From positions 239,320,001 through 239,384,000 of the forward strand of contig CM059425.1 of NCBI GenBank assembly GCA_030390025.1: a DNA stretch of 64,000 nt. The letters are read 5' to 3'. Position 1 is the stretch's first letter. Each line of letters starts with the position of its first letter. This document shows positions 1 to 64,000 of the stretch, piece by piece. The stretch is from Squalus acanthias (taxonomy: Eukaryota). The position numbers and the translations under genes were made by a program. The notes below the pieces were generated by a model. The model ran no database searches, was not told the DNA's origin, and worked only from the letters and a program-made list of their open reading frames with translations.

Positions 1-198
1 TGATGTCTGTGGGATAAATACTGGCCAGGACACCGGGGATAACTCCCCTGCTCTTCTTTGAAATAGTGCCATGGGATCTTTTGCATCCACCTGAGAGAGC
101 AGATGGGGTCTCTGTTTAACGTCTCATCCGAAAGACGGCACCTCAGACAGTGCAGCACTCCGTCATCACTGCACTGGAGTGTCCGCCTAGATTATTGT
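1..198 (-). mobile_element. DeuSINE (SacSINE1/AmnSINE1-like) fragment
   Basis: Reverse complement of the central domain of the SINE at 1245-1727 (gtgccatgggatctttt, tttaacgtctcatccgaaagacggcacc). Confidence 0.8.
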
Positions 199-299
199 AC
201 AGTTGCCAATTGCTGCTGCACGCCACAAATGAAATGCCATGTCGAAATCTCATCAATATGTTGCGAGAAATTATTGTAACACTGACAGTTTCCAATCAA

Positions 300-516
300 G
301 ATGTGGAGATGCCAGTGTTGGACTGGGGTGGACAAATGTGAGAAGTTGCACAACACCAGGTTATAGTCCAACAGTTTTATTTGAAATCACAAGCTTTCGG
401 AGCGCTGCTCCTTCTTCAGGTGAAGTGAAGAGATGTGACGAAGGAGCAGCGCTCCGAAAGCTTGTGATTTCAAATAAAACTGTTGGACTATAACCTGGTG
501 TTGCGCGACTTCTCAT
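300..516. mobile_element. Penelope-like pLTR-derived inverted-dimer insertion (family 1) with hammerhead motif
   Basis: 80-bp inverted arms 339-418/436-515; 12-bp direct repeat gtttccaatcaa at 288-299 and 517-528. Confidence 0.75.
387..423 (-). ncRNA. Minimal type I hammerhead ribozyme motif (predicted)
   Basis: Minus strand ucac-CUGAAGA-a-ggagc(agc)gcucc-GAA-AGCU-U/guga: 4-bp stem I, 5-bp stem II, palindromic AGCU in place of stem III; predicted cleavage between 391 and 390. Confidence 0.7.
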
Positions 517-1244
517 GTTTCCAATCAAAGTTACTGCGTGGAAAAAATGTGAACTCGGGAAATTGTTTGCGAGGTGGTGTGGCTGACCTCTTTCAAGTGG
601 GAGTCTGCATGTGGGGGGAGGGCGGGGAATGAGAATATAGTAGCCCATCTGACATGCTGCAGCAACACACAGTAGCAGTGCTAATTTGTGACTTAATGTA
701 CTTCATTGTCACGCATGTGGTTGTAGCTTGATAAATTTCAATGCACAACTCAAAGAATATGTGTACAGTTTCATTACTTGGGTGGGTGGTTTGGAATGTG
801 AAATCTAAATCAACCAATTTTGGCTGAAATGTTTCACTAACTTTACAACCCCACCCAATGTTTCCATCTTAATGTTCTTGTGCAATTGTCTTGAGGCGTT
901 GAATACCACTCCACTGCATTCGAGCTGCCGACTGATTCACCGTGCAGGCTTGACTAAAAAACTTGAAGTTTCAAGTAAGTTTTTCAAATCATCTAATAAT
1001 ATTCACGTGCTACTTTAAAGTTACCATCCAATACATGGTGACAAATTCACTGGCATTCTGCACTAAGCAAAAATGAAAGTTAATGTATAACTGGTAAAGG
1101 AATTTGCTGGTACTAATCATCGTCTCCTCCATGCTATGAATGTGTGTGGGGAAATGGAAATGTCACACTGATGCAATAGGGCTCAGGACACTCTATTAAG
1201 GCTGGTTCAAGGCCAGTACGTTAGGGTAAAGCTAAATCTACATT

Positions 1245-1727
1245 GTGTCAGCTGTGGCTCAGTGGGTAGCACACTCGCCTCTGAGTCAGAAGGTTTTGGG
1301 TTCAAGTCCCACTCCAGGGACTTGAGCACTTAAAACTAGGCTGACACTCCAGTACAGTGTTGAGGGAGTGCTGCAGTTGAGGGAGTGCTGCACTGTCGAA
1401 GGTGCTGTCTTTCAGATGAGACGTTAAACCGAGGCCCCATCTGCTCTCTCAGGTGGGCGTAAAAGATCCCATGGCACTATTTCGAAGAAGAGCAGGGGAG
1501 TTATGTTATCCCTGGTGTCCTGGCCAATATTTATCCTTCATCAACATAACAGCAACAGATTATCTGGTCATGATCACATTGCTGTTTGGGAGCTTGCTGT
1601 GCGCAATTTGGCTGCCGCGTTTCCCACATTACAACAGTGACTACACTCCAAAAGTACTTCATTGGCTGTAAAGCACTTTGAGTTGTCCTGTGGTCGTGAA
1701 AGGCGCTATAGAAATGCGAGTCTTTCT
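1245..1727 (+). mobile_element. Near full-length DeuSINE (tRNA head, Deu domain, L2-like tail)
   Basis: A box tggctcagtggg, B box ggttcaagtccc, Deu core gtaaaagatcccatggcactatttcgaagaagagcagggg, tail aaggcgctatagaaatgc; internal duplication of gttgagggagtgctgca. Confidence 0.85.
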
Positions 1728-1976
1728 ATTACCAGCTTTTAACCTGTAATATATTGGCAGGGCTTGATGCTGGCACTGGGTCCAAATGTGGGCTGGTAGG
1801 GGACAGAGTATAAGTTCCATGTCCTCAGCACTGTGTGGGGTTTTTAATTGAATTTCAATTCCTCGCGGTGTATGGTATCAAATAATGTCAATTGCATTTC
1901 TTCCTCCATCCAGTGGATATGTGCTTATGTCTGTTCTGCTTTTCACTGCCACAGAAGTGAAGATCCCGCTGCAACT

Positions 1977-2171
1977 ATGCAAGCACATGAGCTGTTGACA
2001 CACCTACGTGTTCCAGAACTGGGGGAGGTCCGGCAGTTCATACGCTCTCTTCCACCATCCACTCTAATAGGCATTGGTACTATTGCAGCACTTGTAACGT
2101 ACTGGTATGCCACCAGACCCAAGCCACAGAAACCACCATGCGACCTGTCGATGCAGTCAGTTGAAGTGGAG
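1977..2171 (+). CDS. ACSL1: ACSL1 exon 2, coding part (exon starts 1955 after ...ccacag); MQAHELLTHLRVPELGEVRQFIRSLPPSTLIGIGTIAALVTYWYATRPKPQKPPCDLSMQSVEVE, includes N-terminal membrane anchor
   Basis: Acceptor tttcactgccacag at 1941-1954, ATG at 1977 in context actATGc, donor GAG|gtaagg at 2172; 195 nt, phase 0. Confidence 0.95.
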
Positions 2172-2301
2172 GTAAGGTTTGAAATATCAATTGCTTTTTA
2201 AAAAAAATTATCAAGTAATGATGCGGTTTGTTCACAAAAACAACTTCTGAGCATTGATAACTGTGCTTCTTGTTTGTTAGGACGAGTTGCTTCCAAACAA
2301 T

Positions 2302-2463
2302 AAAACAAAAGCAAGATCCTGCAGATGCTGGAAACCTGAGATTAAAAGAGAAAATGCTGGAAACACTCAGCAGGTCCGTTCTGATGAAACGTCATCAACC
2401 TGAACTGTGAACTCTTTCTCTCTACGGTGGCTGCCTGACCTGCTGAGTGTTTCCAGCATTTGC
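2302..2463. mobile_element. Penelope-like inverted insertion (family 2) with decayed hammerhead
   Basis: Perfect 25-bp arms 2352-2376/2437-2461; flanking 14-bp repeat tgctt(c/t)caaacaat at 2288-2301 and 2464-2477; homologous to 33875-33961. Confidence 0.7.
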
Positions 2464-2800
2464 TGCTTTCAAACAATGTTGATGTGGAGTTGCAAAGAGC
2501 TTGTGGTAGTTTTTTTTTAAAAGAAATGGACTGGAACTGCAAAAGAAAAACTTGATTTCCATTGCGTTAAATCCAACCGGTAGAAGCTATCCGAAAGAGA
2601 GGATTTAGAAGGATTTGCTTTTTTTCGTTGTGAATGCTTTTTAAAAAAAATAAAATAAAAAAAACTTAAGGAAATCTTTTCTGTGTGGTTACAGCATCTA
2701 TGCTAAGTTGTACAGAACATTTCATGAGGCGCTTTGAATGATTAGGTGGGATTTTTTTTTGAACGTCCTATTCCACCTGACTGCATAGGCTAATGGGGTT

Positions 2801-3316
2801 ATAGAAACATAGAAGATAGGAGCAGGAGTAGGCCATTCGGCCCCTCGAGCCTGTTCCGCCATTTAATGAGATCATGGCTGATCATCCAAATTCAGTACCC
2901 TGTCCCTGCCTTCTCCCCATATCCCTTGATCCCTTTAGCCTTAAAAAATATATCTATCTCCTTCTTGAATATATTTAATGAATTGGCCTCAACTGCCTTC
3001 TGTGGTAGAGAATTCCACAGGTTCACCACTCTCTGGGTGAAGAAATTCCTCCTCATCTCTGTCCTAAATGGCTTACCCCTTATCCTTAGACTGTGACCCC
3101 TGGTTCTGGACTCCCCCGCCATCGGGAACATTCTTCCTGCATCTAGTCTGTCTTGTCCTGTTAGAATTTTATAAGTTTCAATGAGATCCCCTCTCATTCT
3201 TCTAAACTCTAGCGAATACAAGCCCAATCGTCCCAATCTCTCTTCATACATCATTCCTGCCATTCCTGCCATCCCAGGTATCAGTCTGGTGAATCTTCGC
3301 TGCACTCCCTCCATGG
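2801..3316 (-). mobile_element. CR1 LINE 3' end (young)
   Basis: ORF 2892..3314 with VQRRFTRLIPG...YEERL...RRMRGDLIETYKI...SRTRGHSL...NFFTQRVVNLWNSLP; ctatgttt-type tail at ~2801. Confidence 0.92.
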
Positions 3317-3914
3317 TCTATGCCAGAGTTTATGCTCCACATGAGCCTCCTCCCACTACTGTTCATCTAACCCTCTCAACATATCCTTCTGTACCTTTCT
3401 CCTTTTTATACTTATCTAGCTTCCCCTTAAATGCATCTATGGATTGAGTGGAGTGGATAAACCTGCTAAACCATCAGGGGAGCATAAAGTCTCCTGAACT
3501 GTCTGGATAATAGCAATAAACTTTGAGTAAAACAGCAACCAAAACTCTTAACTTTGCTTCTGTTGTAGCAACGGCTGCTAATTGAAAATTAAGGAAATAA
3601 TGGCCGTCTGAACATTTATTGCATTTTTGAAGTCTATTCCAGAACCAGAATATATGCCATGGGCAGAGTGGCCTTTGGACTGTATTGTCTCTGTCCTCTG
3701 GGGCAAGCTAGCCTCAATTACATAGAATTGCGTAGAACGTACAGCACAGAAACAGGCCATTCGGCCTAACTGGTCCATGTCGGTGTTTGTGCTCCACCTG
3801 AGCCTCCTCCCACCCAACTCATCTAAGCCTATCAACATATCTTTCTATTCCTTTCTCCCTCATGTTTATCTAGCTTCCCCTTAAATGCATCTATGCTATT
3901 CGCCTTAACTTTTC

Positions 3915-5236
3915 TTTTTGTTTGTTCATGGGATGTGTGCGTCGCTGGCAAGGCCAACATTTACTGCCCATCCCTAATTGTCCTTGAGAAGGTGGTGGTG
4001 AGCCGCCGCCTTGAACTGCTGCAGTCTGTGTGGTGAAGGTACTACCACAGTGCTGTTAGGTAGGGAGTTGCAGAATTTTTGACCCAGCGACGATGAAGGA
4101 TCAGCGATATACTTCCAAGTCAGGATGGTGTGTGACTTGGAGGGGATCTTGGAGATGGTGGTGTTCCAATGCACCTGTTGCCCTTGTCCTTCTAGGTGGA
4201 AGAGGTCGTGGGTTTGGGAGGTGCTGCCGAAGAAGCCTTGGCGAGTTGCTGCAGTGCATCTTGTAGATGGTACACACTGCAGCCTTGGTACGCCGGTGGT
4301 GGAGGGAGTGAATGTTTAAGGTGGTAGATGGGGCATCAATCAAGCGGGCTGCTTTGTCCTGGATGGTGTTGAGCTGCTTGTGTTGTTGGAGCTGCACTCA
4401 TCCAGGCAAGTGGAGAGTATTCCATCACACTCCTTACTTGTGCCTTGGAGATGGTGGAAAGGCTTTGGGGAGTCAAGAGGTGAGACACTCGCCGCAGAAT
4501 ACCCAGCCTCTGACCTGCTCTTGTAGCCACAGTATTTATGTGGCTGGTCTAGTTAAGTTTCTGGTCAATGGTGACCCCCAGGATGTTGATGGTGGGGGAT
4601 TCGGCGATGGTAATGCCATTGAATGTCAAGGGACGGTGGTTAGACTCTCGCATGTTGGAGATTGTCATTGCCTGGCACTTCTGTGGGGCGAATGTTACTT
4701 GTCACTTATCAGCCCAAGCCTGAACATCGTCCAGGTCTTGTTGCATGTGGGCATGGACTGCTTCATTATCTGAGGAGTTGTGAATGGCACTGAACACTGC
4801 AGTCATCAGCGAACATCCCCATTTCTGACCTTATGTTGGAGGGAAGGTCATTGATGAAGCAGCTGAAGATGGTTGGGCCTAGGACACTGTCCTGAGGAAC
4901 TCCTGCAGCGATGTCCTGGGGCTGTAATGATTGACCTTCAACCACGACAACTATCTTCCTTTGTGCTAGGTATGACTCCAGCCAGTGGAGCGTTTTCCCC
5001 CCCGATTCCCATTGACTTCAGTTTTACTAGGGCTCCTTGATGCCAGACTCGGTCAAATGCTGCCTTGATGTCAAGGGCAGTCACTCTCACCTCCCCTCTG
5101 GAATTCAGCTCTTTGTCCATGTTTGGACCCAGGCTGTAATGAGGTCGGGAGCCGAGTGGTCTTGGTGGAACCCAAACTGGGCATCAGTGAGCAGGTTATT
5201 GGTGAGTAAGTGCTGCTTGATAGCACTGTCGATGAC
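3915..5236 (-). mobile_element. Second CR1-group LINE family ('LINE-B'), 5'-truncated
   Basis: Frameshifted RT peptides ALDIKAAFDRVWH, RAGQRLGILRR, KAQVRSVMEYSPLAW, IQDKAARLI, LHHRR; A-rich tail near 3915. Confidence 0.85.
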
Positions 5237-5374
5237 GCTACTCCATGTGGTAGCAAGTTCCACATTCTAACCACTAACTGGGTAAAGAAGTTTCTCCTGA
5301 ATTCCCTGTTGGATTTATTAGTGACTTTCTGATGTTGCATGCAGTCGTGCAGCATTTGGAATCATTGTCCAGCT

Positions 5375-6085
5375 CGGTGCGCTCTGTGGCGGAGCCGGGC
5401 TCGCGGGGCGCTGGGGAGGAGCCGGGCTCGCGGTGCGCTGGGGAGGAGCCGGGCTCGCGGCGCGCTGGGCAGGAGCCGGGCTCGCGGTGCGCTGGGCAGG
5501 AGCCGGGCGCGCTGGGCGCTGGGGAGGCGGCGGGCGCGTTGGGGAGGAGCCGGGCGCGCTGGGGAGGAGCCGGGCGCGCTGGGCGCTGGGGAGGAGCCGG
5601 GCGCGCTGGGCGCCGGGGAGGAGCCGGGCGCGCTGGGCGCTGGGGAGGCGGCGGGCGCGCTGGGGAGGAGCCGGGCGCGCTGGGGAGGCGCTGGGGAGGA
5701 GCCGGGCTCGCGGTGCGCTGGGGAGGAGCCGGGCTCGCGGTGCGCTGGGGAGGAGCCGGGCTCGCGGGGCGCTGGGGAGGAGCCGGGCGCGCTGGGCAGG
5801 AGCCGGCGCGCTGGCGCTGGGGAGGCGGCGGGCGCGTTGGGGAGGAGCCGGGCGCGCTGGGGAGGAGCCGGGCGCGCTGGGGAGGCGCTGGGGAGGGAGC
5901 CGGGCGCGCTGGGCAGGAGCCGGGCGCGCTGGCGCTGGGGAGGCGGCGGGCGCGCTGGGGAGGAGCCGGGCGCGCTGGGGAGGCGCTGGGGAGGAGCCGG
6001 GCGCGCTGGGGAGGAGCCGGGCGCGCTGGGGAGGAGCCGGGCTCGCTGGGGAGGAGCCGGGCTCGCTGGGCGCCGGGGAGGAGCT
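5375..6085. repeat. GC-rich, CpG-dense variable minisatellite
   Basis: About 30 shuffled units of GGGGAGGAGCCGGGCGCGCT, with variants GGGCTCGCGGTGCGCT, GGGCAGGAG and GGGGAGGCGGCGGGCGCG. Confidence 0.95.
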
Positions 6086-6309
6086 GGAAGTATTAAATCG
6101 ATTGGTTGAAGCAGACCAGTTGAGCAGGGGTGATTTTTTTGTTTAATTGTCTTTTTCCATAGGCTTGTCAACAACTTGTTGAGCGCATAGCATGTCTTGT
6201 CTCTTGACATGAAATGCCAATGTTCAACGTTGTATGCAAAATCTCAAAGAATTTTAAAAAGCATTATAACTAACTTGCCTGTAGTAATGCCACTGACAGC
6301 AGTTCTGAA

Positions 6310-8228
6310 TACTACAACTTGCATTTATATAGCGCTTCACAGGAGTGTGTTAAAACAAATTTTGAAACTGAGCCCCATGAGCAATTCGGGCAGATGGAGG
6401 TTGGTTTTAAGGCGCATCTTAAAGGAGGTAAGAGAGGCGGAGAGGTTTAGGGAGGGAATTCCAGAGCTTAGGGCCGAGGCAGCTGAAAGCACAGCCACCA
6501 ATAATTGAGCAATTAAAATCAGAGATGTGTAAGAGGCCAGAATTAGAGGAGCGCAGATATCTCAGGGTGGGGGGCGGTTGTGGGGCTGGAGGAGATTAGA
6601 GATAGGGAGGGGCGAGGCCATCGAAGGATTTGAAAACAAGGAGGAGAATTTTAAAATCGATGCGTTGCTTAACTGGGAACCAATGTAGGTCAGCGAGCAC
6701 GGGGTGATGGGTGAACAGGACTTGGCAAGAGTTCGGTCACAGGCAGCCGAGTTTTGGATGACCTCTAGTTTACGTAGGGTAGAATGTGGGAGGCCAGCCA
6801 AGAGTACATTGGAATAATCAAGTCTAAAGGTAACACAGGTATGGATGAGGATTTCAGCAGCGAATGAGCTGAGGCAGGGGTGGAGATGGGCATTGTTACG
6901 GAGGTGGAAATGGATGGTCTTAATAATGGCGCAGATATGTGGTCGGAAGCTCATTTCAGGGTCAAATATGCCATCAAGGTTGTGAACAGACTTGTTCAGC
7001 CTCACAGATGCTAGGGAGAGGGATGGATGGAGTAGATGACTAGGGAATGGAGTTTGTGATGGGGACCGAAGACAATGGCTTCGGTCTTCCCAATATTTAA
7101 TTGGAGAAAATTTCTGCTCATCCAGAACTGGATGTCGGACAAGCCGTCTGACAATTTAGAGACTGTGGAGGGGTCGAGAGAAGTGGTGGTGAGGTAGAGC
7201 TGGATGTTGTCAGCGTACATGTGGAAACTGACACTGTTTTTCGGATGTTGTCGCCGAGGGGCAACATGTAGATGAGAAATAGGAGGGGGTCGTGGATAGA
7301 TCCTTAGGGGACACCAGAGGTAACGATGCGGGAGCGGGAAGAGAAGCCATTGCAGGTGATTCTCTGGCTACGATTAGATAGATAGAATGGAACCAGGCGA
7401 GTGCAGTCCCACCCAGCTGGACAACACGGTCCAGCACGGTGGCATAGTGGTTAGCACTGTTGCCTCACAGCGCCAGGGACCCGGGTTCGAATCCGGCCTC
7501 GGGTGACTGTCTGTGTGGAGTTTGCACATTCTCCCCGTGTCTGCGTGGGTTTCCTCCGGGTGCTCCGGTTTCCTCCCACAGTCCAAAAATGTGCGGGTTA
7601 GGTTGATTTGGCTATGATAAATTGACCCTTAGTGTTAGGGGGGGATTAAATATGTGGGGTTACGGGGATAGGGTGGGATATGTTAGGGGGAATTAAATAC
7701 GTGGGGTTACGGGGATAGGGTGGGATATGTGTCGGTGCAGGCTCGATGGGGATTCTGTGTGGGAAAGCAGGGACAGGGTACTGGATTTGGATGATCAGCC
7801 ATGATCGTATTGAATGGTGGAGCAGGCTCGACGGCGAATTGCCTATTCCTGCTCCTAGTTTCTATGTTTCTATGTTTCTACAACGGTGGCAAAGCGTTTG
7901 GAGAAGGATGGAGTGGTCGACAGTATCAAAGGCTGCCGACAGGCTGAGAAGGACGAGGAGGAATAGTTTACCTTTATCATAGTCACAAAGGATGTCATTT
8001 GTGACTTTGATAAGAGCCATTCCGGTACTGTGGCAAGGGCGGAATTCTGATTGGAGGGATTCAAACCTGGAGTTCTGGGAAAGATGGGCACGGATTTGGG
8101 AGGCGACAGCATGTTCAAGGACTTTGGAGAGGAAAGGGAGGTTGGAGATGGGGCGGTAGTTTGCAAGGATGGCGGGGTCGAGGATTGGTTTTTTGAAGAG
8201 GGGTGATGACGACAGGTTTGAAGGAGAG
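6310..8228 (-). mobile_element. L2 LINE 3' portion, interrupted by HE1 SINE
   Basis: Peptides YADNIQLY, WMSRNFLQLNIGKTE, HLRNNAHL...RLDYSNVLLAGLP; L2 tail gcgctatataaatgcaagttgt on minus strand. Confidence 0.9.
7433..7879 (+). mobile_element. HE1-type V-SINE (tRNA head, V domain, CR1-derived tail)
   Basis: A box tggcatagtgg, B box ggttcgaatcc, V core gtggagtttgcacattctccccgtgtctgcgtgggtttcctccgggtgctccggtttcctccca, tail of ctatgttt repeats. Confidence 0.88.
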
Positions 8229-8277
8229 GAATTAATTAAAAAGGCTCACAATTTAATGTTCAATGCTAAAAGTTAAT

Positions 8278-8788
8278 GGGGGAGAAATTCAGTATCGCCC
8301 CATTTGGGGCGCAATTATCGGCCGGGCGCAAAGATTAGCGCCTGGCGCTAATTATCGCCTCCGACTGCAAACTTGACTTTTATCGCCCCTGGAGTGATTG
8401 GAGCGCTAAATCAGGTGCTTCACACCTGTCTTAAGGCGCAAAGGCCGAGGAGCGAGGCGCTACCTCAGAGCACTGGTGAAGCTCATGTGATGTCAGTCAG
8501 CAATGGAACACACACACAATGGTGCCGGCCAGTTCTTAAAGGGGAGTGTTGATCTTGCTTTCCACCCACATCCTGCTCATTGCAACCTTGAATCTCGGCC
8601 TGGAGAGACCTGTACATCAAAACTGCTGGAAAGAACAACGGAGAGAACCAGGGAAAGAGCTCAGAGTGCAGCCCCCACAGTCTCTTCTAAATCGATACAA
8701 GTAAGGACAAATCAAAATGAACCTGCAAAGTGCTGCTCAGTACCCAAAACTCCTTCACACAGCGTTGAATCACTCCAGAAGTCAGTCT

Positions 8789-8851
<63 letters not shown>

Positions 8852-9149
8852 AATGCGTGGTTCAAAAATGTCACCAACAATAAAAGGCAAGACTGCAAAA
8901 CGCTTCCCTCAACCTGTTGTTGCTAGCGGTGAGGCAGGTGGCGCCACTCAATATCCGCACCGGGGCGTTGCGCACTCGATTGAAGTCACGATCTGCTGGA
9001 GCAGGAGATTGTGGCGGTAGTGTTTAGCGCCGCCGCAAAATGTCTAGTTAATTTCGCGAGCGGCGCAAACATCGCCACGCCCGGGCGCTAGTTGCTTTGC
9101 GCCCTCTTAAGGCGCTAACTGGAGGCGCAGCCAACTGAATTTTTCCCCC
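8278..9149. mobile_element. Non-autonomous DNA transposon, PIF/Harbinger-like MITE
   Basis: TIRs gggggagaaattcagt / actgaatttttccccc (15/16 match); 3-bp flanking duplication aat at 8275-8277 and 9150-9152. Confidence 0.7.
8793..8849. repeat. (TC)n microsatellite
   Basis: About 28 perfect TC units. Confidence 0.97.
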
Positions 9150-10449
9150 AATCTCTCTTGCAGGATGGGTAGAGCAGTGTTTTTACAAGTGTTGTGCTTG
9201 TTCTGTATGGATCCTGCAGTCTGAGCTGATCAGAGGTATGCAGTTATTTGAGGAATGAAAGAGAAATGCTGATTTTTCCATGATTCTGGCATAATTTCTC
9301 CTAATGTGTATTTGAATAATTAATGGATTGGCATAGGTGTGTGGCACTTGAGCTCTTTTACCCTTTTATGTAGTCCAAATTCTTCAAATAGTTGATCGGT
9401 TTTCCAGCAAAAAATCAATCAGTAAAGGAACCTGTTTACGACACCCACATCTCTTAATAATGGCCTACTCCTGCTCCTATATCTAATAATGTCTTTAAAA
9501 GTTGTGTGACTTTTAAATGATTAATACACCTGGTCTCGATGGATTTTGTTGCAGTAAAGCTCCCAAGTTACCTAAAACTGAGCTATGTCACTGATAAGGG
9601 TTAGTTTAACTTACATCCTAACAGGTTAGTTACATAATGAATACTTTTTTAAATTATAGAATTTGATTTTAGGTTTGAATACAAATAATCAATGCAAGGT
9701 GGGCAATAAAAGCAGTTTCAAAAAGCTTGGGGTGAAATCTTATACAGTGGAAATTCAGACTATTGGTAATGGAGATTATCTATAGAATAACAAAATGTGA
9801 ATGCCTCTTAAATTAGTCCTGCATACTCACCACAGATTCTTTTGACTGTGGAATGAAATTCAGATGGTTTACAAACTTCCACGCCCTGGGATTGAATTCC
9901 AGCCTTTAATTTCCTTTTCTTTTTCCCTCCTTTCCCACCCCAAAAGGCTTTGCTCATTTTTGTATTGAATCTCTAAATTACCCTTTGCAAACTGAACTCC
10001 AAGTTTCCATCAGTTGCACTGCTGGAGAATATTAAGGACCACTGGAACCAATTATTACAAAGGCTGTCAGAAGGATATAGTTATGGAAGGTGACTCCATA
10101 AAGTAGAGTATCAGATTCCTGAGATGGTGCAATGTTTTCGTTGTAGAGACAGGTTGGTCTGCAGAGATAGAGCTGCAGCTACTGGTATGCAGTATGAGGT
10201 ATAATATTCCCGATCACTTGGTGAGTGTTGTAATGCCATCGAGCTCATGGCCTAGACATTCAGCCTGCCAGAGCAAACAGGGATCAGGTAGGCCTAAAGC
10301 GCACCCGATATCTGGTGTCATTTACATCAGGCCCGCGAGCTGCGTGTCCCCAGGCAGTCACCGGCGAAGAGGTTTTGAATTTAGATTGATTGTTCAAGGG
10401 GAAGTGTATGTGATCAGGCGGGGCGGCGAGTGGTGGCCGGCACATTTTA

Positions 10450-10745
10450 ATGTGGGCGTTGCTGGCAAGGCCAGCATTTATTGCACATCCCTAATTGCCC
10501 TCGAGAAGGTGCTGGTGAGCCGCCTTGAACCGCTGCAGGTGATGGTACTCTCTCAGTGCTGTTAGGGAGGGAGTTCCATGATTTTGATCCAGCGACGATG
10601 AAGGATCGGCGATATACTACCAAGTCAGGATGGTGTTTGACTTGGAGGGGAACTTGGAGGTGATGCTGCCCTTGTCCTTCTAAGTGGAAGAGGTCGTGGG
10701 TTTGGGAGGTGCTGCCGAAGAAGCCTTGGTGAGTTGCTGCACTGC
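10450..10745 (-). mobile_element. LINE-B 3' fragment
   Basis: Homologous to 3930-4260. Confidence 0.8.
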
Positions 10746-11883
10746 AATTTTGCTTCTACAAATATGGTGGGCTGCGCACTTTTGCTCAATGAGCGCCAGT
10801 TTCCTGCTCAACATATTGGAGGCTTGGGTGCCTGTTTAGCACCTGAAAAATGGGCGTAGCGCTATCAAATTTCTAGGCCCATGTCTATTTCATTGCCTTA
10901 GAGTGGGGTGGTGGCATTTATATGTAATGCCACAGTTGGTGGCCAATGCAATTGGTGGCCGATACAAGTTAAATCTGAGCACTTTTTCTTTGTTCTACAT
11001 CGAATCGATAAAGCTGCGTTTTTATAACTGGTGCTGAAAACTAAAACAGCGTCTGGGCTTCAATATGGTCAGTTGGAACTTGTGCAATGTATTGCAACTT
11101 AGCCAAGTCTTTTGCAACAGTTCAATCTTTTAATATGTACCCTATGCATAAACACAATGTGAAATGGTAGAATCCAGGGGCACTAGAAGCCTGCGCATAT
11201 GACACTTTCATGGCTTGCTTCACTCTTCCTCTGAATCTTGGTTCCGCCTACCCTAGTATGGTAAAAGATTTTACAGCCGTTGCACATAATATAGTGAAAT
11301 AAAAGTCTGCGAGCTTTCTTCCATACATCCTGCGTGTTTCAAAATGCAGCTGGGTGCCATAGGAGCTAATTATGAATTTTGGTTGCACTATTAAATGCGT
11401 GTTTTTTTTGTGAATTATAGTGGTCATACGATTTAATGAAAATCCACGTACACATTATTACGGTTCCTACTTGAGATTTTGACGTATCTGACCAAGTACA
11501 CCAGTACTTAAGAGTAATATTTCTCCAATGAGAGCGAACTTGTACTCAAAGGCGCAGCTTAGTCGCTGGTTATAGAACTGCATCGTACATGCTGTCAGTC
11601 AGCTTGTTGGCAGTTTGCAAGAGAAGTCAATTTTTCTCACTGGAATTGGAGATTGGATTGGGTTCATACCAACAGTCGGTTAGAAATACTTCCCCTTGCT
11701 GTTGCCTGTGCATGAGCTCAAGGCAAGGACGTTTTAAAATAAGCGAGTAATTTCTGAGCGTCACAGTTACAGCTGTGTGTATTTACTGTTTGTCCTCCAA
11801 GAAATTATATATAACATGCTTTTTGAAACTTGCTTTACTATGCGGCATGTTCCGGAGCCAGCCTGCCTGCCTGTTGTCTTATG

Positions 11884-12031
11884 CAGGGTTCCCTTTAATT
11901 GTTTTTGGGTGCACGGCCCCTTTAAGGGGCTGCGCGCCCCAGTCAACATGCCACGCGTGCGCGGCTTTTCCTGTTTATAAGCCGGTTGCACGGGAGCTGC
12001 AGAGCGGCCGCGCAGCTTAAAGGGAACACTA
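11884..12031. mobile_element. hAT-like MITE (~150 bp), copy 1
   Basis: TIRs cagggttccctttaa / ttaaagggaacacta; homologous to 17412-17563 and 40896-41058; no TSD recognisable here. Confidence 0.65.
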
Positions 12032-12162
12032 AAGGATTATTTTCTTCAAATCTATTTGCAGCTTGCTTTTTTGAGATGATTGGGATGTTCCCTGGTGCGA
12101 ATGACTTAGCTGGCTTTATTGGAGCATTGCTGTCACTGGACTTCTGGAACTGCCAGTGACTG

Positions 12163-12490
12163 GAATCATAAAATCCTACTGCACAGAAGGAGGCCATTCG
12201 GCCCATTGTGTCTGTGCCAGCTCTCTGAAAGAGCTGTCCAATTAGTCCTACTTCCCTGCTCTTTCCCCGTAGCCCTGCAATTTGTTCCTTTTTAAGTATA
12301 TATCCAATTCCCTTTTGCAAGTTACTATTGAATCTGCTTCCACCACCCTTTCAGGCAGTGCATTCCAGATCATAACCACTCACTGCGTTTTTTTTAAAAA
12401 AGTAAATAAATAAATTCCTTATCTTCCTCTGGTTCTTTCACCAATTATCTTAAGCCTGTGTCCTCTGGTTACTGCCCTTTCTGCCACTTT
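12163..12490 (-). mobile_element. CR1 3' UTR fragment
   Basis: gaaggaggccattcggccc...ccaccaccctttcaggcagtgcattccagat. Confidence 0.8.
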
Positions 12491-12765
12491 TCTGCATATT
12501 TAACAAAATTTCAAAATAAAATTCAGCTGTGAGCTATGCACGGACGGGAAGTTGTGTTTAACACTGTGTGCCTGTCACTTGTGCAAGGACCCGCAGGCAG
12601 GCTAGCTTTATGTCCGAACGATGTGATACATATCTGGAAAAAGATCTAACACTACGCACGTGTTCGAGATAAAAGCAGCAGCTCTGACACAATAATCCAC
12701 TCATCACTCCAGGGCCAATATCTCACTCGCTTGAGGTCACATGATCAGCTATCAGTAGACCATTT

Positions 12766-13940
12766 CAGTATTGCCAACTCTCTCTAATCTATCGCGAGAG
12801 ATGCGATTTCTGCGTGAAGTAAAGAATCACTCATGATCTCGCAACGGAACTCCGAAATCTCGGATTTTTTTGGGATTCGCGGCGAATGCCTGCTGATGTC
12901 AATTTGCCAAATTGCGCATGCGTGGAAAAAAAGGCGATTTGCGCATGCGTGAGAAATTTGCGACCATCATCGAAAAGCAGCACCAGCTCCTGGGAGGTGG
13001 TAACCTGGCAACGAGCACCAGAAGTCGATAATAACGACTTGCATTTATATAGCTCCTTTAAAGTAGTAAAACTTCCCAAGTCGCTTCACAGTAGCATTAT
13101 CAAACAAAATTTGACACCGAGCCACATGAGATATTAGGACAGGTGAAAGAGGTAGGCCTTCAGGAGTGTCTTAAAGGAGGAAAGAGAGGTAGAGGCGGAG
13201 AGGTTTAGGGCAGGAATTCCAGAGCTTGGGGTCTAGGTAGCTGCAGACACGGTCGTCAGTGGTGGAGCGATTTAAAATTGGGGATGCGCAAGAGGCCAGA
13301 ATTGGAGGAGAGCAGATATCTCGGAGGGTTGTAGGACTGGAAGAGGTAATATTCTGGGAAGAGTAACGGTCAAGAGCGAGGCCGGCCTGCGAGGCGAGTG
13401 ACGTGACCGCTGGGCCGCCGATCCACCCCACCACCTCCCAAATCGGTCAGCGAGACTCGAGGATGTGCTGCTGTACGGCCAGCTGACTGCTCAAGAGCTG
13501 AGGGGGGATCTGTGTAGGGAGGGTGCTCTCCGGGGGCAGGGGGCATATGTAAATGTGGGGCTGCCCGGGAGAATCCGAGGGGTGGGTCACTGTTTTCCCC
13601 CCACCTCCGGAGGTTGGTATTAGTATTGATGATCCAAGGTGACCCAGACCCAGAGCGAGCAGCCCCCTCCCGGAGTGGCTTAAACTGAGAGGCATAGCAA
13701 CGTGGTGATAACAGGTAGGATTTTTAAAACTTATTTTCAGATGCAGTAATAAAGTTTTTGTAAAGAGCTCTGACCTGTTAGAGATTAAATAAGTCACTAA
13801 TGAGGTTTATAAACCAAACTGTCAATCTATATTGGTTTATGTTTTGGAAAAAAAATAGCAACTCATGATTTCTATATCAAATCTCTTGATTTTTAAGAGT
13901 TTGTCTCTTGATTTATGAGACGGTGGGGTTGGCATTATTG
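12766..13940. mobile_element. Non-autonomous DNA transposon with 6-bp TSD, containing nested L2 3' fragment (~13030-13347, minus)
   Basis: Termini cagtattgccaac / gttggcattattg (11/13 inverted match); ccattt directly flanks both ends (12760-12765, 13941-13946). Confidence 0.6.
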
Positions 13941-14009
13941 CCATTTTGTGCATCCACCATTGCAAAGCTGTTCCGTCTGAGTACTTATCCATTACCTTTC
14001 TCTGGAGTC

Positions 14010-14405
14010 AGGGAATAGCTTCTCCTTATTTACTCTATGAAAACCCTTCATGATTTTGAATGCCTCTATTCAATCTCCCCTTAACCTTCTCTGCTCTGAG
14101 GAGAATAACCCCAGCTTCTCCAGTCTCTCCATGTAACTGAAGTCCCTCATCCCTGGTACCATTCTAGTAAATCTCCTCTGCACCTTCTCTAAGGCCTTGA
14201 CATCCTTCCTAAAGTGTGGTGCCCAGAATTGGATACAATACTCTAGCTGAGGCCTAACCAGTGATTTATAAAGGTTTACCATAACTTCCTTGCTTTTGTA
14301 CACTATGCCTCTATTTATAAAGCCAAGGATACCATTTTTTTTTTTTTAACAGCCTTATCAACTTGCTCTGCCATCTTCAAAGATTTGTGTATGTGAACCC
14401 TTAGG
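14010..14405 (-). mobile_element. CR1 ORF2 fragment
   Basis: ORF 14070..14303 [19 protein letters not shown]...RRLRGD. Confidence 0.9.
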
Positions 14406-14513
14406 CCATGAAATGGATTTGGTTTGGAAGGTGGAGAAGAGCGCACTGCCCTCAGAAGATAAACCATGTACCTTAACTGCTAACATGTATAATCATGTGA
14501 AGGGATAATTACA

Positions 14514-15417
14514 TGTCCTAGCCCTTTTGGACTACCCCAGATCAGGCGTATTCCCCAGACGTTCACCTTCAACTAAAGTTAGCGGTAGCCGAATCCCAGA
14601 GACGCTTAATTGGGTCTAAAGGTCAGACTACCTCTCCCTAAAGGGAAGAAACGGCCTGAAGATGTTTCCGTCCTCCGGATAGCACTTTTAACAAGTTTAA
14701 CTAGACTGTAACCTTTCGGAAAACCCCCCAGAATTCTGCAACTCCTCACTGAAGAGTGTACAGAAATTGAGTTCGCGAGATTGATACAGAAATACTCTTT
14801 GAGACAATTTTAAAAATATATAGATTTATTTAAGAGCCGACATTTAGTTAATAGCTGGTATGGCAATTGCAACTTTAACCATTCAAAATACAAATAGCTT
14901 ACATTTCTTATCAGAGATCCTTATTCTCAAATCTTAATTTGGTTACATTTCCACACTTCTACTTATTTCTTAATCCAGAATATCCACCAAAATCAAATAC
15001 CTTGATTACCCGAGACTCAGAGTTAAAAACTTGGAGCGTGCCTGTGAAGTTGAGAAACGCTTGCCCTTCCAGCGACTTCTGACTCTCTATCTGAAAAGCT
15101 CTATTTTATACCTTTTTTAGTGGTATATCCTTTGAAGTGGTCTGCTGATGTAAGCTAATTATCTCTAGCCATTCTCGATTGAATTCTTTTCTATTCTTAC
15201 TGTCATTTCAGCTGCCAACTTTTAGAATTCTGTCTCTACCTTTTTAGATGTTTCAAAAACTATCATAAAACGGTTATTACAGATTTATCTTTTTGATGCC
15301 ATTCTTAGGAAGTCTTTCTATTGAATTCTTAATATCACTTAACTGCTTGTAAGCCAGACGTCGTAACTCGGTGGTGTTCCAAGTTCAATACAAACACAAT
15401 TTAATTGCTTGGTGTCA
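14514..15417 (-). mobile_element. Possible solo LTR
   Basis: TG...CA ends; minus-strand TATAAAA (~15110) upstream of AATAAA (~14830); no convincing TSD. Confidence 0.3.
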
Positions 15418-16564
15418 TCTATTGATATATTTTCAAAGCCTTCCTATGTGTACCTTTTACAATATGTAAATCAAAACCACTTCTCTTAGGGTTTTTTTTG
15501 CATTTCTTAGCTATTTCAATTGGTTGCATATTTAATCGTGTTTCCTGTCTTATTCGATACTTTATGAAGGCATATGGTTGTTTTAATGTTCTGTGTTTCT
15601 TGTTCAAAGTGTTAGATTTCAACACTTTACTTGGGTCATTCCATTGTGTTTCTCCCAAACTCCAGACATTCTGGAAGCGCCAATGGTTTGCTTCAATAGG
15701 GGCATTGTTTTTGTATTTACAAACCAATTCCCATTTCAAAGCTTGTGGTGTTTTACAGCTTTGTGTTAACACTTCACCTTATCTCAGAAGCCTGTATTGT
15801 GTTTGCAGCCTGTGTTGCTGAGGCTTTCCAGACTTTTAAACTCAGTATGTCATGTATTAATATCAGAAATCTGTTCATAGGATGATGTATTTCTTGGAAT
15901 ATGGCTATTTCCTTCACACATGTACTTGACTGCTTTTGCCCTTACAAAAAAAGGCTTGAGGGTTGGGGATATCTGTAGCTTCATTTATAATGAGCCTTGT
16001 ACCACTGGACCTTCAGTCTAAATCTTTGTCTCCACGTGTCATACAGGTTATATTTAGGGTTGCCTTTGAGCAGTCAGCATTCTTGGGGGCTATTATGAAG
16101 CTAATGGTCAGCTTTTGCTTGTTTTTCAAGTTGGCATGGACTAACCGAGGTAGAAGAGCACAGTTTGCCTACCCATGTCTCACTTGTGTATGGTGCTTGA
16201 CAAGGGGGAGTAAGAGAATGGAAAATACTCCAGCTTTGCATGTAGAATGTTTGGTATACAAAATTTTCCTTATCCTTGAATTTTGTTTAGTAAATGATCA
16301 GGCTGAAAAGTTTCCATTATTTATAAATGGGTCGTATTTGGTTCTGTTCTGCTATTTTAATATCTTAATCTGTGGTTTACAATTTTCCTGGTATTTTGAC
16401 TGTTGTAAATATGGAGCCTTCATACATCATGCATTTACAAAATATGAAGTTATGATTTGAGATTAAAATATGAAGCAGCAGCTTCATGAATTCATGGACA
16501 TTTTTCTGCTGCGTTTGATCCAAGCTGCTTCCTCTCCATTTTCAATGTTGACCTGTACTGTTTT

Positions 16565-18200
16565 ACAACAACCTGCATTTATATAGCTCCTTTAACGTAG
16601 TAAAACATTTCCTGGCACTTCACAGGAGCGTTTTCAAACAACATTTGACACCGAGCCACATAAAAGAGATACTAGGACAGGTAAAGTCTGTCCTGGGGAC
16701 AAAGTAACTTCTCCATGTGCAAGATATCAGGCACTTTATATGAGAAAAAACATCAGGCACTTTAGTTATGTGGAGAAGCTGGGATTGCTCCCCTTGGAGC
16801 AGATAAGGGGAGGTTTAGAAGAGGTGTTTAAAATTATGAAGGGTTTTGATAGAATAAATAAGAAGAAACTGTTTCCAGTGGCAGAAGGGTTGATAACCTG
16901 AGGACACAGATTTAAGGTGATTGGCAAAAGAACCAGAGGCGACATGCATCAATGCTATTCGCCTCAGCTACTCTTTATGGTAGCAAGTTCCACATTCTGA
17001 ACACTTTCTGTGTAAAGAGGTTTCTCCTGAATTCCCTATTGGATTTATTAGTGACTATCTTACATTTATGGCCCCTGGTTCTAGTCTCGCCTGCAAGTGG
17101 AAACATCTTTTCTACGTCTATCCTATCAAACCCTTTCATAATCTTAAAGACCTCCTATCCGGTCATCCCTCGGTCTTCTATCTTCTAGAGAAAATAGCAC
17201 CAACTTGTTCAATCTTTCCTGATGGGTATAACCTCTGTTCTGGTATCATTCTAGTAAATCATTTTTGCACCTTCTCCAGTGCCTCTATATCCTTTTTATA
17301 ATATAGAGACCAGAGCTGTTCACAGTATTCAAGTGTGATCGACCCAAGGTTCTATACAAATTTAACAACTTCTCTGCTTTTCAATTTTATCCCTCTAGAA
17401 ATGAACCCCAGCATGTGTTCCCTCTAATTTTTATTTTAGGTGCATGGTCCCTTTAAATTTACTGCCCGGCAGCACATGCGCAGTATCTTTTCCCGCGTTA
17501 CAGCTGGTGAGTGGCCTGCGCAGGACCGCCTGGTCGCGGCCGCGCAGCTTAGGGAGATCGTTGCACCCCAGTGCTTTGTTTGCGTTTTTTTATGGCCTTA
17601 TTAACCTGTGTAGCTACTTTTTGTGATTGGTGTATCTGTACCCCCAGATCCCCCTCTTCCTCTACCCCATATAAACACTTATTTTCCAAGAATATGTGGC
17701 CTCCTTATTCTTTCTACCAAACTATACTACTTCACACTTATCTGTATTGAAGTTCATTTGCCAATTACACGCCCATTCTGCAAGTTTATTAATGTCTTCC
17801 TGTACTTCGTGTCGTAGTCCTCCTCTGTATTAACTACACCCCCTAATTTGATGTCATCCACAAATTTTGAAATTGTACTTCCGATTCCTGAATCCAAATT
17901 GTTTATGTAAATCTTGACCAGTGGTTCCAGCACTGATCCTTGTGGAACACACCTTCCCACCATTTGCCAATTTGAATAACTACCTTTAACCCCTCTCCCT
18001 GTTTTCTGTTTTGTAACCAGCTTGCTATCCATTCTGGTACTTGTCCCCTGACTCCATATGTTCTGACCTTAGTCATTATACATAAAAAGGAAATATCTGC
18101 GGGCTATGGGGAAAGAGCAGGGGAGTGGGACTAATTGGATAGCTCTACCAAAGATCTGGCTCGGCTCCTGCTGTGCTGTAAGATTCTGTCATTCTATCAT
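16565..18200. mobile_element. Cluster: L2 tail (-), CR1 fragment (+, ~16755-16945), CR1 (-, ~16946-18078), CR1 tail (+)
   Basis: ORF 17754..18032 VPQGSVL..ISKFVDDIKLGG; CR1 3' UTR motifs. Confidence 0.8.
17412..17563. mobile_element. hAT-like MITE, copy 2, inserted in CR1
   Basis: 8-bp TSD aaccccag/caccccag at 17404-17411 and 17564-17571. Confidence 0.7.
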
Positions 18201-18335
18201 TCTCCAATTTGAAACCTGTGTGTAATCCAACCCAAAAATAATGGCTTGCTGTAACTTTCGTTTTAAAAGAGGCTTTATAATGGGTTGTTGTATACTGAAT
18301 TCTTTAATTGCTTCTTATGATTTGATGTATTTCAG

Positions 18336-18450
18336 AGTGGTGAACATGCTCGGAGAAGTGTGCTGCTTAATAATGATGAGATGATGACATTTTACTATCA
18401 GGATGTAAAAACATTAAATGATGTGTTAAAAAGGGGTTTAATTGTATCTG
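18336..18450 (+). CDS. ACSL1: ACSL1 exon 3 (SGEHARRSVLLNNDEMMTFYYQDVKTLNDVLKRGLIVS)
   Basis: tttcag| ... G|gtaagt; 115 nt; homologous to recalled GSGGARRSALL...RGIQVS. Confidence 0.93.
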
Positions 18451-19124
18451 GTAAGTATTGCCTAATAAGCTGTTCTTTGGATGATAAAAGTGTAAGTCCA
18501 TATTTTTGCTGTAGAGATAGATATATCTATAGCAAAATTCAAATTATCAATAGTCATTTCCATCATGTCCAGTTTTACTATTGGGGGCATGCAGTGGAGG
18601 TGAAGCCTTTCTCCCAGGGAGATAGCAAAATTCATGGACAATCAGCTGTACCTGCAAGTAGCTGGCTACAGTGCACCACTGACTGAACCCTAGAAGGGGA
18701 ATGTTTGCCTGCCTTGATGGTGAGAACTATGAAGGAACCTGCAGTGAAGAATACATTTATATTTTTTGCAGCGTGGAAGGGAACGAACAAAATGCGCAGC
18801 CAATTTTTTTTTTTTTGCAACTGTAATTTGAGATGGTAAAGCTCTAAAATCTACCTTATTCCAAACTGGTGCTCTTGTTTTTGCACTAAATGTTTCTATT
18901 TATACCATAAAACGTTATGTTATCACTACTCCCCAGGTGCTCACCCACATTTGATTACTCTACCTGATCAATTTAATTACTCGTAAGTAGATCTAGCAAT
19001 GCCTCCCCCCTTGTAGGCATGCAAACATAGTGCTTGAATAAGGAGTTGTGTACACATTTTGATTTTTTTTTTCAATGTTTACTCCCTTCCCAATCAATGA
19101 GTGGGTAATTAAAATCTCTGCAAT

Positions 19125-20215
19125 TGGTCTCTCCAAATAACTGAAGTCCCTCACCCCTGGTACCATTCTAGTAAATCTCTTCTGCACTCTAAGGTCTTGA
19201 CATCCTTCCTAAAGTGTGGTGCCCGGAATTGAACACAATACTCCAGCTGAGGCCTAACCAGTGTTTTATAAAGTTTAGCATAACTTCCTTGCTTTTGCAC
19301 TCTATTCCTCTATTAATAAAGCCAAGGATCCCATATGCTTTTTTAAACCGCCTTCTCAACTTGTCCTGCCACCTTCAAAGATTTGTGTATGCACACCCCC
19401 AGGTCTCTCTCTTCCTGCACCCCATTAAAATTGTATCATTTGTTTTATACTGCCTCTCCTCATTCTTCCTACCAAAATCTTCACACTTCCCTGTGTTAAA
19501 TCTCATCTGCCATGTGTCTACCCATTTCTCCAGTCTGTTTATGTCCTCCTGAAGTCTGTTACTATCCTCTTCGTTCACTACATTTACGAGTTTCGTGTCA
19601 TCTGCAAACTTTGAAATTATGCCCTGTGTACCCAAGTCCAGGTCATTAATATACATCAAAAAGAGCAGTGGTCCAAATACCGAAATGTTCTGAGTGACTT
19701 ATCCACACTCACCATTGAATCCCCAGCCTAGTCAAATTCCTGTTCTGTCAATACCATTTTTGCTTTGTTCCCGCCCCCCACTCTATTACCGCTCACTCTG
19801 GGGTGCTGTTGAATTTTGCAAGAACTTGGTTCGGTGGCAGTTGGAGTATTATGTACAGTTTTGGGCACATCATTATAGGAAAGATATACAAGTAACAGAA
19901 AAAGTCCAATGTAGATTCACTAAAATGTTACCAGAGATGAGAGAAAGTTCTGAAGAGAAACTGTTTGTGATTTTTTTATTTGAGCTGAGCAGGTTAAAGG
20001 CGTCCTCAAGATTGCGAATGATGAGGTAAATAGTGATGGTCTCCACTTGTAGTCAGAGGGCACAAAAGAACTAAAAGGGAGATTAGCAAAAGCGTCTTTA
20101 CAGAGCGGGTTGTTAGAATGTGAAATTCTCTACTGGAAACTGGCATTGAAGCAGAGCTCTCAAATTCTTTTGAAAGGGAATTAGGGTTGCTTCTTGAAAA
20201 AGTTGTATATTAAAA
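19125..20215. mobile_element. CR1 fragments (- at ~19125-19683; older + at ~19815-20215)
   Basis: ORFs 19375..19659 (ISKFADDTKL) and 19694..20029 (QLEYYVQFWAHHYRKD). Confidence 0.82.
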
Positions 20216-20331
20216 TGTGTGTGTGTGTGTGATAGATTGTTAGTTTAACACCTTAAAATTACTGTGGATTATTCATCAAGGTGAGTTAGGATCTTTTGTA
20301 CGCAGAGTGTTAACTTTTGATTTTTTTTTAG

Positions 20332-20396
20332 ATAATGGTCCCTGTTTGGGTTTCAGGAACCCAGATCAACCTTACCAGTGGATATCCTACCGAGAA
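20332..20396 (+). CDS. ACSL1: ACSL1 exon 4 (DNGPCLGFRNPDQPYQWISYRE)
   Basis: ttttttttag| ... GAA|gtaagt; 65 nt; NGPCLG...QPYxWxSY motif. Confidence 0.95.
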
Positions 20397-20689
20397 GTAA
20401 GTAACTTTGTTCTTTTTCCTACGAGGATCTTAATGGATACGTAGAAATCCAAGGTCTGAACACATTTGTTGGTGGGTTAAGGCTCAGGTATTGTTTGTTT
20501 CAAAGAATTTGAGGAAAACTGTGGGCCATACTTCCCATTTATGATGACACTGGAGGAGAACTTTTTGCTGATCCAAGTTGCACAAGAAAAAAAGAATCCT
20601 GGTGACAGGTTGTTTAAAATCATAGACACATCCCCCTCCAATGCCTCTCTTCCACTGTCCATCTCTCTTGGTTCCACTCTTACCCATTC

Positions 20690-21662
20690 AATCGTAACCA
20701 GAGCATCTCCAGAAATGGTTTCTCTACCCATCCCCGCACTATTACTTCTAGAGTGTCCCAAGGATCTATCCTTGGCCCCCTCCTCTTCCTAATCTATATG
20801 CTGCCCCTTGGCAACATCATCCGAAAATATGGAGTCAGCTTCTACATGTATGCTGATGGCACCAGCTCTACCTCTCCCGACCCCTCCACTGCCTTTGTGC
20901 TGTAAAACTGCTTGCCTGATATCTAGTCTTGGATTAGCTACAATTTTCTTCAGTTAAACATTCGGAAGATCGATTGAAACATCTCGGCCCCTGCCACAAA
21001 CTCCATACCTTTGCCACTGATTCCATCCCCTTCTGTGGCCAGTGACTCAGACTGAACCAGACTATTGACAACCTCTGCGTCCTGTTTAACCCCGAGCTAA
21101 GCTTCCAACCTGATGAGCCTCTCCATCACAGACTGTCTCCTTCCACCTCTAACATCGCCCGCCTCCACCACTGCCTCAGTCCATCTAGGTTTCATCACAA
21201 GATGCGTAGAATATAAAAGCCATGAGGTAATGATCAGCCTATATAAAGCCTTAAGACCTCAGTTAGAGTACTGTGTGCACTATTGGGCTCCGTACTACAA
21301 CAATAACAACAACTTGCTTGCTTTCGTATACTGTGTTTAACGTAGTAAAATGTTCCCAAGGCACTTCACAGGAGCGTTGTCAAACAAAATTTGACACCAA
21401 ACCACAAAAAGATATTGTGACAGGTGACCAAAGAGGTAGGTTTTGAGGAGTGTCTTAAAGGAAGTCAGAGAAGCGGAGAGGTTTATGGAGGGAATTCCAG
21501 AGGTTGGATCGTAGGCAGCTGAAAGCACAGCCGCCAGTGGTGGGGCGATGAAAATCGGGGATGCACAAGAAGCCAGACTTGGTGGAGTGCAAGAGGCCAG
21601 AATTGGTGTAGCGCAGAGATCTCTGAGGTTTATAAGGCTGGGGGAGATTACAGAGATAGAGA
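20690..21662. mobile_element. L2 fragments (+ at ~20690-21185; - at ~21295-21662) around a short CR1 piece
   Basis: Homology to 6310-8228 in both orientations; caa-repeat tail at ~21297. Confidence 0.75.
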
Positions 21663-21771
21663 AGATGTACTATATAGCTTCAATGATTCCTAAAATGTTA
21701 GTGACCAGTTTTGATGTGTAATCAAAAGTCTTCAAATTGTATCCTGGTATTTGGTTAGCTTTATTGGTACC

Positions 21772-24700
21772 ATAGAATCATAGAAATTTACAACACAGAA
21801 GGATGCCATTCGACACATCGTATCTGTGCCGGCTGAAAGTGCTATCTAGCTTAATCCAACTTTCCAGCTCTTCGTCCGTAGACCTGTAGGTTATGGCATT
21901 TCAAGTGCATATCCAAGTAGTTTTTAATTGCGATGAGGGTTTCTGCCTCTAACATCCTTTCAGGTAGTGAGTTCCAGACGGCCCACCACCCTCTGGGTGA
22001 TTATGTTCTCCTTGACTCCTCTCTAATCCTTCTACCAATTACTTTAAATCTGTGCCCCATGGTTATTGACCTCTCTGCTAAGGGAAATAGGTCCTTCCTA
22101 TCCACTCTATCTAGGCCCCTCATAATTTTATACACCTTAATTAAGTCTCCCCTCAGCCTCATAGAGTCATAGAGTTATACAGCACAGAAAGAGGCCCTTC
22201 GGCCCATCGTGTCCACACCGGCCTTCAAGCCCTGTCTATTTTAATCCCATTTTCCAGCACTTGGTCCGTAGCCTTGTATGCTATGGTGTTTCAAGTGCTC
22301 ATCTAAATGCTTCTTGAATGTTGAGGGTTCCTGCCTCTACCACCCTTTCAGGCAGTGAGTTCCAGATTCCAACCACCCTCTGGGTGAAAAGTTTTTCCTC
22401 AAATCCCCTCTAAACCTCCTGCCCCTTACCTTGAAACTATGCCCCCTGGTTATTGACCCCTCTACTCAGGGGAAAAGTTCCTTTCTATCTACCCTATCTA
22501 TGCCCCTCATAATTTTGTACACCTCAATCCGGTCCCCCCTCCGCCTTCTCTGCTCTAAGGAAAACAACCCCTGCCTGTCCAGTCTCTCTTCATAGCTGAA
22601 GCGCTGCAGCCCAGGTAACATCCTGGTGAATCTCCTCTGCACCCTCTCCAATGCAATCACATCCTTCCTATAGTGTGGCGACCAGAACTGCACACAGTAT
22701 TCCAGCTGTGGCCTAACTAGCGTTTTGTACAGCTCCATCATAACCTCCCTGCTCTTGCCTTCATTAGCTGAGGCATAGAATATAAGTATCCCATATGCCT
22801 TTTTAACCACCTTATCTACCTGTCCTGCTGCCTTCAGGGATCTATGTACATGCATGCCAAGGTCCCTCTGATCCTCTGTCCTTCCTAGGGTCCTACCATT
22901 CATTGTGTATTCCCTTGCCTTGTTAGTCCTCCCAAAATGCATCACCTCACACTTTTCAGGGTTAAATTCCATTTGCCACTGTTCTGCCCATCTGACCAAC
23001 CCATCTCTATCGTCCTGTAGCCTGAGGCTTCCCTCCTCGCTATTTACCACCCCACCAATTTTCGTGTCCTCTGCAAACTTACTGATCATACCTCCTACAT
23101 TCATATCTAAATTATTAATGTACACTACAAACAGCAAAGGACCCAGCACTGATCCCTGCGGTACACCACTGGACACAGGCTTCCAGTCACAAAAACAACC
23201 TTCGACCATCACCCTCTGCCTCCTGCCACTAAGCCAATTTTGGATCCAATGTGCCAAGTTGCCCTGGATCCCATGGGCTTTTACCTTCTTGACCAGTCTC
23301 CCATGCGGGACTTTGTCAAAAGTCTTACTGAAGTCCATGTAGACCACATCAACTACCCTCATCCACACACCTAGTCACCCCCTCGAAATTCAATCAAATT
23401 GGTCAGACATGATCTCCCCTGACAAAGCCATGCTGACTATCTTTGATTAATCCTTGCCTCTCCAAGTGGAGACTAATTTTGTCCCTCAGAATTTTTTCCA
23501 ATAATTTCCCTACCACTGATGTTAGGCTCACTGGCCTGTAATTCCCTGGTTTATCCCTACTACCCTTCTTGAATAATGGTACTACGTTAGCTGTTCTCCA
23601 GTCCTCTGGCACCTCCCCTGTGGCCAGAGATGTTCTGAAAATTTGTGTCAGAGCCCCTGCAATCTCCTCCCTTGCCTCACACAGCATCCTGGGATGCATC
23701 TCGACTGGGCCTGGGGATTTATCCACTTTTAAGCCTGCTAAAACCGCTAGTACCTCCTCCCTCTCGATACTAATTTGTTCAAGTATATCACAATCCCCCT
23801 GCCTGATTTCTATGCCTACGTCGTCCTTCTCCATATTGAACACAGATGTAAAATATTCATTTAAAATCCCATCTACATCTTCTGGCTCTACACACAGATT
23901 GTCACTTTGGTCCCTAATGGGCCCTATTCTTTCCCTGGTTATCCTCTTGCCCTTAATATACTTATAAAACACCTTGGGATTTTCCTTTATTTTGCCCGCC
24001 AGTGTTATTTCATGCCCCCTCTTCGCTCTCCTAATTTATTTTTTAAGTACCCCCCTGCACTTTCTATACTCCTCTAGGGCTTCCACTGTTTTTAGTCCTT
24101 TGTATCTGCCAAAAGCCTCCCTTTTTTTCCTAATCCATTCTCGTATATCCCTTGACATCCAGTGTTCCCTGGGCTTGTTGGTCCCACCCTTCACCTTTAC
24201 GGGAACATGTTGGCATTGTACTCTCTTTATTTCCTTTCTGAAAGACTCCCACTGCTCTGATGTGGATTTTCCTACAAGTAGCTGATCCCAGTCCACTTTG
24301 GCCAGCTCCTGCCTTATCATATTAAAATCGGCCTTCCCCCCCCCAATTTAGAACCTTTATTTCCGGTCCATCTTTGTCCTTTTCCATGACTACCTTAAAT
24401 CTCACCAAATTATGGTCACTGTCACCAAAATGCTCTCCTACTAACACTTCTACCACTTGCCCGGCTGCATTCCCTAGAATTAGGTCCAGTACCGCCCCCT
24501 CTCTTGTAGGACTTTCTACATGCTGGCTCAAAAAGCTCTCCTGGATGCACTTTAAGAATTCCGCACCCTCTAAGCCTTTCACACTCTGAATATCTCTGTT
24601 CCAAAGAAAACAACCCCAGCCTATCCAATCTTTCCTCATAGCTAAAATTCTCCAGTCCTGACAACAGCCTCGTAAATCTCTTCTGTACCCTCTCTAGTGC

Positions 24701-24778
24701 AATCACATCTTTCCTGTAATGTGGTGACCAGAACTGTATGCAGTACTCTAGCTGTGGCCTAACTAGTGTTTTATACTC
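21772..24778 (-). mobile_element. CR1 (21772-22160 + ~24591-24778) interrupted by a younger ~2.4-kb CR1 (~22161-24590)
   Basis: ORFs 22466..23368 (RT: [28 protein letters not shown]), 23403..23972 (KSPGP, NYRPVSLTS), 24036..24320, 24322..24639 (endonuclease C-terminus SDHNLV); host resumes cctcagcct|...|tctctgttccaaag. Confidence 0.9.
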
Positions 24779-25128
24779 ACCAGTTTTATTGTCTGGATAA
24801 ATTGTTGAATGATCATTTATCATTTACTTAGAGCCTTTGTTTTCTTGCAATGATGTGAATGTTCTCAATTTCATTTATGTTCATGAGACTGATTTTAAAA
24901 TCTAAATCTTGCCTTGTACACTTTGTATGCAAATCATTGGACCTCACCACCCAAAATAAAAACAATTTGAAATGTGGGATGATCGACAAACTATATTAGG
25001 ACCATCATGTTTTTGGGGAATTGGATCCGACTGATGTGTATTTTTTTTCTCTATGTAAATAGTTACATTACTGACCAGGAAGATGAGATGGTTATGTTTG
25101 CATTGATGTTCCTCACCTTGTTTTTTAG

Positions 25129-25230
25129 GTTACGGACAGGGCAGAATTTGTGGGTTCGGGATTATTCAGTCGAGGGTGGCAACCAGGGAATAATCACTGT
25201 ATAGGAATATTTTCACAGAACAGACCAGAG
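25129..25230 (+). CDS. ACSL1: ACSL1 exon 5 (VTDRAEFVGSGLFSRGWQPGNNHCIGIFSQNRPE)
   Basis: ttttttag| ... GAG|gtgagc; 102 nt; IGIFxQNRPE motif. Confidence 0.95.
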
Positions 25231-26486
25231 GTGAGCTGCTTTTTCCTCTCTTTGTCGTCAGAAATATAGCATTTTGGTCATTTGTGAATTAAAAGTATAT
25301 TGAGCGATTGTCGTGCTCTTGGCATGTGACATTGAAATATACTTTCATGCTCTTTAATTCCTGTTCCTGTAATGTCATGTAAGAGGCAACACCCAAGATG
25401 GGAAATCCATGAGAGTAGAGGTGGTAGCTATATATAAACTTCATGGGAAACTACTGCACTGGAAATCTGTCAACTGCCTATTTTAAAAAAATAATTAAAA
25501 AAAAAAAAAAATCTCTATCTGGCTGATTGCAGATACAATGAGCTGATCCACATGGTCCTAAAGGAGAAAAAAAATTCTATTCTGAAAAAGAAAAATGGGG
25601 TTTGAATGCCTGCAGACCTCTCCCTCTTTTTTTTTCTCTCCCTCCCTCCCCCACATGGAGACGAGACCTGAAGAATGTGCCTGAGGTCAGGTCAAGACCA
25701 ATTGACCACTCTATGGGGCCCCACTCATGCCCTTCCCAATGCAGTAAATTTCCTCCCATTATGGCTGACATCGAACTAATAATCTTGAACCTTTTGGGGC
25801 TCAACCATCTGATCAAGTGGAAAAACAATCCTAACCTACCTCAAAAAGCAAGCAGATGTTGCCTTTCTGCAAGAACCCCCCCCAACCCACCCATCCGCCT
25901 AGTTTCTTGTTGCCTGCCAAACTCTCATGAGATTAGGTGGGCTAAACGTGGTAGCCTCATTTTATCTAAAAGTAGGAGGTTGGCCATCTCAATCATGTGC
26001 CCTCACACTGGGGATAGTCATTCCAGGGGGGGGATGGTCACTCTCTATCTTGATCAACGGGTAACTAGCTGGTGAGGTGATAACAATGTTAAATGACTGT
26101 GCCCCGAACATAGTTGCTCCTACACTCCCTAAATATATTATGCAGAAAAAATATGCTACAATATTGACATTTTCCCTTGATAAGCATGAAATTTATCCCA
26201 GCACTACAAGTGCGGTGTTGTGCCACAGGTATAATTTTAATTGGGAGAATCCAGACTGCAATTTCCTTCTACATGAAAATGATCTATGTTCAACTTGACT
26301 AATATTGAGAATTATCTGAATGATTTGCAACTGCGTTGAAACTTCTGACACTTTTTTTCGTATTTCTAGTGAAAATGTTATATTGACCTCTGCTTCTGTG
26401 ATCTTAACTGTATGATCAGGCAACTGAATGTTGGTGTAGCTGAACATGCATTTTGAAATGTTAAACATTCTCCCATCCCACTTCAG

Positions 26487-26586
26487 TGGGTTATTGTTGA
26501 ACAGGCCTGTTATGCCTACTCCATGGTGGTGGTGCCATTGTATGACACATTGGGAGCTGAAGCTATTTCCTATATCTTAAACAAAG
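26487..26586 (+). CDS. ACSL1: ACSL1 exon 6 (WVIVEQACYAYSMVVVPLYDTLGAEAISYILNK)
   Basis: cccacttcag| ... AAG|gtaggt; 100 nt; VPLYDTLG motif. Confidence 0.96.
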
Positions 26587-26894
26587 GTAGGTTTTCTACA
26601 AATAAGTTAAATTAATTTGTTACACTTACCCATGCTATTTTTTTCTTCACTTTCAGTTTTTGATTCTCTCTTCCTACAGAATAAGCCCATTTGGTGCATT
26701 ACTGTCTGCCAGCACTTTGCTAGAGCAAGTTGGAACTAATCCCACTTCCCTCTCTTTTCCCCATAGCTCTGTATATATTTTGTTTTGCTTCAAATATTTA
26801 CACAATTTTGCCTTAAACAATGCAATGGTCTCTGCCTCAATTTACTCCCTGTTACATGCTTCAATCCTGTGTGTAAAGAAATCTCCACACACAA

Positions 26895-29800
26895 TAGCAT
26901 TCCTCAGGGCAGTGTCCTAGGCCCAACCAGCTTCAGCTGCTTCGTCAATGACCTTCCCTCCATCATAAGGTCAGAAGTGGGGATGTTCGCTGGTGATTGC
27001 AGTGTTCAGTTCCATTTGCAACTCCTCAGATAATGAAGCAGTCCGTGCCCACATGCAGCAAGACCTGGACGACATTCAGGCTTGGGCTGATAAGTGGCAA
27101 GTAATTCACACCACACAAGTACCAGGCAATGACTGTCTCCAACAAGAGAGTCTAACCACCACCCCTTGACATTCAACGGCATTACCATCACCAAATCTCC
27201 CGCAATCAACATCTTGGGGGTCACCATTGACTAGAAACTTAACTGGACTAGCCACATAAATACTGTGGCTACAAGAGCAGATCAGAGGCTGGGTATTCAG
27301 TGGCAAGTATCTTATCTCCTGACTCCTCAAAGCCTTTCCACCATCTACAAGGCTAAAGGGGGTGCATGAACAGAGACCTAGGGGTGTATGTGCACAAATC
27401 GTTGAAGGGGGCAGGTTGAGAAAGCGGTTAAAAAAGCATACAGGATCCTGGGCTTCATAAATAGAGCCATCGAGTACAAAGGCAAGGAAGTTATGATGAA
27501 CCTTTTATAAGCATAGAAAAAAATAGGAGCAGGATTAGGCCATTCGGCCCTTCGAGCCTGCTCCGCCATTCAATATGATCATGGCTGATCCTCTATCTCA
27601 ATACAGGAAACTCTTTATTAACCGGCACCGACGGGACCGGCGTGGTGCCGGTTAATCAAAAAGTCCGGATAATGGAGAGTTATATCTCCCAACGTACGAG
27701 AGCCCCGTACACATTGGCATGCGCCTGCATTCAGAGCTCCGTCTCCCCGGGGACCGCCAGCTGACCATCTGTCGTGTCCGCTGCCTACCCGGGCTGCACA
27801 TTCCCCTCCCAATCTACATGCTCCGATACAAGGCAAACGCCTCGGTTTTTTTAAAGTTATTTTTAAAGGAGAGATGAAGGAAAACCCCGGTTACCTACTC
27901 AAGAATTTTGCCGGTTAAGAGAGATTTCCGGTTATTTGGGTGCCGGTTAAAAGAGTTTCCTGTACCATATTCCTGCTCTCTCCCCATACCCCTTGAAGCC
28001 TTTTGTGTCTATAGAAGCATAGAAAAATAGGAAAACACTGATCCGACCTCAGCTGGAGTATTGTGTCCAATTCAGGGCACCGCACTTTAGAAAGGATGTG
28101 AAGGCCTTAGCGAGGGTGCAGAAAAGATTTACAAGAATGGTTCCAGGAATGCAGGACTTCAGTTACGTGGATAGCCTGGAAAAGCTTGGGCTGTTCTCCT
28201 TGGAGCAGAGAAGGTAGAGAGGAGATTTGATAGGTGTTCAAAATCATGAGGGGTCTCGATAGAGTAGATAGAGAGAAACTGTTCCAATTGGCGGAAGGGT
28301 CGAGAACCAGAGGACACAGATTTAAGGTGATTGGCAGAAGAACCAAAGGCGACATGAGGGAAAACTTTTTTACGCAGCGAGTGGTTAAGATCAGGAATGC
28401 ACTGCCTGAAAGGGTGGTGGCGGAAGATTCAATCATGGCTTTCAAAAGGGAAAGTCCAAAAATGTGTGGGTTAGGTTGATTTGGCTATGATAAATTGACC
28501 CTTAGTGTTAGGGGGGATTAAATATGTGGGGTTATGGGGATAGGATGGGATATGTTAGGGGGAATTAAATACGTGGGGTTACGGGGGTAGGGTGGGATAT
28601 GTGTACTGTGGGGATTAAAGCAGGGACAGGGTACTGGATTTGGATGATCAGCCATGATCGTATTGAATGGCGGAGCAGGCTCGACGGGCCGAATGGCCTA
28701 CTCCTGCTCCTAGATTCTATGTTTCTATGTTTCTATGGAATTGGATAAGTACCTGAAGGAAAAACATTTGTAGGTCTATGGGGAAAGGGCGGGTGAGTGG
28801 GACTAGCTGAAGTGCTCTTCCGTGGCACGGGCTCGACGAGCCGAATGGCCTCTTTCTATGCTGTAACTATTCTATGATTCTAAGTCAGGAGTGTGATGGC
28901 ATATTCTCCACTTGCCTGGATGAGTGCAGCTCCAACACCCAAGAAGCTCGACACCATCCACGACAAAGCACCCCGTCCACCACCTTAAACATTCACTCCC
29001 TCCACAATCTGCGCACTGTGACTGCAGTGTGTACCATGCACTGCAGCAACTCGCCAAGGCTTCTTCGACAGCACTTCCCAAACCTGCGACTTCTACTGCC
29101 TAGAAGGACAAGGACAAGGGCAGCAGGCGCATGGGAACACCATCACCTCCAAGTCAATGGGAACAGTTTCTCTCTGTCTACTCTGCCTAGACCCCCTCAT
29201 GATTTTGAACACCTCTAGCAAATCTTCTCTGCTCTAAGGAGAATAACCCCAGCTTCTCCAGTCTATCCATGTAACTGAAGTCCCTCATCCCTGGAACCAT
29301 TCTTGTAAATCTTTTCTGCATCCTCTCAAACCTTCACATCCTTCCGAAAGTGCGGTGCCCAGAATTGGACACAATACTCCAACTGCGGTCGAACCAGTGT
29401 TTTATAAAGGTTTATCATAACTTCCTTGCTTTTGTACCCTATGGCTCTATTTATAAAGCTCAGGATCCTGTATGCTTTTTCAACCGCTTCTCAACCTGCC
29501 CTGCCACCTTCAATGATTTGTGCACATACACCCACAGGTCTCTCTGTTCTTGCACCCCCTTTAGGATTGTACCCTTTCATTTATATTGCCTCTCCTCGTT
29601 CTTCCTACCAAAATGTATCACTTCGCACTTTTCTGCGTTAAACTTCAGCTGCCATGTGTCTGCCCATTTCACCAGCCTGTCTATGTCCTCTTGAAGTCTA
29701 TCCCTATCTTCCTCACTGTTCACTATACTTCCACGTTTTGTGTCATCTGCAAATTTTGAATAGTGCCCTGTACACCTAAGTCCAAATATATCAAGAAAGA

Positions 29801-30330
29801 TGTGGTCCTAGTACCAACCCCTGAGGAACACCACTGTATACCTTCCTCCAGTCCGAAAAACAATCGTTCACCACTACGCTCTGTTTCCTGTCACTTAGCC
29901 AATTTCGTATCCATGCTGCCACTGTCCCTTTTTATTCCGTGGGCTTCACCTTTGCTGGCAAGCCTATTGTGTGGCACTTTATCAAATGCCTTTTGGAAGT
30001 CCATGTATACCACATCAACTCATCTGTTACCTCATCAAAATATTCAATCAAGTTAGTTAAACGCAATTTGCCTTTAACAAATCTGTGCTGGCCTCCCTTA
30101 ATTAATCCACACTTGTCCAAGTGACTGTTAATTCGTCGTCCCTTCATAGTTACTGGGTCAAAATCCTGTAACTCTCTCCCTAACAGCACTATGGGAGCAC
30201 CTTCACCACACAGACTGCAGTGGTTCAAGAAGGCAGCTCACCACCACCTTCTTGAGAGCAATTATGGATGGGCAATAAATGTTGGCCTTGCCAGGGACAC
30301 CCACATCCCACGAACGAATAAAAAAAAAAG
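26895..30330. mobile_element. Nested stack: LINE-B (+) hosting CR1 (+, ~27353-28879) and CR1 (-, ~29153-30130); the + CR1 hosts a CR1 tail (-, ~27510-28031) and an HE1 fragment (~28452-28737)
   Basis: LINE-B text is continuous across the inserts (catctacaagg|...|aagtcaggagtgtgatgg); 28452-28737 is near-identical to 7580-7879. Confidence 0.82.
27604..27962. mobile_element. Tc1/mariner (pogo/Tigger-like) MITE
   Basis: TIRs caggaaactcttt(at)taaccggcacc at both ends; TA at 27602-27603 and 27963-27964. Confidence 0.82.
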
Positions 30331-31619
30331 AAATTTCACAGTGCAGTACATCTTTGTGGCCCTTTGGGTGGGAGTTCCATTAGTCAATCTTTAGAGCTGC
30401 CAAATGTAAAAATTCACTGGTTCAATATAATTGATTTTAAATATAATGTAACCACCTGTGAAAAAGCAAATCTGTACACAAGAATGTAAAGCAAAGGGTT
30501 AATTAGCTTTTTTTTTTAACAAAAAAACTACTTTCCAATTAAAGTTTGTTCAAAATGTAAAACTCCAAAATATTCTCTGTTTGGTCAATACCTCATTTTG
30601 ATAGTAAATGTACTATTAACCTAGATGGGTTATATCCTGAAGAGCTTGGCTAAGAGAGGTGAATTAATATTCACTATTCCTCCCTGAACATTATAGTGCC
30701 ACTAACTGCTGTCATTTCTGTATTCCCAACTGGCCGGCACATTTTTGAACAGTTATAGTTTTCTTTTTAGAAAGTTCACAAAAGATTGGAGTGTCTCCAA
30801 GGATGCCAATAAGATGAGTTTCCTTTGTGGTTCTTTATTATGGCCAATCTATTTGGGATGGCTTCTTCATTTCCCTACCAGAAGGAAGTGACAAGTTGCC
30901 TGAGTCATTTCTGCCTCTGCAGGTTGAGCACTAGCAGAGGGACAACAGCAGAAACCTAGAAGCAAGTTGTTTTTTGCTGCTGTCCCTCTGCTCTGAGTGA
31001 CCCTAAAAAAGAAGATATTGAGGGGGGGGACTATACTACTGTAAGAATTTGGGAACTCCTTCCTCAAATTTGTGCCTTTTTTTTTGCAGCTTATTTCCCA
31101 AACACACTCCAGCTTTTTGGAGATTAGGGATTGCATATAGAATTACATAAAATTTACAGCATAGAATCAGGCCATTTGGCCCAACAGCTCTATGCCAGTG
31201 TTTATGCTCCACATGAGCCTCCTCCCTCCTTACTTCATCCAACACTATCAGCATAACCTTCTATTCCTTTCTCCCTCCTGTATTTATCTGGTTTGCCTTA
31301 AATGCTTTGCCTCAACTACTCCTTGCGGTAGCAAGTTCCACATTCTAACTACTTAAGGCGACAGTAAAGAAGTTCCCTATCAAACTCCATCAAAATTTTA
31401 AAGACTTCTCTACATGTGAGTGGGGACACCAAATAAGTTTATGTAAAAGGATTAAAGTAAGGCACTGATAACTGCAGATCAGTTATAGCCGCTGCCTGGT
31501 CATGGAAGCCACATTGAGTGAGAAGTCGTTGCAATAATGAACTTTCTGGTCACACTGGTTTTTTTTTTTGTGTGCAATTTTCTCGATGCGTAGCACAAAC
31601 TTTCAGTCGGGTTTGATGC

Positions 31620-33475
31620 TTTGGCCTTTTTGAGAAGCTGCCTTTGGCCTTATCCAATGGGTACGAGGTTCTTGCTGCCTGTGTGGATGAGGGCAAAGTC
31701 TGCAGGGTGGATGAGCAAACTGACCATGACCCCATGGTACAGGAGGCCATTCAGGTGTGGGGGGGAGTGAAAAGGAATATTGTATTGGCAGGGGACAGTA
31801 TAGTCAGGGGGATAGATACTGTTCTCTGCAGCCGCGACCGGGAGTTCCGAAGGTTGTGTTGCCTGCCCGGTACCAGGGTTAAGGATATCTCCTTGCGGCG
31901 GGAGAGGGAGGATCCAGTTGTTGTGGTCCATGTAGGAACCAACGACATGGGTAGAACTAGGAATGAGGTTCTGCCGAGAGCGTTTGAGGAGCTAGGGTTC
32001 AAATTAAAACATAGAACCTCAAAGGTAATAATCTCTGGATTGTTACCTGAGCCATGTGCAAATTGGCATCGGGACAAGTAGATCAGAGAGTTAAATGCGC
32101 GGCTGAGTGTTGAGAGGAAGGGGTTTCGATTCATGGGTACTGGCACCAGTACTAGGGAAAGCGGGGACGGGCCCACTTAAACCGGGCTGGGACCAGTGTC
32201 CTGGCGAATCGAATAACTAGGGTTGTAGATGGGGCTTTAAACTAAAAAGGGGGGCGGGGGGAGGGGTCAGGTGAGGGGAAAATTAAAAATCTAAAGAGAA
32301 TAGTCAAGGCAATGGAGCAGTGTAGCGATTTGGGTAAAGATAAGCAGAGTGTGACAGGAAGGGACAGAGAGTTTAACGGTAATAGTGCATCAGCGAATAA
32401 GGTGAAAGCAGGGAACAATGGTAAAAAGTTAAAATGAAAGGCTCTTTATCTGAATGCATGAAGCATTCGTAACAGGATAGATGAATTAGTGGCACAAAGA
32501 GATAAATGGCTTTGATCTAATAGCCATTACAGAGAAGTGGTTGCAAGGTGACCAAGGTTGGGGACTAAATATTCCACGGCACTTGACCTTTTGAAAAGAC
32601 AGGCAGAATGGAAAAGTGGGGTGGGGGTAGTTCTTCTAATAAAGGATGACATAAGGACAGTAGTAAGATAGGATCTTGGCGCAGAAGATCAGGAAGTAGA
32701 ATCAGTATGGGTGGAGATAAGAAATAACAAGGGGCAGAAAACACTGGTGGGAGTAGTTTATAGGCCCCAAACAGTAGCTATACCGTTGGACTGAGTATTA
32801 ATCAACAAATAATAGGAGCGTGTAACAAAAGTAATAAAATAATTGTGGGGGATGTTAATCTTCATATAGACTGAGCAACTCAAATTGGCAAAGGTAGTCT
32901 AGAGGACGAGTTCATGGAATGTATTTGAGACAGTTTCTTAGAACAATTTGTCGTGGAACCAGCCAGGGAAAAGGCTATTTTAGATCTTGTATTGTGCACT
33001 GAGACAAGGTTCACTAGATTGATTCTTAGGATGAGAAGGTTGTCCTATGAGGAGAGATTGAGTAGATTGGGCCTATACTCTGGAGTTTAGAAGAATGAGA
33101 GGTGATCTCATTGAAACATATAAGATTCTGAGGTGGGTTGACAGGGTAGATGCTGAGAGGTTGTTTCCCCTGGCTGGAACTAGGGGGGCATAGCTTCAGG
33201 ATAAGGGGTCGGCCATTTAAGACTGAGATGAGGAGGAATTTCTTTACTGAGGGTTGTGAATATTTGGAATTCTCTAGCACAAATGGCTGTGAATGCTGAG
33301 TCTTTTGAATATATTCAAAGCTGAGAGAGATTTTTGGACTCGAGGGGAATCAAGGGATATGGAGATCGGGCGGGAAAGTGGAGTTGAGGTTGAAGATCAG
33401 CCATGATCTTATTGAATGGTGGAGCAGGCTCGAGGGGCCGTATGGCCTACTCCTGCTCCGAATTCTTATGTTCTG
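31620..33475 (+). mobile_element. Internally deleted CR1: ORF1 SGNH-esterase + ORF2 endonuclease fused to 3' end
   Basis: ORF 31644..32081 (LAGDSIVRG, CLPG, VVHVGTNDMGR); degenerate APE coding at ~32440-33000; jumps at ~33007 to aggttcactagattgatt and the 3' UTR. Confidence 0.82.
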
Positions 33476-33874
33476 TGGAATACTTAGCTGCCTATCTGGA
33501 TGACTGAGTTGTTTTAGGTGGATATGGACAGATGGTGAGTTTTCTTCAGTTCTGAGAAGCCAAAGTCAGGCATGAGTTGAAGCAGATGGACTGTGGTGAT
33601 CAATCTTTTCTGCATTGAGGATTGAAAACTGCCTTAACTTGGTTTAAATAGGGTTGCTTGGTGGCTGGGCAGTCTATCTTTTAAATGCTAATTTATGCAA
33701 GTTTGCAGACTGGGGAAGTAGAAAATTAATCTACTCCAATTGCTGACCTATTGGGGATATGCTTGGGTGAAATGTAGTTGGTATCTCAACAGTTACACCT
33801 GTAACATGAAAGCCTTAGTTGATTAACTGTAGTTAAGCTGAGTTCTGAATGGAGTAACATCGAAGTATTTCTAT

Positions 33875-34445
33875 AGAAAATGCTGGAAATACTCAGCAGG
33901 CAGCATCTGTGGAGAGAGAAACAGAGTTAACGTTTCAGGTCGAAGAATCTTCGTCAGAACTGGAAAAAGCTGGAGATGTAACAGGTTTTTAAGCAAGTGC
34001 AGGGGCAGGGAAAGGGGGGAGGGGAGGAAAGAACAATAGGGAAGGTCTGTGATAGGATGGAAGGCAGGAAAGATTAAGTGACAAACTGGATGATGGTGTA
34101 AGGCAAAAGGAGATGGTAATGGGACAAGTTAAGAAACAAAAGATGTCTCCTAGGTGAAGTGTAAATGGCACTGGCAGAAAGAAAGACAGCTGCCGTGTGA
34201 GAGAGAGAGAGAGCGAGAAAAAAAATTAATGGAAAAAAGATAGGGGCCGAGGTTATGGTCTGAAATTATTGAACTCTATGTTGAGTCCAGAAGGCTGTAA
34301 AGTGCCTAATCGAAAGATTTGCTGTTCCTCGAGCTTACATTGAGCTTCATTGGAACAGTGCAAGAGGCTGAGGACGGTGAGGTCTGAGTTGGGAGTGGAG
34401 CGGAGAATTAAAGTGACAGGCGACCGGAAGCTCGGGGTCACCCTT
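33875..34445 (-). mobile_element. Penelope-like element 3' fragment (GIY-YIG endonuclease C-terminus + pLTR)
   Basis: ORF 34253..34453 ends ...KLEEQQIFRLGTLQPSGLNIEFNNFRP, typical of a PLE ORF end; followed by a pyrimidine-rich UTR and a hammerhead motif. Confidence 0.78.
33925..33961 (-). ncRNA. Minimal hammerhead motif (family 2), stem II partly decayed
   Basis: aguu-CUGACGA-aga(uucuucga)ccu-GAA-ACGU-U/aacu. Confidence 0.55.
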
Positions 34446-34559
34446 ATGGACACCCTTAGTCTAAAGACCCTCGTATGGGTTCACAGAACTCATGGGACTC
34501 TTTGCTTCTGTGCTTGCAGTTGCATGTATGTAAAATTGAATTTCACCTTTCTCAGTGAG

Positions 34560-34717
34560 TTTCACCTTAAAACCTACCTCTTTGACCAAGCTTTTGGTCA
34601 CCTGCCCTAATTTCTCCTTATGTGGCTCAGTGTCAAATTTTTTGTCTTTTAATACTCCTGTGCAGTGCTTTGGGACGTTTTACTACGTTAAAGGCGCTAT
34701 ATAAATACAAGTTGTTA
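34560..34717 (+). mobile_element. L2 3' tail
   Basis: cttaaaacctacctctttgacc...aaggcgctatataaatacaagttgtt. Confidence 0.8.
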
Positions 34718-35263
34718 TATATAATAAAAAATATCTTTTGCATTTTTGTTTGGAGTTGCCATTCATACCGGGAATGACCACCTAAGCAGCCGGGTTCCTA
34801 TGCTGAATTTTGGAGCAGTTCGGAGCAGAGTTCACCACTTGCCAACTTCGGTGTTGGACCTAGGGCAGACTTGCAGCAAAATTATGATTATTTTTTTTCC
34901 CCCAAAAACAATTTTTCATATCATCCTGTTTCTAAATATGTTACCAAGGTAAAACTATGCTTTCAGTCAGCCATCAATGAGGTTGGGTAGCGTATTCTGA
35001 ACGCCATCACAGGAACCACACTATTGCAGGATTGAAGAATGGTAGGTCGAAATTAAATTTCACATGGAGTATCTGTCAGTACACAGAGGGCAGGCTTACA
35101 AATACAGTTCCGTGCTCGCAACATTCCTTAGCCTCACAAAGATAATATGTGTGACACTGGAGCATAAGCTAAGATATCTTAAAAAAAAAAATACAGTTTT
35201 ATTGCAATTTTAACTAACCTTGCAGTTAAATAAGAAAGTAACCCGATGTCTCCTTGCTCTTAG

Positions 35264-35442
35264 CGGATATTTCGATTGTATTCTGTGACACAATGGTCAA
35301 AGCAGAAGCTGTACTACAGGGTGTGGAAAATGGGACAACTCCAGACATTAAGCTCATCGTTATCATGAACTTTTTTGAAGCTGTCCTAAAAGAACGAGGA
35401 AAGAACTATGGAGTCGAAATTGTTTCTTTAACGGAAATAGAG
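35264..35442 (+). CDS. ACSL1: ACSL1 exon 7 (ADISIVFCDTMVKAEAVLQGVENGTTPDIKLIVIMNFFEAVLKERGKNYGVEIVSLTEIE)
   Basis: tccttgctcttag| ... GAG|gtgagg; 179 nt; phase 1 to phase 0 fits neighbours; within ORF 35254..35514. Confidence 0.93.
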
Positions 35443-36022
35443 GTGAGGTGTCTAAAAACAATCCAGCGTTCATGTTTGCTGGCTAGCTTCTGCACCAGGC
35501 ATGCATCATTCTAAGTTTATAGCTGCATAGAGGTTAAGGATAAATCCATCTTTATTTGAAATTTCTGTTTACAACCACCCCGTCTCTTGCTTTCACATAA
35601 TTACTTCCAGCTGCGAGAGCACAGTATTTCAAATAATAGATTACGCTTAATTCCTGCTAATATTACCTCTGATTGCTCAATCAGGGTAGGTGGATATATA
35701 TATATTTTGAAATACGAGAAAGATCTTTGTTTTGCGCCTTACAAAAGTTATTGTGTAGTGCAGTGTTTTTTATTTGAGTTCTGATAAATGTACGAACAAT
35801 AGATCATCTATTGGATGGGAATGGAATAATGAAAGTAATTGCTTGGGATCAGGTTAATGTAGTGGATCAGGTTCCACGGGCAGAGGTATGCTGCTTATAT
35901 AACAAATAGGCTGATGTATGTAATATAAATCTTATCTATTGAATTTACTTGATTTGCATACCAGAACCAAAAACAGGTACATTAAATTGCAAATTTATTG
36001 TCTCTTTCTATTTTTCTTCAAG

Positions 36023-36055
36023 AATGATGGAAGGCACCAGAAATGGAAGCCAAAA
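36023..36055 (+). CDS. ACSL1: ACSL1 exon 8, 33-nt micro-exon (NDGRHQKWKPK)
   Basis: Long pyrimidine tract then ttcaag| ... AAA|gtaagt; matches the 11-aa DLGRANRRKPK exon recalled for human. Confidence 0.88.
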
Positions 36056-36084
36056 GTAAGTAAACCTTGTTTTGTCTAACTATG

Positions 36085-36160
36085 ATGCGGAGATTTTAGT
36101 AATTTTAGTAATTTTAAATAAATCTGTTGGACTATAACCTGGTGTTGTGTGACTTCTCAT
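36085..36160. mobile_element. PLE family-1 mini-insertion
   Basis: Starts (g)atgcggagat like 300 and 50880, ends ctgttggactataacctggtgttgtgtgacttctcat; TSD gtctaactatg at 36074-36084 and 36165-36175. Confidence 0.72.
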
Positions 36161-36554
36161 TTTCGTCTAACTATGTTTGTGATCAAATGAAGAGCTGCTC
36201 ATGACCAAAAATGAGTGTGGGGTTTTTAAAGCCATCTATCCAGATTTCTAAGTACTCAACCTAACATTTTCAGAAGTGTTATTTTTTTAAATTTGTTTTT
36301 ACAGTAATCTGAGATGTGACGTGGACTTTCAGACAGATTTTTATCCAGTAACTTTGTTCTCTGCGTCACTGGTCCTTGATCTTCCCTTAGCACCCCACTG
36401 CACTCCTAAGCTCCCACCTCAAACTCAATTGAACCATGGAATGGCTTCTGCCCTGTTGGTATGCAATAATACCTAAAGCATTCAATTTGTGTTCGACCCT
36501 CAGTGTACATATCTAAAAGTATTGCCAAATTTGTGGTGTCCCACAATGCACCAT

Positions 36555-39008
36555 AAGAACATAAGAAATAGAGCAGGAATAGGCCACTTGGCCCCTCGAG
36601 CCTGCTCCGCCATTCAATAAGATCATGGCTGATCTTGGGCTCAAAGCCACTTCCCTGCCCGCTCCCCATAACCCTTCACTCCCATATCTTGCAAAAATCT
36701 GTCTGTCTTCACTTTAAATGTATTTAATGACCCAGCCTCCACAGCTCTCTGGGGCAGAGAATTCCACAGATTTACGACCCACTGTGAAGAAATTCCTCCT
36801 CATCTCAGTTCTAAAAGGGCAACCCTTTATTCTGAAACTATGCCCCCGAGTTCTAGATTTCCCCACTAGGGGAAACATCCTCTCTGCATCTACCTTGTCG
36901 AGCCCCCTCAGTATCTTATGTTTCAATAAGATCACCTCTCATTCTTCTAAATTCCAATGAGTATAGGCCCAACCTGCTCAACCTTTCCTCATAAGTCAAC
37001 CCCCTCATCTCGGGAATCAACCGAGTGACTCGTCTCTGAACTGCCTCCAATGCAAGTACGTCCTTCCTTAAATAAGGAGACCAAAACTGTACGCAGTACT
37101 CAAGGTGTGGTCTCACCAATACCCTGTACAGTTGTAGCAGGACTTCCCTGCTTTTATATTCCAATCCCCTTGCAATAAAGGCCAACATTCCATTTGCCTT
37201 TTTGATTACTTGCTGCACCTGCATGCTAACTTTTTGTGTTTCATGCACAAGGACCCCCAGGTCCCTCTGAACTGTAGCATTTTGTAATCTCTCTCCATTT
37301 AAATAATTTGCTTTTTTATTTTTCCTGCCGAACTGGATAACCTTGCACTTTCCCACATTATACTCCATCTACCAAATGTTTGCCCACTCACTTAGTCTGT
37401 CTATATCCCTTTGCAGATTCCTTGAGTCCTCTACACAACTTGCTTTCCCACCCATCTTTGTATCATCCGCAAACTTGGCTACATTACACTCGGTCCCTTC
37501 ATCCAAGTCATTAATGTAGATTGTAAATAATTGGGGCCCCAGCACCGATCCCTGTGGCACCCCACTCGTTACCGTTTGCAACTGGAAAATTACTCATTTA
37601 TCCTGACTCTGCTTTCTGTTAGTTAGCCAATTCTCTATCCATGCTAATATATTCGTCTCATGAAGAAAGTAAGGAGTTGTGGGATAGAGGGAAATTTGGC
37701 CGATTGAGTAAGTAACTGGCTATCTCATAGAAGGCAGAGGGTGGTGGTGGATGGAACATTTTCGGACTGGAGACCAGTTACCAGCGGTGTGCCACAGGGG
37801 TCGGTGCTGGGTCCTCTGCTGTTTGTGATTTTTATCAATGACTTGGAGGAGGGGACTGAAGGGTGGATCAGTAAATTTGCTGATGACACCAAGATTGGTG
37901 GAGTAGTGGATGAGGTGGAGGGCAGTTGTAGGCTGCAAAGAGACATTGATAGGATGCAGAGCTGGGCCGAAAAATGGCAGATGGAATTTAACCCTGATAA
38001 GTGCGAGGTGATTCATTTTGGTAGGGCAAATTTGAATAAGGATTACAGGGTCAACGGCAGGGTTCTGAGGAACGTGGAGGAGCAGAGGGATCTGGGGGTT
38101 CATATCCACAGATCTCTGAAGGTTGCCACTCAAGTGGATAGAGCAGTAAAGAAGGCCTATGGTGTGTTGGCGTTTATTAACAGAGGGTTTGAGTTTAAGA
38201 ACCGTGAGGTTATGCTGCAACTGTACAGGACCTTGGTGAGACCACATTTGGAATATTGTGTGCAGTTCTGGTCACCTCACTATAGGAAGGACGTGGAAGC
38301 ATTGGAAAGCGTGCAAAGGAGATTTACCAGGATGCTGCCTGGTTTGGGGGGGGGAGGTCTTATGAGGAAAGATTGAGGGAGTTGGGGCTTTTCTCTTTAG
38401 AGCGGAGGAGGATGAGAGGCGACTTAATAGAGGTTTATAAGATGATGAGGGGGAGAGATAGAGTGGATGTTCAGAGACTATTTCCTCGGGTAGAGGCAGC
38501 TGTTACAAGGGGGCATAACTATAAGGTGCATGGGGGGAGATATAGAAGGGATGTCCGAGGTAGATTCTTTACTCAGAGAGTGGTTGGGGTGTGGAATGGA
38601 CTGCCTGCTGTGATAGTGGAGTCGGACACTTTAGGAACTTTCAAGCGGTTATTGGATAAGCACATGGAGCACACCAGAGTGATAGGGAGTGTGATAGCTT
38701 GATGTTGGTCTCGGACAATGCTCGGCACAACATCGAGGGCCGAAGGGCCTGTACTGTGCTGTACTGTTCTATGTATCTATGTATTACCCCCAACTCCGTG
38801 AGCTCTTATCTTATGCAGTAACCTTTTATGTGGCACCTTATCGAATGCCTTCTGGAAATCCAAATACACCACATCCACTGGCTCACCCTTGTCCACCCTG
38901 CTCGTTACATCCTCAAAGAACTCCAACAAATTTGTTAAACATGATTTCCCTCTCATAAAACCATGCTGACTCTGCTTGACTGCATTATGATTTTCCAAAT
39001 GCCCTTCT
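36555..39008 (-). mobile_element. CR1 (-) interrupted by CR1 (+, 37654-38781, TSD tatt)
   Basis: ORFs 36916..37368 and 37369..37581 (-), 37741..38376 and 38373..38702 (+); host continuity ctaatatatt|acccccaac as in the copy at 51680-51705. Confidence 0.92.
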
Positions 39009-39319
39009 GAGAAAAGTTGTAGATTTTGTATAATAATTTTGCTTATCCTGATACTTTAATCTTTCAACACTGAACAATTTATCAATAACTTCTTGAAAAA
39101 ATCAGGATAGTCACCTTGATACTTTTCCGATAAGAACAAGTCCAACTGTCTTGATAATTATTCATAACTTAGAATCCTGATGCCTGTAATCATTTTGGTT
39201 GCTCAGCTCATGGGCAATAATATTCTTATGATTAGAACTCTTCAGTAGTCCAGGTGGGAACTGCCCAACACCTTTTGCAGAAGTAATATTACTCATTTTT
39301 GATTTGTTCTTTATCCCTC

Positions 39320-39597
39320 AGTCACTACTGTTATGTCGGCAGCTAAGTTGCGCACAGCAAGGTCCCACAAACAGCAAAGTGATAAATAACCAGCTAGTCT
39401 TTTCAGCCCACCTGAACAGACAGGGCCTCAGTTTAACATCCCATCCAAAAGATGGCACCAGCTACAAAGCAACGTTCCTTCATTACTGCACTGAAGTGTC
39501 CGCCTAGATTATCTGCTAAAATTCCTGGAGTGGGGCTTGAATCCTTGATCTTCTAACTCAGTGGCAAGAATGCTACCATAGTGGCAAGCTGACACCT
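39320..39597 (-). mobile_element. Degenerate DeuSINE
   Basis: Reverse complement of parts of 1245-1727. Confidence 0.7.
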
Positions 39598-39721
39598 AGT
39601 GGCTCAAATATTTTAAGTTTCAGATTCTTCTAAATTTGGGCGTATTATTTGCTTTGCCCCATTTTTGGTGTCATCTGTGAGACTGGAGATTTTGATAACC
39701 TGTTGTTTTCTGTCTTTTCAG

Positions 39722-39773
39722 CCACCGCAGCCTAACGACTTGGCTGTTATTTGTTTCACCAGTGGAACCACAG
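39722..39773 (+). CDS. ACSL1: ACSL1 exon 9 (PPQPNDLAVICFTSGTT-G), first half of AMP-binding P-loop; GC donor
   Basis: tgtcttttcag| ... CAG|gcaagt; 52 nt; phase-1 join to exon 10 restores TSGTTGNPKG. Confidence 0.93.
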
Positions 39774-40137
39774 GCAAGTACCACTGGGACTCGTGAGTCA
39801 TTTTCACCTTTTTTTTTAATGTTTATTCCTGGTTTCCCTTGTCAAAGTGTTAATTGCCTTTTCCTCTGGCAACAAAAAATCGCAGAACCATATTCAGCGT
39901 TCAACGGTACGAGTGCCCCAGTTATTTTTCATATGTCACCCAGATTAGTTTCAGGCTGAAAAATGTAGAAAATCTGCTGTATGTCTTAGTTCATTTGTGT
40001 GGTATCAACTTAATGAGTTTTCTCTTAAAATCACTTTAAAATTGCATATGCTCATATTTCATCATATTTGACTCTGATAGTGGACCGAAGCTGATTTACA
40101 ATGGGTTAAATAAACTTGATTACTGTTGCTCTTTCAG

Positions 40138-40211
40138 GAAACCCCAAAGGGGCAATGCTGACGCATAGAAACATCGTGTCTAATCTCTCTGCTTTTCTGA
40201 AAGTCACAGAG
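40138..40211 (+). CDS. ACSL1: ACSL1 exon 10 (GNPKGAMLTHRNIVSNLSAFLKVTE)
   Basis: gctctttcag| ... GAG|gtaaac; 74 nt. Confidence 0.95.
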
Positions 40212-40895
40212 GTAAACACCAGGTGCTATCATCGTGTCCTTATATTTCCAAATGAAATCTGTAATTTATGTCTTTGCTTTGATGTGCAGCAGTCATGTGA
40301 GTTGATTCTCTAGGTGTGATATTTTCTAAGTGAACTTTCATGCCACTTGAGGAGTAACTAACACCAAAATTAAGGCAGCTCGCCACCACCTTCTCGAGGG
40401 CAATTGGGGATGGGCAATAAATGCTGGCTTTGCCAGCGATGCCCACATCCCAAAAATGAATATAAAAAAAGTTCTTTAGGTCAAAATGATTTTATATTGC
40501 ATTTATAAAGTGCCTCATCACATCTCTCATGACACCTAAAGCACTTCATATGCACTGCATTAAGAGCAGTCATTGCTGCTGTGTAGGTGAATGTAGCAGC
40601 CATTTTATATATAGCAATGTTCCACAAATCGCAGTGACATGAATTATCAGATTATCCATATATTCTTTTTGGTGTTTGAAGGCCAAATGTTGATCTGGGC
40701 ACTGGGAGAACGTCCTGCTCTACATGTGATGTCAAACCAAAGTGGTGTGAATCTAACCCCTCCAGGGAGTCCTTCATTGCTTCTCTGTGGAGTTAGATCA
40801 GGCCCTGACGTGTTTTATGACAATAATGATCCTTTGCAGAGATGCTCAAGTTGTAATGCAAATACACCCTTTTTTTAAAAAAAGAGAAAGCCGGG

Positions 40896-41058
40896 CAACG
40901 TTCCCACTAAGCTGTGCGGCTGCACAGTGGTCTGGAGGTCCCGCGCAGGCCGCTCACCGGCTTTTGTTTGCGAGAAACCACGCACGCGCGAAAATTTGAA
41001 TGGGCTGCGCAGCCACTTAAAGGGGCTGTGCACCAAAAAAAATTAAGAGGGCACATTG
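40896..41058. mobile_element. hAT-like MITE, copy 3 (opposite orientation)
   Basis: 8-bp TSD aagccggg/aagccagg at 40888-40895 and 41059-41066; termini caacgttccc / gggcacattg. Confidence 0.75.
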
Positions 41059-41667
41059 AAGCCAGGTATTTCATCCTGCAATTGGCGAGAACTGTACTGA
41101 CTTCCAACTGACCTCGGCATATTTATGAGCAGCTCCAATTACCTGGATAGCCATAGGGCGCAGTTGAGCAGTGACCTTAAAGGGACAGGCTACGTTAGCA
41201 GCTAAGTGTCATAATGCTGCAGATCCCAGACTACCCATAAACAATACCACAGGAGATCTGCTAGCATTTAAGCAGCTGTTCTGCTTTCTGACCAACATGA
41301 TGGCCAGGACCTGTTGCAAGGCAGTATATCCATTGTGCCCATACAACAGATAGAACGACATCTTTTGAAATTTAATTTTTATGTGATGCTACTCAGTCTC
41401 CCACGGCATGAAATATTTCATGAGCTACTTGTTTTATGGAATGCTCTCTTTTTAAAAAAAAAAAAAATAGAAGTTGCATTGAGAGTAGAACTTTAGCGTT
41501 AGTATTGCAAGAATTGCAATGAAATTGCTGCCAACGGCACTTGACCCCTCTGAGATGTGTTCAAACTTTGAGAGGTTTTGTTAAAAACTATTTCTACTGA
41601 TCAATGAGTTGGTGACTAATGGGCATAATTATAATATCATCACCGAACGAATGATTTGAAAGTTAGA

Positions 41668-41672
41668 GTATA

Positions 41673-41711
<39 letters not shown>
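41668..41711. repeat. (TA)n microsatellite + poly-T
   Basis: Direct reading. Confidence 0.95.
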
Positions 41712-42201
41712 AAAGAGTGTTGGCACATGGCATGCCAAACCAGAAGCAGAATCTATAAAAGCTTTTAAAAGCAGAGTGGCTAAATATTTAAAATGTATGG
41801 GGAAATCTTAGAAATTTACGGCACAGAAGGAGGCCATTTTGCCCATTGTGTCTGTGCTGGACATCTCTGAGAACTACTGCAGGTATAATGGACTAAACAC
41901 CCTCTTTCTGTGCTGCAGAATTCTATGATTCAAAGTATGCATGTAACATTTTGTTTGACATAAACAATAAACAGTAGTTTATATATGTAGTATAAAAGTT
42001 TGGAATTTTTAGTTTTATTATTCTGAGGTAATTGGTCAATAGAGCTCCTGAGTCTAACAATGCAATTAACAATAATTTGAGCACTTAAGATGTTGTGGTT
42101 TCAAGATCTTCTTTCTCTGTAATTTGATATTTGCTTTCAATTCAATCTCTTTTTTTCTTTCCTTTCTCTTCATTGTCTGTCTGTCTTCCATAATCCTGCA
42201 G

Positions 42202-42279
42202 AGTATGAACATCCCAACTCCAGATGATACTCTAATCTCTTTCTTGCCTCTGGGTCATATGTTTGAAAGATTGGTGGAG
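42202..42279 (+). CDS. ACSL1: ACSL1 exon 11a, gate-domain exon (SMNIPTPDDTLISFLPLGHMFERLVE)
   Basis: Very long pyrimidine tract, ctgcag| ... GAG|gtaggt; 78 nt, phase 0/0. Confidence 0.92.
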
Positions 42280-42331
42280 GTAGGTCTCTTTTGATCAACC
42301 CAAGCCTGAGTTGTGTGTTGTGTTTTTACAG

Positions 42332-42409
42332 GAACAAGGGGTGGCAACACCCAGTGACGTACACATTTCCTTTTTACCACTTGCACACATGTTTGAACGC
42401 TTGGTCCAG
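42332..42409 (+). CDS. ACSL1: ACSL1 exon 11b, alternative gate-domain exon (EQGVATPSDVHISFLPLAHMFERLVQ)
   Basis: tgtttttacag| ... CAG|gtaaga; 78 nt, phase 0/0; paralogous to 11a; separated from it by 52 nt. Confidence 0.92.
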
Positions 42410-42502
42410 GTAAGAAGCAGAATTTCTAGACCTTAAGCTGTAGTTCAAAATTCAGAATGGTTAAGAAGGCAATTCCCTGTAACATATTATTAATTTTTTT
42501 TA

Positions 42503-45500
42503 TTATTATTCATTCATGGGATGTGGGTGTCGCTGGCAAGGCCAGCATTTATTGCCCATCCCTAATTGCCCTCGAGAAGGTGGTGGTGAGCCGCTTTCTT
42601 GAACAGCTGCAGTCCTTGTGGTGAAGGTACTCCCACAGTGCTGTTAGGGAGGGAGTTCCAGATTTTGACCCAGCGACGATGAAGGAACGGCGATATACTT
42701 CCAAGTCAGGATGGTGTGTGACTTAGAGAGGAGCTTGGAGGTGGTGATGATCCCATGCGCCTGCTGCCCTTGTCCTTCTAGGTGGAAGAGGTCGCGGGTT
42801 TGGGAGGTGCTGCCGAGGAAGCCTTGTCGAGTTGCTGCAGTGCATCTTGTAGATGGTACACACTGCAGCCACGGTGCAGCGGTGGTGGAGGGAGTGAATG
42901 CCTATATTCTCTAGAGTTTAGAAGAATGTGAGATGATCTCATTGAAACATACAAAATTCTTAGTCGGCTTGACAGCGTAGATGCAGGGAGGATGTTTCCC
43001 CTGGCAAGGGAGTCCAGAACCAGGGGCCAGAGTCTCCAAATAAGGGGTCGGCCATTTAGGACTGAGATGAGAAATTTCTTCACTCGGAGGGTGACTAATC
43101 TTTGGAATTCTCTACCCCAGGGGGCTGTGGAGGCTTAATCGTTGAGTATATTCAAGATAGAGATCGATAGGTTTTTGGATATTAAGGGATATGGGGATAG
43201 TGCAGGAAAGTGGAGTTGAGGTAGAAGATCAGCCATGATCTTAATGAATGGCGGAGCAGGCTCGAGGAGCTAAATGGCCTACTCCTGCTCCTATTTATGT
43301 TCTTAAGGTGGTGCATGCGGTGCCAGTCAAGCGGGCTGCTTTGTCCTGGATGGTGTCGACCTGCTTGAGTGTTTTTGGTGTCGAGCTGCTTGAGTGTTGT
43401 TGGAGCTGCACTCATCCAGGCAAGTGGAGAGTATTCCATTACACTCCTGACATGTGCGTTGTTGATGGTGGAAAGGCTTTGGGGAGTCAGGAGGGGAAAA
43501 TGCTAGAGTCCATTATAAAAGATGTAATAGCTGAGCACTTGGAAAACAGTGACAGGATCGGACAAAGTCAACATGGATTTACAAAAGGTAAATCATGCTT
43601 GACTAATCTACTGGAATTTTTTGAGGATGTAACTGGTAAAATAGATAAAGGAGAACCAGTGGATGTGGTGTATTTGGACTTCCAAAAGGCTTTTGATAAG
43701 GTCCCTCATAAGAGATTAGTGTGTAAAGTTAAGGCACATGGGATTGGGGGCAAGGTATTGACTTGGATAGAGAACTGGTTGGCAGACAGAAAGCAAAGAG
43801 TTGGAATAAACTGGTCTTTTTCCGAGTGGCAGGCAGTGACTAGTGGGGTACCGCAGGGATCGGTCCTTGAACCCCAGCTATTCACAATATATATATTAAT
43901 GATCTAGACAAGGGAACTAGATGTAATATCTCCAAGTTTGCAGACGACACAAAACTGGGTGGGCGTGTGTGCTGCGAGGAGGATGCCGAGAAACTCCAGG
44001 ATGATTTGGACAGGTTGGGTGATTGGGCAGAAGTGTGGCAGATGCAATATAACGTGGATAAATGCGAGGTTATCCACTTTGGTGTCAAAAACAGAAAGGC
44101 AGATTATTATCTGAATGGCAATAGATTGGGAGAAGGGGAAGTGCAACGAGGCCTGGGTGTCCTTGTGCACCAGTTGCTGAAGGTAAGCATGCAGGTGCAG
44201 CAGGCGGTTAAGAAGGCAAATGGTATCTTGGCCTTCATAGCGAGAGGGTTTGAGTACAGGAACAAGGATGTCTTGCTGCAGTTGTACAGGGCCTTGGTGA
44301 GACCACACCTTGAGTACTGTGTGCAGTTTTGGTCGCCTTATCTGAGGAAGGATGTTCTTGCCATGGAAGGAGTTCAGCGAAGATGCACCAGGCTGATACC
44401 TGGGATGGCAGGAATGACGTATGAGGAGAGATTGGGTCGATTGGGCTTATACTCGCTGGAGTTTAGAAGAATGAGAGGGGATCTCATTGAAACTTATAAA
44501 ATTCTGACAGGACAGGACAGGACAAACTAGATGCAGGAAGGATGTTCCCGATGGTCGGGGAGTCCAGAACCAGGGGTCACAGTCTAAGGATAAGGGGTAA
44601 GCCATTTAGGACAGAAATGAGGAGGAATTTCTTCACCCAGAGAGTGGTGAACCTGTGGAATTCTCTGCCACAGAAGGCAGTAGAGGCCAATTCATTAAAT
44701 AGATTCAAGAAGGAGTTGGATATATTTCTTAAGGCTAAAGGGATCAAGGGATATGGGGAGAAAACAGGGACAGGGTACTGAATTTGGATGATCAGCCATG
44801 ATCGCATTGAATGGCGGAGCAGGCTAGAGGGGCCGAATGGCCTACTCCTGCTCCTATCTTCTATGACACTCGCTGCAGAATACCTAGCCTCTGACCTGCT
44901 CTTGTAGCCACATTAAGTTTCTGGTCAATGATGAACCCCAGGATGTTGATAGTGGGGGTTTCGGTGATGGTTATGCCATTGAATGTCGAGGGGTGGTGGT
45001 TAGACTCTTGCTTGTTGGAGATAGTCATCGCCCGCCACTTGTGTGGCGCGAATGTTACATGCCACTTATCAGCCCAAGCCTGAATGTTGTCCAGGTCTTG
45101 CAAGCGGGCATGGACTGCTTCATTATCTGAGGAGTTGCGAAAAGCACTGAACACTGGCAGTCATCAGCGAACATCCCCATTTCTGACCTTAGGATGGAGG
45201 GAAGGTCATTGATGAAGCAGCTGAAGATGGTTGGGCCTAGGATACTGCCCTGAGGAACTCCTGCAGCGATGTCCTGAGGCTGAGATGATTGACCTCCAAC
45301 AACCACAACCATCTTCCTTTGTGCTAGGTGTGACTCCAGCCAGTGGAGAGTTTTCCCCCTGATTCCCATTGACTTCAATTTTACTAGGGCTTCTTGATGC
45401 CACACTCAGTCAAATGGTGCCTTGATGTCAAGGGCAGTCATTCTCACCTCACCTCTGGAAATCAGCTCTTTTGTCCATGTTTGGACCAAGGCTGTAATGA

Positions 45501-46625
45501 GGTCTGGAGCCGAGTGGTCTTGGCGGAACCCGAACTGAGCATCGGTGAGCAGGTTATTGGTGAGTAAGTGCCGCTGGATAGCACTGTCGACGACACCTTC
45601 CATCACTTTGCTGATGATTGAGAGTAGACTGATGGGGCAGTAAATGGCCCGATTGGATTCCTCCTGCTTTTTGTGGACAGATGTGAGAAGTCGCACAACA
45701 CCAGGTAAATCATCCTTGACTACACCAGGTTATAGTCCAACAGCTTTATTTGAAATCACAAGCTTTCGGAGCGCTGCTCCTTCGTCAGATGTGGACAGGA
45801 CATACCTGTGCAGTTTTCCACATTGTTGGGTAGATGCCAGTGTTGTAGCTGTACTGGAACAGCTTAGCTAGTTCTGGAGCGCAAGTCTTCAGCATGATGA
45901 CCAGGATGTTGTCGGGGCCCATAGCCTTTGCTGTATCCAGTGCGCTCAGCCGTTTCTTAATGTCACATGGAGTGAATCAAATTGGATGAAGACTGGCTTC
46001 TGTAATGGTGGGGACCTTAGGAGGAGGCCGAGATGGATCATCCACTTGGCACTTCTGGCTGAAGATGGTTACAAACGCACTTGCATGGTGAGTCCCGCCA
46101 TCATTGAAGATGGGGATGTTCTTGGAGCCTCCTCCTCCCCCCGTTAGCTGTTTTATTGTCCACCACCATTCACGACTGGATGTGACAGGACTGCAGAGCT
46201 TTAATCTGATCTGTTGGTTGTGAGATCACTTAGCTCTGTCTATAGAATGCTGCTTCTGCTGTTTAGCATGCATATAGTCCTGTGTTGCAGCTTCCCCAGG
46301 TTGGCGCCTCATTTTTAGGTACGCCTGGTGCTGCTCCTGGCATGCTCTTCTACACTCCTCGTTGAACCAGGGTTGGTCCCCTGGCTTGATGGTAATGGTA
46401 GAGTGAGGGATATGCCGGGCCATGAGGTTACAGATTGTGGTGGAATACAATTCTGCTGCTGCTGATGGCCCACAGCGCTTCATGGATGCCCAGTTTTGAG
46501 CTGCTAGATCTACTCTGAATCTATCCCATTTTAGCACGGTGGTAGTGCCACACAGCACGATGGAGGGTGACCTCAGTGTGAAGAAGGGACTTCATCTCCA
46601 CAAGGACCGTGCGGGATTTCGTCTC
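42503..46625 (-). mobile_element. LINE-B (-) interrupted by CR1 (+, ~42901-43304), CR1 (+, ~43495-44864) and a PLE insertion (45681-45789)
   Basis: Host continuity against the 3915-5236 copy; ORFs 43248..43907, 43967..44530, 44542..44781 (CR1) and 45055..45405, 45406..45696, 46226..46558 (LINE-B). Confidence 0.88.
45681..45789 (-). mobile_element. PLE family-1 single-arm insertion with intact hammerhead core (45757-45791)
   Basis: 9-bp TSD tgtggacag at 45672-45680 and 45790-45798; minus strand cau-CUGACGA-a-ggagc(agc)gcucc-GAA-AGCU-U/gug. Confidence 0.75.
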
Positions 46626-48156
46626 CACAAGGAATGTTACAACATTTGTATAGCATAGTAACATTTTTGGTTTTCATTTTGTAGCCTCAGTAAATTACCA
46701 AACATCAACTTTTCAGCATTATGAATCAGTAGTCACATGCCAGTAAATGACACATTTCAGGTCGATACAGTAACTTCACTGATGCCACGTATCATTTAAA
46801 CCCTCTGATGTGTGAATTCCCTATATGGTCAAAGATCAGTCAGGATATGAGGAAAGAGAAAATTCACAATTAGAATTTTTTTGTGTGTGGATAGAATACA
46901 GTGTAAAAAATAAAGGCTTGACATCCTCACAAAAGATTGAGTCATTCATGTAAAAAAAAAAAAAATTACATTTTGTTTGGCAGACTGTTCAAATATCCTG
47001 CAATGTGAATTTCATGTCTATTAGATGTTGAAAGGATGTGTGCATGTTTAGTTTTGAAAGACAAATTGATAGGAAATTGTTAGTGGAAACAGAATAATTT
47101 GGCAATGAATTTGGATTGCTTTGAACAATTACTGATTGGTATTTGCATACCCACTACAGTTCAGTCCCTCCTCAATAAAGCATTTGCAATCATTTGAAAT
47201 GTACGTAGAAGTGAACTTTTCAACAAGTATTTTGTCAGATGGAAGGTAGCTTTGTGTGACTTTTTTTTCCAATTTGGAGAAAGAATCCCTTCATCTTGAA
47301 AAGTGAACAGGTAAAAGGGATTCAGAGGTTGAAGTAAAGGTGTGTTTTTAGAGAAGCATAGAATAATTGGTATCATTGATGGTTCCCGTCTTGAAGTCTT
47401 ACAGCTTCTTCCTCTTAAAACTGATCAAGAAGGGTCAGTTTCAACCCCCGCCCCGCCCTGTCTGGCAAAACCGGGCGGGGGCAGTTAAAATGGAGCGGGG
47501 GACATCCCCATTTCGTCTCCGTCCCAATATGGCAGACTGCAATTTCAAATTGCAGGGGGCGAAGACACTGGTTAGAAACTGGGCGGGATCCTTCTTTAAA
47601 TAGGCAGATCAAGCTCTCATTACATCATCAGGGCCCAAATGGATTTTTTTTAACCTGAGGGTTCCCTGCCAGGCCAAAGCTGCCAGGAGCTGTATCAAGG
47701 GCCAGAAGTGGCCCAGTATGGCTTTTTTTTTTAAAAAAAGAAATTTAAATTTCCTTGTCGGCCAGGAGGAGCAGGAGTGCTCCTCCGGGCCTCACCAGGA
47801 AGCCTTGCTCCTTCTTTCCTGTTTGCCTTGACGAGCCCTTCCGATCCACTTACCTTGTGCCAGGAACCGTTCCCTTAGGGTTACTACCTGCTGATTTTCC
47901 CGCCCATTTTGGTCAGAAAGTCAGCAAGCAGCATGCCTAATGAGGCACAGGTGTTAAAATCGACCGAACCTTCCAGTGCTATTCCCGGATGGAAAAATCG
48001 ATTTTTTTTTTTTTTTTTTAATAACCATTTTTAAAATTTAGTTGATTTTGCTTTTTGCCCTCACTTTGTATTCTAGCTTGCAGTTTGCAAATTACTGAGT
48101 TCCACAAATGCTTTTGGAAGCCAGGGATTTGCAGGAAACTGTGGCTGTTCAGTCAA

Positions 48157-48310
48157 TATCGATTTTTGGGCTCTAGGGGAATCAAGGGATATGGAGATCG
48201 GGCGGGAAAGTGGAGTTGAGGTAGAAGATCAGCCATGATCTTATTGAATGGCGGAGCAGGCTCGAGGGGCCTGCATGGCCTTACTCCTGCTCCTATTTCT
48301 TATGTTCTAA
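48157..48310 (+). mobile_element. CR1 3' tail
   Basis: Near-identical to 33330-33472. Confidence 0.85.
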
Positions 48311-48429
48311 TACAGCTAAACAGGAGGGAAATATTTGTGCTAAACTGAAGGTTTTTAATTTTGTGTGCCGGATCCATACGTTCATGTTCCTGATATTAAA
48401 TGCTTATGGCCACCAGAATTTGTGAAGAA

Positions 48430-48590
48430 AAAACAGAAAATGCTGGAAATGCACAGCAGCTTCAATCAGCATCTGAAAAGAGATAAGACCAGTTAATGTT
48501 TGAGGTATAACCCATTTTCCGAACCCGAAAAGTTAACCCGTCTCTTCCCTAGCAGACGCAGACTAACCCGTTGTGCATTTCCAGCGATAG
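48430..48590. mobile_element. Old PLE family-2 inverted relic
   Basis: Arms gctggaaatgcacagc / gttgtgcatttccagc; similar to 2302-2463 and 33875-33935; no ribozyme core left. Confidence 0.55.
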
Positions 48591-48669
48591 CATGTTTTTT
48601 GTTTCCTTATTTGTAGAAGTTTATATGCAATTGATGAGTTTGATGCTGATATTTGAGTTTTCTTTGCAG

Positions 48670-48804
48670 ATTGTGATGCTCTGTCACGGTGCACGGATCG
48701 GATTCTTTCAGGGAGACATCAGACTGCTAATGGACGACATCAAAGTTTTGAAGCCAACTGTTTTTCCAGTTGTTCCCCGTCTGCTTAACAGGATGTATGA
48801 TAAG
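48670..48804 (+). CDS. ACSL1: ACSL1 exon 12 (IVMLCHGARIGFFQGDIRLLMDDIKVLKPTVFPVVPRLLNRMYDK)
   Basis: tctttgcag| ... AAG|gtatgc; 135 nt. Confidence 0.96.
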
Positions 48805-49186
48805 GTATGCCTGAATTTTTCTGTAACTGTTATGTATTGGAATTTTCAATTCCAACCTTTTTACTTTTTTAAAAAAAATGAATCAGAATATTGATTTTAT
48901 TTTCCCCAATCGCTGCATGTGTAGGTAAGGCTAGTGATTTATCACTGGATATTTTGCCGAAAATCAAATCATGGGACAGTTGTAGGTAAAATTGGGAAAA
49001 TGATGTTCTCTGAAAGCCAGGTTCAAGTAGAGCTGAGCGTCAGCTTTTGCCCCACAGCTCTGACTCTACTATATTACAGTCTCTTGTATACTGCAAAGCA
49101 GCTCAGTAAATTGCCACATTAAACAGCCAGCTCAACTCCATCTGATCCATTAACGATAGGTCTAAAGAGTTCTCAAATGGATTTTA

Positions 49187-50195
49187 CATAGAAATACATA
49201 GAAGTTGCCACAAGGAAACCGGCTATTCCGGTCCAAACAGTCTGCGTTGGTGTGTGTTCATTATTTGAGCAGTAGTCCTAATCCCATATACCCATTCCCA
49301 TGAACCTTTATCCCCTTTCCTTCAACTGCCTATCCAGTCTATTCTTAAATGTTGCCATTGTCTCTGCTTCAATCACCTAACTCTGGTCATGTATTCTACA
49401 GCATAACAACCCTCCTGCTCTCTCTCCTAAATCTCTTATATATTTAATCTTGTATCTAAGTCCCCTTTGTTCTAGATCCCTCTGCGTTTCTATCTATCCT
49501 GTCCTATTCCATCATAATTTTAAACAACTCTATTAAATCATCGTGTGCGTCATCATACTTCTATTGTGTGTTGTTTCTGGGTCCTGATGTGACTTCCTCT
49601 AGAAGAAGAACATGATATAGAGTGGGGCTTCTAAAAGGGATCAGCAGGAAAGATCCTATGACCGCCATTGTAAATGATAGAAGTTGTGTATCGATTTGGT
49701 ATCTAACAGTTATTTTGCACCCTTCCCAAATTCTTTAAACTTGCTGAACAGCCAGATGAATGCTTAGAAAATCATATACGGATCGGGGTTTACAGTTATG
49801 AAGAGAGACTTGAGAAGTGGGGACTTTTCTCACTACAGTTGAAGAGATTCAGTGATGATCTGCTGGTGGTTTTCAAGATTATGAGGAGTTATGATGAGGA
49901 ATATAGCAACAGATTATTTCCACTGGTCAGCAAGACAGTAACGAGAGGGCACAAATTTAAGATAGTCACAAAACAAAATTTAATGGGAGGCTGGTTAGAA
50001 CATGGAATTCTCTGCCACAAACAGTTAACTGATTCCATAAATTCTTTTAAAGCACAGCTCGATAGTTACTTGAGAAAGAGGAATATGAAAGGGCAGGAGC
50101 TTGGGATTAGACAAGGTGGCTTGTGGAGAATAGCAACGTCACAAACTTGATGGGCTGAATGACCCATTTCTGTGCTGTAACATTTTATGCTTCTG
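49187..50195. mobile_element. Old CR1 fragments (- then +)
   Basis: ORF 49839..50150 LVVFKIMRS..RLFPL..TRGHKFKI. Confidence 0.7.
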
Positions 50196-50419
50196 TGAAA
50201 ATGATGGAGACAGATTGTCGCCAAATTTAGATTTCTCAAACACAAATGTTAAGCGGAAGTCTTGAGTCATGGATCCACTTGACAAGCCACATTCTTTGAC
50301 TTGCTTTTGATTGCATTCTATTGCTTAAATTAGGAAAGGGGTGGAAATTGGATTAAATAATTCTTTCCAGTTAATTGGCATTTCTAGATTTGGAAAAGAA
50401 CAAGTCAATTCACAGTTTG

Positions 50420-52690
50420 TCATAACACAAGAACATAAGACATAGGAGCAGGAGTAGGTCATTTGGCCCGTTGAGCCTGCTCCACCATTCAATAAGATCA
50501 TGGCTGATCTGATCTTGGCCTCAACTCCACTTCCCTGCCCGCTCCCCATAACCCTTGACTCCCTTATCGTTCAAAAATCTGTCTATCTCCACCTTAAATA
50601 TATTCAATGACCCAGCCTCCACAGCACTCTGGGGAAGAGAATTCCAAAGATTCATGACCCTCTGAGAGAAGAAATTCCTCCTCATTTCCGATTTAAATGG
50701 GTGCCCCCTTATTCTGAAATGATGCCCCCTAGTTCTAGATTCCCCCACGAGGGGAAACATCCTCTCTGCATCTACCCTGTCAAGCCCCTTCAGAATCTTA
50801 TATGTTTCAATACGATCCCCTCTCATTCTTCTAAAGTCCAATGAGTATAGGCCCAACCTGCTCAACCTTTCTTCATAAGGTGGAGATGCCGGTGTTGGAC
50901 TGGGGTGGACAAATGTGAGAAGTCGCACAACACCAGATTATAGTCCAACAGCTTTATTTGAAATCACTGATTTCAAATAAAGCTGTTGGACTATAACCTG
51001 GTGTTGTGCGACTTCTCACATTTCTTCATAAGATAACTCCTTCATCTCCGGAATCAACCTCGTGAACCTTCTCTGAACTGCCTCCAATGCAAGTATATCC
51101 TTCCTTAAATAAGGAGACCAAAACTGTGTGCAGTACTCCAGGTGTGGTCTCACCAACACCCTGTACAGTTGTAACAGGACTTCCCTACTTTTATACTCCA
51201 TTCCCTTTGCAATAAAGGCCAACACTCCATTTGCCTTCCTAATTACTTGCTGTACCTGTATGCTAACTTTTTGTGATTCATGTTCAAGGACCCCCAGATC
51301 CCTCTGTACCTCAGCATTTTGTAATGTCTCCCCATTTAAAAAATAATTTGCTTTTTTATTTTTCCTACCAAAGTGGATAACCTTGCATTTTCCCACATTA
51401 AACTCCATCTGCCAGATTTTTGCCCACTCACTTAGCCTATCTATATCCCTTTGGAGATTTATTGCGTCCTCCACACAATTTGCTTTCCCACCCATATTTG
51501 TATCATCAGCAATTTTGGTTACATTACATTCGGTTCCTTCATACAAGTCATTAATATAGATTGTAAGTAGTTGAGGCCCCAGCACTGATCCCTGTGGCAC
51601 CCCACTAGTTACAGTTTGCCAACCTGAAAATGACCCATTTATCCAACTCTCTGTTTTCTGTTAGTTAGCCAATCCTCTATCCATGCTAATATATTACCCC
51701 CAACCCCGTGAGCTCTTATCTTATGTAGTAACCTTTTATGTGGCACCTTATTGAATGCCTTCTGGAAATACAAATACACGACATCTACTGGTTCCCCTTT
51801 ATCCACCCTGCTCATTACATCCTCGAAGAACTCCAGCAAATTTGTCAAACGTGATTTCCCTTTCATAAAACCATGCTGACTCTGCTTGACTATATTATGA
51901 TTTTCTAAATGTCCTGCTACCACTTCCTTAATGATGGACTCTAGCATTTTCCCAATGACAGATGTTAGGCTAACTGGTCGATAGTTGCCTACTTTCTGTC
52001 TTCCTCCTTTTCTTAAATAGGGGCGAATTGTTTGCGGTTTTCCAGTCCGCTGGGACCTCTCCAGAATCCAGGGAATTTTGGTACATTACAACCAATGCAT
52101 CCACTATCTCTGCAGCCACCTCTTTTAAGACTCTTGGATGCAGGCCATCGGGTCCAGGGGACTTGTCCACCTTTTAGTCCCATTAGTTTGCCTAGTACTT
52201 TCTTTCTAGTGATAGTGATTGTTTTAAGTTCCCCCCCCCCCCCCCCCCCCCACCCCAATAGGCCCTTGATTATCCATTATTGGGATGCTTTTAGTGTCTT
52301 CTACCGTGAAGACGATACAAAATATTTGTTCAAAGTCTCCGCCATTTCCCTGTTTCCCATTATTAATTCCCCAGACTCATCCTCTAGGGGGACCAGCGTT
52401 TACTTTAGCTACTCTCTTCCTTTTTATATACCTGTAGAAGCTCTTACTGTCTTTTTATATTTCTTGCTAGCTTACTCTCATAAGCTATATTCTCTCTCTC
52501 TCTCATTTTTTTAGTCGTCCTTTGCTGGTTTTTAAAAATTTCGCAATCCTCTGGCCTTCCACTATTCTTCGCAACATTGTATGCTTTTGTTTTCAATTTG
52601 ATACCATCCTTTACTTCCTTAGTTAGCCACGGATGGTTCATCCTTCTCTTAGAGTCTTTATTTCTCACTGGAATATATCTTTGCTGAAAG
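50420..52690 (-). mobile_element. CR1 LINE, ~2.2 kb, 5'-truncated
   Basis: ORFs 50521..50928, 51016..51600, 51639..51947, 51970..52170, 52444..52668. Confidence 0.93.
50880..51020. mobile_element. PLE family-1 near-perfect palindromic insertion within CR1
   Basis: 56-bp arms 50911-50966/50968-51023 (1 mismatch) around c50967; 12-bp TSD tttcttcataag at 50868-50879 and 51021-51032. Confidence 0.82.
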
Positions 52691-52739
52691 TTATGAAATA
52701 AGTGTCTCTATGATAATTTAACATGAGTTTGACTTGTAG

Positions 52740-52874
52740 GTCCATAGCCAGGCTAGCGGTTTTATAAAACGGCGGATATTGGAATTTGCTACTTGGAGAA
52801 AAGTAGCAGAACTTCAAAAAGGGATAATGCGGCGCAACAGCATATGGGACAAGTTGGTCTTTCGTAAAGTACAG
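52740..52874 (+). CDS. ACSL1: ACSL1 exon 13 (VHSQASGFIKRRILEFATWRKVAELQKGIMRRNSIWDKLVFRKVQ)
   Basis: gacttgtag| ... CAG|gtatgt; 135 nt; not in the ORF track, found by homology to NSLWDRLIFHKVQ. Confidence 0.92.
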
Positions 52875-53019
52875 GTATGTGTCATGCATGCAGGTGATAT
52901 CTAGAGAAATTAAAAGGGCTTTATCCAATACTTATTTAACATTGAACAAATGTGGTAGTACTATTCTATTGCCTCTTAATGTGTGCAAGAGAGAGAGGTT
53001 TTATTGCAGACATGGCTTT

Positions 53020-53360
53020 TTTTTATACGTTCCTGGGATGTGGGCGTCACTGGCAAGACCAGCATTTATTGTGCCCATCCCTAATTACCCTTGAGAAGGT
53101 GGCGGTAAGCTGCCTTCTTGAACCGCTGCAGTCCGTGTGGTGAAGGTACTCCCACAGTGCTGTTAGGGAGGGAGTTCCAGGATTTTGACCCAGCGATGAT
53201 GAAGGAACGGCGATATATTTCCAAGTCAGGATGGTGTGTAACTTGTAGGTGATGGTGTTGCCATGCGCCTGCTGCCCTTGTCCTTCTAGGTGGTAGAGGG
53301 CGTGGGTTTGGGAGGTGCTGCCGAAGAAGCCTTGGTGAGTTGCTGCAGTGCATCTTGTAC
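53020..53360 (-). mobile_element. LINE-B 3' fragment
   Basis: ORF 53081..53353 MHCSNSPRLLRQHLPNPRPLPPRRTR. Confidence 0.85.
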
Positions 53361-53505
53361 TACCAACTTTCTTTCATGTGCCCTCAAGATGCTCCACCTG
53401 ATACGAAAGATTAGTGAAACTTACAAATGGGGCTGTTTAGGGTCAGATTCAAAATCACAGTTTGGATCGACAGTCCAGTGCTTCTGAGTGCAGTGTCCAG
53501 ATGAG

Positions 53506-54107
53506 AGGGGCTGATTTTCTTCCACTCTATTTTTGCTCCAGTGTAAATCGAGCACTGCAGCCCAACTGGAGCAGAGCTGAACCAAGCTGAATTTCCAGGT
53601 TAAGCTAATTATCCCCTGACTTTGCCCCCAATATAGGAATGGGCGAGTACCCAAAATCGGGTGAGGAAATTTGGCTTCTAGTGCAGGCTTGCAGCAGTGC
53701 TAATAGTTGCCAGCTTCAGGCCCTTCTGTCTGCCATATGGCCTCCTGACCCTTTGTGGCTCACTGGCCCGCAAGAAGACTAAACTTTACTGACTAGAAAT
53801 GAGTGGGAATTGCTGCCACTTTTCAGATTCTGCAGCCTACGAGGCTCACCTTCACTAGCCATACCACCAGTTGGGCCTCTGCCAAGTGGGAGACCAAAGA
53901 AAATGAGGCCGGAGGAGATTCTTTTTAACGGACCTCCCGTGTCGTTAACATTTAATTTAAATGTTCCACCCATACCCAGGCATATCCTTGGAAAATACAG
54001 GTGGAGCTCAAAGGGTGGAGACCAGTTCGATAGATCCTTCGCCTCTTTGAGTTGCGCCCTGGAAATGGGAGCTCACTGGCTGCATCGAAAAGGGAAATTG
54101 GCCCCAT
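53506..54107. mobile_element. Probable old Harbinger-like MITE (similar GC-rich relics at ~47430-48000 and ~58220-58725)
   Basis: Imperfect termini ggggctgattttc / gaaattggcccc resembling those of 8278-9149; no clean TSD. Confidence 0.35.
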
Positions 54108-54246
54108 GGGGTTTTTTTAATGTACAGTATAATTTTTTTTTAAATGCTCCTCTGCTTTAATAAATCTTGAAGAAATATTGAAGTTCAATGCTTGGTATTT
54201 GGCTTTTTTTCAATATTCTAGTTATCAATCCACTTTCTGTCTACAG

Positions 54247-54342
54247 GACAGTCTTGGTGGCCAGGTAAAATTAATGGTAACCGGAGCTGCTCCTGTATCT
54301 GAGACTGTGCTTACTTTTATCAGGGCTGCCGTAGGTTGTCAG
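54247..54342 (+). CDS. ACSL1: ACSL1 exon 14 (DSLGGQVKLMVTGAAPVSETVLTFIRAAVGCQ)
   Basis: tctgtctacag| ... CAG|gtaagc; 96 nt; TGAAP motif. Confidence 0.96.
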
Positions 54343-55204
54343 GTAAGCTGCATTTTTAATTTCTGTTCATATTTAAATTTTACTAATTTTGTCTCTTGTA
54401 CAAGAGATGCTAGAGGGAAATTAGTTTATCTAGTTTCCTAGGTCTGCCATCCAATTTTTTTCTTTTAAATGCTCAGTGATCGGTCAGGTACTTGAGTGGC
54501 ATTAGTCGGTACTGTGAGAAAGTAGCCATGTTTAGGAGCAGTCATTCTATTCAGCTGCTGGTGCCTTCTGTCTCTGCCACCCCCAGCTTTCTTCCCAAAT
54601 CAATCCCACCTCCCTTTTCAAGTCCCTGCAGTCCATAACACCCTGACCATAGCCACTAACTATGTCTTTTTTGACAACAACCATGGTTCTTCATTCTTGA
54701 CACTTCCTCCTTCTTAATGCACTTCTTGACCGCTCCATTCTCCTCCACAGCCTGTCTTTAGTACTGCTCTCTCCTGGTTCCATTCCCATCTGTACCAATG
54801 CAGACACTGAAGCCCTGAAATGCTGCAGGGGTTCTGTGTCTCCCGCTGTAATTCTGGCGGATCCCCCAAAGAAAGGGCCGAAACTCAGTGGGAGCCCCTG
54901 TGGAATTTCCTTAAATGCTTTCTTCTCCTGTACCTGCACAATCACTTGGGATGTGCTTCAAGGCTGCATGTGTGATTCTCCCCTTTTTTTTAATCATCTC
55001 CACGCAATCCATTTTGCAACGACATTCTTAACCATGGGGTCAGCTTTCGCGTATGCTGGCAACACCAACTTTACCTGTTGGCCACTGTCATCAGCGTCCA
55101 CTCAGAGGCTGTTTCCATTCGAACCGACTGCTGATGTTCAAGTACAGATTTTTGGACCTGTATCTCATGAGTTCAGATTTTAAAAGAAGGGTGCTTGTAA
55201 AGAA

Positions 55205-55597
55205 AGAAAGACTTACAACATTACGTGAAAGGCGCTATATAAATGTAATGTAGGAAACGCGGCAGCCAATTTGCTCTCAGCAAGCTCCCACAAACAGCAA
55301 TGTGATAATGACCAGATAATCTGTTTTGGATAACTCCCCTGCTCCTCTTCGAAATAGTGCCATGGGTTCTTTTACGTCCACCTGAGCGAGTAGATGGGGC
55401 CTCGGTTTAACGTCTCATCCGAAAGACGGCACCTCCGACAGTGCAGTGCTCCCTCGGCACTGCACTGGAGTGTCAGCTCAGATTTTTGTGCTCCAGTCTC
55501 CTGGAGCGGGACTTGAAACTCTCTCCTTGCCATGATCCCCAATCCCTTGACCCCCCCAATCCTCTGACTCAGACGAGAGTGCTACCAACTGAGCTAC
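55205..55597 (-). mobile_element. DeuSINE
   Basis: Reverse complement of 1245-1727, including head and Deu core. Confidence 0.82.
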
Positions 55598-55656
55598 TGG
55601 TTGACGCATGTTTTATTGTAGAGAATAAAACATATGTACAAGCACTGGGGATGGTG

Positions 55657-56193
55657 CAGAGTTGTCTCCTTCACACACAACCTGAGTCCATACCAGACTC
55701 CAAGGAGATAGGGAGATGATGGGGCCTGTTAAAAGTAGGGAGCCTGACCACACGTGCAGTGCACAGTGTAGCAGATGATGGGTCAATTGGAGAAGTCCAC
55801 CAACACATCTCTGATGAGCGCTTGGATATCTTTATATGGTAGGGGAGGGATTCTCTGGGGAAACCAGAGGTGGGAGGAACCTTGGTTCCACCAGTAATAG
55901 TAATACCGGTAACATTCGGATTCCCTTCATAACCAACTTGCTAATACAATAACTTGCTAATAGTCTATATGTAACTGGTAGTAATAGGTGTAATGCCCTG
56001 ATATCCTACCTCATAACTAGTAGTAATTCCATAACCTGCTGATATTCACCCTGTAACTACAGCCAGAATCCTGCTGCACGGCACATGTGTGGTCGGGCTC
56101 CCTGGTCGATGCTACTTTTAACAGGCCCCATCATCTCCCTATCTCCTTGGAGTCTGGTATGGACTCCGGTTCTGTGTGAAGGAGACAACTCTG
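55657..56193. repeat. Spaced inverted repeat
   Basis: 55657-55738 versus reverse complement of 56112-56193: 80/82 identical by eye, extending about 25 bp inward past a ~10-nt indel. Confidence 0.9.
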
Positions 56194-57234
56194 AACTGGG
56201 AGCCTCAGTCGACCGATCTGTACTTGGACTTGACACGTCAAAACCGGCCAGCACAGACCGACCTGAACCAAACCAAAAGATTACAAAAAGGGGCTGCGGA
56301 CTCGGTGTTTGAGGCGAATCATCCTAAACTCAGCTCAGCACCATCATTTGTAAACCACTTCAACTCAATAAAAGAAGAGTTTTTATAGAATAATAGAAAT
56401 TCGAGCACAGGACGAGATCATTCGACCCCCGGTGCTGGTGCTCATGCCTGTAACCACATTTTTCCCAGATCCTTTTATATTCAAATACATATTCTATTCC
56501 CTTTTAAATGATGTTTTAGTCCCTACCTCAATAACCACTTGTGTTGAAGCATCCCATGGTCTAATAGGCCTCAGTTCAAGAGCCCTTCTTCTCCCTTCCC
56601 CCTTGGTTCTTTCAGTGAGAACCCTCAGTCTCCGCCCCCTTGCTCCCCATTTGCCCACCAGTGGAAAGAATCTTACACTGTTTTCCCCAGGTTTCACTCA
56701 CCCCTGTGCTGGCTGCTTCTCGCACAGGCCGCTCCCACTCACCACAGTGCTGCTGCTGCTCCCGGCTCTGCAGGAAATGCTGCATCTTACACCCACCCTA
56801 TTCTCTGACCCCCGTCTCCCTCTTCCATCTCCCTCTCCCCAAACCCAGTCCATTGTCACTCTCTCTGTGCCATGATCCCCAATCCCTTGATCCCCAAATC
56901 CTTGTTCACCCCTCGCCCAGCCCTGTACCTCCCCACTCCACCTCTCCTCTCTTTCACCCTGCCCCCCCCCCCCCCCCCCCCCAATCTCCCATCTGATTCT
57001 CCACCAGCCAGTCCTGTTTCTGGTCACCCCTAAGTGGGGGCCTGCTCTCTACAGGGGAATTCTTGTTCTACTCAGATACAATATTGCATCCACTTGTTGA
57101 TTTAATGCCTTAAATACTCATGTGCTGCACTCTTCTCACAAAGTGCTGACTGTTGCTATGGTTCTGTTCTATTGGCCCGACAGCCATCTACTACTGTTAC
57201 CCAAGTAGTCATTGTTCATACGCGAACTTCAAGG

Positions 57235-57550
57235 GAACATAGGAACGGAACATAGGAACAGACCATTCAGCCCCTTGAACCTGTTCCAGCATTCAATTAG
57301 ATCATGGCTGATCTGTACCTCAACTGCATTTACCTGCCGTTGTTTCATTTCCTTTGATACCCTTGCCTAACAAAAATCTATTGATCTTCGTTTTGAAAAT
57401 TTCAATTGACCCAGCATCCACAGCCTTTTGAGAGCTTGTTCCAGATTTCCACAACCCTTTGTGAAGAAATGCTTCCTGATTTCACTCCCAAATGGCCTGG
57501 CTCCAATTTTAAAATGATGCGCCCTTGTTCTGGATCCCCCCACCCAAGGG
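57235..57550 (-). mobile_element. CR1 3' fragment
   Basis: ORF 57367..57594 GSRTRAHHFKI..RKHFFT; ggaacata-repeat tail. Confidence 0.8.
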
Positions 57551-58080
57551 AGGCACCATAGCTGAGCCCCAACCTGTCCTAACTCCGCATCCATGCATTC
57601 ACATGCATGTTTTCAGGGGTGTACTGAGTAATCCTGGGTGGGGACTTCCAATGTGGGTTTTTTTGTTTTCTCCAAAATAGAATCCAATCAAATATGAGTC
57701 CTGAGCAGGAGACGTACTGCGGTAGTATGCTAGTACCTTTACATTTTCTATCTTCTGAATACTGCAAGTGCTCTCCCACTTAGAACAGTTTACTGCTATA
57801 ATAAATGTCACTCAGAGCTGAAGCTACTGTCCATATTCCTGTATTATTGCGTGCTATGTGGGTCAGTTGGGGAAAAAAAACTGGGGCAGTTGTTGTGACT
57901 ATCCAGAGATGTGCAGTGGAACATTAGTCGCTGCAAACATTTTAGAATTTTTTCATTTGGACCTTAGCTGCCTGAATTCTGATGGACAACCCTTGATGGT
58001 GTTTTTTTTTGGAGGGGATCTTCTCTCAAGTATATTTCATTTTAAAAACTGTGCACTTTTGTCGTGGTAATCTTTTACAG

Positions 58081-58153
58081 TTTTATGAGGGATATGGACA
58101 AACTGAGTGCACGGCAGGCTGTACAATGAGCCTTCCTGGAGATTGGTCAGCAG
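58081..58153 (+). CDS. ACSL1: ACSL1 exon 15 (FYEGYGQTECTAGCTMSLPGDWSA-G)
   Basis: tcttttacag| ... CAG|gtaagg; 73 nt; YEGYGQTE adenylate motif. Confidence 0.96.
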
Positions 58154-59401
58154 GTAAGGCTTTTTTCTCCCCCTACCAAATGTTCTAGATTCAATGCATT
58201 GGTTGGTTTTAAGAAACCTGAGAGCTGACTTTGATTCGGTCCGCCCAGCGCCAGTGCCTGAGTTACCGTTCCGACTCTGCCCACCTCCGTTTTGCTCGGG
58301 ACCTTCACCAGGGCAGCCCAAGGCGCTTGCCCGAAGCAGGTGGGGGGCTCGTTGCCGTATGAAAATCAGGGCACACGCTACACCCATTTGTACTGTGTGG
58401 TGAGCGGCCTTAGCAGAGTTCTTAAAGGGACCCTTGGTGGCAAATCAGAAAATGGATTAGGCAGTGTCTGATGTATTATTTTTGGTGGGGCCAGGAGGAT
58501 CCACTGCCTGCCTGTCCTGGCTCATGGCCACCTCGGCGTGGGAGCTAGGCAATCGCCCATCGTCCTAGAATTAGCAAGCTGCAGCGGGACGACCAGCAAT
58601 TCGCTGGTCGAATGTAATCGAGGCCCTGGCCCGTAAGTGGCTCGGTCTTCCTGCTGGTGCAAAGAAAGGTGGCAGCGGGCACACTCCACTCAGTCCGTTC
58701 TCCACCGGCATTTAAAATTGGCCCTTTGGTGTAAAAAGTGCACTTTTGTCCATTACCGTTGAGCATTACTTCAGTTAATCCTTTTTGCGCTATTTTCTTA
58801 AGCGTAATGAAAGGTAAAAGATAAACATGCAAGCTAATAATTTCTACTGGTTGTAAGCTGTCAAAGATTAACTTATCAAGGTGAAGAAGGGGGAAAGGAA
58901 AGGAATGGGAACATGAAGAATTGAAATTTCAAACCGCAAAGAAAATGCTGAGGAAACCAAAAGACAAGTGTTTAACTTTAGAGACGTAGGTGTGATACTA
59001 CTTTGCCTGTCCAGTGTAACAACTTCAAACCAAACAGTTCCTTTTTTTTAAACAGCATTGCCTTCAGAGTCTTATTGGTATAGAGTTTTTCTTCTCCCAA
59101 CTGTTCAAAAAAAAAAAATCAAAAATTCCTCCTTTCCCCTCTTTTTTTCCCCTTCCCCATCCTAAACTGTTGGTGTCTCTTCCATGCCATGTTTGGTCTT
59201 GAATCGTTACTGGATGTAACCTGTGCTCTTATTTGCCGTTTCTTCCCTGGCTACTCGCGACTGATTCCCCAGTGTATTAGCCAATTCCTTATACCAGATC
59301 AAAAAGAGAGTATACAGATGGGACACCACCGATCCTCTACAATATATATATCATATCTTCAAACACCATCCTGACTAGCCTTTGCATTAAGGGCCATTCA
59401 G

Positions 59402-60080
59402 ATCATAGAATCATAGAAAGTTACAGCACGGAAGGAGGCCATTTCGGCCTATCGTGTCCGCGTCGGCCAACAAAGAGCTATCCAGTCTAATCCCACTTCC
59501 CAGCTCTTGGTCCGTAGCCCTGCAGGTTACAACATCCCGAGTGCACATCCAAGTACTTTTTAAACGTGGTTAGAGTTCCTGCCTCTACCACCCTTTCAGG
59601 CAGTGAGTTCCAGATCCCACAACCCTCTGGGTGAAGAAATTTCCCCTCAAATCCCCTCTAAACCTTCCACCTATTACTTTAAATCTGTGCCCCCTGGTTT
59701 TTGACCCCTCTGCTAAGGGAAATAGGTCCTTTCTATCCACTTTATCAAGGCCCCTCATAATTTTGTACACCTCAATAAGGTCTCCCCTCAGCCTCTCTGT
59801 TCCCAGGAAAACAGACCCAGCCTATCCAGTCTTTCCTCATAGCTAAGATTCTCTACTCCCGGCAACATCCTTGTAAATCTCCTCTGTACCCTCTCTAGTG
59901 CAATCACATCTTTCCTGTAATGTGGTGACCAGAACTGCACGCAGTACTCTAGCTGAGGCCTAACTAGTGTTTTATACAGTTGAAGCATAACCCCCCTGCT
60001 CTTGTATTCTATGCCACGGCTAATAAAGGCAAGCATTCCATATGCCTTCTTAACCACCTTATCTACCTGGCCTGCTACCT
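59402..60080 (-). mobile_element. CR1 3' portion
   Basis: ORFs 59585..59770 and 59788..60057. Confidence 0.92.
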
Positions 60081-61014
60081 AGATCAATAAAATGTGTATG
60101 AAATCTCAGAAAAGGCTAGGTATAGAGGGATACTAGTTGGCCATCAGTGATTTCCAGGCAGTAATCTGATCTTTACTGCATTTAGCTGACAGCTAACCAA
60201 TACTTGTGTGGAGACCAGTAAATTGGTACTTCTAACATTCGTTACCATTTTTGTGCAGTGGTTTTGATATTGTATTAGGTTTGGTACAAGAGCTCTCGGG
60301 AGGTTAGGTCATTTGGATGGTGAATAGTACAAAAATGACTTTGTTGTTTATTTAAAGTTATGTGATGCAAATTTTATTCCATAAATGAGAAATTTTCTTT
60401 CGTAATTGTTTCAACTCTGATGTAGCTTGAGTTTAAACTGCATTCCATTGTTGTCTGTGAATTATTTGTCAAAATGTGAGGATATTTTAAAACCGATTTC
60501 TCTCTTTTCTTTGTTTAAAAAAGCATTTTTTTTGAAGTGTATAATTAGGTGCTCATTGTCACGTGATCAGCCCCTTATCTCCCTCTCATCATAGAAATCC
60601 TAGCCTCCCGGTACTAATTTCTGTAGTTGGAGCTAGTCTCAGTATTTTTAGCTCTAACTCAATAGGGACGTGTTGTTTACTTTCAAATTTTCTGATAAAC
60701 ACTGTGTGTGCGTGCATGTGTGTCTTTAAAAAAAAAAAAAAAAATACTCCTTCCACATCCGTTTCATTCACTAGGCCATACATAAAGGTGTTGCTATGAC
60801 GTGTCTATGTGTCAAGAGGGAGAACTAGTTCCAGTCCTGTTATCTAAAAGACTTGGGATAACCAGTTATTCATATAGAAACAGCAACCCAACAAGATATT
60901 CGAACAAATGCTCCTTCAGTTTCATTTCAATGTTACTGCTTTCTTCTATATCTCTTCCTAGGATATAACTACTATAGGTTTGAGAATGCCCTACAGAATC
61001 ACCCTCCTCCAAAA

Positions 61015-63925
61015 CATAGGATTACATAGGGTATACGGCACAGAAGCAGGCCATTTGGCCCAATCAGTCCATGCCGGCGTTTGTGCTCCACTCGAGACTC
61101 CTCCCGTCTTTCCTCATCTAACCCTATCAGCATAACCCTCTATTGCCTTCTCCCTCATAAGGTTATCTAGCCTCCCCTTAAATGCATCTATACTATTTGC
61201 CTCAACTACTCCTGTGGCAGCGAGTTCCACATTCTCACCACTCTCTGGGTAAAGAAGATCCTTCTGAATTCCCTATTTGATTTCTTGGTGACTATCTTAT
61301 ATTGATGGCCTCTCGTTATGCTCTTCCCCACAAGTGGAAACATTCTCTCTGTATCCACTCTATCAAAACTGTTCATAATTTTAAAGACCTCTATTAGGTC
61401 ACCCCGCAGCCTTTTTTCAAGAGAAAAGAGACCCAGCCTGTTCGTCCTTTCCTGATCAGTATACCCTTGCATTTCTGGTATCCTCCTTGTAAATCTTCTC
61501 TGCACCCTCTCCAGTGCCTCTATATCCTTTTTATAATATGGCGACCAGAACTGCACGCTGTACTCCAAGTGTGGTCTAACCAAGGTTCGATACAAGTTTA
61601 GCATAACGTCACTACTTTTTAATTCTATCCCTCTAGAAATAAACCATCGTGCCTGGTTTGCTTTTTTTATGGCCTTGTTAGCCTGTGTCGCTACTTTTAG
61701 TGATTTATATAAGAAATAGGAGCAGGAGTAGGCCATTCGGCCCCTCAAGCCTGCTACGCCATTCAACAAGATCATGGCTGATCTGATCTTCGCCTCAACT
61801 CCACTTTCCTGCCCGCTCCCCATAACACTTGATTCCCCTGTTTTTCAAAAATCTGTCTATCTCCGCCTTGAATATATTCAATGACTCGGCCTCCACAGCT
61901 TTCTGGGGTAGAGAATTCCAAAGATTCATGACCCTCAGAGAAGAAATCCCCCCTCATTTCTGATTTAAATGGGTGCCCCTTATTCTGAAACTATGCCCCC
62001 TAGTTCTAGATTCCCCCACGAGGGGAAGCATCCTCCCTGCATCTACCCTATCAAGCCCATTAGAATCTTATGTTTCAATAAGATCACCTCTCATTCTTCT
62101 AAACTCCAATGAGTATATGCTCAACCTTTCCTCATAAGACAACCCTTTCAACTCAGGAATCAACCTAGTGAACCTTCTCTGAACTGCCTCCAATGCAAGT
62201 ATATCCTTCCTTAAATAAGGAGACCAAAACTGTACGCAGTACTCCAGCTGTGGTCTCATCAACACCCTGTACAGTTGTAGCAAGACTTCCCTACTTTTAT
62301 ACACCATCCCCCTTGCAATAAAGGCCAATATTCCATTTGTCTTCCTAATTACTTGCTGTACCTGCATGCTAACATTTTGTGCTTCATGTACGAGGACACC
62401 CAGATCTCTGTACCACAGCATTCTGTAGTCTCGCTCCATTTAAATAATATTTTGCTTTTCTATTTTTCCTACCAAAGTAGATAACCTCACATTTTCCCAC
62501 ATTATACTCCATCTGTCAAATTTTGCCCACTCACTTAACCTATTTGTGTATTTGTACACCAAGATCCCTTTGCTCCTCTACCCCACCCAGACTCTCACCC
62601 TCCAAGTAATAAGTGACCTCCCTATTCTTCCTACCAAAATGTAATTCCTCACATTTATCTGTTGAATTTAATTTGCCAGTTATATGCCCATTCTGCAAGT
62701 TTATTAATGTCTTCCTGTAATTTGTTGCAGTCCTCCTCAGTATTAACTATCCCCCCCAATTTGGTATCATCTGCAAATTTAGAAATTGTGTTTTTGATTC
62801 CAAAGTCTAAATCGTTAATATTAATTGTGAACAACAGTGGTCCCAGCACTGATCCTTGTGGAACACCACTATCCACCTTCTGCCACTGTTAATAGCTACC
62901 CTTTACCCCTATACTCTGCTTTCTGTCTTGAAGCCAGCTAGCTATCTATTCTGCTACTTGTCCCCTGACTCCGCATTCTCTGACCTTATTCATTAGTCTA
63001 TTATGTGGTACCTTATCGAAGGCCTTTTGAAAATCTAGATAAATTACATCTACTGCATTACCCTTGTCTATTCTCTCTGTTATCTCTTCAAAAAATTCAT
63101 TGAGGTTGGTCAAGCAGGACGTTCCCTTTTGAAATCCATGCTAATTATTCATGATTATTTTTGGCTTCTAGATATTCTTCTGTTGTCGCCTTTAGTAGGG
63201 ATTCCATTATTTTTCCTACAACTGATGTTAAGCTGACTGGTCTATAGTTCACTGGACATGTTCTATCTCCCTTCTTAAATATAGGTATTATGTTAGCAAT
63301 CTGCTAGTCCTCTGACACTACACCTTTTTCTAATGAATTATTAAATATGTGTAGTAATGCCTCTGCTATCTCTTCCCTAGATTATTTTAAAATGCGCGGA
63401 TGTAATCCATCCGGATCAGGGTTTTTTTTCCTCTTTGCGTTTGATTAGTTTATTTAATATATCTCCCCTTTTATTTTAAATGCAGTTATTTCATTACTAA
63501 TCTCATGATCCAATGTCATGTCCACCTGTTCTATCTCCCTGGTAAATACTGAAGCAAAGTAATTATTTAATATTTCTGCCATCTCCCTATCGTTACCTGT
63601 GGTATTATCCTATCCATCCCCTAGTGACCCTATTCCCATCCCGACCTTTTTTTTTATTGATGTGCCTGTAAAATATTTTACTATTTTTTATGTTCCTTGA
63701 TAATTTAATTTCATAGTTCCTCTTTGTCTTCCCAATTTTTTTTGACTTCTCTCCTAATCCCTTTGTATTCTCTCTTATCATGCACTCCTCTGCTGTCTAT
63801 TTACCTAATGTATGCCTCTTTCCTTACCCTCAATTGTTCCCTTATGTCTTTCTTCATCCATGGAGTCTTATTAGTGTTTAGTTTGTTCTTTCCTTTTAGC
63901 GGAATCTATTTTTCCTGCACTCTGT
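61015..63925 (-). mobile_element. CR1 interrupted by another CR1 (~61708-62545)
   Basis: ORFs 61206..61823, 62068..62439, 62655..62876; host resumes ctacttttagtgattt|...|gtgtatttgtacacc. Confidence 0.88.
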
Positions 63926-64000
63926 TGAATCATACAGCACAGGAGGCCTTTCAGACCATCGTGCATGTGACGGTTCTTTTGAAAGAGTTATCCAATTAGT

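What the first reader, a model, noticed from the sequence alone, without database searches (positions are those of the whole stretch)
288..528. 217-bp hairpin insertion carrying a complete minimal hammerhead ribozyme
Seen: 80-bp inverted arms with a 17-nt loop and a 12-bp TSD. The minus strand of the left arm reads ucac CUGAAGA a ggagc-agc-gcucc GAA AGCU U^guga. That gives both core boxes, stems I and II, an extra A after A9 and a palindromic AGCU instead of stem III. The right arm begins inside the core (gUGACGA). Established: Penelope-like elements carry minimal type I hammerheads in their pLTRs that cleave as dimers through a palindromic helix III. Inference: this is a non-coding, ribozyme-bearing mobile unit mobilised in trans by a PLE.
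Basis: partly seen in the sequence, partly recalled or inferred. Interest (0 to 1): 0.72.

Follow-up and report, generated by a model that had tools for sequence, protein, structure and literature searches.

The report
Truncated fold-back Penelope retroelement end
The hairpin, its target duplication and its small hammerhead ribozyme motif are real, but they look like an ordinary dead, doubly truncated end-piece left by a very abundant Penelope-like jumping gene in a shark-type genome, not a new mobile unit.

Summary
Observation confirmed: a 217-bp insert (300-516), a 12-bp target duplication, 81-bp inverted arms and a complete minimal type I hammerhead on the minus strand (C3 at 419). It fits the published Penelope-like element (PLE) hammerhead consensus and is absent from 300 shuffles. 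The 17-nt 'loop' is simply more family sequence. Tail plus a head-to-head, tail-less, 5'-truncated copy plus a target duplication is the published PLE insertion architecture. Three more copies lie in the window. All three two-armed copies have different junctions. Public contigs of three organisms show a very abundant family; two 3' end clusters about 35 nt apart were listed in two of the three. So the hairpin is most likely built anew at each integration and is not a unit that moves. In a transcript of the whole insert the hairpin blocks the ribozyme fold (47.7 kcal/mol). Not shown: cleavage, covariation, or a link to an RT + GIY-YIG ORF. One lead remains: two of four copies have arms starting at the predicted cut site. 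The scan reported the same kind of element before on other DNA.

The parts
288..299 (+). Left copy of the 12-bp target-site duplication
300..337 (-). 38-nt 3' 'tail', present on one arm only; family 3' ends cluster at 296-302 and 329-339
   Evidence: table 7
338..418 (-). Left arm, the part paired with the right arm (3' terminal module / pseudo-LTR end of the family)
387..423 (-). Complete minimal type I hammerhead motif (C3 = 419, N7 = 415, G12 = 398, U17 = 391; predicted cut 391/390)
   Evidence: compared with the consensus in PMC4209133 Fig. S3
419..435 (-). 17-nt 'loop': family sequence just upstream of U4, kept only on the left arm (includes C3 and the 5' strand of stem I)
   Evidence: records 7, 13, 16, 24
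436..516 (+). Inverted, tail-less, more deeply 5'-truncated arm starting at U4; incomplete ribozyme
517..528 (+). Right copy of the 12-bp target-site duplication
50880..51020 (.). Copy B, 141 bp: tail arm (equivalent to 303-390) plus inverted tail-less arm (from 389); both arms begin within 1 nt of the predicted cut site; 12-bp duplication; sits in a CR1-like LINE whose empty site is reconstructed without gaps
45681..45789 (-). Copy C, 109 bp: single tail-less arm with a full core (C3 = 45788), a small internal rearrangement and a 9-bp duplication
36085..36164 (.). Copy D, 80 bp: 10-nt tail stub, short filler, inverted tail-less arm starting at about the predicted cut site; 11-bp duplication; more diverged (87%)

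Best explanation
A dead-on-arrival insertion of the 3' terminal module of a very abundant endonuclease-positive Penelope-like retroelement. Shown in the sequence: target duplication, tail arm, head-to-head tail-less arm, minimal hammerhead. Inferred mechanism: the element's GIY-YIG endonuclease makes a staggered cut 9-12 nt wide. Each of the two 3'-OH ends primes reverse transcription on the terminal RNA module, one at the outer start site (giving the tail arm) and one about 35 nt further in (giving the tail-less arm). Both cDNAs stop early, here after 136 and 81 nt, and are joined head to head. The hairpin is therefore made afresh at each integration. The ribozyme is a passenger: in the parent element it probably cleaves slowly as a dimer or with protein help, but at this locus it is locked in the hairpin and decays neutrally. 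Confidence 0.8 is for 'truncated PLE end, not a unit'. The two-primer step itself I put at about 0.55.
For: (1) The motif meets all four features that PMC4209133 lists for PLE minimal hammerheads except covariation, and fits its consensus line. Stem I (UCAC/GUGA) equals that of the lamprey Poseidon entry, and the GCU-U end equals the painted-turtle entry. (2) An optional 30-40-nt tail, an adjacent inverted 5'-truncated copy, head-to-head orientation and 8-10-bp duplications are described as typical PLE structure (PMC8557442; PMC3846280). (3) 3 of 3 two-armed copies in the window have one tail arm and one tail-less arm, with different junctions; 4 of 4 copies have 9-12-bp duplications. (4) Removing copy B and one duplication restores an ungapped 132-nt match (89%) to another CR1-like copy, so that duplication is genuine. 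(5) In public contigs, all 14 listed loose ends on the tail side fall in two clusters, 9 at 296-302 and 5 at 329-339, with heterogeneous flanks (agreement 0.37-0.47). A purified anole PLE protein cut and extended both DNA strands and started reverse transcription at two sites that bound the tail (PMC11167929). (6) 10606, 7672, 1351 and 3987 contigs of 4 runs from 3 organisms were laid on the stretch, with summed depth 2-6 x 10^5 times that of the unique flank in the two runs that covered it (not a copy number). (7) Forcing the ribozyme fold in the whole-insert transcript costs 47.7 kcal/mol. (8) G12 and C11.1, a CpG pair, are mutated in about 5-10% of depth in the DNA-type runs, as neutral decay would give. 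(9) A second, unrelated hammerhead-bearing family in the window shows the same tail-plus-inverted-arm layout at 2302-2469.
Against: No RT or GIY-YIG ORF was linked to this family: no genome is held, pattern scans of three collections found 0 loci, and protein searches gave only two antisense read-throughs without PLE domains. Rfam hammerhead models did not match. The double-hammerhead dimer scores -20.7 kcal/mol against -30.5 for the best two-strand fold and -23.2 for two monomers, so the energy model does not favour it. Covariation could not be tested: one search lists no variant below 337 or above 403 within the element, although window copies differ at 314 and 415. Only 24 of 340 loose-end rows were shown. 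The four targets in the window are not clearly AT-rich (0.52-0.68 against 0.56). PMC3846280 explains inverted junctions by self-priming on an antisense template instead.
Confidence: 0.8

Rival explanations
1. The template is a short non-coding RNA (hammerhead to tail, about 140 nt) from a non-autonomous PLE derivative, copied in trans. The hairpin still forms at integration, but the source is a mini-element and not the 3' end of a full-length RNA.
For: 5' ends crowd just upstream of the core: 5 of 10 listed loose-end rows on that side lie at 421-433 and 3 of 3 opposite-strand joints have one side at 424-430. No family-1 copy in the window extends beyond 435. pLTRs alone can mobilise other sequence in trans (PMC3846280), and vertebrate retrozymes derive from pLTRs (bioRxiv 2026.07.22.740005).
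Against: The stretch laid ended at 435 and 126 contigs of run X1 ran over its ends, so longer copies exist or were invisible. A transcript start inside the upstream pLTR of an autonomous tandem element would give the same 5' ends. PLE copies are routinely heavily 5'-truncated.
Confidence: 0.12
2. One reading: the 217-bp hairpin is a fixed, ribozyme-bearing unit that is transcribed and re-inserted whole by a PLE.
For: Clean 12-bp duplication around the whole hairpin, young arms (77 of 81 complementary), intact core on one arm.
Against: 3 of 3 two-armed copies in the window and 3 of 3 listed opposite-strand joints have different junctions. The ribozyme fold is blocked in the hairpin. The right arm lacks C3. 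Copies A and B carry different family alleles at 375, each shared by its own two arms, so they came from different sources.
Confidence: 0.04
3. A foldback or MITE-type DNA transposon, or a local inverted duplication after insertion, that happens to contain a hammerhead-like motif.
For: Long inverted repeat with a target duplication; no Rfam hammerhead match.
Against: The inverted repeat does not reach the left end (38-nt tail outside it), duplications vary from 9 to 12 bp, arms vary in length, a one-armed copy has its own duplication, and the duplication encloses both arms, so they arrived together.
Confidence: 0.04

Closest known systems
Insertion units of endonuclease-positive Penelope-like elements: pLTR, optional 30-40-nt tail, adjacent inverted 5'-truncated copy (PMC8557442 passages; PMC3846280 passages and Discussion; PMC2377424 passages)
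   Same: Head-to-head inverted copies, tail on one arm only, target duplication of similar length (8-10 bp in the rotifer examples, 9-12 bp here), heavy 5' truncation, hammerhead near the 3' end.
   Different: Here both copies are cut down to under 140 nt, so no ORF or second direct pLTR remains. The parent ORF was not seen, so the clade (Poseidon, Neptune) is unassigned.
Minimal hammerheads of metazoan PLEs (Cervera and De la Pena 2014, PMC4209133; main text parts 1-2 of 4 and supplement parts 1-2 of 3 read)
   Same: CUGANGA core, extra base between 9 and 10.1, G10.1-C11.1, palindrome in place of helix III, short helix I, U-rich 5' and AU-rich 3' flanks. Same stem I as the lamprey Poseidon entry, same palindrome and U17 as the turtle entry.
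   Different: No shark entry in that alignment (0 hits for shark, Callorhinchus, Squalus or Leucoraja in the one supplement file searched). Stem II and loop sequence are family-specific. Cleavage untested.
Poseidon element of the green anole, PAc (Frangieh et al. 2024, PMC11167929; parts 1-2 of 4 read)
   Same: Two reverse-transcription start sites bounding the tail; both DNA strands cut and extended; hammerhead upstream of the start sites.
   Different: In PAc the ORF starts within the hammerhead. Here all three sense frames of the module contain stops (inferred from the sequence; one frame shown), and weak loose-end consensus hints at an ATG right after the tail.
Non-LTR retrozymes (bioRxiv 10.64898/2026.07.22.740005, parts 1-3 of 5 read)
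   Same: Non-coding, pLTR-related, type I hammerhead, found in one cartilaginous fish genome in that study.
   Different: Retrozymes are head-to-tail tandem repeats with a full ribozyme in each unit. This insert is head-to-head, with one complete and one broken motif.

Membership tests
PLE minimal type I hammerhead | Core boxes CUGANGA and GAAA with N-U-H triplet (H not G) | tested here: met
   family variant at H17 is U to C (29% and 30% of depth in X1 and X5), no G17 row listed
PLE minimal type I hammerhead | Extra nucleotide between 9 and 10.1; G10.1-C11.1 pair; palindromic 15.2-16.2 | tested here: met
   against the features listed
PLE minimal type I hammerhead | Helix I and helix II present | tested here: met
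   4-bp and 5-bp stems; predicted pair probability in the left arm alone 0.65 for stem II but only 0.02 for stem I
PLE minimal type I hammerhead | Covariation or compensatory change across family copies | tested here: inconclusive
   one search lists no variants above 403, so the partner of the stem I change at 388 (18% of X1 depth) cannot be seen; mixed loose-end consensus at 402-403 suggests loop II length variants
PLE minimal type I hammerhead | Self-cleavage as a dimer or with protein help | not testable with these tools
   needs an in vitro assay; the energy model does not favour the double hammerhead
Rfam hammerhead families | Match to a curated covariance model | tested here: not met
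Endonuclease-positive PLE insertion | Optional 30-40-nt 3' tail on one end | tested here: met
   38 nt in this copy; two end clusters about 35 nt apart
Endonuclease-positive PLE insertion | Adjacent inverted 5'-truncated copy, head to head, variable junction | tested here: met
   3 of 4 window copies; 3 listed opposite-strand joints
Endonuclease-positive PLE insertion | Target duplication of variable length | tested here: met
   12, 12, 9 and 11 bp; empty-site test positive for 1 of 4 copies, the other 3 had no second copy of the target in the window
Endonuclease-positive PLE insertion | AT-rich target preference | tested here: inconclusive
   0.52-0.68 AT against 0.56 for the window; loose-end consensus strings look AT-rich (not counted)
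Endonuclease-positive PLE insertion | Parent ORF with telomerase-like RT and GIY-YIG endonuclease | tested here: inconclusive
   no linked ORF found; no genome held
Non-LTR retrozyme | Head-to-tail tandem units, each with a complete hammerhead | tested here: not met
MITE / foldback DNA transposon | Inverted repeats at both termini and a fixed duplication length | tested here: not met
Fixed non-autonomous hairpin unit | Same junction and length in independent insertions | tested here: not met
   0 of 2 other two-armed window copies share the junction; genome-wide count of this junction was not possible (stretch ended at 435)

The most novel reading that the evidence does not exclude
A share of the insertions record ribozyme cleavage in vivo. 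Two terminal RNAs, paired through the AGCU palindrome, cleave and are then copied together by a dimeric PLE protein at both ends of the staggered cut, so both cDNAs run off at the cut site. Copy B (arms beginning at 390 and 389, a fold-back with a 1-nt loop) and copy D (arm beginning at about 390) would be such products, and one public contig has a joint at 390 (table 5c). Under uniform 5' ends, 2 of 4 copies ending at 389-391 has p about 0.015 (post hoc, and D's start is blurred by a short duplication). Against: the copy in question ends at 435 and 418, none of 10 listed loose-end rows on that side is at 389-391, and in the anole element ribozyme mutants did not affect insertion and no RNA reads ended at the cut site. 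If true, a family this abundant would make the role of PLE hammerheads testable from genome sequence alone.
Probability: 0.2. Interest if true: 0.6.

Novelty: new member of a known kind. Interest (0 to 1): 0.2.

Why it matters
As it stands, little: it adds a shark-type family to a known pairing of PLEs and minimal hammerheads, and it explains such hairpins as integration by-products. The useful side is that the family is abundant and its insertions are tiny, so both ends and the junction of each event can be read at once. A census could decide two open points: how the inverted copy and the one-sided tail are made, and whether the hammerhead ever cuts the RNA that is copied. Insertions of this shape in introns would also give about 80-bp double-stranded RNA when transcribed (inference, not tested).

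Tried and rejected
No whole genome held. Exact 22-nt pattern scans of viral, prokaryote-genome and metagenome contigs: 0 loci each. Rfam: nothing at gathering score; 9 of 11 weak matches were microRNA hairpin models far below threshold, taken as generic hairpin matches. Antisense 44-aa frame of the arm as protein query: no hit among longer proteins; 16 hits in the 50% library, of which 2 are real antisense read-throughs (73-75% identity) and 14 were set aside as chance matches, mostly to long proteins with several matched stretches (3 of the 14 were scanned in Pfam); neither real hit has a PLE domain. The sense frame of the module could not be searched as a protein, so a link through the parent ORF's N-terminus stays open. 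A recalled GIY-YIG motif pattern found nothing in six frames. The ORF end next to the second hammerhead family (34253-34480, minus) gave no Pfam, PDB, protein-database or contig hit and only sub-threshold GIY-YIG leads in the Atlas (0.83). Sequencing runs: no RNA holder listed on record, which says nothing about expression; contigs cannot show RNA ends. Empty site in organism C: one 840-nt contig follows the left flank over 200-281 and then leaves it, which fits absence of the insert but stops 18 nt short of the junction, so it is not counted as shown. Lunse et al. (PMC5785218) is not held; I saw only its citation in a review. PMC5785220 was a wrong identifier. bioRxiv supplements are closed; those of the retrozyme preprint may list this family. 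Repbase and Dfam could not be searched and may well hold it. Paper searches that bear on 'not in print'; none listed a paper on this shark family, and the term 'twin priming' had 0 occurrences in the PLE-focused papers listed.

Full report
Setting. The window is repeat-rich vertebrate-type DNA with many LINE reverse-transcriptase fragments (3 of 12 ORFs scanned hit Pfam RVT_1; I call them CR1-like from recall). A predicted whale shark protein carries a 75%-identical antisense read-through of the arm studied here (P0013), so the host is probably a cartilaginous fish. No genome is held for the window.

A 12-bp exact direct repeat at 288-299 and 517-528 encloses 217 bp. The arms 338-418 and 436-516 are complementary at 77 of 81 positions. 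The minus strand of the left arm gives both core boxes, a 4-bp stem I, a 5-bp stem II, an extra A after A9, the palindrome AGCU and U17. My descriptor found this site and one sister copy at 45788, and nothing in 300 shuffles. Rfam models did not recognise it, and the isolated motif folds no better than shuffles, so the case for a ribozyme rests on the motif and its context. The motif fits the consensus line of Fig. S3 in PMC4209133. It shares stem I with the lamprey Poseidon entry and the palindrome and U17 with the turtle entry (features listed).

The left arm continues for 38 nt (337-300) beyond the end of the right arm, and for 17 nt (419-435) beyond its start. Both extensions are family sequence. 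The insert is therefore two unequal, 5'-truncated copies of one module joined head to head, one with a tail and one without.

Other copies. The window holds three more. B (50880-51020) has a tail arm and a tail-less arm that begin at the equivalents of 390 and 389. D (36085-36164) has a 10-nt tail stub and a tail-less arm from about 390. C (45681-45789) is a single tail-less arm. Duplications are 12, 11 and 9 bp. Removing B and one duplication restores an ungapped 132-nt match to another LINE copy in the window; the other three targets had no second copy to test against. Each two-armed copy has its own junction. The two arms of A share T at family-polymorphic site 375 and the two arms of B share C, so A and B came from different sources.

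Public contigs. I laid 4 of 24 listed runs on 200-435. Between 1351 and 10606 contigs per run matched, from three organisms, with summed depth about five orders of magnitude above the unique flank where the flank was covered (the tool warns this is not a copy number). Of 340 loose-end rows, 24 were shown. All 14 on the tail side fall at 296-302 (9 rows) or 329-339 (5 rows, from 3 of the 4 runs), with unrelated flanks. The first cluster is just the family's edge; the second is the informative one. The 10 rows on the other side lie at 398-403 (5 rows, whose loose letters resemble continued family sequence, probably loop II variants) and 421-433 (5 rows). Three opposite-strand joints were listed (335/426, 376/424, 393/430), one skip (320 to 377), and one further joint from 390 to 348. 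U17 varies to C in about 30% of depth in organism A, which the cleavage rule allows (rule recalled, and H in the consensus). G12 and C11.1 show CpG-type change in 5-10% of depth in the DNA-type runs. No variant was listed at 392-397, but most other positions had none either, and positions above 403 appear to be blind, so selective conservation is not shown.

Comparison with PLE biology. PMC8557442 (passages) describes 5' truncation, an adjacent inverted 5'-truncated copy and a 30-40-bp tail often at one end only. PMC3846280 (passages and Discussion) gives examples with a 31-bp tail, a shorter inverted pLTR, 8-10-bp duplications and mostly head-to-head orientation. PMC11167929 (parts 1-2 of 4) shows in vitro that a PLE protein cuts and extends both strands and starts at two sites that bound the tail, that the hammerhead cleaves only with protein present, and that cleavage is not needed for insertion.

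Mechanism. Read from each duplication inward, both arms are the antisense of the module: the top strand starts at the tail end, the bottom strand at the inner site. That is what two target-primed cDNAs would give, one from each end of a staggered cut, each stopping early and then joined. This step is my inference. Snap-back or antisense self-priming, as proposed in PMC3846280, remains possible; it explains less well why the second arm stops at the same inner site where single-armed copy C ends. At this locus the ribozyme should be inert. In a minus-strand transcript of the whole insert, stems I and II have predicted probability 0 and forcing them costs 47.7 kcal/mol; the plus strand carries only the arm that lacks C3. 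For two free left-arm fragments, the double-hammerhead fold (-20.7) scores worse than the best alternative (-30.5), which fits the low activity reported for such motifs but is no support for cleavage.

What is missing. No RT + GIY-YIG ORF was tied to this family. A second hammerhead family in the window, with no sequence similarity to the first, has one copy with the same fold-back layout (2302-2469) and one longer copy (33875 to about 34440) whose upstream part ends in a broken ORF. I recall that ORF end as the C-terminus of a PLE endonuclease, but searches gave only sub-threshold leads.

Earlier notes of this scan (unchecked AI notes) reached the same reading on other DNA. One reports 5' ends just upstream of the hammerhead and not at the cut site; one reports an intact PLE with paired hammerheads in this genome. 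My reading was recorded before I saw them (note, statement). They are not counted as evidence.

Verdict. A correct catch of a known kind: the truncated end of a Penelope-like element with its minimal hammerhead, folded back by the way it integrated. Interest 0.2. The one lead worth a census is the subset of arms that begin at the predicted cut site.

Noticed in passing
window 2294-2477: Fold-back micro-insertion of a second hammerhead-bearing family: 8-bp duplication, one arm with an extra stretch of about 40 nt, inverted arm starting at a degenerate core; same layout as the finding but no sequence similarity.
   Followed up: partly
window 33875 to about 34480, minus: Longer copy of the second family: minimal hammerhead at 33957 (4-bp stem I, ACGU palindrome, damaged stem II), pyrimidine-rich upstream region and a broken ORF end that I recall as a PLE GIY-YIG C-terminus; only sub-threshold search support.
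   Followed up: partly
window about 48428-48590: Another apparent inverted pair with similarity to the second family's 3' part, seen by eye and partly.
   Followed up: no
window 18321-18686, plus: The first ~35 residues of this frame recall an early exon of vertebrate long-chain acyl-CoA synthetase genes (from memory); Pfam, NCBIfam and PDB gave no meaningful hit.
   Followed up: partly
window 12-195 and 1333-1536: Two oppositely oriented copies of a SINE-like repeat flank the finding about 1.2 kb apart (88-94% complementary), with a 17-nt tandem duplication at 1359-1392.
   Followed up: no
window about 5370-6090: GC-rich tandem array that leaves all six frames open for 258-293 codons.
   Followed up: no
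window 45681-45789: Copy C has a short non-family insert and a repeated few bases inside the arm, and its target resembles the family sequence next to the inner start site, which hints at microhomology-guided priming.
   Followed up: no
window 296-302 (family edge, table 7): Weak loose-end consensus in three runs ends in letters that read as an ATG directly after the tail on the sense strand, which may be the start of the parent ORF in tandem copies (agreement only about 0.4-0.5).
   Followed up: partly

Follow-up and report, generated by a model that had tools for sequence, protein, structure and literature searches.

The palindromic insertion at 50868..51032 of the window, the stretch of 64,000 nucleotides from Squalus acanthias analysed here, was probably copied from an RNA that had already been cut by its own hammerhead ribozyme at CUU^GUG; judged from the sequence, the excess of arm ends over background gives about 55-75%. 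At the level of the family, cleavage in vivo is very probably real, but it appears to be a minor route. The initial annotation had proposed that these copies were reverse-transcribed from the self-cleaved 3' RNA product. This fits a minor class that ends at the cut, with host RNA joined there in some insertions, and it is not supported as a rule for the family. In the following, +1 is the G past the predicted cut CUU^GUG and -1 is U17.

Structurally, the palindrome is real. Its centre is a C at 50967, and 50914-50966 and 50968-51020 are reverse complements over 53 bp with 1 mismatch, while the arm length of 56 given earlier counts 3 T that also open the right TSD. The minus-strand arm opens at +1 with GTGATTTC, directly 3' of the predicted cut as first described, and the plus-strand arm opens at +2. 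Thus, the placing of the turn exactly at the cut is correct for one arm, but the turn as a whole is +1/+2 and not symmetric. The hammerhead is absent from the insertion, as had been stated. The left arm also carries a tail of 31–34 nt, a feature the initial annotation left unnamed, and the outer end of this tail would be the outer start of reverse transcription. That the 12-bp repeat is a genuine TSD follows from two paralogous LINE copies (36901-37090 and 62052-62233): aligned across the site, they carry a single, slightly variant copy of the word. The interrupted LINE is presumably CR1/L2-like, by its motifs. Two LINE-end copies (window 7592-7779 and 28464-28651) share one 47-nt tandem unit, and a GC-rich tandem array of 20- and 27-nt units occupies window 5342-6105.

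Table 1. Features of the insertion and of its siblings in the window.
Feature	Position	Strand	Remark
Left TSD, 12 bp	50868..50879	+	TTTCTTCATAAG
Penelope tail (+55 to +88), one arm only	50880..50913	-	
Tail-bearing arm, +1 to +54	50914..50967	-	begins at first base past predicted hammerhead cut
Blunt head-to-head junction (+1 / +2)	50967..50968	.	microhomology 0, inserted bases 0 (gap 0)
Inverted arm, +2 to +54	50968..51020	+	
Right TSD	51021..51032	+	TTTCTTCATAAG again
Host LINE fragment holding the insertion	50432..52300	-	approximate bounds
Two-armed sibling retaining the hammerhead	302..515	.	arms end at -45 and -28
Intact ribozyme in the 302..515 sibling	387-423	-	predicted cut between 391 and 390
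Sibling of a diverged subfamily	36085..36159	+	10-nt tail stub, 9-nt duplication, arm from +1 (36108)
11-bp TSD of the 36085..36159 sibling	36074-36084 and 36165-36175		
Single-arm sibling	45680..45788	-	ends at -29, internal duplication inside

The siblings had been brought in as parallels. The arm at 36108 indeed opens at +1; it follows the 9-nt duplication and has the tail stub as its partner. A cleavage site had also been predicted in 45757-45791; this copy ends at -29, so the 5' strand of its stem I is target DNA and the ribozyme there is not intact.

The insertion is the stub of a Penelope element that is Neptune-like in its sequence features and abundant. A 31-nt word of the arm has at least 15,094 exact matches genome-wide (the filter drops some). 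In locus L252, a frame of 446 aa, upstream of hammerhead, arm and tail, matches Pfam RVT_1 (E 1.8e-8), and a C-x4-C-x2-C linker is present in L251, L252 and L253. Pieces of the N-terminal ORF were found only in L008 and L029. The Pfam scan gave no GIY-YIG match; reading by eye, we take VVYLIRC...W(H/Y)IGET in the ORF to be a GIY-YIG-like C-terminal end. RT, linker and this GIY-YIG-like end, seen by eye, match the Neptune-type arrangement in the accessible sections of PMC8557442, where the clade has a CX2-5CxxC linker between RT and EN. Further likenesses to the EN+ Penelope-like elements outlined in PMC3846280 and PMC8557442 are head-to-head 5'-truncated arms, a TSD, a 30–40-nt tail on one arm, a TATA and a TCACT-type Inr in the pLTR, and an RT whose C-terminal domain, putative in the present family, is of GIY-YIG type. 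Among 60 sampled loci, we find the inverted 5'-truncated pLTR, the tail on one arm and TSDs of mostly 12–13 bp. Taken alone, the palindrome at 50868..51032 is an ordinary member of this known layout. The family is present in the four assembled contig sets examined, although contigs cannot show RNA ends; the 24 listed RNA-candidate runs are all assembled contigs, most merely guessed to be RNA.

The cut site was examined in 101 ribozyme copies chosen on the core pattern; these copies are related, so the counts are not independent events. Within the core only N7 varies (C74 G17 T7 A3), and H17 is U93 C7 A1, never G. The second pair of stem I is C-G in 78 copies, T-A in 15 and T-G in 5, that is, it covaries. 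All nine pairs of stems I and II are preserved in 96–101 of the 101 copies, loop II varies freely, and stem III is a self-complementary six-base word. The predicted cut U17^G (CUU^GUG) that was proposed at the outset is accordingly backed by a covarying minimal hammerhead, and we regard it as a sound prediction. The Rfam scan of the window did not detect the hammerhead motif, and its miRNA matches were rejected as a product of the hairpin shape of the palindrome.

The minimal dimeric PLE hammerheads of PMC4209133 share with these copies the CUGANGA/GAAA core, the extra base before stem II, G10.1-C11.1, the palindromic stem III, the 4-bp stem I and the existence of covarying families. According to the accessible sections of that paper, activity in vitro is low and evidence in vivo is lacking, whereas the present genome holds in vivo evidence of an indirect kind. 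What hammerheads do in Penelope elements that carry an endonuclease is described as unclear in the corresponding parts of PMC8557442.

Most copies do not end at the cut. A general sample of 60 loci of 10 kb each, taken from the listed matches up to C1:16.5 Mb with an exact anchor at +4..+34, contains 130 arms (two of the loci are duplicates). Their 5' ends fall at -36 in 20 arms, over -36..-30 in 56 and at +1 in 2, and 97 of the 100 first-listed arms extend past the cut. Thus, the sharp truncation peak that was expected at U17^G as a rule of the family is not found: the dominant end is -36..-30 and the cut is a minor peak with about 1% of arms. The base at -36 is the A in TCACTTC and, in the copy that was checked, lies 30 nt behind TATATA; this TATA/Inr-like context makes it the likely start of transcription. 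An extra C after -36 (12 of 20, p ~0.006) was considered as a copy of the cap and set aside as only suggestive, since C is often a possible first base of the partner arm. A junction of -36, two extra bases and -17 recurs in 5 of the 60 loci (L121, L122, L133, L137 and L140).

The 3' ends of the same 130 arms form two clusters, +52..+55 (48 arms) and +86 or +89 (57 arms). They match the two RT start sites bounding the tail in Poseidon PAc of Anolis (PMC11167929), a lizard element for which, in the available parts of the paper, two start sites and cutting of both strands are described in vitro. There, unprocessed RNA is the main substrate and cleavage is dispensable in vitro, and RNA-seq is reported to give no reads with a start or an end at the cut. 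In contrast, the family studied here has an insertion class of about 1% that ends at the cut, and its ORF carries the Neptune-type Cys linker.

Is there then a real excess at the cut? Ends were counted genome-wide with one 26-nt anchor plus two non-consensus letters past the stop, and all rows are listed. Arms stopping at +3, +2, +1, -1 and -2 give 43, 66, 88, 38 and 31 matches, and 42, 51, 85, 32 and 26 when run-on mutants read by hand are dropped (1, 15, 3, 6 and 5); duplicated rows were kept (5 identical at +2, about 4 at +1). The count at +1 is 2.25 times the mean of its four neighbours (85 vs 38, p ~8e-9), and still 2.1 times without junctions of at least 3 nt microhomology. The share of arms at +1 is about 1%, with a denominator from a slightly longer anchor. 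In the sister subfamily, 145 arms end at +1 against 47 at -1 (6 run-ons among the 47). Stem I offers 4-nt microhomology there between +1 and -33, seen in about 21 of 100 listed +1 rows, which leaves roughly 110 (+1) against 41 (-1). The local excess at the cut is hence present in two subfamilies. In addition, the letter next after +1 is T in 65 of the 88 matches; for -1 and +3 it is T in 34 of 75 (p 2e-4). From the neighbour counts, roughly 30–45% of the +1 ends are background. Insertions with both arms short were considered as proof of co-cleavage; this was rejected, as arms ending at -2 behave alike, their partners, read by hand, lying mostly near the cut too, so that near-symmetric partners are not peculiar to +1.

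The ends near the cut could also come from an uncut template. Reverse transcriptase would have stalled at the folded ribozyme, where the 3' strand of stem I is +1 to +4, and end-joining would have fixed both stalled cDNAs. As such a stall predicts, +2 and +3 are raised alongside +1, above -1 and -2, and ends in short palindromes accumulate over +1..+7 (99 insertions). Uncut RNA is moreover the main template here and, in the accessible account of PMC11167929, in vitro. For the copy at 50868..51032 taken singly a stall has some room, but it leaves the T bias at +1 unexplained, as well as the joined RNAs described below, and overall we judge it unlikely.

The turn points of short palindromes bear on a second alternative. 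There are 921 palindromes with a centre of 12–42 nt between the anchors, and 2,067 with a medium centre. We called the turns in the first 100 of the 921 rows, which represent 99 insertions. Microhomology is present at the turn in 54 of the 99, and the commonest single turn is the stem III word at -6 (10 exact). One palindrome alone therefore proves little, because short palindromes turn at many points, more than half of them with microhomology. A longer palindrome with both ribozymes might have lost its centre, during joining or later, with a turn at +1/+2 by chance; the microhomology, the preferred turn at -6 and the abundance of short- and medium-centre palindromes all agree with such losses. 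However, the turns of the 45 insertions free of microhomology concentrate at +1 or +2 (33 of 90 ends). The junction at 50967 belongs to this blunt +1/+2 class, and the exact junction occurs 7 times in the 3.7-Gb genome, at separate sites and with different TSDs. Loss of the centre is for these reasons improbable, more so than a stall. Templated insertions are frequent at the junctions, a pattern we assume to be typical of polymerase-theta end-joining.

Evidence for a cut template at the level of the family also comes from host RNA joined exactly at +1. In six insertions (L345, L346, L347, L272, L358 and L303), sense 18S rRNA ending at nt 1380 stands directly before +1. The rRNA is on both arms in four of the six, 10 arms in total; its identity is supported by an Rfam SSU match. 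In L303 the rRNA is only 5 and 8 nt long, and in L272 it carries two substitutions. The joints lie inside TSD-flanked insertions, and host 18S and element share 1 nt at the joint, leaving a 1-nt ambiguity. Microhomology with 18S as the cause of the joint was rejected, being 1 nt only. The TSDs differ among the six. A single rRNA-carrying master copy was rejected as well, since subfamily letters also differ and ten matches that continue as rRNA carry no insert at the joint, though rDNA may be under-assembled. Searches permitting other junctions returned 4 of 4 and then 5 of 5 matches at +1, and no 18S piece was found in the zone of the main 5' end, where most arms end. Nucleotide 1380 is the 3' end of a predicted 7-nt hairpin loop of 18S.

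Other RNAs are joined at the same position. In L263, 5' halves of tRNA-Leu(CAA) precede +1 on both arms, one with a 5' leader that resembles that of the intron-bearing tRNA-Leu(CAA) genes of the host; both junctions miss the splice site by one base, so this is not clean splice-site ligation. Pieces of the element's own ORF are joined to +1 in L008, L029 and L336. In L279 and L298, oligo-A sits exactly inside the predicted cut, with the 5' part and the 3' part intact on either side, which looks like the rejoining of a tailed 5' product. L273 has a 42-nt piece between arms at +1 and +2 without an Rfam match, which may be another captured RNA. The host-RNA searches covered one rRNA word and one tRNA. 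A 13-mer scan of 586 arms, a set enriched for +1 loci, found 18S or tRNA pieces only at +1, and no U6 chimera was seen by eye among 31 rows of arms ending at -2. An Rfam scan at gathering level over 12 control loci (+2/-1) gave no match; it is insensitive and also missed three known chimeras. ARAGORN reported no tRNA without the intron option; with the option switched on, it found tRNA-Leu(CAA) in two loci (L284, L287) and tRNA-Ala in L283. Intron-bearing tRNA-Leu(CAA) genes also form tandem arrays with a period of about 1,155 bp at C13:49.37-49.40 Mb, C575 and C3704 (167 matches in all).

The 18S, tRNA, ORF-piece and oligo-A joints all call for a physical RNA end at +1. A stall on uncut RNA does not account for one 18S end meeting exactly +1 with 1-nt homology in six insertions, nor for the oligo-A inside the cut. 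Cut RNA as a template, as first suggested, is in this respect supported for the family. The +1 end is likely a 5'-OH joined by an RtcB-type ligase; the chimeras are absent at the presumed capped end, which favours 5'-OH ligation as in PMC6789731. From the loop-C end of 18S and from hammerhead chemistry, the donor would carry a 2',3'-cyclic phosphate and the acceptor a 5'-OH. The oligo-A and tRNA cases could be template jumps of the RT. In the accessible parts of PMC6789731, U6/LINE-1 chimeric retrocopies made by RtcB similarly have host RNA joined without homology to the 5' end of a retroelement RNA, and the chimera was subsequently retrotransposed and is flanked by a TSD. In those retrocopies the donor end (U6) is fixed and the L1 end variable, while here both ends are fixed and the ligation itself is what we infer; the donor here is 18S rRNA or pre-tRNA, and the acceptor is the predicted product of a ribozyme.

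We suggest that the copies could have arisen as follows. The putative GIY-YIG nuclease of the element would make two nicks about 12 bp apart. Reverse transcription would be primed at each nick, starting from the tail end (~+88) for one cDNA and from the inner site (~+54) for the other, usually on the same RNA. Both cDNAs would extend to the 5' end of this RNA, and host end-joining would link their two 3' ends head to head. Most templates would be uncut transcripts starting about 36 nt upstream of the cut, and most copies would thereby keep the ribozyme. About 1% of the templates would be cut, leaving a 5'-OH at +1. To some of these cut RNAs, broken 18S rRNA or pre-tRNA would be attached ahead of copying, the RtcB-type ligase being the most likely agent. 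The model of PMC3846280, as given in its accessible sections, is self-priming on an antisense template, whereas the present data agree with two primings on sense templates.

At +16, the two arms of an insertion have the same letter in 205 of 226 pairs; after shuffling, 82 pairs agree (some loci are perhaps counted twice). Together with the chimeras on both arms, this concordance favours one template for both arms. A single shared template is not universal: of the 9 informative pairs, 6 have arms that differ in loop II. The sharing of variants, and of rRNA on both arms in four of six chimeras, would also be expected if one cDNA from a cut RNA had snapped back and been copied, and several +1 junctions resemble a short hairpin turn onto +5/+6. 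However, a minimum hairpin loop exceeds 1 nt, which the turn here would be. Either arm may be the longer one at the 5' side, and 36085-36159 pairs a 10-nt tail stub with a longer partner. The arms further end at one of two fixed 3' positions, which match the two RT start sites described for the lizard element (PMC11167929). We therefore give such a snap-back very little credence, the least of the alternatives; the literal fold-back first described is unlikely for a 1-nt turn, and head-to-head joining of two cDNAs would fit better.

The distribution of ends argues that the ribozyme is active in vivo and yet is not the normal maker of the template 5' end. The family supplies numbers for this: the templates that were integrated are mostly uncut, about 1% of them are cut, and host RNA is present at the cut in a few. 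Somewhat better than evenly balanced is the wider reading that Penelope hammerheads cut in the animal germ line, that host tRNA ligase joins the 5'-OH product either to 18S rRNA with a break at one loop or to halves of pre-tRNA, and that one such RNA, copied from both target nicks, gives both arms. If true, the ribozyme cleavage rate (~1% of templates) of each subfamily would be recorded, in dated form, by the arm ends of tens of thousands of copies. The chimeras on both arms also constrain how the long-puzzling inverted pLTR arises. Against the literature on EN+ Penelope-like elements, as far as its accessible text goes (PMC3846280; PMC8557442), the layout is already known; the differences are that ends are counted genome-wide here and that the main end is the promoter start and the minor end the ribozyme cut. 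New here are the minor class, with its counts, and the junctions with rRNA at the cut. A literature search, in which subscription titles are thinly covered, brought up no description of PLE insertions that end at the cut, nor of rRNA attached at that point.

Finally, non-LTR retrozymes, in the available descriptions (PMC7229834; bioRxiv 2026.07.22.740005), are alike in their type I hammerhead and their tie to PLEs, and RtcB joins hammerhead products in vitro. However, retrozymes are head-to-tail tandem repeats that make circles. A tandem retrozyme reading was rejected, as the insertion and the 60 sampled loci are all head-to-head pairs or single arms. The inverted layout extends to ORF-bearing copies: at L252:4596-8460 the arms are about 2 kb each and include RT-coding sequence. 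In L269 and L278, head-to-tail repeats occur within the arms, suggesting repeated priming or slippage.
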